A stretch of 32,000 bases of DNA. Origin: Methanopyrus kandleri AV19 (GTDB lineage Archaea > JAADCQ01 > Methanopyri > Methanopyrales > Methanopyraceae). The notes beneath the pieces are model-generated. The model was not told where the DNA came from, did no database searches, and was given only the letters and a program-made list of their open reading frames with translations. Within the stretch, counting starts at the first letter, position 1; the number at the start of each line of letters is the position of its first letter. Both the position numbers and the translations under genes were made by a program. The stretch spans positions 1,080,001-1,112,000 of the forward strand of contig NC_003551.1 in NCBI RefSeq assembly GCF_000007185.1, read 5' to 3'. Below, one piece after another: positions 1-32,000 of this stretch.

Positions 1-184
1 CGTTTACCGTTCCACCGAACAGTGCGGTCTCTATCCGGCGTACCTCTCCTCGCTCCAAACACCGCCCCAGAAGCGCCCGGAGATGCCGACGCAGGTCTTC
101 CCGGAGGTCGACCACGACCGACTCGCCAGTACGGGATGTGACGGGGCTGACGGCCCGTAGCCGGACGGTTTCCGTCCCTGACAA
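1..184 (-). CDS. partial hypothetical protein (N-terminal part; continues past left edge)
   Basis: Hand translation of the minus strand. TTG at 184-182 follows an in-frame TGA and opens MSGTETVRLRAVSPVTSRTGESVVVDLREDLRRHLRALLGRCLERGEVRRIETALFGGTVN, still open at position 1. Composition is balanced. Absent from the ORF track because it is truncated. Confidence 0.25.
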   Translation of the reverse strand, partial: MSGTETVRLRAVSPVTSRTGESVVVDLREDLRRHLRALLGRCLERGEVRRIETALFGGTVN

Positions 185-369
185 CCCCCGTCACCCGATG
201 TGACGTTCCTGAAAGTAAAGGTCCCGGGACGTGGAACTGGTCTCGACCGGGTAGTATGCCGAACGCTCCTTAGCTCTTACCCTCCGCGGGCTCATGAGAG
301 GGCGTGGGGGGTAACGCCTCCGCTAACCTCTGTGACTCACGGTGGTCCTCGTAGGACTCCCTCGCCTTC

Positions 370-1089
370 TCAGCCCGTGAACGTTTCCATGATGCCCTTT
401 CGGTACCGAGTCACGAGCTCCAAGAGACCGACGTCGAACCTCCCGGCCAGCTTGCATTCCTCGGTCGGGAAGAAGATCCTGACCTTGCAGGTCACGTACC
501 GCAGATTCCTGAACGTCCGTGCTTCGGGTTTCAGTCCAGCGCGCTCGATATCCTTGCTCGTGATGGCCAGCTCGTTCTCCTCGGCCACCTCGACCAGCTT
601 CATCGGTGTCCTGGCTCCGGCGAGTAGATGGTCGGGGACGCTCCTGACGAGGTAGTACGCGAGCCCGTACGTGGCGATGGGCCCGACGAGAGTCGGCACG
701 TACATGATCCCGCCGATCCTGATCGCGTATCTGGCCCGTCCCGCGCTCTTCCTGAAGTGCCCCTGTAGGAGCTGCCGCCTCGCCCGTTCACCCGGTGTGG
801 TGAGCCAATCGTCCGGTAGTTGCTCGACGAACTCCCTGAACTCTCCCCTGGCTATCACCGGTTCCATTCCCCTGAACACACCGTGCTTGCACCATTTTTT
901 CGCCCACGTCGTCGGTGGCTTGTTCTTCAAGTCCCTGAGCCGTACGACTTCTCCGAGCGCGTTCCTGAACGCTACTTCGGCTATGCCCCACTGGCGTCTG
1001 TCGCGGGCCTCGACTAGGATCCTGAACGCCCAGCCGGCCAGCTCCGGCCGTTCCCCCGCCACCTTCTCCGCGAGTTCGGCAAGCTCCAT
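370..1089 (-). CDS. hypothetical protein (239 aa)
   Basis: Long ORF with balanced, protein-like composition (MELAELAEKVAGERPELAGWAFRILVEARDRRQWGIAEVAFRNALGEVV...). Overlapping ORFs in other frames (200-655, 671-1105, 788-1309) are S/R/P-rich low complexity. No family recognised. Confidence 0.6.
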   Translation of the reverse strand: MELAELAEKVAGERPELAGWAFRILVEARDRRQWGIAEVAFRNALGEVVRLRDLKNKPPTTWAKKWCKHGVFRGMEPVIARGEFREFVEQLPDDWLTTPGERARRQLLQGHFRKSAGRARYAIRIGGIMYVPTLVGPIATYGLAYYLVRSVPDHLLAGARTPMKLVEVAEENELAITSKDIERAGLKPEARTFRNLRYVTCKVRIFFPTEECKLAGRFDVGLLELVTRYRKGIMETFTG

Positions 1090-1109
1090 CGTAGCTCCCT
1101 CGTGAACGA

Positions 1110-2513
1110 TTGAGTGGATCCTCGGTGTACGGCCGCCCGGCGTCGATCGGAACCCTGATCACCCGAGTCGGCGAATACTGTTTCGGGGCGGGTGAGATGC
1201 TGCTGTTCTCAACCGCGATCCCGGCGGAAGTTAAGAGAGGACTCGGGGAGGCCGGGCTGCGATTCGGTACCGTCTTCGAGGTTGTCGGAGGTCTGGTCTT
1301 GCCGTACATCGCCGAGTTTAGCGAGGAATATCACGTGGTCGAAGGCTTGGCCCGGATCGATAAGGAGAAGGTGCGCAGTCAGGGGGCCGTGACCCCCGCG
1401 CTGGGAATCCCCCGAAAGAAGGTCCGAAATTACCCGCTGGAGCTCGCCCAGGTCACACTCAAGGTCAGGGATGTTCTGACCTACAAGGCGGCGGCCGCAT
1501 ACTTCGCGTGGATCGCGAGGGAGTTCGACGTCTCCGTGGCGTCGGCAGTCAGGGCGATCCTCGAGGATAGTGAGTTTCTCGAGGCCCTTGTCGAGATCCT
1601 ATGTCCGGTGAACCCGAAGGCGGCTGAGGTGCTCGCCGGGTTCCGGGGGAGGATGTGGAGAGATGAGGCTAGGTGGTTGAAGTTCGAGGAGATGGCCCGG
1701 AAGGCGCTTGAGCTCGCGGAGGAGCTCGGAGATAACAGGCTCCGAACCGCGGCCGAACTGATTCTGCGGGGCAAATCGAGCGGTCCTACGGTACCCGGCG
1801 CTCGTGGCGATCACGACGGCGTCTACGTCTACGACATCGGCAAGGTCCGCAATTTCCTCGTCGAACGGATGCTCAAGTACGGCGAAAGCTCGAGGAAGCA
1901 GCCTGACGAGGAGATCATTGAGGCACTGGTGACGGAGTACGGAGTGGACTTCGAGGACGTACACTACGCGATCGCCGTTCTCAGCGAAGGTAGGATCCCC
2001 GCAGGGCCGCTCCGTACCGACGCCAGGGTACTGCTGGACAACGTCGCCGGGTTTCCGGGGAAGGTGGAGCGTGACGTGCCGGCGCCTTGGATGAGGAAGT
2101 CGTACGGGGCCTGGTTCTCGGACCTACGTCGCCTCGTACCCGTGACCGAGGAGAATTTCAACGATGTGATGCGGGCTAAGGGGTACGGGATATCCCTCGA
2201 GGATGTCGAGGAGGACTCGGAGTGGTACCTCGGGAAGACCGTGGGTAAGGTCCTACTCGGAGAGGATGCGAAAGTGCCACCGGAGGCCAGGGAGATCACA
2301 CAGACCGAGAACGTCAAGTTCGTGAACGCGGCGCTGAGGCCTAGACACGCGTTGAGTCGAGAGGAGGTGGAAGAGATCCGGGAGGTGCTGGGGAGTGTGG
2401 AGACCGACGTTCCAGTACCGATAGAGGGTATCGTGGTGGAAAAGGCGTTGACGGAGTTCGGGAAGCTCCCCATGCCGGAAGATATCTCCGCTGCCATCTC
2501 CCGTGGGGATTAG
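1110..2513 (+). CDS. hypothetical acidic protein (467 aa; alternative start ATG 1197)
   Basis: Long ORF, E/D/R/L/V-rich and helical-looking. Antisense ORFs (1481-1774, 1599-1964, 1964-2497) are S/R/P-rich. The first start is only 20 nt from the divergent gene start at 1089, so ATG 1197 (MLLFSTAIP) is plausible. No family recognised. Confidence 0.65.
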   Translation: MSGSSVYGRPASIGTLITRVGEYCFGAGEMLLFSTAIPAEVKRGLGEAGLRFGTVFEVVGGLVLPYIAEFSEEYHVVEGLARIDKEKVRSQGAVTPALGIPRKKVRNYPLELAQVTLKVRDVLTYKAAAAYFAWIAREFDVSVASAVRAILEDSEFLEALVEILCPVNPKAAEVLAGFRGRMWRDEARWLKFEEMARKALELAEELGDNRLRTAAELILRGKSSGPTVPGARGDHDGVYVYDIGKVRNFLVERMLKYGESSRKQPDEEIIEALVTEYGVDFEDVHYAIAVLSEGRIPAGPLRTDARVLLDNVAGFPGKVERDVPAPWMRKSYGAWFSDLRRLVPVTEENFNDVMRAKGYGISLEDVEEDSEWYLGKTVGKVLLGEDAKVPPEAREITQTENVKFVNAALRPRHALSREEVEEIREVLGSVETDVPVPIEGIVVEKALTEFGKLPMPEDISAAISRGD

Positions 2514-2634
2514 AGACTCCGGTGACATCACACGAGGTCCCTCAAAACGTTTCGGATATTGTGACGATTCGAGCGTCGGAGGGTTCGGATGGTGAGGAAC
2601 GTCGGGCTACGTACGATCTTATATCATGAGCGAG

Positions 2635-4164
2635 CTAGCGACAGAACGGGTGTGACGGGCCCTCCCTGGAGCAGCGATGTCTCCGACCGAAGGGATTACG
2701 TCGCTTCCACCAGAGTGGGGCAGGCAGCACCGGCAGCCCACGTTTCGATTTCTGCTTTTTCAGCCCCTGAAACTCCCGTTCGAGTGACTCGAGCCGACGT
2801 TCGAGATCCTGTTGTCTCCGCGAGAGGTCCTCGAGACCCTGTTCCAGCCGATTGATCTCCCGCTCGAGCGATTCGACCCGACTCTGCTGTACCATCGAAC
2901 CCACCAGCTCGGCGTGCAGTGTCAGTATCTCCCGGTAGACAGTGCTGAGGGCTTTCCGCTCTTCGAGGAGGGACCAACGGGCCGAGCTCGGGTCCCAGTA
3001 CTCCAGAACGTTCTCGAGAAGTGCTTCGTTCCAAACCCGCTCCACGGCACGGTACAGGTCCTTTCGGATGGAATCATCGATGACACCGTTCACGGTGAGG
3101 TCCCAGAGGGCGGAGTCTAAGGCCCGCCACCGTGACATCGTGTCCAGCCACTCCCGCACGATCTTCGACTTGTCCGGGTACAGGTCGATGAGCTCCCACC
3201 AATGGTGGTAATCGGCCGCGTGTAAGATGCTGGAGTAATCGGGCTCCGGTAGTGCGACGAGCCCCAGATTGGTTCCCCCTGAGGATATCATGTTAACTAC
3301 CTCGCGAGGGTCGCTGAGTTCGAACGTTACCGTGACTCCCTGGTACTCGAAGTCGAAGGATCCATTCCCGACCTCCGAAAGGAAGTTCTCGAACTCCTGC
3401 CGGACGTCGGCGTCCGCGAGTTCCCATGGATGGATGAGTACCCATGGGGCAAGGTGTACGTCGCCGGTGACGTTTATGACACCGCTATCTATGAGGTTTC
3501 TCACGGCGTTCTGGAGGAGCTCTCGAACCGTCGTCCCACGATCCTCGGCCGCTTGCACCAGGTCCGAGACGTAGCTCAAGGCGGGTATGTAGTACAGTCG
3601 GTCCCCACGGACGTTGAAATACCCCACTAGCATATGTCTGGCTATGGGATCCAGTCGGTCCCATGTTGGATCGTAATCGGGATTGATCGCCGTGATGTCG
3701 GTGCCACAGACTATCACCCGCACCCCGAGTTTATCGCAGGCGTACAGGGTGTTGGCGTCGAACACCCACGAAGGGACGGATAGGACCTGGGCGACGTTGC
3801 TCCCCACTCGGTCCCTGAGGAATTGCAGGTTGAACTCGAGCTCCCAGTACTGAAGGCTGAGGGGAAGACCCCCTAAGGCGTGGGATGTCGAGTGTAGTCC
3901 GACCAGACTGATCGTGCCCCGCTCGGCGTACTCTCGGATCAAGTCCGTGATACCCGGCGCCGTCTCCTCACAGACGTTGTAGTGGAATACTGCGACTTTG
4001 ATGCCACGCTCTTCGCACCATGAGAGGAACTCCTTCAGTGCGGCGACGTGGTCCTGGGACCACGCGTCACTATCGAGGTAGGGGACTACGTGCACGTATA
4101 CGGTCGCGGCGGAAGCCGAAGGTGGCAGCGGCAGGATACCAATCAACACCAACGAAAGTAGCAC
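2635..4164 (-). CDS. secreted protein with NodB-like (polysaccharide deacetylase / glycoside-hydrolase-deacetylase fold) N-terminal region and C-terminal coiled coil
   Basis: N-terminal signal-like segment MLLSLVLIGILPLPPSASA. About 330 aa are paralogous to ORF 8392-10149 (VHVVPYLDSDAWSQDHVAALKEFLSWCEERGIKVAVFHY vs VHITVYNDSDAYSEDQVKAYEDFLTWCEENGVKVAVFHY; VLIHPWEL vs VLIHPWQL). DSD and HSTSH motifs resemble the NodB Asp plus His-His site. Heptad-like ESLEREINRLEQGLEDLSRRQQDLERRLESLEREF. Tail GLPVLPAPLWWKRR. Confidence 0.75.
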   Translation of the reverse strand: MLLSLVLIGILPLPPSASAATVYVHVVPYLDSDAWSQDHVAALKEFLSWCEERGIKVAVFHYNVCEETAPGITDLIREYAERGTISLVGLHSTSHALGGLPLSLQYWELEFNLQFLRDRVGSNVAQVLSVPSWVFDANTLYACDKLGVRVIVCGTDITAINPDYDPTWDRLDPIARHMLVGYFNVRGDRLYYIPALSYVSDLVQAAEDRGTTVRELLQNAVRNLIDSGVINVTGDVHLAPWVLIHPWELADADVRQEFENFLSEVGNGSFDFEYQGVTVTFELSDPREVVNMISSGGTNLGLVALPEPDYSSILHAADYHHWWELIDLYPDKSKIVREWLDTMSRWRALDSALWDLTVNGVIDDSIRKDLYRAVERVWNEALLENVLEYWDPSSARWSLLEERKALSTVYREILTLHAELVGSMVQQSRVESLEREINRLEQGLEDLSRRQQDLERRLESLEREFQGLKKQKSKRGLPVLPAPLWWKRRNPFGRRHRCSREGPSHPFCR

Positions 4165-4292
4165 CGCCGGACCCCCGGTGCATATCCCGGGCTTGGAGTT
4201 AGCATATGTGGTCTAAAGTTGGGTTCTATGTAGATTTTGTGGGGTTATAGGTTCTGTGATGTTTCCCCAAACCGCACAACTCACCGTTCGAG

Positions 4293-4305
4293 TTTAAAAA
4301 GTATG
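4293..4305 (-). promoter_or_regulatory. TATA-like box upstream of the 2635-4164 gene
   Basis: The minus strand reads CATACTTTTTAAACTCG inside one of the few AT-rich islands, about 130 nt upstream of the start at 4164. The same AAGTAT/TTTAAA core recurs at other putative promoters (23763-23785, 24125-24134, 26745-26754). Confidence 0.35.
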
Positions 4306-4373
4306 GAGGCGTTGGGGGATCGCGGCGGCCTCTTCACGCCCTACGTGACGGGAGGCCCGGACCACGCGAGGTT

Positions 4374-4985
4374 TCACCCACACCTGCGTACGCACGACAC
4401 CAGCGCAGGCAGCAGGAAAGCCGGTCGAAACCTCCGATCCCAGTCGTGTGCGGCCCAGTCAGTGTACTCGTAGTAAGTCGTACCCTCGATCCAGCGTACG
4501 CTCACGATCGACTCGCGGGCGGTTTCGAAGGGGATTTCGAGGACGACGGGGCCCCTGTACCGGCGGATCCGGACGCACCCACCGAGGAGTACGTGCGCGC
4601 CCTCGGGTAGGGGGCCGCCCTCCAGGAAGGTCGAGCCCTCGGTTACCGGAATTCCCTCCGGATCGGGTACCAACAGGAGTACTTCCGCGGACTTCGGGCA
4701 CTGAACGTGGAGGAGCCCTCCGCTCCACCGAACTCGAACATCGTCGAGCCGTCGGAGGGATCCGAAGCGGGTACTGGTTTCCTCCATCGTCTCCCGCCAA
4801 CGATCACCCTCGCGGACGAACACTGCCCCCTCATCCAGTTCGGGCGTGGTGAGGACGACCCTCGTGACGTCCCACTGGGTGCCGACGACCGTGTGCACGT
4901 CTGGGGTGAGGTACATCGAGCCACCGTCGACGAGTCCTGCGACCGGAGAGAGTACGGTCAGGAGGAATGTGAGTAGTTCGTGCAA
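4374..4985 (-). CDS. small secreted hypothetical protein (about 203 aa from TTG 4985; track ORF extends to 5123)
   Basis: The track ORF's first 46 codons are R/S/P-rich. In-frame TTG at 4985 gives MHELLTFLLTVLSPVAGLVDGGS, a signal-like N-terminus. The beta-rich body is followed by the tail RPAFLLPALVSCVRRCG. Antisense ORFs are R/G/P-rich. Confidence 0.5.
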   Translation of the reverse strand: MHELLTFLLTVLSPVAGLVDGGSMYLTPDVHTVVGTQWDVTRVVLTTPELDEGAVFVREGDRWRETMEETSTRFGSLRRLDDVRVRWSGGLLHVQCPKSAEVLLLVPDPEGIPVTEGSTFLEGGPLPEGAHVLLGGCVRIRRYRGPVVLEIPFETARESIVSVRWIEGTTYYEYTDWAAHDWDRRFRPAFLLPALVSCVRRCG

Positions 4986-5322
4986 TTCGACCCTTCCCTT
5001 CACCGGATTCCAGGAGTTGGTGGATCGGGATCGTACCCACCGGGCTTTCTCACGCGCTCTCGACGGTTCACACGGGTTCCTGGCGGTCGAATTCGGAACG
5101 CGTTCGTCGACATCCATCGGCATCGGATCTCGGGAACGTCCCTCGAGACCGGTCGTAACGGCAGCTCGGAGATCGAGGATGACAACGGGTTCGACCCTCG
5201 GGACGTGCGGGTTACCGTGGGTGTAACCGGTGGGATCTACGTCTGCGATGCGAAGGACGGTCCGACAGTCCGCATGCCCTGTCCGAAAGGTTACGATCCT
5301 TGTAACATTTCCTGGAAAGAAG

Positions 5323-6447
5323 TCAGGGCGAGAGTCCTTTGCGGCATAGTAACAGGCCGGTCGTGGCCGCTAGCACCGCCAGGATCGGTAGCAGCGGTGG
5401 TGTTCCGGTGGAGTGCTCCCCGACGCACACGCCGGAGGTTCCCGTCCTTACCGGCCTTCCGGTAGCTCCGCCGACCGAACTCCCGGCCGATACACGCGTC
5501 GTTGGACCTCCCTTGACCGCGGCGAAGTGGGCCTCGATGGTCTCGGAGGGTGTCGACTCGGTGATTGTCGTGATTGTCGGCGTCTCTTCACCGCCGGAGG
5601 GTGATTCGATGACCTCCTGTTGGGTTTCCCGTTGAGCCTCGGACGTTTCCTGCGGGGACCCAGGGTTCACCGACTGAACCGTCGATCCTGTGGGTCCGGG
5701 TGAGAAGGTCCCCTCCGCGTGCGAGGTCAGGTACTGGGTCGTCAGGTACGCGATCAGCGGCAGTGCCAGCACGGCCGTCGGTAGTAACTTCGGCAGTAGT
5801 TCGGTCAGCGACGATCCCGACTCAGTGGGCCACAGCGCATCCCAGATCTTGAGCTGAGCGTCCCATGAGAAGTACCTTGTCCACTCGACGTTGGAGTCCA
5901 GGATCCGTACCGCTCGGCGGACAGTGGTCGGCGTTATCCTGACGTACTTGACCCACTCCGGCTCGCACACTCCCGTCGCCAGGACCTGCTCGATCTTGTC
6001 CGGCTTCACCGCGATCGCGAGCTTGGACGATAGTCCCTCCCAGGTGGGCACCACGAGGGACTCCGGGCCGTTCCATCCCGGCACGGCCGATCCGGGACTC
6101 AGGCAGTATCCGATGGTGTCGACGGGTCGCGTGACCGTCAGCGTGTCGCCCTCTACTCGGACACCGTCCTTCGGGAGCGGTACCAGCAGTGGCTGCTCCT
6201 CGTAGGTCTCGCCGCTCGATTTCGCGTCCCCCTCGGTGATCATCACTACGTACACGGCGTGCTCACCCACGACCACCGGATGTTCTTTCAGGTCCAGCGT
6301 CGCACCTTCCTCTGCCACGACGTGGACCCTGAGGTTCTCGAGCATCTCCTCGGGAGTAGCGCCGTTGGTGGTCGCTTTGCCCGTGATGGCGCTTGCCGAG
6401 TTCGCGACCATCGCAACTGCTACTATCGCCATCACGAGGACTCGCAT
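5323..6447 (-). CDS. secreted, C-terminally anchored surface protein (374 aa)
   Basis: Signal-like MRVLVMAIVAVAMVANSASA. Globular region, then a hydrophobic segment LLPKLLPTAVLALPLIAYL, then a T/S/E/P-rich linker (PQETSEAQRETQQEVIESPSGGEETPTITTITESTPSET). C-terminal tail GTPPLLPILAVLAATTGLLLCRKG. Confidence 0.7.
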   Translation of the reverse strand: MRVLVMAIVAVAMVANSASAITGKATTNGATPEEMLENLRVHVVAEEGATLDLKEHPVVVGEHAVYVVMITEGDAKSSGETYEEQPLLVPLPKDGVRVEGDTLTVTRPVDTIGYCLSPGSAVPGWNGPESLVVPTWEGLSSKLAIAVKPDKIEQVLATGVCEPEWVKYVRITPTTVRRAVRILDSNVEWTRYFSWDAQLKIWDALWPTESGSSLTELLPKLLPTAVLALPLIAYLTTQYLTSHAEGTFSPGPTGSTVQSVNPGSPQETSEAQRETQQEVIESPSGGEETPTITTITESTPSETIEAHFAAVKGGPTTRVSAGSSVGGATGRPVRTGTSGVCVGEHSTGTPPLLPILAVLAATTGLLLCRKGLSP

Positions 6448-6529
6448 TCCGGGTTTTCACCCCCTCCGTCGCCGTCCGGCTCGACGCCTCCATCGGGTCG
6501 AAAGAAGTCGGAGACGTGAAGGAGAAGCG

Positions 6530-8467
6530 TTAGCGGCGACGACGGCGTACGATCGGGATCACCGGTAAGATCGGAGCGTGACCGGTACCCTCCCGTAAGT
6601 GCGGCTTCTCCGCGCCGCCCAAGATCACGAATTTCTTGGGAAACAGCCGCCCCCGCTCGTCCACGGTCAGGTACACCTTCCTACCGTTCTGCAACGTGAC
6701 CTCGAGGGTGGTCGGGGTCACACGGTTCACGGACTTGACATTGAGGGGGAGCTTCACGGTACGGACGGTCCCGTCCTCGGTAGTCACTCGGAGGGTTCCG
6801 TCCTCGAACACGTCGATCAGGAACGACCTCCCGGCCGTGGTCAGTTCTACGGTGGCTATCCGGGCTTCCATTTCGGCCGACGTCGGTCGGCCCCGCTGTA
6901 GGGCGCTTTGTGTTTCCTCCAACCGTTCCCGTTCCTCGCTTCTCCCTCCGGTCCTTCCTCCGCTCCCCTTCTCCTCCACCACGTTCTCCTCAGCTCTCCC
7001 CTGGAGCTTCTCGGGCGGGAATACCCGGTCAGACGATGATGACTCGGTAGTGGGTTGGGTCGTCGGTCTACCCTCACGCTGCTCCTGGAGCCGGTTCGCC
7101 GACCGGATCGTCTGACCCCGCTGCTCCTCGGTAGCGGATCGCGCGCCGGACTGGGTATGGAATTCGCCCTCGGTCCTACCCTCCGCGCTCGACTGCGGGG
7201 AGTGGGGTTGATACCGTGGGAGCTTGACGGTCACGTCCGTCCCGGCGGTCGCGCTGAACGACGTGCCGGTGTCCGCATCCCGACAGTGTACGGTCACGAG
7301 AACCCTGTACGTGCCCTCTCGGCCCACCTCGAACGTTACCGACCCGCTCGGATCCGCGAGTGTTTTCCTGCCTACCACGTTACCACTCTCGTCGCAGAGG
7401 AAGATTTCCACACTGTCAACCTCGGCGCGGTCGACGTTCACGCGGTACTCGACACTCAGCGTCGCGCTTTCCGGCGTGGGTCGTGCGTCCACGTCCACCC
7501 TGACACTCGGTAAGACAACTGCTACCGCATCGGTGGTTAGCTTCGACACAACGGATTCCGTCACCGAGTCTATTGAACACTGTAGTGTCATGACGGCGTA
7601 GTACGAGCCACTTCTAGTTACCGTGAACGTTACTGAACCCGTCTTAGGCGGATTATTGACGACTTTCCGATCCATGAGATTGCCGTTCTCATCGTAGAGT
7701 GCTATCTCAAGTAGCTCCGGAGTGCAAGCTGTTGTATTTATCTCGTAGTAGGCACTCAGTACCGCGTTCTTAGGCGTCTTCTTAACAAGAGATAACGCAC
7801 CGTTCACACTCGCCCGCGGTATCTGAACGGTCACGCCGGTTTCGGTAGTGGTGCTGAACTGTGTACCGGTGTCGGCGTCCCGGCAACGTGCGGTTATAAG
7901 GACCTTATACGTACCGTCTTTATCCACATCGAACGTTACCGAGCCGCTCAGGTCCGAGACTTCCTTCTTCCCTACCACATAGCCATCCTCGTCGTACAGG
8001 ACCACCTCGACACCGTCCACCTCAGCGTGACTGGCGTCAACGTCGTAATCCACCCTCAACGTCGCGCCTTCCGGTCCGGGTTGCACGTCCGTGCTTGCCC
8101 GTATACGAACGCTCGGCAGTACGATCTCCATCACATCGGTGCTCAGCTCCGAGGCCACGGATTCGGTCGTCAGACCGCTCGAGCACTGCAGTACTAGGAC
8201 GGCGCGGTACGAGCCACTTCCCGTCACCTTGAACCTCACCGAGCCGGTCTCGGGCGGATCCTCGATCGTCTCCTGGCTCACGATCTCACCACTCTGATCG
8301 TAGAGGGTGATCACGAGCCGTTCCGGAGTGCAGGCTACCGTGTGCGTCTCGTACCGGACCTCCAGTGTGGCGCCTTCCGGAGTCTTCTCGATTAGGGATA
8401 GCGTGCCGCTGACACTCGCTCGCGGTACCGGATCGGAAGGCTCAGGTCGATCTGGAATTGGTCCCAT
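6530..8467 (-). CDS. surface protein with four beta-sandwich (Ig-like) modules, polar linker and C-terminal tail (645 aa); probably continuous with the upstream ORF
   Basis: aa 15-216 and 217-418 are a tandem duplication (PRASVSGTLSLIEKTPEGATLEVRYETHTVACTPE... vs PRASVNGALSLVKKTPKNAVLSAYYEINTTACTPE...). No signal peptide at its own N-terminus. R/E/Q/S/T-rich linker. Tail HAPILPVIPIVRRRRR. Confidence 0.75.
   Translation of the reverse strand: MGPIPDRPEPSDPVPRASVSGTLSLIEKTPEGATLEVRYETHTVACTPERLVITLYDQSGEIVSQETIEDPPETGSVRFKVTGSGSYRAVLVLQCSSGLTTESVASELSTDVMEIVLPSVRIRASTDVQPGPEGATLRVDYDVDASHAEVDGVEVVLYDEDGYVVGKKEVSDLSGSVTFDVDKDGTYKVLITARCRDADTGTQFSTTTETGVTVQIPRASVNGALSLVKKTPKNAVLSAYYEINTTACTPELLEIALYDENGNLMDRKVVNNPPKTGSVTFTVTRSGSYYAVMTLQCSIDSVTESVVSKLTTDAVAVVLPSVRVDVDARPTPESATLSVEYRVNVDRAEVDSVEIFLCDESGNVVGRKTLADPSGSVTFEVGREGTYRVLVTVHCRDADTGTSFSATAGTDVTVKLPRYQPHSPQSSAEGRTEGEFHTQSGARSATEEQRGQTIRSANRLQEQREGRPTTQPTTESSSSDRVFPPEKLQGRAEENVVEEKGSGGRTGGRSEERERLEETQSALQRGRPTSAEMEARIATVELTTAGRSFLIDVFEDGTLRVTTEDGTVRTVKLPLNVKSVNRVTPTTLEVTLQNGRKVYLTVDERGRLFPKKFVILGGAEKPHLREGTGHAPILPVIPIVRRRRR
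7214..8425. repeat. intragenic tandem duplication, 2 x 606 bp (2 x 202 codons)
   Basis: PRASV(S/N)G recurs at aa 15 and aa 217 of ORF 6530-8467, and module-by-module similarity runs through both copies (copy 1 = 7820-8425, copy 2 = 7214-7819). Each copy holds an A module (ACTPE...LQCS) and a B module (L(Y/C)DE(D/S)G..V(V)G(K/R)K...SGSVTF(D/E)V...GTY(K/R)VL(I/V)T..CRDADTGT). Confidence 0.85.
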
Positions 8468-10149
8468 AGTCGTCCCTGCACGTTTCCACTCAACACAACG
8501 TACACGGTGTCCGCTCGTCGGTCCTTCGGGAGGCTGATCGTGACACCGCTCGCGAGCTCGTCCAGCGTGAACGGGACCTCCGCGATCACATCCCCATTCT
8601 CGTCCTCGACGACGATCCTCCCGCCGGTGATATCGCTCAACCCGACGGAGGTGAACTCACCTCTCACCACGAGATCCGTCGGGTCGGCGCGGTCCAGCGT
8701 CACTTTCCCACGTACGACCCCGGGGGATGGACACCACCAGTTCCGGTCCAGGAACACGGCGGCTATCCCACCGTCGGAGTACTGGAACACCAGGACCCTG
8801 TGGTTATCATCCGCCGAAGTCGTGAGGAGCGAAGCCGAACCGTCGAGGTAGTCGCGTAGCAGCTCCAGTTCGGCCTTCCAGACCTCCAGGTACTGGATGA
8901 TCCCCTCGCTCTCGCACATGCAGCTCAGCTGAGCCTCGTTGACGGTCCTGAGCACGACGTCACGGACCAGCGGGTCCAGCTCGGTTCTCTTCAGCCTTTG
9001 CAGCCGCGGAGCGATCGACTTCAGTACGTCCATACCTTCCCGCCATAGTTTCACGATCTCCGGGTATTTTTTCTCCAACTCCTCCACCGTGCGCAGATCA
9101 CTCGCGTGCACCATGCTAGTCCAGTCTAAGTCGCTGATCGTGACATCGGGATGCCCGTAGGCGTCCGGGTTTTCCGCGATTTCACGCACTAGCTCGAGGC
9201 ACTCGGAAGGTCTTTCCAGCTCGAAATGCACTGGGATTACGCCGTACAAGGTGAAGTCGAGGCTCCCGCTCTTAACCCATCTGATGAACTCCTCGATCAG
9301 ATCGAGGCCGGTCCTGCCCGTGCTTCCCATCTCCTCGACCAGCTGCCACGGGTGGATCAGTACCCACAGTACGAGGTCCGCTTTTCCGTCGTTGTTCCCT
9401 TTGATCGCGCCCACGTTGAGCAACGTCTCAACGGCCCGTCGGAACGCCCCCTTAAGGCTCTCGAGGCCGTAGGGGCCTATGTCCTGCTCAACGTCGTCCA
9501 CGAGCTCTCCGAAATCGATCACCGGGCAGACGTACACCACGTCTCCATCGATGTCCAACTTCTTGACGATGAGCACGTCCGCGAGGTAGTCCATATCTTC
9601 GCCCTGCCACGAGACTACTTTCTCCGGGTTGAACTCCCAAGTCCGGTACCCGGAAACGATCCACTTGATCCCGAGTTCGCGGCAGACGTGCACGAAGTTC
9701 TCGTCGATGACCCACTCGATGGACGGTGAGACCACGTCCTTACGGAGGCCCGGCTCTAGGTTCTGTTCTTTGAAGAACTCCCACGAGTACTCGATCTGCA
9801 ATCGCTCGATCTCTGGTGGGAGTCCGGCAATAGAGTGAGCGGTACCGTGGGATCCGACGAATTCGACGGATTTGCCCAGGTGTTCCCGGATTACGGCCGT
9901 GATCCCGGGCGCTTCGAACTCACATTCCGGATAGTGAAACACCGCCACCTTCACGCCGTTCTCCTCACACCAAGTCAGGAAATCCTCGTAAGCCTTGACT
10001 TGATCCTCACTGTACGCGTCGCTATCGTTGTACACCGTAATATGAACTGTAATTGACTGAGGTAAGGTCATTGTTAACAAAGCTGCATGAGTTGGAGCTG
10101 CTAATGTTAACAGGAGAGCCACAAGAACGACAATGGAAGATCGCGTCAT
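8392..10149 (-). CDS. secreted NodB-like domain protein, paralogue of 2635-4164, ending in a beta-sandwich module (585 aa)
   Basis: Signal-like MTRSSIVVLVALLLTLAAPTHA. Paralogy to the 509-aa ORF, with DSD and HGTAH motifs. The C-terminal RIVVEDENGDVIAEVPFTLDELASGVTISLPKDRRADTVYVVLSG resembles the B modules of the downstream ORF. It overlaps that ORF by 76 nt in another frame. Confidence 0.8.
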   Translation of the reverse strand: MTRSSIVVLVALLLTLAAPTHAALLTMTLPQSITVHITVYNDSDAYSEDQVKAYEDFLTWCEENGVKVAVFHYPECEFEAPGITAVIREHLGKSVEFVGSHGTAHSIAGLPPEIERLQIEYSWEFFKEQNLEPGLRKDVVSPSIEWVIDENFVHVCRELGIKWIVSGYRTWEFNPEKVVSWQGEDMDYLADVLIVKKLDIDGDVVYVCPVIDFGELVDDVEQDIGPYGLESLKGAFRRAVETLLNVGAIKGNNDGKADLVLWVLIHPWQLVEEMGSTGRTGLDLIEEFIRWVKSGSLDFTLYGVIPVHFELERPSECLELVREIAENPDAYGHPDVTISDLDWTSMVHASDLRTVEELEKKYPEIVKLWREGMDVLKSIAPRLQRLKRTELDPLVRDVVLRTVNEAQLSCMCESEGIIQYLEVWKAELELLRDYLDGSASLLTTSADDNHRVLVFQYSDGGIAAVFLDRNWWCPSPGVVRGKVTLDRADPTDLVVRGEFTSVGLSDITGGRIVVEDENGDVIAEVPFTLDELASGVTISLPKDRRADTVYVVLSGNVQGRLWDQFQIDLSLPIRYRERVSAARYP

Positions 10150-10496
10150 CGTCTCGGTTCCCCTAAGTTGGTGTTTGGTAACAATATCACGATGTCGCGT
10201 TGTATGTCGTTGTCCATGACCTCAAATGCTCGTAGTTGGTAATAAACTTTCCCCAAAGTACCCGCGCCACTGTGCTGGAAGTAGATCTGCAACGGTCGCG
10301 TGCCACGACGCGTACGACGGTCTCTCGGGGGCGTCGGTCTCGGTATCTTCACATCCTTCGTGCATCCACATCCCGACAGACGTGTAATTTAAGTGTTGGT
10401 AGAGCCTCGCAGTGTAGGAACGTGGTTTATGGGATGAGACTCTTCGAGGGGCCTCTGGAGGGTCTCCGGATGATTTCCCCGTAAGTCGTAGCAAGT

Positions 10497-12153
10497 TCAC
10501 GACCTGAGTCCGAAGAAGGCACTCAGGGAGTAGGTGAGGAGATCGACGAGCAGACCGGCGGTCGTCGTCCACTTGTATGGGCTCCCGTTCACCAGCGCGT
10601 GGTAAAGGACGGCCGGGATCGTCGGGGCGGACGCGGTCACGGTGTGGAACGTGAGGCGCCACATGAGGTCGTGGAGGGCCTCCGGCCGGAGTTCATCCCA
10701 ACCGATGGCCTCGATCAGTCCGTACAGGGCGCCCGCCATCCACGGGGGTAGTCCGGCCATCTCCGCGGTCAGACGCTTGGTGGCCTCCCTCGAGGACTGG
10801 AGCTTGGACGACGTCTCTCACGGCTTCTTCGAATCCTGACGGTAGGAACGCGCGGAGTCGGGAGAGCGAGAGGACCACGCTCCGGAGTGCGTCCACGACG
10901 TCGTAAGCGAGTACCGTCAGCCCGTACAGGAACAGCCCGTAGATGACTCGAAACAGGCACCCGGGAAGTGTCTTGGCGGCCCCGCATCTCGGCAGATATC
11001 GGGACCCACGAGCCATACTAACCCTAACGAGGTTCCTGCGATCGTTCCGGCCGCGAGAAGGTAACCTCCCAACAACAGTTCCGGATGCAAGACGACTCGC
11101 ATGGGTACCGCCGCGACGATCCCGGAGCGCTCGAGGATATGGCGTACGGCCGGATCCGAGGCGCGCTTCACGAGGTTCCAGTAATCCCAAGACGTCGCCC
11201 AATAGTCACCCGACAGTACCTTACCGACGAGTTTCAGGGAGGTGATCACCGCCGGGTCGGCACCCAGTTCCTCGAGGAGCGGCGGTAGCCGTGGGAGGGA
11301 ATCACCCACGATCGTGAATGTGAGTTCGCCGCTGTTCAGATCGTACGCGCAGACGATTCCGTGATCGTCATCCGTCGGTGACCCGCCTACGGGTCCGGCC
11401 AGTCGGCAGGTGCCCGCTCGCAGATCGCAAAGCAGGAGATAACGCTCGACGGGAGCCCGGCTCTTCCCCTGGGAGACCTCGACCGTCCGCGCCTCGGTGA
11501 CCTCCAGCGTGAGCCCGAGTACACCGTCACGGAGTTCCGCGCTCGTGCATCGGACGCTGTAAGCCGCCCGGATGAACGGTGCGAGGACGCGGTCCACGGG
11601 TAACGTTCGGGGTTCGTACACGGTGATCTCGGAGTACCCGACGTCGAACTCGACCCCGTTACGAAGGACCCTCATCGCGTACCGTTCCACGATCGGGGCG
11701 TCTCCCATGGTCAGTCGGAAGCTCCCTAGTAGGTAGATCCGACCGCGGTACGTCACCGCGATAGGGAAACCCACGTAGTGCCGGTTCCCGACTCGGTACG
11801 CGGCCATATCCGGGCTGCCGAGCTCCAGCAGGCACGAGTCGGCGGGAACCTCCACCGTGGATCCGTCCGGCAGGGAAACCGCGATCCGCCCGCCCGTCAC
11901 CGAGACGACGACGTGTTCACGGTACTCGATCAGGACTGCCCGGTGGGTACACGAACACACCGCTCACAGATGCCACCTCACCCGGGGCGAACGCCGCGTT
12001 CAGTTCTCGGACCGCTCCCTCCGTGGCCCGTAGGTCGTGAACCCGGCTTATCAGCTTCCCAACGAGCTCAGGTTCCTCCGAGAATTCCACGATCGCCCCG
12101 CTCGCCGGTCCGATCATGATCAAGAGCGCGAGGACGATGGGGATCGGCGGCAC
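10497..12153 (-). pseudogene. frame-disrupted secreted/membrane protein gene (four protein-like pieces in alternating frames)
   Basis: Four protein-like pieces:
- P1, 11917-12153: signal-like MPPIPIVLALLIMIGPASGA.
- P2, 10917-11960: 347 aa, ending in C-rich junk.
- P3, about 10789-10960, in the frame of ORF 10693-11202: CLFRVIYGLFLYGLTVLAYDVVDALRSVVLSLSRLRAFLPSGFEEAVRDVVQAPVLE.
- P4, 10497-10817: ...AEMAGLPPWMAGALYGLIEAIGWDEL...
P1 and P3 share one frame; P2 and P4 share another. Confidence 0.4.
10917..11960 (-). CDS. hypothetical protein core ORF (347 aa) of the disrupted 10497-12153 locus
   Basis: Long ORF with beta-rich, balanced composition and a C-terminal hydrophobic stretch (VLHPELLLGGYLLAAGTIAGTSLGLVWLVG). 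The GTG start is 3 codons after an in-frame stop. The last 28 aa are Cys/Gly/Pro-rich and look off-frame. Confidence 0.6.
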   Translation of the reverse strand: MCSCTHRAVLIEYREHVVVSVTGGRIAVSLPDGSTVEVPADSCLLELGSPDMAAYRVGNRHYVGFPIAVTYRGRIYLLGSFRLTMGDAPIVERYAMRVLRNGVEFDVGYSEITVYEPRTLPVDRVLAPFIRAAYSVRCTSAELRDGVLGLTLEVTEARTVEVSQGKSRAPVERYLLLCDLRAGTCRLAGPVGGSPTDDDHGIVCAYDLNSGELTFTIVGDSLPRLPPLLEELGADPAVITSLKLVGKVLSGDYWATSWDYWNLVKRASDPAVRHILERSGIVAAVPMRVVLHPELLLGGYLLAAGTIAGTSLGLVWLVGPDICRDAGPPRHFPGACFESSTGCSCTG

Positions 12154-12363
12154 ATCGTCAGCCCCTCGGTGGTCACCAGCGTGCGACGATAAGGGTGTTG
12201 ACAGACGGGTTCCTGTGAGTTAACCGCGTGGATGGTGGTACGGCCTCGGCCCGGGTCTGCGACGGGTAAGGCTCTCCGGCGCGTCTTCCTGCTCGTATAA
12301 TATCATAATATGAATACAGAGAGCATAGAAAATGAGGGTATGAAGTCGGAGCCGGCCCGAGAC

Positions 12364-13926
12364 TCAGGGTTTGAGCGACGAGATCCTGATCTCATCCCCT
12401 CCCGGTATCTGCATAGCAGTCTCGAGATACCAATCCACGAGCTCGGCCGCAATGTCCACGTCTTCGGGCTCGACATCGTCGGAGAGACGCATGCGAGCGT
12501 GAGCCTTCGCGAGTCTTTCTACGGACTCGAGCTGTCTCCTAGTCACGGGGAGCGTCGGGAGACCCATCCCGAGGCGCTCCTCGACTTCCTCGCGTCGGGT
12601 CTCGTACCAGTGCTCTAAGCGCTTCCTCGCTTCCTCTGTGAGCTCGGGCTTCGGATGCTCGCGGATCGCGTAGAGGAGATACCTCCGGAGCAGCGTGTAG
12701 CTCGGTACTTCGGTGTCTTGCTCCTCCGGCTCCCCGGGTCGTGGATCGACCCCGAGGAAGGCGATGAGGTCGAAGTGGGAGAGGAAGTCCTGGTCCAGGT
12801 CGATCCGGGCGATCGGAGGATCACTCGGCCACTGCTCACCAGGGTTGATGGCGGCTAGGACGGCGCATCGGGCGTTCAGCGCGATCCCGTCGACGGTTAC
12901 CGTACCCTTGTCCATGGCCTCCATGAGGGCCCACCGATGGGGCTCCGGGGCCCCTTCGAGGTGGTCCACCGCTAGGATACCGCCGTCCGCGAGCACGGCC
13001 GCACCGGCTCTAAGGGCCCAACCCCTGTCCTCCTTCAGGACCGCGGTCAGGTCCGTGAGCTCCGTGCGTCGGAGGTCTACGTACACACCCCGGGGTGCGA
13101 GGTGATCCAGAACGTGGTGTAGGATCTCGGAGCACACGACCGGGTAACCCGCGAGCAGTACGTGCAGACGCTCGCTGTTCTTTCCGACGCATGAGAAGAG
13201 CTGGAGGGCGAGCATCTTACCGACTTCCTCGGCCCCTGGAAGCGGGGCGATCGCACGGGCGAACGTCGTTAGCGGGTCTTTATCCGCGAGCTCGCGGAAC
13301 TCCTCCAGCTCCGCGGGGTCGGGGTGTACCTCCGGGATGGGGTCCTTCTTGTGAACTTCCAGCGCGTCCAACGTCGCCGATCGAACTATCCCGAGGATCT
13401 CGACCCGGAGTCCGGGTCCGAGGCGGTGGCCGTGGAGCCGCACGGCCACCAGCTCCGAGCCCGTGTCGACGATCGCATGTTCCAACCTCTCGGCACCTCG
13501 GACCTCGCGGACTACCCCCTCGATCGAGATGAGGGCTCCGTCCATGGGCCGTATTCTCTCTACCCTCCGGAACCGATGGGGGAGACCTCGGAACCTCACG
13601 CGTGGTTCGACATCCGGGGCCACCGTTCTGACGAGCTCGCGGAGCGCCGGTTCGACCAGCCTGGCATGGGTCGCAATCCAGGATGCTAGATCGGAGTCCA
13701 GCTCGCGGAGGTCTAACACTACCGGCTTACCGGAGGTGACGCGCCTCAGCGAGCGCTGGAACGACTCGGTTCGAACTATTTCGATTAGAACCCGGGTAGG
13801 GAGGCCGAACCTACTCGCGACTTCCCCAATCCTAGCGTCCGGATCATAGGTCGTGGCTCGGGGTGTGGTGCCCAATCGGAACACACCCTCAGAACGTCCT
13901 CGGGATTGCGCCCACGTATCCGACAC
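12364..13926 (-). CDS. mcm: MCM (minichromosome maintenance) family AAA+ homologue with degenerate catalytic motifs
   Basis: MCM-box region is recognisable, but each motif is substituted:
- LHVLLAGYPVVCSEILHHV in place of GDPGxxKS (Walker A).
- DGGILAVDHLEG in place of the D-E Walker B.
- NARCAVLAAINP is sensor-1-like.
- LSHFDL in place of the SRFDL Arg finger.
The N-terminal ~230 aa contain no Cys, so there is no Zn finger. Confidence 0.9.
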   Translation of the reverse strand: MSDTWAQSRGRSEGVFRLGTTPRATTYDPDARIGEVASRFGLPTRVLIEIVRTESFQRSLRRVTSGKPVVLDLRELDSDLASWIATHARLVEPALRELVRTVAPDVEPRVRFRGLPHRFRRVERIRPMDGALISIEGVVREVRGAERLEHAIVDTGSELVAVRLHGHRLGPGLRVEILGIVRSATLDALEVHKKDPIPEVHPDPAELEEFRELADKDPLTTFARAIAPLPGAEEVGKMLALQLFSCVGKNSERLHVLLAGYPVVCSEILHHVLDHLAPRGVYVDLRRTELTDLTAVLKEDRGWALRAGAAVLADGGILAVDHLEGAPEPHRWALMEAMDKGTVTVDGIALNARCAVLAAINPGEQWPSDPPIARIDLDQDFLSHFDLIAFLGVDPRPGEPEEQDTEVPSYTLLRRYLLYAIREHPKPELTEEARKRLEHWYETRREEVEERLGMGLPTLPVTRRQLESVERLAKAHARMRLSDDVEPEDVDIAAELVDWYLETAMQIPGGDEIRISSLKP

Positions 13927-14997
13927 ACGTTAGCCGTATACGCTTTCCGATCCCCGGTATTCCCATTCTCACAGCTAACAGCACGTTCAGTGTAACTCAC
14001 CGGAATCACCTGTGATCCGGTTCCATCGTGGGCCGTTATGAGTTTCTCGTCCGTTAACATCCGCCGGTGTCCATCGTACGTTGTCGAACGATTTCGGACC
14101 GTCACATTGTTTTCATTCGGTGAGCTCAGACATCGTTCCGGACGCGAACCTTGAAGGGCTCCGAAACTCAGGCTTTGACCTCACGGGCGGTGGTCGGCCC
14201 CCGGTCGGTTCGACCCGTTCACCGCTAACGTGACGTTCCCGTACTCCTGTGACCACTGTTCGGGATGAGGGGTGAAACCACACACGGGCCCGAGACAGTC
14301 AGATGATGAGTCCACGCTACTACAGGGTCGCTACCGGGAGAACACGTCGGTCAACGGTAGCGTCGGTGGGCGTCGTGCCCTGGGTTGATGGCCGCCGTTA
14401 CGCGCGGTTCCGGCACGCTTCACGGATCGTTCCGGACGACTCCGACGGGACACGTCGGCTCCAGGGTGTTCACTGAGGGACGTTCGGATGGTTTCTGGGG
14501 GGAAATCAACCCTGAACATGACACGGAAACGGCCCGATCAGTGCCTTTACTGTTTAGAAATTCGGAGATGGTGTGCCCAAGGCTCCACGGTGGATTCTAC
14601 CCGCTGTAAATCCGAGTAACAACTTCTCCACACTCTCCACACGGGACGTCGCTAGGGCCGGACGGGTGCGTCAGCATGGGGCTAGGCTCGTCATCGGTCC
14701 GCGCCCACCGCTGTCATCACCCGTCGTATTCCCTGAAGTAAGACATGAGGTAGATCGCCCTTAAAAAGGGAGTCGGGATGTGCTATATTTCCGGAGCGTC
14801 CACACCGCCCGTGCGATCGTGCGTATGTGAAGCGCCGGTTCATCGGCGGTACGGCGGTCGATAATGACGACGCGCGGTGAACCCCCGGGTTTTTCATTAA
14901 GTTAACACCCGGGCTCCGTACGCCGCCCGGGAGGAGCGCGTTCCGGTACGGTACGGCGGTGGTCTCTACGGAGAATCGGTAAGGCGATGGTGGCCGC

Positions 14998-15999
14998 GTG
15001 TTGCTCCGTGGGGGATGGCGGTTCTTGAGGTTGAACGCGTTCGTAGTGTACGCACGTCCGAAGGGACCTTCACTCACCGTGGACTCCGGCGTGCTGGAGA
15101 GACTAGGGGCGGGATGTCGAGAAGTCGAGGTCGGCAGTCGTCTGGATCTACCGCTGAAACTCGTCGAGGACGGACTCGTGGAACCCGGACGGGTTACCAT
15201 CTACGTACCGACCACTTGGGGATCGAGAGCCCCCGCTCGGGCTCTGAGTGTGGTGAAACGTATGGAGACTGTCGGGTACGAGGTGCACGTGCTGGTGGGC
15301 ACCGAAGGGGGCTCGGGAAGGCTTCCCGAAGGATTCCCGGGGGAAGTTCGGGTCGAGAACGTTAAGCGAGATCTTTCGGGTATTCTGAAGCTCTCTGACG
15401 ATATTTTCGGACTCTTCTGGTCGGAAGGTTCGCTCCTCCTGGATCTCGGGTGGGCTCGCGATCCGGGGCCACGATCCGACCTCGCGATACTCACCGTTTC
15501 CACGCTGGTGGCGCTGAAGGTCGTCGAAAACACCTCCGGGGAGAGGCCGCTCGAGCGAACGGTGATGATGATGGAGGTCGATCGTAGGCTCGTGGACGCC
15601 TCGGAGCTCTTACACGCGCTCATGGTGGCGCTGGACCTCGCGTACTTCCCGATCGCTCCGGATCTGGGTCGCACGGTTCGAGAAGGTATCGAGGAGCTCC
15701 TGGAAGGACTCGAAGGATCGGAACGTGAGGAGCTGAGGAAAGCCGCGGACGCCTTCGAGAGGCTCTCCGGGAGCGTTCTCGATGCGTTCGAGCTCGGAAG
15801 GGTCGAGATACCGGATCGTCCGGGCATCCTCCGGGAGTTGCTGGAGTACCGGCTGCGGGGTCTCTCCCCGGCGATGATCGATGGAGAGTTCCCCAGGAGG
15901 GCTAAGAGGATGTTGAAGAAGGTCAGGAGAAGGCTCAAGCGGGGGGACGGGCGCCCGGACGACACCTCCTCCGAGCGTCCGAAGCGCCCGAAGATCTGA
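14998..15999 (+). CDS. uncharacterised protein, paralogue of 27532-28419 (333 aa; GTG 15046 is a possible alternative start)
   Basis: Clear paralogy:
- LVEPGRVTIYVP vs LVEPGRVHAHLP.
- VGYEVHVLV vs VGYEVTASV.
- LLLDLGWARDP vs LFLDLGWALHP.
- ELLHALMVALDLAYFPIAPDLGRTVREGIEELLEGLEGSEREELRKAADAFERLS vs DVLRALSVVLDLARYPVAPALGPTVRRELERLLDGFDGPEREDLTEAARAFELLS.
Basic C-terminal tail. Antisense ORFs are S/R/P-rich. Confidence 0.75.
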   Translation: MLLRGGWRFLRLNAFVVYARPKGPSLTVDSGVLERLGAGCREVEVGSRLDLPLKLVEDGLVEPGRVTIYVPTTWGSRAPARALSVVKRMETVGYEVHVLVGTEGGSGRLPEGFPGEVRVENVKRDLSGILKLSDDIFGLFWSEGSLLLDLGWARDPGPRSDLAILTVSTLVALKVVENTSGERPLERTVMMMEVDRRLVDASELLHALMVALDLAYFPIAPDLGRTVREGIEELLEGLEGSEREELRKAADAFERLSGSVLDAFELGRVEIPDRPGILRELLEYRLRGLSPAMIDGEFPRRAKRMLKKVRRRLKRGDGRPDDTSSERPKRPKI

Positions 16000-16288
16000 C
16001 GGGGATCCGCGATCGACCGTCCGAGGTACGTCGTCGTTCTCGGCCCGGCGGTCACCGGGGATCACGCCGCTCTTCCGGCGAGTCACGGGCCATGCTAGTT
16101 CTTCCCGCGTGGGACGATATGTTAAGCCATCGTATCGGGAACAAACTCTTTAGGGAAAGTTAATCTCGGCAGCGGATCGCCGGTCACTATCGAAGGGTAC
16201 CGTCACCGACCGCCGGGGGTGGCGCGGGTGAAGGTCACCGTGTACGGGTGCGGGGACGAGAACATGATGGTGAAGCTGATCGAACCAC

Positions 16289-17245
16289 TTGGAGGTGCAC
16301 TACGAACTACCCCTGGGTGGGGCACACCTGGCGTATCGGGCGGCGGAGGCCGGACATGACGTAGTCCTGTGCGACCCCTCGTTCGACATCTCCGAGGAGT
16401 CGATGGAGCGGTTGGAGTCGGCCGGTGTGGAACTCGTGACGGACGATACCGCAGGTGTGGAGCACGGTGAGATCCAGATACTGTTCACGCCGTTCGGTCA
16501 TACGGTGAAGATCGCCCGAGAGTTGCTCGACGACGTCCGTGAGGGGGCCGTTCTCTGCACGACGTGCACGTGCCCACCGATCGCCCTGTACCACGGCCTG
16601 GAGGGGGAGCTTCGCACGAAAAGGGAGGACGTCGGTGTCTCCTCCTTCCACCCGGCCGGGATCCCGGGGGCGGAGACACAGGACCTGATCCTGGTGGCGG
16701 ACGCGCGGTCCGAGGAGTCGGGGATCGAGCTGGCGTCGGAGGAACAGGTCGAGCGGTGCGTAAACCTCGCGGAGGACATGGGGTACGACGTTTACGTCCT
16801 GGATCCCGAGCTTATCTCATCCATCGGTGACATGTCCGTCGTCCTTACCGTGCGTATAGTCCAGGCGATCTGTAACTACTTCTCGGTAGCGAGGATCTGC
16901 GGTGCACCCATCGAGATGATCGAGGAACAGGTGGAAGAGGTGCTGTCGACCATGGCGTACCTAGTCGGGAGGTACGGGCTGGACGCGTTCGATCGGATGG
17001 ATGGGAAGCTGCTGCTGAGGTCGCTGCGGAACATGGCGCTCACGGAGGACGTCGAGCGGGTCGTGGACTTCTTCGAGCGGTGCTACGTGGACTTGCTGAG
17101 CGGTGACCGGGAGAGCATGCGAGAACTGAGCTCCATGATGGTGCCTCCGGACAAGCTGGTGGACCGCGTCCGGGAGATCGTGGGAGAGGCGCCGGTCCAG
17201 TACGCCCGGCGGAGGTTCTTCGAGGAGCGGCGATGGGGCTCGTGA
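16289..17245 (+). CDS. Hmd-family paralogue (HmdII/HmdIII-type; H2-forming methylene-H4MPT dehydrogenase-related); N-terminal strand lies in another frame (16228-16359)
   Basis: Matches remembered Hmd-family blocks: HGEIQILFTPFG, AVLCTTCTCPPIALY (Cys at the position of the Fe-ligating Cys in THACTIP), SSFHPAGIPG, SSIGDMSVVLTVRIVQAICNYFSVARICGAPIEMIEEQ. The expected beta1/Gly-loop (VKVTVYGCGDENMMVKLIEPLGG) is encoded from GTG 16228 in a different frame. Confidence 0.85.
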   Translation: MEVHYELPLGGAHLAYRAAEAGHDVVLCDPSFDISEESMERLESAGVELVTDDTAGVEHGEIQILFTPFGHTVKIARELLDDVREGAVLCTTCTCPPIALYHGLEGELRTKREDVGVSSFHPAGIPGAETQDLILVADARSEESGIELASEEQVERCVNLAEDMGYDVYVLDPELISSIGDMSVVLTVRIVQAICNYFSVARICGAPIEMIEEQVEEVLSTMAYLVGRYGLDAFDRMDGKLLLRSLRNMALTEDVERVVDFFERCYVDLLSGDRESMRELSSMMVPPDKLVDRVREIVGEAPVQYARRRFFEERRWGS

Positions 17246-17549
17246 ACCGCCCTTTCCTCGGGTCGCCATCCACGATCCGGTGCCGGTCGCCCTTTCGGGG
17301 GATCCGAACGGTGAGGGAAAAACGGTCGTGGGTTAGGAAACGCATCAATATGGTTTTAATCATCCCGAATGGTGTTTCCTTTCTTTAATCCTAGTATCTT
17401 CATCGCGGTCTCCGGACGGTCCGTAGGTCGTGGGTTGGACCCGACGAGACCGCCGCACGATCCGACTACGCGCATCTCGGGCCCCGACCCCACCTCCATC
17501 GAAGCCGGAGCGGAGTAGGAAGGGGGTCCGCCCGGGCGTCGAGGGCGGA

Positions 17550-17834
17550 CTAAGGCCCCTGAACCCGCCGCAGCGCTTCTTCCTCCAACCGTCGGATGTT
17601 GCGCTCAGCCCTCCGTACGCCCAGATAATGGCAGTAGACTCCGGCTCCCCAACCGAGCACCGGCCAGATCACCCAGATGACCCGCGGTGTCAGGGTCAGG
17701 TTCATCACCACCATGGCCACGCAGCCGATCAAGTAGATAGTCAAGTGCGCGCGGAACCCTTTGAGTGCCTCTTCGTAGTACAGCTCACGGAACGTCTCGC
17801 GGTACTCGTCGAGCTCGGATGTTTCGGAGGACAC
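17550..17834 (-). CDS. small 2TM-domain membrane protein (94 aa)
   Basis: Acidic N-terminus, FRAHLTIYLIGCVAMVVMNL, then VIWVIWPVLGWGAGVYCHYLGV, then a basic/helical tail. This is the typical 2TM-domain layout (F..H..Y...N / W.WP..GWG....H). The antisense ORF 17430-17867 is R/P-rich. Confidence 0.75.
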   Translation of the reverse strand: MSSETSELDEYRETFRELYYEEALKGFRAHLTIYLIGCVAMVVMNLTLTPRVIWVIWPVLGWGAGVYCHYLGVRRAERNIRRLEEEALRRVQGP

Positions 17835-18202
17835 CGTAGCCCCCCGAAACCGCCGCGTCGATCCTGATAAGGCCCCCGGCTCTGGGCCGACCGAACACGA
17901 CTTACGGTACTCAAAAGCCTCTCCTTTTCAAGCCGGAGGACGGTGCGGAGGGACACCCACCGAGCGGGTCGAAGACGTGTGGAGTCCGGGCCGATCCCGA
18001 GGACGTGATCCGAACCGGTCGTCCCGGACCCTCGTCCTTCATGTTATCTCCGTCAAGTTACGTTACGGACCGCCCGGAACTCGGGATTGGCACCCCCGAC
18101 GGCCCGCCGGGATCGACCGGGCGCGTCCCCGTAACTTTTTCGTGCTCTAAAGTCGTGGTCGGCCGTACCGGTTACTACGGGGGTTACGGCACCGAGTTGA
18201 GG

Positions 18203-19186
18203 ATGATCGCGATCTACGACTTAGGGTGGTTCTCCCGGGCCCTGCTCGCGGATGCGACGGTCGCGGTGATCGGCCTGACGATCGTCGCGACACTCATCGC
18301 TTACCTCGGGCTAGGTGGACCGCTCCGACCGTCGCTCGCCGTCGGGGCGGCCGCCGGGGCCCTTGGGCTCGTGATCTACTGGTACGGCACGCTCCTGGCC
18401 TCTTCATGCCGGATACGCGGCGTCGGCCGCACGGACTGGGGCGTGGTCGTGGGAGTGAAGTGCCGGACATCGTCCGTGGCCGTGGTCGGGATCTTGGGAG
18501 AGGGTGAAATCGGTGTCGAGAGGGGCCGGATCGTGAAGCGTGAGACCCAGTACGGTCTCTGCCTGTACAAGCTCGTGTTGCCCCGCGGTGAGGGCCTCCT
18601 CTGGGTGTACGGTCAACCCGAGGGGCTGGTGGTGGCCACCGTCGGGAACGGGGTCGCGGTGTTCTCCGACGACCTTCCCCGGGTCCTCTACTTGGGTGTG
18701 ATCGCCACCGGTAGCCTGCTGGAGTGGTTCCTGGACGTCGTCATGCCGTTCTCGACCCTGGCCGACCTCGCGATGGAACCGGCCTGGAGGATCGTGAGGG
18801 AGTCGAGCTCGATCAGCTGCGCCCCGTCGTGGGACAGGCTCGCGCGGGAGGTCGCGGTGGATCCGGGGATGACGGCCCGCGCCCTCGAGGGTAGGGTCGC
18901 ACTGGTCCACCGCGACGTCGCGCTGTTCTTCCTCTCGGTGCTCATCGTCGTACTGGGAGTACCCGTGGCGCTGTCGGTGTTGTCGGGATACGGCCCGGTC
19001 CTATACGAGCTGATCGAGCCGTTGGTGGCCGTCCTGCAAGGCGTCTGCGGGGGAACGTTCCCCGTCCTGATCTGCACGCTCCTCGCCGCGCTGCTCGTGG
19101 GTTACGCGGTCCTCCTACTGACGTCCCCGCTGCTCCTGACGTACGTCGGGTTCGTGACCCGGCTGACCGCGGACCGTCACGCGTGA
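18203..19186 (+). CDS. polytopic membrane protein, unknown function (327 aa from ATG 18203; track ORF starts at 18005)
   Basis: The first 66 codons of the track ORF are P/G/S-rich. ATG 18203 (MIAIYDLGWFSRALLADATVAVIGLTIVATLIAYLGLGG) is preceded by the AT-rich AACTTTTTCGTGCTCTAAAG about 50-70 nt upstream. Two N-terminal TM segments, a beta-rich middle, and several C-terminal TM segments. Confidence 0.6.
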   Translation: MIAIYDLGWFSRALLADATVAVIGLTIVATLIAYLGLGGPLRPSLAVGAAAGALGLVIYWYGTLLASSCRIRGVGRTDWGVVVGVKCRTSSVAVVGILGEGEIGVERGRIVKRETQYGLCLYKLVLPRGEGLLWVYGQPEGLVVATVGNGVAVFSDDLPRVLYLGVIATGSLLEWFLDVVMPFSTLADLAMEPAWRIVRESSSISCAPSWDRLAREVAVDPGMTARALEGRVALVHRDVALFFLSVLIVVLGVPVALSVLSGYGPVLYELIEPLVAVLQGVCGGTFPVLICTLLAALLVGYAVLLLTSPLLLTYVGFVTRLTADRHA

Positions 19187-19189
19187 TCT

Positions 19190-20172
19190 TCAGGCCACCA
19201 GGAGCTTCAGCAGCCTCCCCATGGTACTGCCGGGCCTCTTGAGGAGCGCCGTCGGGGGGACGGCGGCCTTCCCCAGTCGATCGTGGTCGGGCGAGGTGAT
19301 GTACACCTCCTCCACGTCGGTGCGTGAGAACAACTCTGTCAGCCTGTTCCGCTCGCGCTCCGGGTCTATCCCGTACTCGAACACGTACACCCAGTCCCCG
19401 AGCCTCTCCAGCGCTCTCAGCTTCGCCTCGAAGACGTTCCCGGGCGTGGGCCTCCCCTCCTCGTCCGCGACCACGTTCTCGACGACCACCCCGAACCCGT
19501 AGCGGTCCTTGAGCTCGGCGAGCCTCCGGTCGAAGACGGCGTCCCGGCGTTCACGTAGACTCTCAGGCCGAGGTCTCGCGCCGTCCGGAGGAGCTCCTCC
19601 AGCGCCCGGTAGGACCGACCCTTCAGCTCGTCGACGTCCCCGCCGGTTTCACGGTGGAACCACTCGACGTACCAGTCCCGCGACCAGGGATCCACGACGT
19701 CGATGAACACGCCCTCGTAGCCGAGGTCCCGTAACTCCTTGAGCTTAGCGCGGAGGGCGTCGAGCCAGGCGCGCTCCCAGAACCGGACGGCGTGGTCACC
19801 TGGCCACTCCGGATCGGGGCGTCCCAGGAGCCTTTTGCTCCGCGTCAGACGGTACAGGTCCCTCTGGTGCTCGCCGACCGTGGCGAGCGATAGGTACGCG
19901 ACGGGCTTTACGCCGTGCTCACGCAGGGTCCGGAGCTCGTCCTCGGTCCAGGGCCGGTCACCGGGACCGCAGTAGGGATCGACGACGAGCGTGCGCGGAC
20001 GCTTCTCGAGGATCACCCGAAGGTTGACGTCCTGCCAGTACGTCGCGAGCGGCACGCCGTGATCGATCACTGTAAAGGCCAAGAAGATCGTCAGGAGCGG
20101 CTTCAGCGAGGTGCATTCCCCCGGCGGTTCCGTGTGGACGGGTTCGAAGCTGTGTGCGGGTCCGACGGACAC
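19190..20172 (-). pseudogene. GH114-like (endo-alpha-1,4-polygalactosaminidase / TM1410-like) extracellular glycosidase, split by one frameshift near 19541-19546
   Basis: ORF 19417-20172 contains YWQDV, VVDPY, KPVAYLSLATVGEHQRDLY, EWPGDHAVRFWERAWLDAL and GYEGVFIDVVDPWS, the (beta/alpha)8 GH114-type pattern. Its tail then turns into S/T/R/G junk. The frame of ORF 19190-19489 reads DAVFDRRLAELKDRYGFGVVVENVVADEEG upstream of its own start. The junction is VYVNAG|DAVF at a GGG run. Confidence 0.65.
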
Positions 20173-20386
20173 CCGTTAGTACCCGGTCACACGGCATGCC
20201 CTCGGGCGGACGCCGCCACGTTTTCATCCACATTAACTTAACCCCGGCCCGGGAATCCGGTGGGCGCGGGAGGGGCCGATACGAAGAGCCTCCGATCACG
20301 GAGGAGGAGTTGAAGGACGTTGAGGAGTAGTTGGAATGGGCCCGCAGGCTGGTCCGAGTCGTTGAACTGGTAGTGGAGCGGGAGGG

Positions 20387-20938
20387 CTAGCTCAGCTCTT
20401 CGACGACCTTGAGCACCTTCTCCGCGTCCCTGACGTTGCTCTCGGCGATCCCGCGGTGGGCCTCGATCTCCCCGAGGCGGACGTCCTCCCGGCGTGCGAC
20501 GCGAAGTATGCACTCCCTGAGCTCCTCGGGTACGTCCGACGCCTTCTCTATCCCCTTCAGGATCTTCACGACGTCCGCGTGCGGTCCACCCGTTAGCCTG
20601 CCCTTGAGGTAAGCCAGGTAGATCAAGGCCTGGCGGACGGATTCGGCCGATAGGAGCAGCTTGAGCCGCGCGCCGTCCAGCCTATCGGCCAGATCCAAGG
20701 CCTCCTTGGCCAGTCTCAGGACCCGAATGGCGCGGGTCATCGAGACTCCCGTGAACCTCGTTAACCTCGACGTTACCGTCCTTGACGATCGCGTACACGT
20801 CCATACACGGTCTGCGTAGGGACTCGAACTCGGGGTCGCCGGGGAGACGTTCACCGGGTCCTCCCAGGAGAGGCCGCCCCTCTCCAGGGTCTCCTCGACG
20901 AGTTCCTCCACCCTGCGGCTCGGTACCTCGTCGCTCAC
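20387..20938 (-). CDS. HEPN-domain protein (HEPN core = 20387-20740) with an uncertain 66-codon N-terminal region
   Basis: From internal ATG 20740: MTRAIRVLRLAKEALDLADRLDGARLKLLLSAESVRQALIYLAYLKGRLTGGPHADVVKIL... This is a helical domain of about 118 aa with an R-x5-H motif (RLTGGPH). Codons 33-66 of the long ORF are S/T/R-rich, while another frame reads GDPEFESLRRPCMDVYAIVKDGNVEVNEVHGS. Confidence 0.6.
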   Translation of the reverse strand: MSDEVPSRRVEELVEETLERGGLSWEDPVNVSPATPSSSPYADRVWTCTRSSRTVTSRLTRFTGVSMTRAIRVLRLAKEALDLADRLDGARLKLLLSAESVRQALIYLAYLKGRLTGGPHADVVKILKGIEKASDVPEELRECILRVARREDVRLGEIEAHRGIAESNVRDAEKVLKVVEELS

Positions 20939-21060
20939 TACGACGGCAGGCCCAGCGCCGGCAAAGCTATCTTACCGATGCAGAGGTTGATGGTTTCGCT
21001 GAATCACTTTCAAAATCTGGACGGAAGGAAGTAATGCCCGAACGGATCGACTCGCTCCCA

Positions 21061-21891
21061 CTAGGAAGCCTCCTTCCAGTCGTTATCCCATATCCCAGTC
21101 CTCAGACTCTCCTCCAACCTTGCCGCACGGATCCGTCCAGCTAGGTCGCATTCCACGAAATCTTCAGCCCACTCCAACATTTCCTGGATCTGGCTAATGA
21201 TTCGATCAAGTTGCACCCGCTGCAGCCCGTACCGGTTGACGTCAACCAGGAACGCCATCCGTATCTCGTCATCCCCGTCGCGCACGTAGTTGGCCGTTTG
21301 GACCCTGCGCTTGTCCACTATCTCATGCCGTCTTGAGAGTATGCACACCAGGTGCTCGCCCACCTTATCCGCTGGTACTCCAGCAAAGTCGCCGATAATC
21401 ACTGGGTGGCGCTTCAGCCGGCCCATGAACGACTGTAGCTGCTTCTTAGCGTTAAACAGCAGCCTCCTCACTGGTTCCACCTCCGACCTGTAGTCCGGCA
21501 GCACCGTGACGTGCAGCGCGTACGGAACTTCCTCACCCAGCCGAATCGCCGTGGCCGCACCGATCGCTCCACCCAGTCCCCAGACCAGCACCGGCACCCG
21601 ATCGGCTCGGTACTCCAGCTTCACCACTTCGACAAACTTCTCAGACAGCTGCTTCAGCGCCTCGCTTTTCTCTGCATCCTTCATCGCCGTCTCGTAGTCA
21701 CGGTGGGCACCGCTAGGACTTCCGTAGGCCACCTCGACTCGGCTGGTTTGAAGGCCCAGCTTCTTTGCTAGCTCCTCACCGCTCTGGATGCCGTCGGGCG
21801 TGTCGACCAACACTACGCTGGAAGCTTCAAACGCTGAAGCCACGTACGGGGCCACCCGACACCCGAACGTCCCAGCACCGACCACGATCAA
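21061..21891 (-). CDS. divergent FtsZ/tubulin-superfamily-like protein (276 aa, TTG start) with a degenerate signature loop
   Basis: By-eye alignment to archaeal FtsZ:
- LIVVGAGTFGCR ~ ITVVGCGGAGNN (T1).
- VVLVDTPDG ~ TVAINTDAQ.
- YGSPSGAHRDYETAMKDAEKS ~ GLGAGGNPKIGEEAAKES (T3/H3).
- VLVWGLGGAIGAATAIRLGEE ~ [21 protein letters not shown] (T4).
- HVTVLPDYRSEVEPVRRLLFNAKKQLQSF ~ AVVTLPFVMEGKVRMKNAMEGLERL.
- VIIGDF ~ VVIPNE.
The C-terminal domain is short. Confidence 0.6.
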   Translation of the reverse strand: MIVVGAGTFGCRVAPYVASAFEASSVVLVDTPDGIQSGEELAKKLGLQTSRVEVAYGSPSGAHRDYETAMKDAEKSEALKQLSEKFVEVVKLEYRADRVPVLVWGLGGAIGAATAIRLGEEVPYALHVTVLPDYRSEVEPVRRLLFNAKKQLQSFMGRLKRHPVIIGDFAGVPADKVGEHLVCILSRRHEIVDKRRVQTANYVRDGDDEIRMAFLVDVNRYGLQRVQLDRIISQIQEMLEWAEDFVECDLAGRIRAARLEESLRTGIWDNDWKEAS

Positions 21892-22190
21892 CCTTCGCCG
21901 CTCCCCAGATAACTCCCCAAGGTGGAGAACGCGCGTCGTTACTCGCCGTCGTCAACGTGTACGATTAAGCGTGAATAAACTTTGGTCAGTTTACTAGCGC
22001 CGGCATACCAGCTCTGGTTAATGTAGGTAACGTACTTAGGGTTGACATCGACGAGTTCCGAACCCATCCAACACAGTATATGCTGTCAGTATGAGTTCGC
22101 TCTAACCTCAAATGATCGTATTGCCATCGTTCGACAATAGCACTGAACTGTATATGAATAGTACTACATCGATGTAGGTGTTAATCAACA

Positions 22191-22478
22191 TTGTTCATCG
22201 GAGTACTCCTCGCACCGACCGTGAACTTGCTTCTGCTCATAAGTTTGGTTAAGCTACTTCATGTCAAGTGCTCGCTTCAAGGAGCGGAGCTGATCGCCCG
22301 GATAGCTCCGATGATGACGCTGGGGGTAGTCCCCGCGGTCACCGTCGAGGCGCGTAGTCTGCTCACCAGGATACCACCGACGGCGACCGTAGAAAGGATC
22401 CTGACCGTCCTCAACGTGCCAGCTGTGTTCGTGTACGCCTTCTCCTTCTTCATCCTTGTCCACTGCTACCTATCGTGA
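22191..22478 (+). CDS. possible small hydrophobic protein (95 aa)
   Basis: The plus-strand ORF has mostly G/C in third codon positions and hydrophobic N- and C-terminal segments (MFIGVLLAPTVNLLLLISLV..., VPAVFVYAFSFFILVHCYL). The overlapping minus ORF 22254-22463 has mixed third positions. No homology recognised; coding status is uncertain. Confidence 0.3.
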   Translation: MFIGVLLAPTVNLLLLISLVKLLHVKCSLQGAELIARIAPMMTLGVVPAVTVEARSLLTRIPPTATVERILTVLNVPAVFVYAFSFFILVHCYLS

Positions 22479-22595
22479 AACCGCGCTGCGGCGGTCCTTG
22501 ACCGGTTCGATCGGTCGGGCCGTGGGATACTACCCTGTTCCGGTACGGTCCCCTCACAGCGTTCGGCGTGCCGAGGGTACGAGGACCGTGCGGGA

Positions 22596-23690
22596 TCATC
22601 GAGGGCGTCGGAGCAGCGGGAGGACGCTCGCCAGTGGGATCGCACCGGAGATGTAGAACACGGCGCTGAGCGAGACGTCCGCCAGCAGCCCGGGCAGGGA
22701 CCCGGTGAGCCTCCCGAGGGACATGATCGAGCCCCACCATCCCATCCCGAGGCCGCGTCTCTCCCCGGAGACCTCCGCCACCAGCTTGAGCGATGACGGT
22801 TGGGCCAGCGAGTACCCGACCCCTCCCACGCACAGCAGGACCACGGCGACGGGTACGCTCTCCACGAAGGGCAGCACCAGCACGCCCAGGGCGGCGAGCA
22901 CGCACCCCAGCGCGGCCAGGACGGTCGGGCTGTACCGGTCGGCCAGCCACCCGCACGGCGCCTGCAGGGTCACCGCCACGGCGTTGCGGATCGCGAGTAC
23001 CAGTCCGATCTGTGCCGGGTCCGCGCCGAGCTTCTTCAGCAGCAGCGGGACGAACGACTCGATCGTTGGTTGCACGGCCGCGGTGGCGAACGCGGGGAGC
23101 GAGGCCCGGAAGAGCTCCCGGTCGACCTCTAGCGATCTCTTCAACACCTCGAGGGGTGAGACCTTCTCCCGGGACGTCCGGACGTCCGGGAGCGATCCCG
23201 CCAGCGGTACGGCGAGCAGTGCCGGTAACGCGAGGACGGCGAAGGCCCAGGGTCCGACGCTCCGGTAGAGGTAGCCCCCCAGGGGCGGAGCCAGGACCAT
23301 CGGAAGCTGGGTGACCGCGTTGAAGACGCCCAGGGAGCGACCGCTGTCCGCGACGGTGGACAGGAGCGGCGGCCAGAGCGCGCCCATACCGAGACCCAGG
23401 GAAACTCGGCTGGCCAGCAGCGTCCCGGGGTGCGGGACGAGAACCAGCAGGTCGGACAGCGCGTACCCTAGGGCCCCGAGCGGCGCGAGCCTCCTGGGAC
23501 CGTACGCGTCCGTCAGGGCCCCTCCGACGGGCCTGGCTAGGAGCTGCGTCACGTTGTGTACGAGGTTCATGACGCCGACGAACGAGCGGGGGTAGCCCGC
23601 GTCCACCACGTAGAGCGGGAGGATCGGCAGGACTGATGTCAGGGACACCGCGCACGCGATGCCCACGACGTGTGCGATCAACGGCCTCAC
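22596..23690 (-). CDS. major facilitator superfamily (MFS) transporter (364 aa)
   Basis: About 10-12 hydrophobic helices. MFS-type loop motifs GALTDAYGPRRL and WLADRYSPTVL (G-x-L-x-D-R/x-x-G-R-R-like) occur in both halves. The overlapping 401-aa ORF (22450-23655) is R/G/P-rich and off-frame. Confidence 0.9.
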   Translation of the reverse strand: MRPLIAHVVGIACAVSLTSVLPILPLYVVDAGYPRSFVGVMNLVHNVTQLLARPVGGALTDAYGPRRLAPLGALGYALSDLLVLVPHPGTLLASRVSLGLGMGALWPPLLSTVADSGRSLGVFNAVTQLPMVLAPPLGGYLYRSVGPWAFAVLALPALLAVPLAGSLPDVRTSREKVSPLEVLKRSLEVDRELFRASLPAFATAAVQPTIESFVPLLLKKLGADPAQIGLVLAIRNAVAVTLQAPCGWLADRYSPTVLAALGCVLAALGVLVLPFVESVPVAVVLLCVGGVGYSLAQPSSLKLVAEVSGERRGLGMGWWGSIMSLGRLTGSLPGLLADVSLSAVFYISGAIPLASVLPLLRRPR

Positions 23691-23749
23691 CCGTGTTACG
23701 CGGTGGATCCCGGACGCCGCGGATGGTCTCCGGTCGTGCGGGACTCCCG

Positions 23750-23775
23750 GTTGAATATTTTTGTTGAATACTTTT
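23750..23775 (-). promoter_or_regulatory. tandem 13-nt direct repeat (GTTGAATAYTTTT x2) in the MFS upstream region; contains TATA-like AAAAGTATTC / AAAAATATTC on the minus strand
   Basis: gttgaatattttt (23750-23762) is followed directly by gttgaatactttt (23763-23775), 60-85 nt upstream of the MFS start (23690), in an AT-rich island. Confidence 0.4.
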
Positions 23776-24114
23776 AATTCAGTTCACACGATGGTCACCG
23801 GACGAGGGATGATCGCGGTCGGACGGTAGACGGTTCGGGGACACCGATCACCCGGAGCTCCGGGTGGTCGAGGTGATCACCGTAGAGGCCGCTCACGGCT
23901 GCGGTCATCGGACGGTGTACCACCGGTGTGCGGATGGTTCAACGGGGACCCTTCGAGGGTCACCGGTGGCCTCGTCGTGGCCCTCAGACGCCGCCCGTGG
24001 GCCGGTCCGTCGGCGATGGAATCGAAACTGTAATGCCTCCATTTCTCGGCAGAAAACACGGGAGCGGGTTTTCGGTAAGTAAATATCGATCCCTGGCCTT
24101 CTAGACCTTGATAA

Positions 24115-24223
24115 TGTCAGAAACTTTTAAGTATCATGAACTCGCTACACACCTGTGGCAACCTCGGGAGCTAGGTGAGGCCGACTCACTCGCCCGTGGC
24201 ATAATCGTTATAATTATCGTAAC
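24115..24223 (+). promoter_or_regulatory. conserved two-block element, copy A (block 1 with TATA-like TTTTAAGTAT; block 2 AATCGTTAT..TCGTAAC)
   Basis: Block 1, tgtcagaaacttttaagtatcatgaactcgct (24115-24146), matches 26733-26764 at 28 of 32 positions. Block 2, aatcgttat...tcgtaac (24203-24223), matches 26823-26843. Block spacing is 56 nt here and 58 nt in copy B. It lies about 270-380 nt upstream of the GATase1-like gene. Confidence 0.45.
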
Positions 24224-24489
24224 GTTTCTGCCAGGACTCGGTGGAAGCGACGGCCGATGGGGTCCGCGGGGTCGGCAATGGACGGTCCGATCATCGGGAT
24301 CTCACCGCTCACCCGTCTCCTCATCCCGTGCGCGCCTGTGGGCGCCTCACGGGAACCTTCCACACCGGTTCCGGTCGACCCTCGGTTTCCGGCGGCAGCA
24401 CCGTCCTCCGGTACTTCGCACGTTCTCCCCGTCAATCCTAGGCCCGGTGAAGGCTCGGTGGCTCCGGCGTCTCGAAACGCACAACTGCC

Positions 24490-25320
24490 TTGTCGTCACT
24501 CCAACCGATTCGGGGGAGACCTTTGAGGCTTCCGGCGATCGCGGCCGGACTGCTGATACTCTTCGCCCAGCCGGCGAGCTGCCTGAAGGTGGCGGTGTTC
24601 GCCGCCGATGACGTGGAACCCACGTGCCTCAAGGCCATCGAGAAGGTACTCCGGGACGCGGGCGTACCATTCGACGAGGTCAAAGGGAAGGACATCGTCG
24701 ACGGGACAATCGTCGAGAGGTACGACGTCCTGATCCTGCCCGGTGGCGCGTACTCCGAGCGCGTCGTGCATCATCCCAGGTTCATCGAGGGGCTGAAGGA
24801 GTTCGCGAGGGCGGGCGGCAAGATCGTGGGGATCTGCGCGGGTGCGATCACGCTGGTCAAGGGTGGGCTGGTCAGGGCGAAGGTGGAGGGAGCGGGTCTC
24901 GGCGTGGGTAAGGTGACGCTGGAGCTCGAGCGCGATCCCCTCACGGAGGGGCTGCCCGACCGCCTCGAGGTCACGTACATCAACGGGCCCGTGATGCGCT
25001 CCCAAGGGGCTAAGGTGGTGGCCCGGTACGCGGGAGGTATCGTGAGTCGCGGGGACGCGATCCTCGTGGACCGCTACGGTAAGGGCGAGGTGATCGCGAT
25101 CGGACCGCACCCGTGTCACGACGAGAGGGGGAACGTGAACACCCAGGGCGCCAAGCTGCTGCTCAACGCCCTGGGCGTGAAGAAGCGGGTCAAATCCGGG
25201 AAGGTCGAGGGTGAGGGTTGGTTCCCGACACCGGTTCCGGTAGCGGCGGTGATCCTGGGACTGGTGGCGGCGCTCGGGGTCCGCGGGCTGATTTCCCGAC
25301 GTGGTACCGGGGTGAAGTAA
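24490..25320 (+). CDS. secreted, C-terminally anchored class-I glutamine-amidotransferase-like (DJ-1/PfpI/BPL_N-like) fold protein (alternative start TTG 24523)
   Basis: Signal-like RLPAIAAGLLILFAQPASC. KVAVFAADD...YDVLILPGGAY...GGKIVGICAGAITL (nucleophile-elbow Cys) ...IAIGPHPCH (His). C-terminal FPTPVPVAAVILGLVAALGVRGLISRR. The antisense 331-aa ORF is R/P-rich. Confidence 0.8.
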   Translation: MSSLQPIRGRPLRLPAIAAGLLILFAQPASCLKVAVFAADDVEPTCLKAIEKVLRDAGVPFDEVKGKDIVDGTIVERYDVLILPGGAYSERVVHHPRFIEGLKEFARAGGKIVGICAGAITLVKGGLVRAKVEGAGLGVGKVTLELERDPLTEGLPDRLEVTYINGPVMRSQGAKVVARYAGGIVSRGDAILVDRYGKGEVIAIGPHPCHDERGNVNTQGAKLLLNALGVKKRVKSGKVEGEGWFPTPVPVAAVILGLVAALGVRGLISRRGTGVK

Positions 25321-25914
25321 AAGCACCAGAACCGTGAGCTTCCGGTCCGGGGCCCGGGTCGTCCCGGCGGGTCGGGAGAGCGGGGCGGACCCCCGCCCGA
25401 TGACGGCCCGTCGTTTCCGCCCGGGCACACCCGTTCTCCTCCCCGTGATCCGGTTCTTCGGGCGCGTGATCGTCACTCCGTTCTGTTTCACGGTAGGGAG
25501 GGAACCCGTCCCGTGTCGTGTAGTGGTGTCCTACGGTCGCGGGGCCGGTCCGGTGGATTTCCGTGAGCTTAAGGTTGAGTCCGTTAACTTCCCGATGTGT
25601 CCGGTGTCACTCCCGTTGGCGGTGGGCTTCGGTGTGCGAGTTCTCGGGGAGCGATCGGTGTACCGCCGATCGGGGCGCCATTCCTAAGTCTCAGTAAGGT
25701 TCCCTACGGGCTCCGGCACCGTCGGTGGCTCCAGTGGGGTTATGTGGGTTCGAAAGTCATCCCATTAGCCGCTGTTTTGAATTTGTTTTGAAACCTTTAC
25801 TTTCAGTTGTATGCAGTCGTGAAATTTCAGCTAATGATACTTTCCTAAGCCCGTGCTGAACCCCCGGGCGATTAGCTTATTTATCGAAACGATGAACGGT
25901 CAGGCGGGGTAGAC

Positions 25915-26366
25915 GTGAGCACGGAGATCCAGGAGGTCTGCTGCAGACTGGAAGGGTACCGTCGGAAGCTGGAGCGAGTCATACGACTCCTCGAGGGGGA
26001 TCCGGACGGTAAGATCGCCGCGACGCGATCGCCCTGCTCGTGGCGGTCGTGGAGGAGCTCAAAAGGGCGCGTGCGTTGGTCGAGAGGAATCTCGAGAGCT
26101 GTGAGGACCCGAGTTCCCTCGAAACCGCTTACACCGTGGTCGCCGGCATGCAGGTGTGCGCGGTGGTCCGTCAGGTGTTCCACCTGGTGAGGACCCTGGA
26201 GCGACTCGTGGGTAGGGAGCGTGTCTGGGAGCTCGTTGGAGGACGGACGATCCGGGACCTCGAGGAGCTCGAGCACCTCCTACCGCCGCTGTACCGGCCC
26301 GAGGTGGACGTCCTGCATCTCTCGCAGGGTGAAGGGGGTCGCCGTAGCGTCGAACCGGTCCTGTGA
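25915..26366 (+). CDS. small helical hypothetical protein, apparently split by a frameshift near 26013-26024
   Basis: GTG 25915 lies about 34 nt after TATA-like CTTATTTATC (25877-25886). It opens VSTEIQEVCCRLEGYRRKLERVIRLLEGDPDGKIA, then decays to W/R/S junk. The frame of ORF 26040-26366 is open from 26013 and reads RRDAIALLVAVVEELKRARALVERNLESCEDPSSLETAYTVVAGMQVCAVVRQVFHLVRTLERL... Confidence 0.45.
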
Positions 26367-26717
26367 GGCCGTGGACGGAATCGAGTCCGGATCGAGAGGG
26401 CGCCACGTCGCCGGGGAGCTAGATCCTTCGTAGAGTGCTATCTGCCAGGTAGTTCCACCCTTCACGCTTTTCGGCACGGGAAACGATGTATCGAGAGCGC
26501 GGACGTTATCGGAACGTCCTCGGGGGAACGCGCTTGCGCCCGGCGCCCCCTCCCGGTCCCGCTCCTTCTGGTGCCACCCCAACCACGGTCGTTTTCGGGT
26601 TAAACAGAAACGAGTAGACGACAAAAAGGGCAGGTTATGTTTTGTATCTCAACGGAAGATGGTCGTAACGCGGTTTACGGACGGTAAATCACGGTCACTG
26701 GGCTTTTGGCCCCGAGT

Positions 26718-26843
26718 ATTGCCAGAAATTATTGCCAGGAATTTTTAAGTATGATGAACTCGCTGTCCCATTGATGGAACGCGATGCGAGGGTCGGGTGG
26801 GAGCCCGTGATCCGGAACCGCCAATTGTTATGGTGTTCGTAAC
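26718..26843 (+). promoter_or_regulatory. conserved two-block element, copy B (with tandem ATTGCCAGRAATT x2)
   Basis: attgccagaaatt (26718-26730) plus attgccaggaatt (26731-26743). Block 1 is tgccaggaatttttaagtatgatgaactcgct (26733-26764). Block 2 contains the 9-bp inverted repeat caattgtta/taacaattg (26822-26830 / 26839-26847), which includes aattgttat...tcgtaac. Confidence 0.45.
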
Positions 26844-27158
26844 AATTAGGGTTCCCGGAAGAACCAACGGACGGGACATCTGACGTACGGGCGACGCTGG
26901 ACGCGGTGCGATCAGACGTGCTCGCGTAGTTATCCAGAGGTGGTGGAATGGGTACCGGCGGTGGCGATGCTCATCCAAGAGGTGCCGGACGTAGTGATCG
27001 TTTCACCCGACGACTCGAGGCTGGAGAACCTCCGCTCCGGTGATCTTGTTCGGATCTCAGCTGAGTCCTACGCCGGCGCGTCGGGGGAAGAACCGACACG
27101 GTACTGGGAAGATCCGGTACGGCAGTATTCTACCGTCGAAACTGTCCGTCTCGAGGTT

Positions 27159-27434
27159 TTATTCCCTGGAGACCACGATCTCGCAGCCCCGCTCTCCCAG
27201 CCTCTGGTACTCCGTGACCACACCGCCGAAGACGTCCTCCAGGAGGCCGATCACCACGCACACGACGTCCTTCACGTCACCCTCGAGCAGCTCCCGGACG
27301 GCGCAGAACGGGCACGCCCGGATGCGCACGATCACCCGGTCGTTCTCCTCCTCGATCTCCACGTCCTCCCCGAACATCAGGCGCAGCTGTTCCTCGAGAG
27401 TCTCGTAACCCAGGGTTCGGAGCTCCCGCGCCAA
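27159..27434 (-). CDS. V4R-domain small-molecule-binding protein (91 aa)
   Basis: MARELRTLGYETLEEQLRLMFGEDV...RIRACPFCAVRELLEGDVKDVVCVVIGLLEDVFGGVVTEYQRLGERGCEIVV. This shows the Cys pattern and G-x-x-x-G typical of V4R ('4-vinyl reductase') domains. It lies 97 nt downstream of 27532-28419 on the same strand. Confidence 0.8.
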   Translation of the reverse strand: MARELRTLGYETLEEQLRLMFGEDVEIEEENDRVIVRIRACPFCAVRELLEGDVKDVVCVVIGLLEDVFGGVVTEYQRLGERGCEIVVSRE

Positions 27435-27531
27435 CGTCCTAGAAAAGCATCGGATGAAGGCGTTACGACCCGGTCCGAGGACGATCCAGGAGGCCTCTTC
27501 CAGGGCGGCGATGCTCGTCGATCACCGGCGG

Positions 27532-28419
27532 TCACTCGACGAGGTCCCGGAGCCTGTCCTCGAGCACCTCTCGGATTATGCTCGGGTGTTCCGGTATCTT
27601 GACGTCCTCCTCGGTCTGTCCCGGGGTGAGGTTGGAGAGGAGCTCGAAGGCCCGCGCCGCCTCGGTGAGGTCCTCCCGCTCCGGTCCGTCGAAACCGTCC
27701 AGGAGCCTCTCCAACTCCCTCCTCACCGTGGGCCCCAGGGCGGGGGCCACCGGGTACCGCGCCAGGTCGAGCACGACCGAGAGCGCGCGTAGGACGTCCG
27801 TGACGTCCACGAGCTTGAGACCCCCGCCCCCCGATCCCCTCACCTTCCCACGGTCCACGGTTAGACCGTGACCCAGCCTCGCGACCGCCACCACGCGCTC
27901 GAACGCGTCCTCGCCCGAGACGCTCTCCACCGCCCTCAGGGCCGCCAACGTCGGGACCGTGGTCAGGTCGACCGAGGGAACGGCCCGATGCGGGTGCAGC
28001 GCCCATCCCAGGTCCAGGAACAGGGGTGCCCTCTCCGACGCGAGCTCGAAGACGCGGTCCGAGAGCGTCAGCACGCCCGGGAGGCCCAGGATCACGGGTT
28101 CGACACGGTCCACTACCTCGCGAACTTCCTCCACCCGACCGTCGTCCTCCGCGATCACCTCCACCGACGCGGTCACCTCGTACCCGACCTCCTCGGAGGC
28201 CTCCAGTAGCCTGAGCACGGTCGAGATCGGAGGGGTGTAGAGCGGGAGGTGAGCGTGGACGCGGCCCGGCTCCACGAGCTCCTCCTCCGCGAGCTTCACC
28301 AGCAGGCCCAGGGGATGCCTGACGTTCCTCACGACCGACCCCTCGAGTCCCAACCTCTTCAGCAGGCTCAGATCCACCTTCAACCTTCTCCTGAGCGCCA
28401 GCTCGTGGGCGTCGGACAC
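27532..28419 (-). CDS. uncharacterised protein, paralogue of 14998-15999 (295 aa)
   Basis: Same conserved blocks as listed for 14998-15999. Balanced acidic composition. Overlapping ORFs (27377-28006, 27868-28209, 27959-28240) are R/G/P/S-rich. Confidence 0.8.
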   Translation of the reverse strand: MSDAHELALRRRLKVDLSLLKRLGLEGSVVRNVRHPLGLLVKLAEEELVEPGRVHAHLPLYTPPISTVLRLLEASEEVGYEVTASVEVIAEDDGRVEEVREVVDRVEPVILGLPGVLTLSDRVFELASERAPLFLDLGWALHPHRAVPSVDLTTVPTLAALRAVESVSGEDAFERVVAVARLGHGLTVDRGKVRGSGGGGLKLVDVTDVLRALSVVLDLARYPVAPALGPTVRRELERLLDGFDGPEREDLTEAARAFELLSNLTPGQTEEDVKIPEHPSIIREVLEDRLRDLVE

Positions 28420-28901
28420 CAGGCGGAGAAAGGCGTTGAGCTCCAGCCCGGTTACCCCCTTGGCATCACATCACGGACGTCCGGTGGGGGCGAGAAGGGC
28501 TCGTAGTCTCCCAGTCTCCCCTGGGGGTGGGCAACCTCCAAGTCGCACACATGACGGCTCATCACCGCGCGGTCACATCGCGCAGCCCTCGCACACGTCC
28601 ATGATTAACTCTTTTCACGGTTCACGACGCGTTCCGACTACGGTGGTGCATCGCACCCGCGCTCGGACGAGATCCCGAACCGTCCTACCGAACGACCGGT
28701 GCCCCACTCCCGGCTCGAGCCGTCGGATGGCTCGACATCACGCATCGCACCCCGACACCAATCGACGCACGCTCGAGCGATCACGAGAGGGAGTCGGTGG
28801 CCGGCCGATCGTACTGGTAGGTTCGCCTGGAAGCACGCCCTCGCCGAAGCGTCGGTACGGGGCCCTTAAATCCACTGTAACGCGTCGTCGAGCTGACTGA
28901 G

Positions 28902-28913
28902 GATGACGTCATC
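28902..28913. promoter_or_regulatory. perfect 12-bp palindrome GATGACGTCATC upstream of the MNT gene (candidate operator)
   Basis: The palindrome lies about 30 nt after TATA-like CCCTTAAATCC (28863-28873) and about 40 nt before the strong Shine-Dalgarno-like AAGGAGGT (28949-28956). Confidence 0.3.
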
Positions 28914-28965
28914 TCGGGGAGTCACGGACCGTGTTCCTCGGGGATTAGAAGGAGGTAATCCTTAA

Positions 28966-29511
28966 GATAGCCCGTGCGGCGCGCGAGGTCCTGATGAGGA
29001 TGCCAGGATCTACGTCTTCGGGAGCGCAGTTAAGGACGAGATGACGGCGGTTTCCGACCCGGACGTAGCGGTGGTCGTGGAGGACGAGGTCGATCCCGGG
29101 AAGATGGCCTCCGATATCCTGGAACGGGCGGGTGTGGACCCGTTCATCCCAGTGCACCTCCACGTGGTGACCCGGAACGAGTTCGAGCGTAACCGGCCCG
29201 ACGTGTACGTCGAGGTGAGACCGGACGGTACCCTCCGCAAGCACGGTAGGCCCGAAGTACCGGGTCGCTCGGCGTCAGCGGTTCGAATCCTGTGGGAGTC
29301 GGGGCTCGCGCTGCTCGAGGTCACTGACGAGCTCCCGCCGCTGGCCGGCCTCGTTACCGCCCACGAGGGACTGAAGCTGTGCCTCGAGGCGACGACCCTC
29401 GCGCTCACCGGGTCGCCATCTCGGGACCCGGAAAACCTACCGCGGGACGTCGCCCGGGACGTCGAGGAGGTTTTGGAGGTCCTGGAACGGCGCCTGAGAG
29501 CGGCCCGATAG
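28966..29511 (+). CDS. minimal nucleotidyltransferase (MNT)-type protein with helical C-terminal extension; 5' end frame-disrupted
   Basis: The frame of track ORF 29041-29511 is open from 28966 and encodes the NTase signature upstream of the first start: DEDARIYVFGSAVKDEMTAVSDPDVAVVVEDE (G-S ... D-x-D). The expected N-terminal helix KEVILKIARAAREVL follows AAGGAGGT but is in another frame (28949-28993). Confidence 0.7.
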   Translation, partial: DSPCGARGPDEDARIYVFGSAVKDEMTAVSDPDVAVVVEDEVDPGKMASDILERAGVDPFIPVHLHVVTRNEFERNRPDVYVEVRPDGTLRKHGRPEVPGRSASAVRILWESGLALLEVTDELPPLAGLVTAHEGLKLCLEATTLALTGSPSRDPENLPRDVARDVEEVLEVLERRLRAAR

Positions 29512-29529
29512 GGTGAGGAGCCGGATCCT

Positions 29530-30027
29530 GTGGAGGTCCCGGAGCACCTCGACAGGTGCAGGTCGATCGTGGGGCGGCTCCGGGACGCGCTCCCCGTCGG
29601 GCTACCGGTTCCGGGAGGTATGGACGTGGACACGGAAGAGCTCGTTCGGATGGCCGAGTGGAAGCTCTCGGAGGCCGAGCGCGCGCTGGAGGAGGGCCCG
29701 GAGTCGCCCGCGGTCGCCGAGGCGCATCAGGCCGTCGAGCTCCTCGTCAAGGCCGCGCTTCGGGAGCTGGACGTCGAGCCACCGAGGACTCACGATATCC
29801 GACGGCTCCTCGGCGTGCTCACGACGGAGCTGCTGGACCTGGGCGAAGGGGACCTGGCGGTCGAGGTCCGACGGATCGCCAGGGAGCACCGCGACACGCT
29901 GGCGTCGCTCCTGGAGGGGTACTTCTCCCTGTTCGAGCCGCCCTTCGAGGGAGACGCCGAGGAGGTCGTGCGGGCGGCCGGGAAGGTCTTCGAGGACCTC
30001 CGCCGGATCCTGGAGAAGGTACGCTAG
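29530..30027 (+). CDS. HEPN-domain protein, partner of the MNT (alternative start ATG 29620)
   Basis: ELVRMAEWKLSEAERALEEGPESPAVAEAHQAVELLVKAALRELDVEPPRTHDIRRLL shows the typical HEPN helices with the conserved (R)THD..L motif. It starts 19 nt after the MNT stop. The overlapping ORFs 29513-30085 and 29556-30218 are R/G-rich. Confidence 0.8.
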   Translation: MEVPEHLDRCRSIVGRLRDALPVGLPVPGGMDVDTEELVRMAEWKLSEAERALEEGPESPAVAEAHQAVELLVKAALRELDVEPPRTHDIRRLLGVLTTELLDLGEGDLAVEVRRIAREHRDTLASLLEGYFSLFEPPFEGDAEEVVRAAGKVFEDLRRILEKVR

Positions 30028-30239
30028 ATACCGGGGGACTGACGTCACCCTCGGCACCGCGGACGGGTCGTCACCCTCCCCATAGGCCTTCATTCGAGCT
30101 CAGGTATTTCCAGGCCTTCCGCGCCCGAGCCCGGATTCCTGATTCGTGGGAGTTCGCGGGAGTCGGATCGGAGAGCTTCCCGCGTCCGGCGGGTGCGACC
30201 GACGGTGCGCGTTCGTAGTCCCTTGCCTAACGGAAGTTC

Positions 30240-31139
30240 TTACCCCTCCATCATCGCCCGGACCGGCGCGTTGATCCACTGCAAGGCTAGTGCCAGCGCG
30301 CCCAGTGCGTGCAGTCGGATCGGGTAGGCGAAGTACAGGATCATTCGCCCGGAGCCCGTCCGGACGATCATCGTCCCGCCCGGGCCCATGAGGATCCTCC
30401 CGCCGCGGGCGTGCCACGCGGGGAAATACTTCACCTTGACCAGGACCCACCGGTGACCGCTCGTGTCCACTTCGACCCGATCCCGGTGCATTCGGGTCGG
30501 TACGGGATGAAGCTCCGATCCGAACCCGTTCAGTATCTGGGAGTACAGACGCCGTTCATGCAGGCTCGACCGTCGGCAGGTGATCCCACCGGCGTTCGGC
30601 CCGGAGGAGGTGGAGGGAGTGCCGCCGAGAAGCGTAGAGCGACGACGCGAGCAGGGCCGGGGCGAGGATCCGACGGTCCCTATCGGCGATCGACAGAGAC
30701 CGAGCCCGAACGATAGCGTCATCGGGTAGATGCCGCCCATGATCCACTCGAACTACATCCCGGAGGCCGCGAGCGCCCCCGTCCCAGGCTGAGGGTCTCG
30801 CCCTAGGCCTAGACTCCTCGCGAGCGCGTACGCGCCGAGGGTGAACGAGAGTGCCGCCAGGAGGAGCCCCCGCGAAGGCGCTCGGGCCGCTCAGGACCCC
30901 CGCCAGCGGGGCCCGTGAGGTGGTGGGGGAGGAGGCAGTAGAAGGTCGTGTACGGGAACCCCAGGTACCAGTACGGGCACAGGTCGATCGGGTCGCGTCC
31001 GGTGAGCGCCCTCAGCGCGTACTCCGAGGCGAGCGCGTGCGGGAGGCGCGTCCCGCGGCACTCAGGGGTTGATCAGGATCGGGGAGACGATCACGACCGC
31101 GGCGAGCGCGGGGACCGCCTACCACCCGTGCCGTCTCAC
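30240..31139 (-). pseudogene. decayed remnant of a large polytopic membrane protein gene (frameshifts, two in-frame TAG, internal deletion)
   Basis: Minus-strand pieces, hand-translated:
- MRRHGW*AVPALAAVVIVSPILINP* (31139-31061).
- HALASEYALRALTGRDPIDLCPYWYLGFPYTTFYCLLPHHL.
- LLLAALSFTLGAYALARSLGLGRDPQPGTGALAASGM*FEWIMGGIYPMTLSFGLGL.
- C-terminal VEVDTSGHRWVLVKVKYFPAWHARGGRILMGPGGTMIVRTGSGRMILYFAYPIRLHALGALALALQW (track ORF 30240-30740).
Total length is far too short for such proteins. Confidence 0.5.
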
Positions 31140-31365
31140 GTCGGACACCCTTTCCCGCCGGCGACGATTGGGAGATCCCGGCCTCTTATCCGCGACGATC
31201 GCCCCGCGCCCCGATGGTGCGATCGAGACGTTACGAGTTACGTAACGATAAGACCCGTCGTCGGTGTCGACGTACATCTCTGTTGTGAACCGACCACTTA
31301 CGCTTTGAACTTGGAGATCAACCTGCACTGATCATGAAAGAAATGGATGAATAACTTAACGTAAA

Positions 31366-31962
31366 GATTCTTACAGTGATTACAGATTAATTGCTAGCGA
31401 GGGAAGAGACTACGGCGAGAGGACCAAATAGATGGCGATTCAGGGGGCTAAAGAAGGTCACTAGGTTTCATTACCCGTATTATTACGGGTTAATTGCGAG
31501 ATGCAGGCACAATGAGTTTGCGGACAAAGACGATAATGTATTGTTAAGAGTGTATACGTTTCATTACCCGTATTATCACGGGTTAATTGCGAGTATGTTA
31601 GCTGGTCGAGGAAATTGTGGCGGTGTTAAACTCCGGAGAAACACGTCGAACCCGTTTCATTACCCGTATTATTACGGGTTAATTGCGAGCTCGCGATGCG
31701 TGTGCGGACCGCACCGTGCCCGCGTGCTATGACGGATCTCCTCTTCGCGACGTTTCATTACCCGTATTATTACGGGTTAATTGCGAGACATGAGGTCCAG
31801 TTCCAGAAGCCTGAGCGGAAGCGCAAGGCGCTCGACCCGGAGTTTCATTACCCGTATTATTACGGGTTAATTGCGAGGGTCAAGGAAGTCTTCCCTTCAC
31901 TGAAGGAAAAACTAGAGGATGACGAGGTTTCATTACCCGTATTATTACGAGTTAATTGCGAG
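31366..31962. CRISPR. CRISPR array: 6 intact 36-nt repeats plus 1 degenerate terminal repeat; spacers 49-63 nt; may continue past the right edge
   Basis: Repeat GTTTCATTACCCGTATTATTACGGGTTAATTGCGAG occurs at 31465, 31558 (T>C variant), 31654, 31752, 31842 and 31927 (G>A variant). An internal 7-bp stem pairs ACCCGTA with TACGGGT. A degenerate 36-nt copy, gattcttacagtgattacagattaattgctagcgag, lies at 31366-31401. Spacers are 63, 57, 60, 62, 54 and 49 nt. The reverse complement ends in ...GGGTAATGAAAC, which favours minus-strand transcription. Confidence 0.95.
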
Positions 31963-32000
31963 AACCTAACTTAGCATATGATGGTGGTTATAATTCAGAT

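Follow-up and report, generated by a model that had tools for sequence, protein, structure and literature searches.

The locus described here, a window of 32,000 nucleotides from the hyperthermophilic methanogen Methanopyrus kandleri, bears on the question of how pseudomurein-walled archaea retain enzymes at their surface. The initial annotation had picked out five exported proteins in this window whose C-termini combine a proline-containing hydrophobic run with a basic cluster, and it had taken the five tails for one candidate sorting signal. All five were found in the window as quoted. They proved heterogeneous, however: two, those of the 509-aa and 6530 proteins, belong to a short class, two (5323 and GATase1-like) are ordinary transmembrane anchors, and the fifth (4374) is weak. 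What stands of the shared signal is the short-class module of the 509-aa and 6530 proteins, and even these are not independent cases, as the two proteins are paralogs (33% identity between the 509-aa protein and ORF 8392–10149). The module looks like an undescribed tag for anchoring or sorting at the cell surface, and its length falls short of an ordinary membrane helix.

Tails of the five window proteins

The first short-class tail belongs to a 509-aa exported enzyme with the following features.

2635–4164, minus strand: gene for the 509-aa exported enzyme (signal peptide, barrel domain, 80-residue single-helix stalk, short tail)
4108–4161, minus strand: signal peptide LLSLVLIGILPLPPSASA, assigned by eye and kept in homologs
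2698–2739, minus strand: short-class tail GLPVLPAPLWWKRR, with prolines at −9, −6 and −4 as counted from the basic cluster
2638–2697, minus strand: variable basic 20-residue extension NPFGRRHRCSREGPSHPFCR, whose length is not conserved

Foldseek matches to 1k1x (GH57), GH38 and CE4 point to a GH57/GH38/CE4-like fold. In the AF2 model (pLDDT 84.5) a helix spans residues 392–472, and the prediction leaves the tail disordered and not bound to its own protein. Among the homologs (P0001–P0011), the tail is kept in P0001–P0004 as LPVLP.PL..[KR]RR; beyond it, P0001 ends after NPFGR while P0002–P0004 carry other extensions.

The second short-class tail lies at the end of a broken gene.

6530–10149, minus strand: one ancestral gene, now ORFs 8392–10149 and 6530–8467, with fused in-frame orthologs P0013 and P0014
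8395–8467, minus strand: overlap of the two ORFs with a 1-nt frameshift (near 8415–8425), ATCCGGTACC in the window where P0014 implies ATCCCGGTACC
10084–10149, minus strand: signal peptide MTRSSIVVLVALLLTLAAPTHA of the split gene, assigned by eye
6533–6580, minus strand: canonical short-class tail HAPILPVIPIVRRRRR, the exact C-terminus of the 6530 ORF

ORF 8392–10149 is the paralog of the 509-aa protein. Its counterpart in other Methanopyrus genomes (P0013, P0014) is continuous with that of the 6530 ORF, which is the 3′ half of a gene broken by a frameshift in this genome. The product of the whole gene comprises a signal peptide, the paralogous enzyme domain, Ig-like repeats (Pfam SdrD_B and FlgD_ig-like), a charged linker and the short tail, whose counterparts are HVPILPVIPISRRRR in P0013 and, in a shifted frame, SPILPIVPIIRRR in SNP6. 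The module does occur on signal-peptide proteins; the 6530 ORF taken by itself lacks such a peptide because the gene is split and the peptide lies at 10084–10149. The best short-tail copy in the window sits in this frameshifted gene, a circumstance that counts against a role of the tail as an anchor.

The remaining tails are of other kinds.

4377–4427, minus strand: weak, doubtful tail RPAFLLPALVSCVRRCG of the 4374 ORF, with one proline in an 11-residue hydrophobic run
5335–5406, minus strand: long-class tail of the 5323 ORF (PPLLP start, 19-residue hydrophobic run, C-RKG)
6388–6447, minus strand: signal peptide MRVLVMAIVAVAMVANSASA of the 5323 ORF protein
24490–25320, plus strand: exported DJ-1/PfpI (GATase1-like) protein with signal peptide and long-class tail (Pfam DJ-1_PfpI, 1.6e-10)
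25222–25302, plus strand: long-class tail FPTPVPVAAVILGLVAALGVRGLISRR of the GATase1-like protein, with a 17-residue hydrophobic run

The 4374 tail is poorly conserved: the SNP6 ortholog has no tail and the L006 ortholog diverges (LQWALLPSGLVFYIRRCRQ...). The 5323 ortholog in L006 retains VPPILPVLATLAAITGLLLCRRG and the GATase1-like ortholog in SNP6 retains LPTPVPVAAVILGSVAALVVRGLICGS. These two tails are C-terminal transmembrane anchors of ordinary length with a proline-rich start, and their hydrophobic runs exceed the ~15 residues expected at least of such a helix. The GATase1-like protein of the window is a distant homolog of a 347-aa protein (L007) that bears a short tail. Long and short tails thus interchange among homologous exported GATase1-like proteins, which suggests that the two may be functionally equivalent.

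A recurrent C-terminal module

The short-class module consists of a polar linker, ten residues of the form Φ-P-Φ-Φ-P-Φ-Φ-P-[P/Φ]-Φ, and three to five arginines, at or near the C-terminus. When 14 tails were aligned on the basic cluster, proline occupied −9 in 10, −6 in 12, −3 in 8 and −2 in 9 of them. Position −10 is L/A, with polar residues from −11 upstream, and positions −8, −7, −5, −4 and −1 are aliphatic. The hydrophobic block, with three to four prolines, is exactly 10 residues long in 12/14 tails; the arginines follow it directly, and some copies extend further. Upstream lies the 80-residue single helix in the 509-aa protein and Ser/Gly/Thr-rich or charge-rich linkers in the others.

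To count such tails we used a strict regular expression (7–16 residues from [AVILFWMPC] with at least two prolines, followed directly by at least three R/K) on all six-frame ORFs of at least 50 aa in 162,734 non-redundant bases around the carriers (990 ORFs). Of the 11 matches, ten lay no more than 20 residues from the end of an ORF (binomial P = 4.4e-7); some are orthologs and so not all are independent, and together they represent about 5–6 unrelated protein families. In this GC-rich DNA the pattern was almost absent from ORFs in the wrong frame, the matches being clustered at real gene ends. As a recurrent C-terminal module, the short tail is beyond chance.

Outside the window, short tails were found in a GH114-like protein ~8 kb beyond the window start (KKLPVIPIVPPVRRRCLSHG), in the 347-aa GATase1-like protein (ALPLPALPLPPFPIRRRS) and in a 944-aa protein (L008) of related metagenomic archaea (PVLVPPVPPLRRRRKR). 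M. kandleri thus has at least three carriers within ~20 kb, and the tail occurs on at least four unrelated folds. Its copies use different codons and therefore are not a DNA repeat. The tail is conserved where the enzyme domain retains only ~40% identity and the adjacent linkers cannot be aligned (P0008 SHGAPLLPIVPPIRRRRC and P0007 SHGAPLVPLIPPLRRRRC versus GHAPILPVIPIVRRRRR in the window). Every carrier with a visible N-terminus starts with a signal-peptide-like segment as judged by eye: the 509-aa family, the split 585/645 gene, the 347-aa (L007) and 944-aa (L008) proteins, and the 581-aa and 727-aa ORFs of L004. The N-terminus of the GH114-like protein lies outside the loci read.

The L004 727-aa ORF has an internal copy, ALVLPPVVPPVRRRR, followed at once by a signal-peptide-like segment, and a single change would turn TGG, the codon at the junction, into TGA. 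This arrangement, seen in one metagenome-assembled sequence, fits a gene fusion in which the arginine cluster would be cytoplasmic.

The initial annotation had assigned the tails to none of the named classes, and we agree. NCBIfam and Pfam scans of whole proteins, and of isolated tails at E <= 10, matched no CTERM or sorting-domain model (PGF-, PEF-, PIP-, VPXXXP-, CGP-, PEP-CTERM and others). TIGR03382 (MYXO-CTERM/GC_trans_RRR) gave a sub-threshold score against the long tail of one L004 protein (E = 0.3; 11.8 bits, cut-off 15.85). The signature P(−9), P(−6), P(−3/−2), common to unrelated proteins, differs from all named classes. What survives of the sortase-type layout proposed earlier is a module that recurs at C-termini with a position-specific pattern; the defining transmembrane helix is missing from the short class and follows the signature only in the long tails of the 5323, GATase1-like and L004 581-aa ORFs.

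The ORFs that we scanned in the window and at related loci, ~163 kb in all around the carriers, yielded no archaeosortase-, exosortase-, sortase- or rhombosortase-like gene, and polytopic membrane proteins adjoining the carriers matched no sortase-type family. Although L-P occurs in many tail copies, the T-G and the transmembrane segment of LPXTG signals occur in none, and no sortase (PF04203) was present among the scanned ORFs. In the literature we found no experimental or proteomic data on these proteins and no description of a sorting system in Methanopyrus.

Possible roles of the short tail

We favor, albeit tentatively, a reading in which the short tail retains Sec-exported surface proteins in Methanopyrus and its uncultured relatives, as a lineage-specific stop-transfer or anchor signal at the C-terminus; it may also be processed. 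We infer its membrane insertion, its topology and any later cleavage. The N-terminal signal peptide would thread the protein out through the Sec channel until, at the very last, the aliphatic block of ten residues with its proline pattern would pass from the channel into the membrane. The three to five arginines would be unable to cross and would remain cytoplasmic, so that the enzyme would be kept on its stalk or linker at the outside of the membrane, beneath the wall of pseudomurein. So strict a length, with proline at every third residue, implies either an extended, polyproline-II-like block or reading by a specific partner. Such an extended block would measure ~3 nm, long enough for the hydrophobic core. 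In the 5323 and GATase1-like proteins, the proline-started transmembrane tails of ordinary length would serve the same end by conventional means.

Hydrophobic segments of 9–10 residues can be integrated by translocons, and a proline in the centre of a segment lowers its insertion (PMC4796907). A normal transmembrane helix cannot accommodate three to four prolines in ten residues, which counts against an anchor. We know of no established precedent for a membrane-spanning polyproline-II segment. Moreover, a plain anchor does not need fixed proline positions, and this hints at specific recognition.

Another possibility, which we consider rather unlikely, is a cleaved sorting signal: a dedicated membrane peptidase or transpeptidase (archaeosortase-like, sortase-like or of a new type) would read P-x-x-P-x-x-P, remove the Arg-capped end and link the protein to lipid or pseudomurein. 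Fixed proline positions and length on unrelated proteins point to such sequence-specific recognition. The presence of several carriers in one genome region also favors this reading, and the pseudomurein wall of Methanopyrus could serve as a site of attachment. The long-class tails open with P-x-x-P or P-x-x-x-P and then show the full layout of motif, transmembrane segment and basic end, and for an internal copy that arises by gene fusion there is a precedent in ArtA substrates (PMC6098224). However, no named CTERM model matches, no sortase-type family turned up among the scanned ORFs, and variable extensions of up to ~35 residues past the arginine cluster are untypical. The short class also has no transmembrane helix, to our knowledge a component of all sortase, exosortase, archaeosortase and rhombosortase signals described so far.

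The tail might instead be an extracellular docking peptide, a rigid proline rod with an arginine patch that attaches to the S-layer, to a partner protein or to an acidic polymer of the wall. PxxP/Arg ligands of polyproline-II type bind SH3-like domains in this way, and they are resembled by the PxxPxxP periodicity followed by Arg, in a block too short and too proline-rich for a helix and predicted to be free of its own protein. Yet all non-proline positions are strongly aliphatic, which suits lipid better than a soluble groove, and the canonical class I/II SH3 spacing (PxxPxR) is absent. The exchange with true transmembrane tails on homologous proteins and the membrane segment directly after the internal copy also argue against docking, which we regard as improbable. 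Least credible of all, and disfavoured to the point of being very improbable, is that the tails have no common function and result incidentally from GC-rich coding (codons for Pro, Arg, Val and Leu), paralogy and ordinary C-terminal anchors. Two of the five window tails do come from paralogs, two are ordinary anchors and one is weak; the genome is ~62% GC, and a search of 1.8 billion proteins with a tail profile lacked statistical power. This explanation is opposed by the near absence of the pattern from wrong-frame ORFs, by its survival at ~60% divergence where the neighboring linker does not survive, by the unrelated folds that bear it and by the differing codons of its copies.

It is possible, although we hold this with considerable doubt, that the decapeptide with its arginines is a new C-terminal surface signal without a transmembrane helix, confined to Methanopyrus-like archaea, and either a non-helical, polyproline-II-like membrane span or an enzyme-read coupling to lipid or pseudomurein. 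If enzyme-read, it would be the first system for protein sorting to be described in an archaeon with a pseudomurein wall. The tag is compact (13–15 residues) and sharply defined, and it offers a handle for listing the surface proteome of these hyperthermophiles and for seeking the machinery by phylogenetic profiling. It also lets one ask if a ten-residue proline-rich segment can hold a protein in a membrane at ~100 °C, which, if true, would widen the accepted rules for membrane anchors, and it might be transferred to thermophilic hosts as a signal for surface display.

Comparison with known systems

Plain archaeal C-terminal anchors such as Sulfolobus SlaB (coiled-coil stalk and transmembrane segment) have the same signal peptide, ectodomain, stalk and hydrophobic segment with positive charges on the inner side. 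This description fully covers the tails of the 5323 and GATase1-like proteins, whereas in the short class the hydrophobic part is half as long as usual and the prolines follow a conserved pattern. Its ~10 hydrophobic residues flanked by charges recall the 9–10-residue poly-Leu segments that translocons integrate (cited in PMC4796907), although these are Leu-only helices and the short tail is patterned with prolines, which lower insertion when central (PMC4796907).

LPXTG signals of Gram-positive sortases share with many copies the L-P start (LPVIP, LPVLP, LPVVP) and the basic end, and their hosts, like Methanopyrus with its pseudomurein, have a peptide-cross-linked wall. Unlike LPXTG, the short tail has no T-G and no transmembrane helix between motif and basic end, and its motif lies a fixed 9–10 residues from the basic cluster rather than ~20–30. 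MYXO-CTERM (TIGR03382) and PEP-CTERM/exosortase signals similarly place a hydrophobic stretch and then RRR at the C-terminus of exported proteins, but their signature residues (Cys-Gly and PEP, respectively) are absent from these tails.

PGF-CTERM/archaeosortase A and the PEF-, VPXXXP-, PIP- and CGP-CTERM signals resemble the short tail in their C-terminal position on Sec-exported archaeal surface proteins, in combining a proline-containing signature, a hydrophobic part and a basic end, and in having several carriers per genome, often after a low-complexity linker. In that group a full transmembrane helix (~17–25 residues) follows the signature, while in the short tail signature and hydrophobic part together take up ten residues, three to four of them proline.

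Tails of the window and a frameshift-split gene

The initial annotation proposed that five exported proteins of the window share one C-terminal tail. All five tails were found in the window exactly as quoted, and the proposal did point to a real C-terminal module, but the five are not equivalent. The 5323 ORF and the GATase1-like ORF (24490-25320, plus strand) end in ordinary transmembrane anchors: their hydrophobic runs, of 19 and 17 residues respectively, are of ordinary transmembrane length and are kept in orthologs. The tail of the 4374 ORF is a weak case, with a single proline; it is absent from strain SNP6 and has diverged in another Methanopyrus. The short tail, ten hydrophobic, proline-patterned residues followed by arginines, is a real and apparently undescribed module.

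Nor are the tails of the 509-aa ORF (2635-4164, minus strand) and the 6530 ORF independent cases. In other Methanopyrus genomes the 6530 ORF (product 594 aa, an exact match among proteins) and ORF 8392-10149 form one in-frame gene (P0013, P0014), the latter ORF being a paralog of the 509-aa ORF (33% identity). P0014 reads ...DLSLPIPVPRASVSGTLSL... across the fusion, and the C-terminus of P0013 is ...GHVPILPVIPISRRRR. In the window this surface-protein gene of about 1,200 aa is broken by a one-base deletion into ORFs 8392-10149 and 6530-8467; within 8395-8467 (minus strand), the C run near 8415-8425 is one base short (ATCCGGTACC versus ATCCCGGTACC). The 6530 tail is therefore part of a frameshift-split gene, whose other end carries:

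10084-10149, minus strand: signal peptide of the split gene

The same split is present in three independent Logan assemblies. The SNP6 ortholog of this gene is also frameshifted. In one Methanopyrus sp. genome (L006 7838-9036) the 5323 ORF is represented by two ORFs, of 204 and 195 aa, and its ortholog is apparently missing in SNP6 (L005). The surface-protein cluster seems to vary or decay quickly among strains.

Proteins that carry the short tail

Eleven proteins (P0001-P0011) were recovered for the 509-aa family in a search of 5.8 billion clusters. Their identity to the 509-aa protein falls as low as 36-43% and the linkers ahead of the tail are not alignable; despite this divergence nearly all keep the same kind of tail (LPVLPIPLWWKRR..., APLLPIVPPIRRRRC, APLVPLIPPLRRRRC, VVVLPAPFRRRRG..., APVVAPFVPPVPRGRG...). 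The same tail is found on unrelated carriers. A GH114-like protein of M. kandleri, encoded outside the window some 8 kb past its start, closes with KKLPVIPIVPPVRRRCLSHG and its orthologs with ELPVVPPVVPVRRRYPSHD and RLPVIPIVLSARRRCLSHE; a 347-aa GATase1-like protein present in two metagenomic relatives ends in ALPLPALPLPPFPIRRRS and VLPLPALPLPPLPIQRRS, and a 944-aa protein in PVLVPPVPPLRRRRKR.

No Pfam or NCBIfam model matched the 509-aa family (2635-4164, 8392-10149). For the 509-aa protein, AF2 gave a model (mean pLDDT 84.5) with a (β/α)-barrel and a helical domain, a single helix at 392-472 after the barrel, and 39 disordered residues at the end. Foldseek matched the barrel to the GH57 4-α-glucanotransferase 1k1x (E = 7e-9) and also to GH38 mannosidases and CE4-type polysaccharide deacetylases. 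The prediction for the family is thus a barrel of the GH57/GH38/CE4 kind with a single helix of 80 residues behind it. The family seems confined to Methanopyrus-like archaea, with the 11 proteins above and six metagenome loci, two of them duplicates and all from Ga02568xx samples. A scan of the genome collection for the enzyme family returned one MAG locus.

Carriers are GH114-like, DJ-1/GATase1-like, Ig-repeat "MSCRAMM"-like or of unknown type, and every one with a visible N-terminus begins with a signal-peptide-like segment. Together they appear as proteins outside the cytoplasm, in several cases carbohydrate-active enzymes, each borne on a stalk or linker with the tail at its end. The neighbouring genes include HMD, MCM, MFS and aldehyde dehydrogenase, in keeping with a methanogen; a 393-aa ORF (18005-19186, plus strand) has several hydrophobic segments and no Pfam family match. 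An extended read of the region to the right of the window gave nothing new.

Residue pattern of the tail

We aligned 14 tails anchored on the basic cluster. Residues at -11 and beyond are polar and -10 is L or A. Proline occupies -9 (10/14), -6 (12/14), -3 (8/14) and -2 (9/14), while -8, -7, -5, -4 and -1 are aliphatic; three to five arginines follow. In 12 of the 14 the hydrophobic block has a length of exactly ten residues.

Coincidence is a very improbable explanation for this pattern. A strict regex was searched against six-frame ORFs of at least 50 aa (162,734 non-redundant bases, 990 ORFs, 133,484 residues; GC of the window is about 62%). It gave 11 matches, 10 of them no more than 20 residues from the ORF end (binomial P = 4.4e-7), although the loci were picked for carrying the 509-aa family and some matches are orthologs, so that the independent count is about 5-6 families. 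Ten of the matches lie in ORFs taken as real genes or gene fragments, and the other (L013) in an apparently wrong-frame ORF. A DNA repeat or mobile element was rejected as the source of the tails because codons differ among copies.

Against 1.84 billion representative proteins the tail profile gave one match, a repeat protein of no relevance (P0015); so short a motif cannot reach significance in a database of that size. The tail alignment, padded to 40 aa with an artificial rare-word spacer, gave 282 candidates among 5.8 billion proteins, none with E <= 10.

Cysteine often stands at the basic cluster or immediately behind it (window tails 4377-4427 and 5335-5406; L005, L006, L007, L014 and L016), as in ...RRRRC*, ...RRRCLSHG*, ...CVRRCG*, ...LLLCRKGLSP* and ...VRGLICGS*. 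It is not universal, and could be a candidate site for lipidation next to the membrane, on its cytoplasmic face.

Anchoring, sorting or docking

We tentatively favor a role for the short tail as a stop-transfer or anchor signal, which would hold the exported protein in the membrane with the arginines in the cytoplasm. This is consistent with the location of the tail beyond a long stalk helix or linker, where a membrane anchor would sit, and with the exchange of tails between exported GATase1-like homologs: the window protein has a transmembrane tail (25222-25302) while its L007/L016 homolog (24% identity over 186 residues, E = 2e-4) has a short one. It is also suggested by a 727-aa ORF of a MAG (L004 16186-18369, minus strand) in which the motif is internal (ALVLPPVVPPVRRRR) and, with its RRRR, leads directly into a signal-peptide-like hydrophobic segment (…PPVRRRRWAIVVLFSAVLALPASVHA↓D…), the whole lying at residues of about 250-290. 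Since the Arg run is followed by a TGG codon, a single change away from TGA, the ORF probably arose by fusion of two neighbouring genes; its topology works only with the arginines cytoplasmic. No homolog of this fusion turned up in the other loci.

Segments of only 9-10 hydrophobic residues are within what translocons can integrate, which supports anchoring, although central prolines lower insertion (PMC4796907). Both this effect and the density of prolines, which at three to four in ten residues rules out a regular helix, speak against a helical anchor. The three-residue periodicity and fixed length suggest instead an extended polyproline-II-like rod (ten residues at about 3.1 Å, roughly 31 Å), or else that a specific partner or enzyme recognizes the tail. 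We consider a role of the tail as an external docking peptide improbable.

Another possibility, less probable than anchoring and on balance unlikely, is a cleaved sorting signal read by an unknown enzyme. The archaeosortase-type layout proposed in the initial annotation holds for the motif and the basic end. No C-terminal sorting-domain model (NCBIfam release 20 and Pfam, E <= 10) matched the whole proteins or isolated tails; the sole near-match was a sub-threshold one of MYXO-CTERM to a long tail in L004 (E = 0.3). No sortase-like gene was present among the ORFs scanned in the window and related loci, and none of the polytopic membrane proteins adjoining carriers (Gate-domain, NapH-like, DUF4234-like, MFS) is sortase-like. 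In two related organisms (L007, 3401-4291; L016, 3380-4285) the 3' end of the 347-aa tail gene is overlapped by a convergent gene for a polytopic membrane protein with a Gate domain (PF07670), which has no sortase-like signature. Our literature search returned no paper that connects Methanopyrus with archaeosortase substrates or such a tail.

We class the short tail with the C-terminal signals of surface proteins, and confirmation of either an anchor without a helix or a new enzyme for sorting would give the finding more weight. The described signals of sortases, exosortases and archaeosortases are tripartite, a transmembrane helix standing between the motif and the basic end (PMC6098224). The short tail differs from all of these in that it has no transmembrane helix, a defining feature of archaeosortase-type signals, and this argues against cleavage by an enzyme of that type.

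Follow-up and report, generated by a model that had tools for sequence, protein, structure and literature searches.

What protein is encoded at positions 21061 to 21891 of the stretch of Methanopyrus kandleri AV19 DNA that we analysed (32,000 nucleotides, hereafter the window), and what might it do? The original prediction described a highly divergent, short FtsZ/tubulin-like protein in a lower-GC islet, followed by a HEPN protein, and offered a mobile-element partition or defence-associated system as possible roles. The product is 100% identical to M. kandleri AAM02339.1 / Q8TWB0, which UniRef names "FtsZ GTPase" and NCBI labels hypothetical; since the UniRef name is already FtsZ GTPase, the FtsZ-like nature of Q8TWB0 is not new. 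The window gene and its closest homologue, at locus L001, gave a dN/dS of ~0.20, and the window copy retains all residues that are invariant in the family. We conclude from these sequence comparisons that the ORF is a real, selectively constrained gene. Read-through of its TAG stop codon would yield an end (...DPFGHYFL) like a tail motif of the family; we judged this to be a coincidence because the closest homologue stops at the same position. The gene, its parts, and its surroundings are listed in the table.

Table. Features of the FtsZ/TubZ-like gene and its surroundings (positions in the window; residues of the 276-aa protein)
Feature	Position	Strand	Basis or remark
Minimal FtsZ/TubZ-like protein gene, 276 aa	21061..21891	-	ORF with TTG start
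Domain layout of the 276-aa protein			GTPase-type domain and H7, small C-terminal sheet and helix, disordered acidic tail
T1-like glycine loop, residues 5-12, GAGTFGCR	21856..21879	-	hhalign to FtsZ GVGGGGGN
T3-like loop, residues 57-65, GSPSGAHRD	21697..21723	-	hhalign to FtsZ GLGAGANPE
T4 / tubulin-signature position, residues 105-113, GLGGAIGAA	21553..21579	-	hhalign; FtsZ GMGGGTGTG
S5/T5 region, residues 131-139, LPDYRSEVE	21475..21501	-	hhalign register
T7-position loop, residues 199-209, TANYVRDGDDE	21265..21297	-	AF2: directly after H7
Disordered C-terminal tail, residues 245-276, end DNDWKEAS	21064..21159	-	pLDDT < 50
Gap of 320 bp at the partner-gene position of relatives	20741..21060	-	Three-frame translation, tblastn
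HEPN-like gene, ~117 aa from M67 of a 183-aa ORF	20387..20740	-	Sub-threshold Pfam
Upstream spacer	21892..22595	-	54% GC overall; 21892-22200 46.6% GC
MFS transporter gene, upstream, same strand	22596..23690	-	Pfam MFS_1, E 3.8e-45

Scans of the 276-aa protein with Pfam, NCBIfam, PHROGs, and PADLOC gave no significant family, and neither PF00091 (Tubulin) nor PF13809 (Tubulin_2) of Pfam matched it. FtsZ was not among the matches in phmmer and hmmsearch searches of PDB sequences; the only tubulin-superfamily match from HMMER was a weak one to RepX/TubZ (E 0.22). We then compared a profile of 16 family sequences with an FtsZ profile of 9 sequences from annotated records, which was needed because hhalign against the single E. 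coli FtsZ sequence gave no match (Prob 0.4). The two profiles aligned over 116 columns (Prob 91.6; E 8.2e-7), in register across T1, the NTD-like strand, T3, T4, and T5, with a score of 54, compared to 21-22 for reversed-sequence controls. The block-for-block alignment of the N-terminal part with the FtsZ GTPase domain, as originally proposed, is borne out by this result.

Predicted structures pointed the same way. Two AF2 models (pLDDT, 78.8 and 80.1; pTM, 0.81 and 0.82) have the secondary-structure order S1-H1-S2-H2-S3-T3-H3-S4-T4-H4-S5-H5-S6-H6-H7, the same as in FtsZ, and thus show the predicted superfamily fold, a Rossmann-like nucleotide-binding domain (S1-S6/H1-H6) followed by the core helix H7. 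When the first model was searched against the PDB with Foldseek, TubZ (4ei7) and M. jannaschii FtsZ came top, and TubZ 4ei7 and 3v3t were among the best structural matches. For the second model, ~38 of the top 50 matches were FtsZ, TubZ, or tubulin (TMq, 0.44-0.50; rmsd, ~4.1-4.7; ~200 columns); E-values were modest, at 1e-4 to 1e-5, with scores close by for Rossmann proteins of the SDR type. Phage tubulins and PhuZ were top matches in the viral structure library, BFVD: five of the nine best were named tubulin, PhuZ, or FtsZ-like phage proteins and the other four were unnamed, all proteins so named in that listing fell within the nine best, and no Rossmann competitor appeared there. Hence, the structural check suggested with the original prediction returned FtsZ, TubZ, and phage tubulins as the best structures, not Rossmann dehydrogenases. 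On profile and model evidence, we place the window protein in the FtsZ/tubulin superfamily, as a short and very divergent member.

The loops of the GTPase-type domain are conserved within the family in a form of their own. The T1-like loop has the family consensus AGGCGC, with G7 and G10 invariant. At T3, the family hallmark motif is G[SD][PD][TR]G[AG][HF]RD; G57, G61, and D65 are invariant and R64 is nearly so. The tubulin signature in T4, GGGTG[ST]G, was correctly described as degenerate: the protein has GLGGAIGAA where FtsZ has GGGTGTG, the closest homologues have GGATGA, and GGA[VTI]G[AL]A is the consensus of the family, where the third glycine is always replaced by Ala; G105, G108, A109, and G111 are invariant. 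In the S5/T5 region, the family has VLPxPxEPE and FtsZ has TxPFxFEG, and P132 is invariant. A T7-like loop, TANYVRDGDDE, had also been proposed. Its position directly after H7 stands, N201 is nearly invariant, and a greedy, low-confidence hhalign alignment puts N201 on the T7 Asn of FtsZ; however, the acidic residues vary across the family and are not kept in the two closest homologues, P0002 and P0003. Some members of the core family have NxA[RK]xD at this position, where FtsZ has NxDxxD.

Beyond H7, the protein has ~40 ordered residues (three strands and one helix) before the disordered tail, and the core family is shorter still. The FtsZ-type C-terminal (GTPase-activating) domain of ~100 residues is absent, in keeping with the truncation originally described. 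Given a degenerate signature loop, unconserved acidic residues at T7, and hardly any C-terminal domain, it is uncertain whether the family forms filaments with nucleotide hydrolysis. The tails differ with gene context. All nine partner-linked lineages have docking-type C-terminal motifs (KDFFL, SFFDL, DPWSLL, LDLL, and others), which 2 of 3 solo lineages have lost; in the tail alignment, the window tail has no terminal hydrophobic motif of this type.

We next considered the family as a whole. It is tiny, patchy, and fast-evolving (23-60% identity), with two copies in one MAG, and was seen only in Methanopyri-like archaea of hydrothermal samples; a literature search found no description of it. 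Most members have the family gene at the head of a compact cassette of two genes, the second encoding a ribbon-helix-helix (RHH) DNA-binding protein. In seven lineages, an RHH-family gene follows the family gene on the same strand after 13-78 bp (hmmsearch E, 1e-26 to 1e-38), with partners matching Pfam RHH_1, RHH_3, RHH_5, and RHH_9 and the L017 member scoring above the RHH_1 and RHH_9 cut-offs. The partners at L001 and L004 are larger, and their RHH domain is the part matched by the RHH profile (E 5.6e-4; Prob 30); a search of 5.8 billion proteins with the L001 partner (152 aa) found only itself. Nucleotide identity of 88% between L023 and L027 is confined to the two cassette genes, the flanks being unrelated, and flanking genes vary between lineages. 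A scan of IMG/VR found no member of the family, Pfam and PHROGs searches of the cassette neighbours returned almost all ORFans and no hallmark genes, and circularity tests of four complete short contigs found no terminal overlaps. One RHH-linked copy (L015) is 1.5 kb from a 23S rRNA gene, and the L014 copy is in clearly chromosomal surroundings, among MCR_C, topoisomerase, and dCTP deaminase genes. A mobile-element location of the family is a candidate only, and some copies are chromosomal.

Arrays of 11-bp repeats precede the family gene in four to five of the seven RHH-linked lineages. In L019/L029 and L022/L032, 7-9 copies of an 11-bp unit lie directly upstream, and the lag-11 autocorrelation (0.64-0.75) is the maximum for each locus. 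An 11-bp unit occurs upstream in L021/L030 as two triplets, and weaker arrays were found in L018/L028 and L017. Clear arrays are limited to some lineages, and no repeat array was found upstream of the family gene in the window, L001, L004, L014, or L016. Lying beside the promoter, the arrays could be plain autoregulation operators.

We give an even chance to the reading that the window protein is a minimal FtsZ/tubulin member from a DNA-partition cassette with an RHH gene and 11-bp repeats, the M. kandleri copy being an orphan; sequence comparisons and models are its basis. The ancestral role would most likely have been DNA partition. The RHH protein would coat the repeat array, which would serve as a centromere overlapping the promoter; the FtsZ/TubZ-like protein would form nucleotide-dependent filaments; its acidic tail would dock through the hydrophobic end onto the RHH-DNA complex, and filament dynamics would move the DNA. 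The RHH partner, repeat array, and terminal docking motif would all have been lost in M. kandleri. In the window, the gene indeed has neither an RHH partner nor a repeat array: three-frame translation and tblastn of the 320-bp gap found no partner gene or recognisable remnant, and no 11-bp array was found in the upstream spacer, unlike in the RHH-linked relatives. We also tried the first 66 residues of the 183-aa ORF as a remnant of the RHH partner and rejected this, as neither hhalign nor tblastn gave significance. The orphan may have a derived, partner-independent role or may be a retained relic. What it does now is the least certain part of this reading, because the window copy itself carries no feature of the cassette.

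Some Firmicute plasmids and phages carry tubulin-fold partition motors (TubZ), and TubZRC (type III partition) operates on Bacillus pBtoxis, on pXO1, with RepX, and in Clostridium phage c-st. The proposed cassette would follow TubZRC in its logic and ParMRC in its layout. Like the window protein, TubZ is a divergent tubulin/FtsZ-fold NTPase; the relatives, like TubZRC, pair this gene with a small gene for a DNA-binding adaptor and with iterated repeats, and a flexible C-terminal tail is the candidate adaptor-binding element, as in TubZ. The window protein, however, is ~100 residues shorter than TubZ, almost lacks the C-terminal domain, and has a degenerate signature loop. The adaptor in the relatives is an RHH protein encoded downstream, whereas TubR is a winged helix-turn-helix protein encoded upstream of tubZ, and the hosts are archaeal. 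The combination of motor, adaptor, and iterated centromere thus occurs in the relatives in modified form, and the window copy is without adaptor and repeats. In ParMRC of plasmid R1, the order is the same as in the RHH-linked relatives (11-bp array at the promoter, motor, RHH gene), but there the motor is an actin-fold ATPase rather than of tubulin/FtsZ fold, and we liken the RHH protein to ParR by layout and not by sequence relationship. This layout is seen in L019/L029, L022/L032, and L021/L030, weakly in L018/L028 and L017, and not in the window. FtsZl1/FtsZl2 (Tubulin_2), families reportedly described by Makarova and Koonin in 2010, CetZ, artubulin, and PhuZ are further divergent branches that the superfamily has in prokaryotes; in comparison with them, our protein is much shorter, has no match to Pfam Tubulin or Tubulin_2, and has other conserved neighbours.

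Archaeal DNA segregation is represented by ParA-type systems in the literature that we searched. It is a tentative possibility, on the less probable side, that the cassette represents an unrecognised DNA segregation machinery, the first tubulin-based one in Archaea, with a motor of ~250 aa that has no C-terminal domain. Its other components would be a ParR-like RHH adaptor, recruiting the motor by way of a C-terminal docking peptide, and centromeres of 11-bp repeats, with the M. kandleri gene as a domesticated orphan. If true, the joining of a tubulin-fold motor to a ParR-style RHH protein and 11-bp repeats would mean that partition modules have been assembled repeatedly from interchangeable parts, and an FtsZ-like protein that is thermostable, very small, and devoid of the C-terminal domain could serve to probe the minimal requirements for a filament. 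Since PF00091 does not detect Q8TWB0, families like this FtsZ/TubZ-like one escape surveys of FtsZ/tubulin homologues based on PF00091. The finding for the window alone is of smaller reach: it has a conserved orphan gene, the present function of which is uncertain and which is not partnered by the adjacent HEPN-like gene.

Other readings of the protein and its neighbour were weighed against the partition cassette. We consider it improbable that the protein is a generic Rossmann-like binder of a nucleotide or cofactor (a dehydrogenase or ThiF-like enzyme) whose likeness to FtsZ reflects the shared fold only. Such a reading would accommodate the match to malate dehydrogenase in the PDB search (N-terminal 38 residues; E 0.0016 with a 3-sequence profile), the weak Pfam/NCBIfam matches to FAD/NAD-binding families, and the SDR and FabL structures among the Foldseek matches (E ~1e-3 to 1e-4). 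However, these matches span only strand 1 and the GxGxxG loop and weaken with a deeper profile, whereas the T3-like loop, the T5 proline, and the second glycine-rich loop, which follows strand 4, are in FtsZ register; SDRs, at similar E-values, have lower TM-scores (0.29-0.40, versus 0.44-0.50 for FtsZ/TubZ) and larger rmsd, and Rossmann proteins in BFVD rank far below the tubulin-like matches. Very slim odds attach to the idea that the FtsZ-like protein works as one system with the HEPN protein encoded downstream. The two genes are adjacent on the same strand in the window, as originally noted, and L001, the closest relative, has a homologue of the HEPN-like gene within 1.3 kb (L001:10123-10494). 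Three genes intervene there, though, and the homologue is encoded on the opposite strand; no HEPN homologue was found at any other family locus. In the window, the HEPN-like gene probably starts at M67 of the 183-aa ORF, near 20740, which leaves the 320-bp gap 3′ of the FtsZ-like gene, and PADLOC defence models match neither protein. The HEPN assignment itself is sub-threshold, both in the window (Pfam E 0.022; 15.3 bits versus a cut-off of 22) and in L001 (E 0.0027; 18.3 bits); a PDB sequence search with the HEPN-like protein found no match, and the R-x(4-6)-H motif, RLGEIEAH (R-x6-H) in the window, has Ser for His in the L001 homologue. The survey of homologous loci thus showed no conserved linkage; the paired reading is therefore largely refuted, and the HEPN-like gene is an incidental neighbour rather than a conserved partner.

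It is unlikely, but worth setting beside the partition cassette, that the family is a lineage-specific FtsZ paralogue for division or shape, with the RHH protein as a transcription regulator like CdrS for ftsZ2 in Euryarchaeota and the repeats as operators. In archaea, an RHH gene is known to be co-transcribed with ftsZ2, and this arrangement is conserved widely (PMC7439475; PMC9871819), and the surroundings of the L014 and L015 copies are chromosomal. Archaeal FtsZ1/FtsZ2 are homologous to the protein over the GTPase domain and also have an acidic linker with a short C-terminal peptide, which the acidic tail with its hydrophobic end resembles (low confidence). Yet cdrS lies upstream in the cdrS-ftsZ2 operon and the RHH gene lies downstream here, 7-9 repeats of 11 bp exceed the needs of a simple operator, and the cassette occurs in unrelated flanks. 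The family is, moreover, narrow and patchy in distribution, with the rapid divergence and double occurrence in one MAG given above, and division FtsZs keep a C-terminal domain and T7 residues (NxDxxD) that are missing from the protein, which has GGAIGAA for GGGTGTG. A distinctly unlikely reading is that of another autoregulated module, a toxin-antitoxin-like or defence pair, in which the RHH protein would be repressor or antitoxin and the FtsZ-like protein the effector, for example by disturbing the FtsZ of the host or of a rival. The compactness and mobility of the gene pair, its RHH member, and its variable, ORFan-rich surroundings would suit such a module, as would the HEPN-like neighbour in the window and a CRISPR array 10 kb away. 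On the other hand, an RHH antitoxin gene usually leads its operon, long arrays of 11-bp repeats are usual for centromeres and not for toxin-antitoxin operators, solo copies are under purifying selection without the supposed antitoxin, and PADLOC has no match for these proteins. The mobile-element partition role first offered for the locus also fits the RHH partners and 11-bp arrays of the relatives.

Finally, we examined base composition, from which a foreign or accessory origin had been argued. The gene has 59.4% GC (GC3, 71.8%), compared to 62.4% for the window, and the adjoining 21892-22200 region is AT-rich as described. However, the gene falls in the 19th percentile of same-size windows and forms no distinct islet, and other ORFan genes of the window have similar GC values. 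The 70-77% GC ascribed to the MCM and MFS genes was too high: MCM has 64.2%, and only the MFS gene reaches 70%. The argument for foreign origin from a low-GC islet falls with these hand counts. An orthologue of the MFS transporter gene, 48% identical, also adjoins the family gene in L014 (tblastn).

The window is from Methanopyrus kandleri, and its FtsZ-like ORF is 100% identical to AAM02339.1 / WP_011019494.1 / UniRef100_Q8TWB0. The protein is labeled hypothetical by NCBI and "FtsZ GTPase involved in cell division" by UniRef, so its FtsZ likeness was already on record in the database; a literature search found no paper discussing it. Comparison with the 59%-identical homologue at locus L001, its closest relative, gave a dN/dS of ~0.20 (dS, 1.56, near saturation). 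We conclude from this ratio that the ORF is a constrained coding gene. When 1.84 billion representatives were searched exhaustively by HMMER with three close sequences as queries, only 11 proteins were found; a few more came from 5.8 billion clusters searched by word index and from GTDB genomes and JGI metagenomes. All members (230 to 291 aa) came from hydrothermal samples; the few with taxon labels belong to MAGs named Methanopyri, Methanobacteriota, Euryarchaeota, or "Crenarchaeota." The family is so far known only from Methanopyri-like vent archaea. Residues G7, G10, G57, G61, D65, G105, G108, A109, G111, and P132 (M. kandleri numbering) are invariant, and the hallmark motif is G[SD][PD][TR]G[AG][HF]RD; the M. 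kandleri protein has kept all of these.

The protein had no significant match in Pfam-A, NCBIfam, or PHROGs, and neither PF00091 nor PF13809 matched any of the 12 family members scanned. HMMER against PDB sequences returned nothing beyond 38 residues of malate dehydrogenase (strand 1 and the GxGxxG loop only) and a weak match to RepX/TubZ 4ei7 (E, 0.22). We used hhalign to align a family profile (A5; 16 sequences) with an FtsZ profile (A4; 9 sequences from annotated genome or plasmid records), and the two matched over 116 columns (Prob, 91.6; E, 8.2e-7). The real alignment scored 54 versus 21 to 22 for reversed-sequence controls; a single FtsZ sequence as the target gave no match. The alignment paired family AGGCGC with FtsZ GGGGGN (T1 loop), VGSxxD / VDTPDG with NTDxQ (S2 strand), GSPTGAHRD with GLGAGANPE (T3 loop), GLGGAVGLA with GMGGGTGTG (T4 loop), and VLPxPxEPE with VTxPFxFEG (S5/T5).

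Two AlphaFold2 models of the protein (pLDDT, 78.8 and 80.1; pTM, 0.81 and 0.82) gave the element order S1-H1-S2-H2-S3-T3-H3-S4-T4-H4-S5-H5-S6-H6-H7, followed by a three-stranded sheet, one helix, and a tail predicted to be disordered from residue 245. Foldseek searches of the PDB returned TubZ 4ei7 and M. jannaschii FtsZ as the best matches to the first model, and for the second, FtsZ, TubZ, or tubulin made up about 38 of the top 50 chains (TMq, 0.44 to 0.50; rmsd, ~4.1 to 4.7; ~200 columns). SDR/FabL chains had similar E values but lower TMq (0.29 to 0.40) and larger rmsd. Of the nine best Foldseek matches in the viral library BFVD, five were named as a phage tubulin, PhuZ, or FtsZ-like protein and four were unnamed; no protein so named ranked lower, and none of the nine was a Rossmann protein. 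The original prediction of an FtsZ/tubulin fold thus agrees with the profile alignment, the models, and the structural matches, in which FtsZ, TubZ, and phage tubulins rank above Rossmann enzymes. Together, these comparisons argue that the protein very probably belongs to the FtsZ/tubulin superfamily as a genuine, if extremely divergent, member. Some classical features failed, and here too the earlier reading was largely right: the signature loop is degenerate (GGAIGAA, with Ala at the third glycine position invariant across the family), and the C-terminal domain, as modeled, is truncated to a rudiment. The suggested T7-like loop held in part, since a nearly invariant Asn (N201) lies directly after H7, where T7 begins, but conservation in the family does not extend to the acidic residues of T7.

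In relatives, a small gene lies 13 to 78 bp downstream of the FtsZ-like gene on the same strand in seven lineages (L015/L025, L017, L018/L023/L027/L028, L019/L029, L020, L021/L030, and L022/L032; joined handles are loci counted as one lineage). The products form one ribbon-helix-helix (RHH) family (BLASTP pairs down to 1e-18; hmmsearch, 1e-26 to 1e-38); the L017 protein exceeds the Pfam gathering scores of RHH_1 and RHH_9, and other members match RHH_3 and RHH_5. The partners at L001 and L004, both of the M. kandleri subgroup, are larger (152 and 156 aa), and hhalign placed their first 37 residues on the RHH domain in register (E, 5.6e-4; Prob, 30). Direct-repeat arrays with an 11-bp period lie directly upstream of the FtsZ-like gene in several relatives, as listed in the table. 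Loci L023 and L027 are 88% identical in nucleotide sequence only from the first start codon to ~40 bp past the RHH stop, with unrelated flanks, and beyond these two genes the lineages have essentially none in common. We conclude that the cassette behaves as a unit. A 1.9-kb noncoding, repeat-packed stretch upstream of the L021 cassette (and in the same region of L030) may be a replication origin or other cis element.

Coordinates of features in the window and at loci of relatives (L0xx)
Feature	Position	Strand	Remarks
FtsZ-like ORF	21061-21891	minus	276 aa, TTG start
HEPN-like ORF	20387-20938	minus	183 aa; probable start M67 near 20740
Its first 66 codons	20741-20938	minus	S/T/P-rich; no counterpart in L001 homologue
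Hydrophobic ORF	22191-22478	plus	95 aa
MFS transporter gene	22596-23690	minus	
GH114-like gene	19417-20172	minus	MJ1477/TM1410 type
HMD-like paralogue	16289-17245	plus	H2-forming methylene-H4MPT dehydrogenase family
Short archaeal MCM paralogue	12364-13926	minus	520 aa; Mcm-like_N, Mcm2-like_OB_arc, MCM, MCM_lid (Pfam)
Large ORFans	8392-10149; 2635-4164	minus	paralogous to each other
CRISPR array	31465-31962		six or more 36-nt repeats that match Rfam CRISPR-DR11; runs on to window end
HEPN-like homologue	L001:10123-10494		
MFS orthologue	L014:7795-8910		
tRNA-Val gene	L014:5807-5883		118 bp upstream of solo family gene P0008
tRNA-Cys	L024:5687-5763		2.5 kb downstream of P0012 cassette
MBL-fold gene	L018:3269-3919; L023:4984-5640		directly upstream of cassette
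Cassette-adjoining ORF	L027:813-3782	minus	989 aa
Repeat-packed stretch	L021:1140-3013		inverted arms as long as 119 nt, direct repeats of 47-63 nt, G-rich arrays of 11-bp period
Repeat array, L019/L029	3835-3934		~9 copies, just upstream of TTTTAATA box; lag-11 autocorrelation 0.70-0.73, locus maximum
Repeat array, L022/L032			~7 copies; lag-11 autocorrelation 0.64-0.75, locus maximum
Repeat array, L021/L030			two triplets of ...TCCAT unit; clear
Repeat array, L018/L028			TGAC at 11-bp spacing; weak
Repeat array, L017			3 copies; weak

The window copy is a solo. No partner gene or recognizable remnant lies in the 320 bp between its stop codon and the probable next start, no homologue of the 152-aa L001 partner was found anywhere in the protein database, and the 704-bp spacer upstream of the gene lacks a repeat array. 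In nearly all family proteins, the sequence closes with an acidic linker and a short hydrophobic C terminus (DPWSLL, DPLDFL, VLDLL, FTDII, SFFDL, KDFFL, and others). This terminal motif is present in all nine partner-linked lineages and lost in two of three solo lineages (hypergeometric P, ~0.045), namely, M. kandleri (last residues, WKEAS) and P0008 (last residues, KRIGV). The window copy may be a derivative that works independently of a partner, or it may be a relic that has been conserved.

In the parC-parM-parR architecture, a promoter-overlapping repeat array is followed by an NTPase gene and then an RHH gene, which is the layout of the cassette in relatives that have an array. In TubZRC, the flexible tail of a tubulin-fold motor binds a DNA-bound adaptor, and the cassette would follow this logic as well. 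Because of these likenesses, we think that the ancestral role of the family was DNA partition. The RHH protein would coat the 11-bp repeats, the FtsZ-like protein would form a filament, and its tail would dock onto the RHH-DNA complex; the family would then add a new version to the partition systems already known. At the family level, the combination of a minimal FtsZ/TubZ-like protein, an RHH partner, and 11-bp repeats appears to be undescribed. The main rival is a division module like CdrS-ftsZ2, since an RHH regulator is cotranscribed with ftsZ2 in archaea (PMC7439475; PMC9871819). That module differs in its FtsZ2, a canonical FtsZ of full length, and in gene order: the RHH gene precedes ftsZ2, whereas the relatives' cassette has the FtsZ-like gene first and the RHH gene second. 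The partition reading, offered earlier as a guess at a mobile-element system, would fit the RHH partner and repeat arrays.

Searches for signs of a mobile element did not place the family on one: it had no match in IMG/VR, and no complete short contig showed terminal overlap. Cassette neighbors are ORFans lacking Pfam or PHROGs matches, with few exceptions: a PCNA gene (L020), an MBL/Apyc1-like gene (L018), and MCM and Hjc genes (L016). The PCNA gene occupies the position of the L018/L023 MBL gene, which has precomputed Pfam matches (Lactamase_B, Anti-Pycsar_Apyc1) and weak PADLOC matches (RTasMBL, LmuA). The L016 MCM, distantly related to that of the window (25% identity), lies with the Hjc resolvase 2.6 kb from the family gene; an Hjc gene is also near the L001 family gene. 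A 23S rRNA gene lies 1.5 kb away from one RHH-linked copy (P0012). The L027 cassette-adjoining ORF is homologous (27 to 30% identity) to the two large window ORFans, and none of the three has a Pfam match.

The other parts of the original interpretation, a linked HEPN gene and a low-GC islet, did not hold. The C-terminal 115 residues of the HEPN-like ORF are 57% identical to the L001 homologue. Pfam HEPN scores were below the cutoff of 22 bits (15.3 and 18.3 bits, respectively), the R-x6-H histidine is not conserved between the two, and the protein had no PDB or PADLOC match. Its gene most likely starts at M67. In L001, 1.3 kb and three genes separate the homologue from the family gene, which is encoded on the other strand, and other family loci have none; we therefore conclude that the FtsZ-like/HEPN pair is not a conserved system. 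GC content of the FtsZ-like gene was 59.4% (GC3, 71.8%) versus 62.4% for the window; this is in the 19th percentile among equal-sized windows and resembles other window ORFan genes. The MFS gene (70.4%) was within the 70 to 77% estimated earlier, and the MCM gene (64.2%) was not. Only the spacer at 21892-22200 was markedly AT-rich (46.6% GC), as had been noted. No tRNA was found in the window, nor was a clear boundary of an island, and the CRISPR array explains the GC drop at the window end.

The strongly hydrophobic ORF, in the AT-rich spacer and divergent from the FtsZ-like gene, may encode a small membrane protein or be no gene. The HMD-like and GH114-like genes flank the region. MFS orthologues (48% identity) adjoin the family gene in both M. 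kandleri and the L014 Methanopyri MAG; the family genes of the two share just ~29% identity and differ in orientation, and the shared neighbor could reflect a conserved neighborhood or coincidence.
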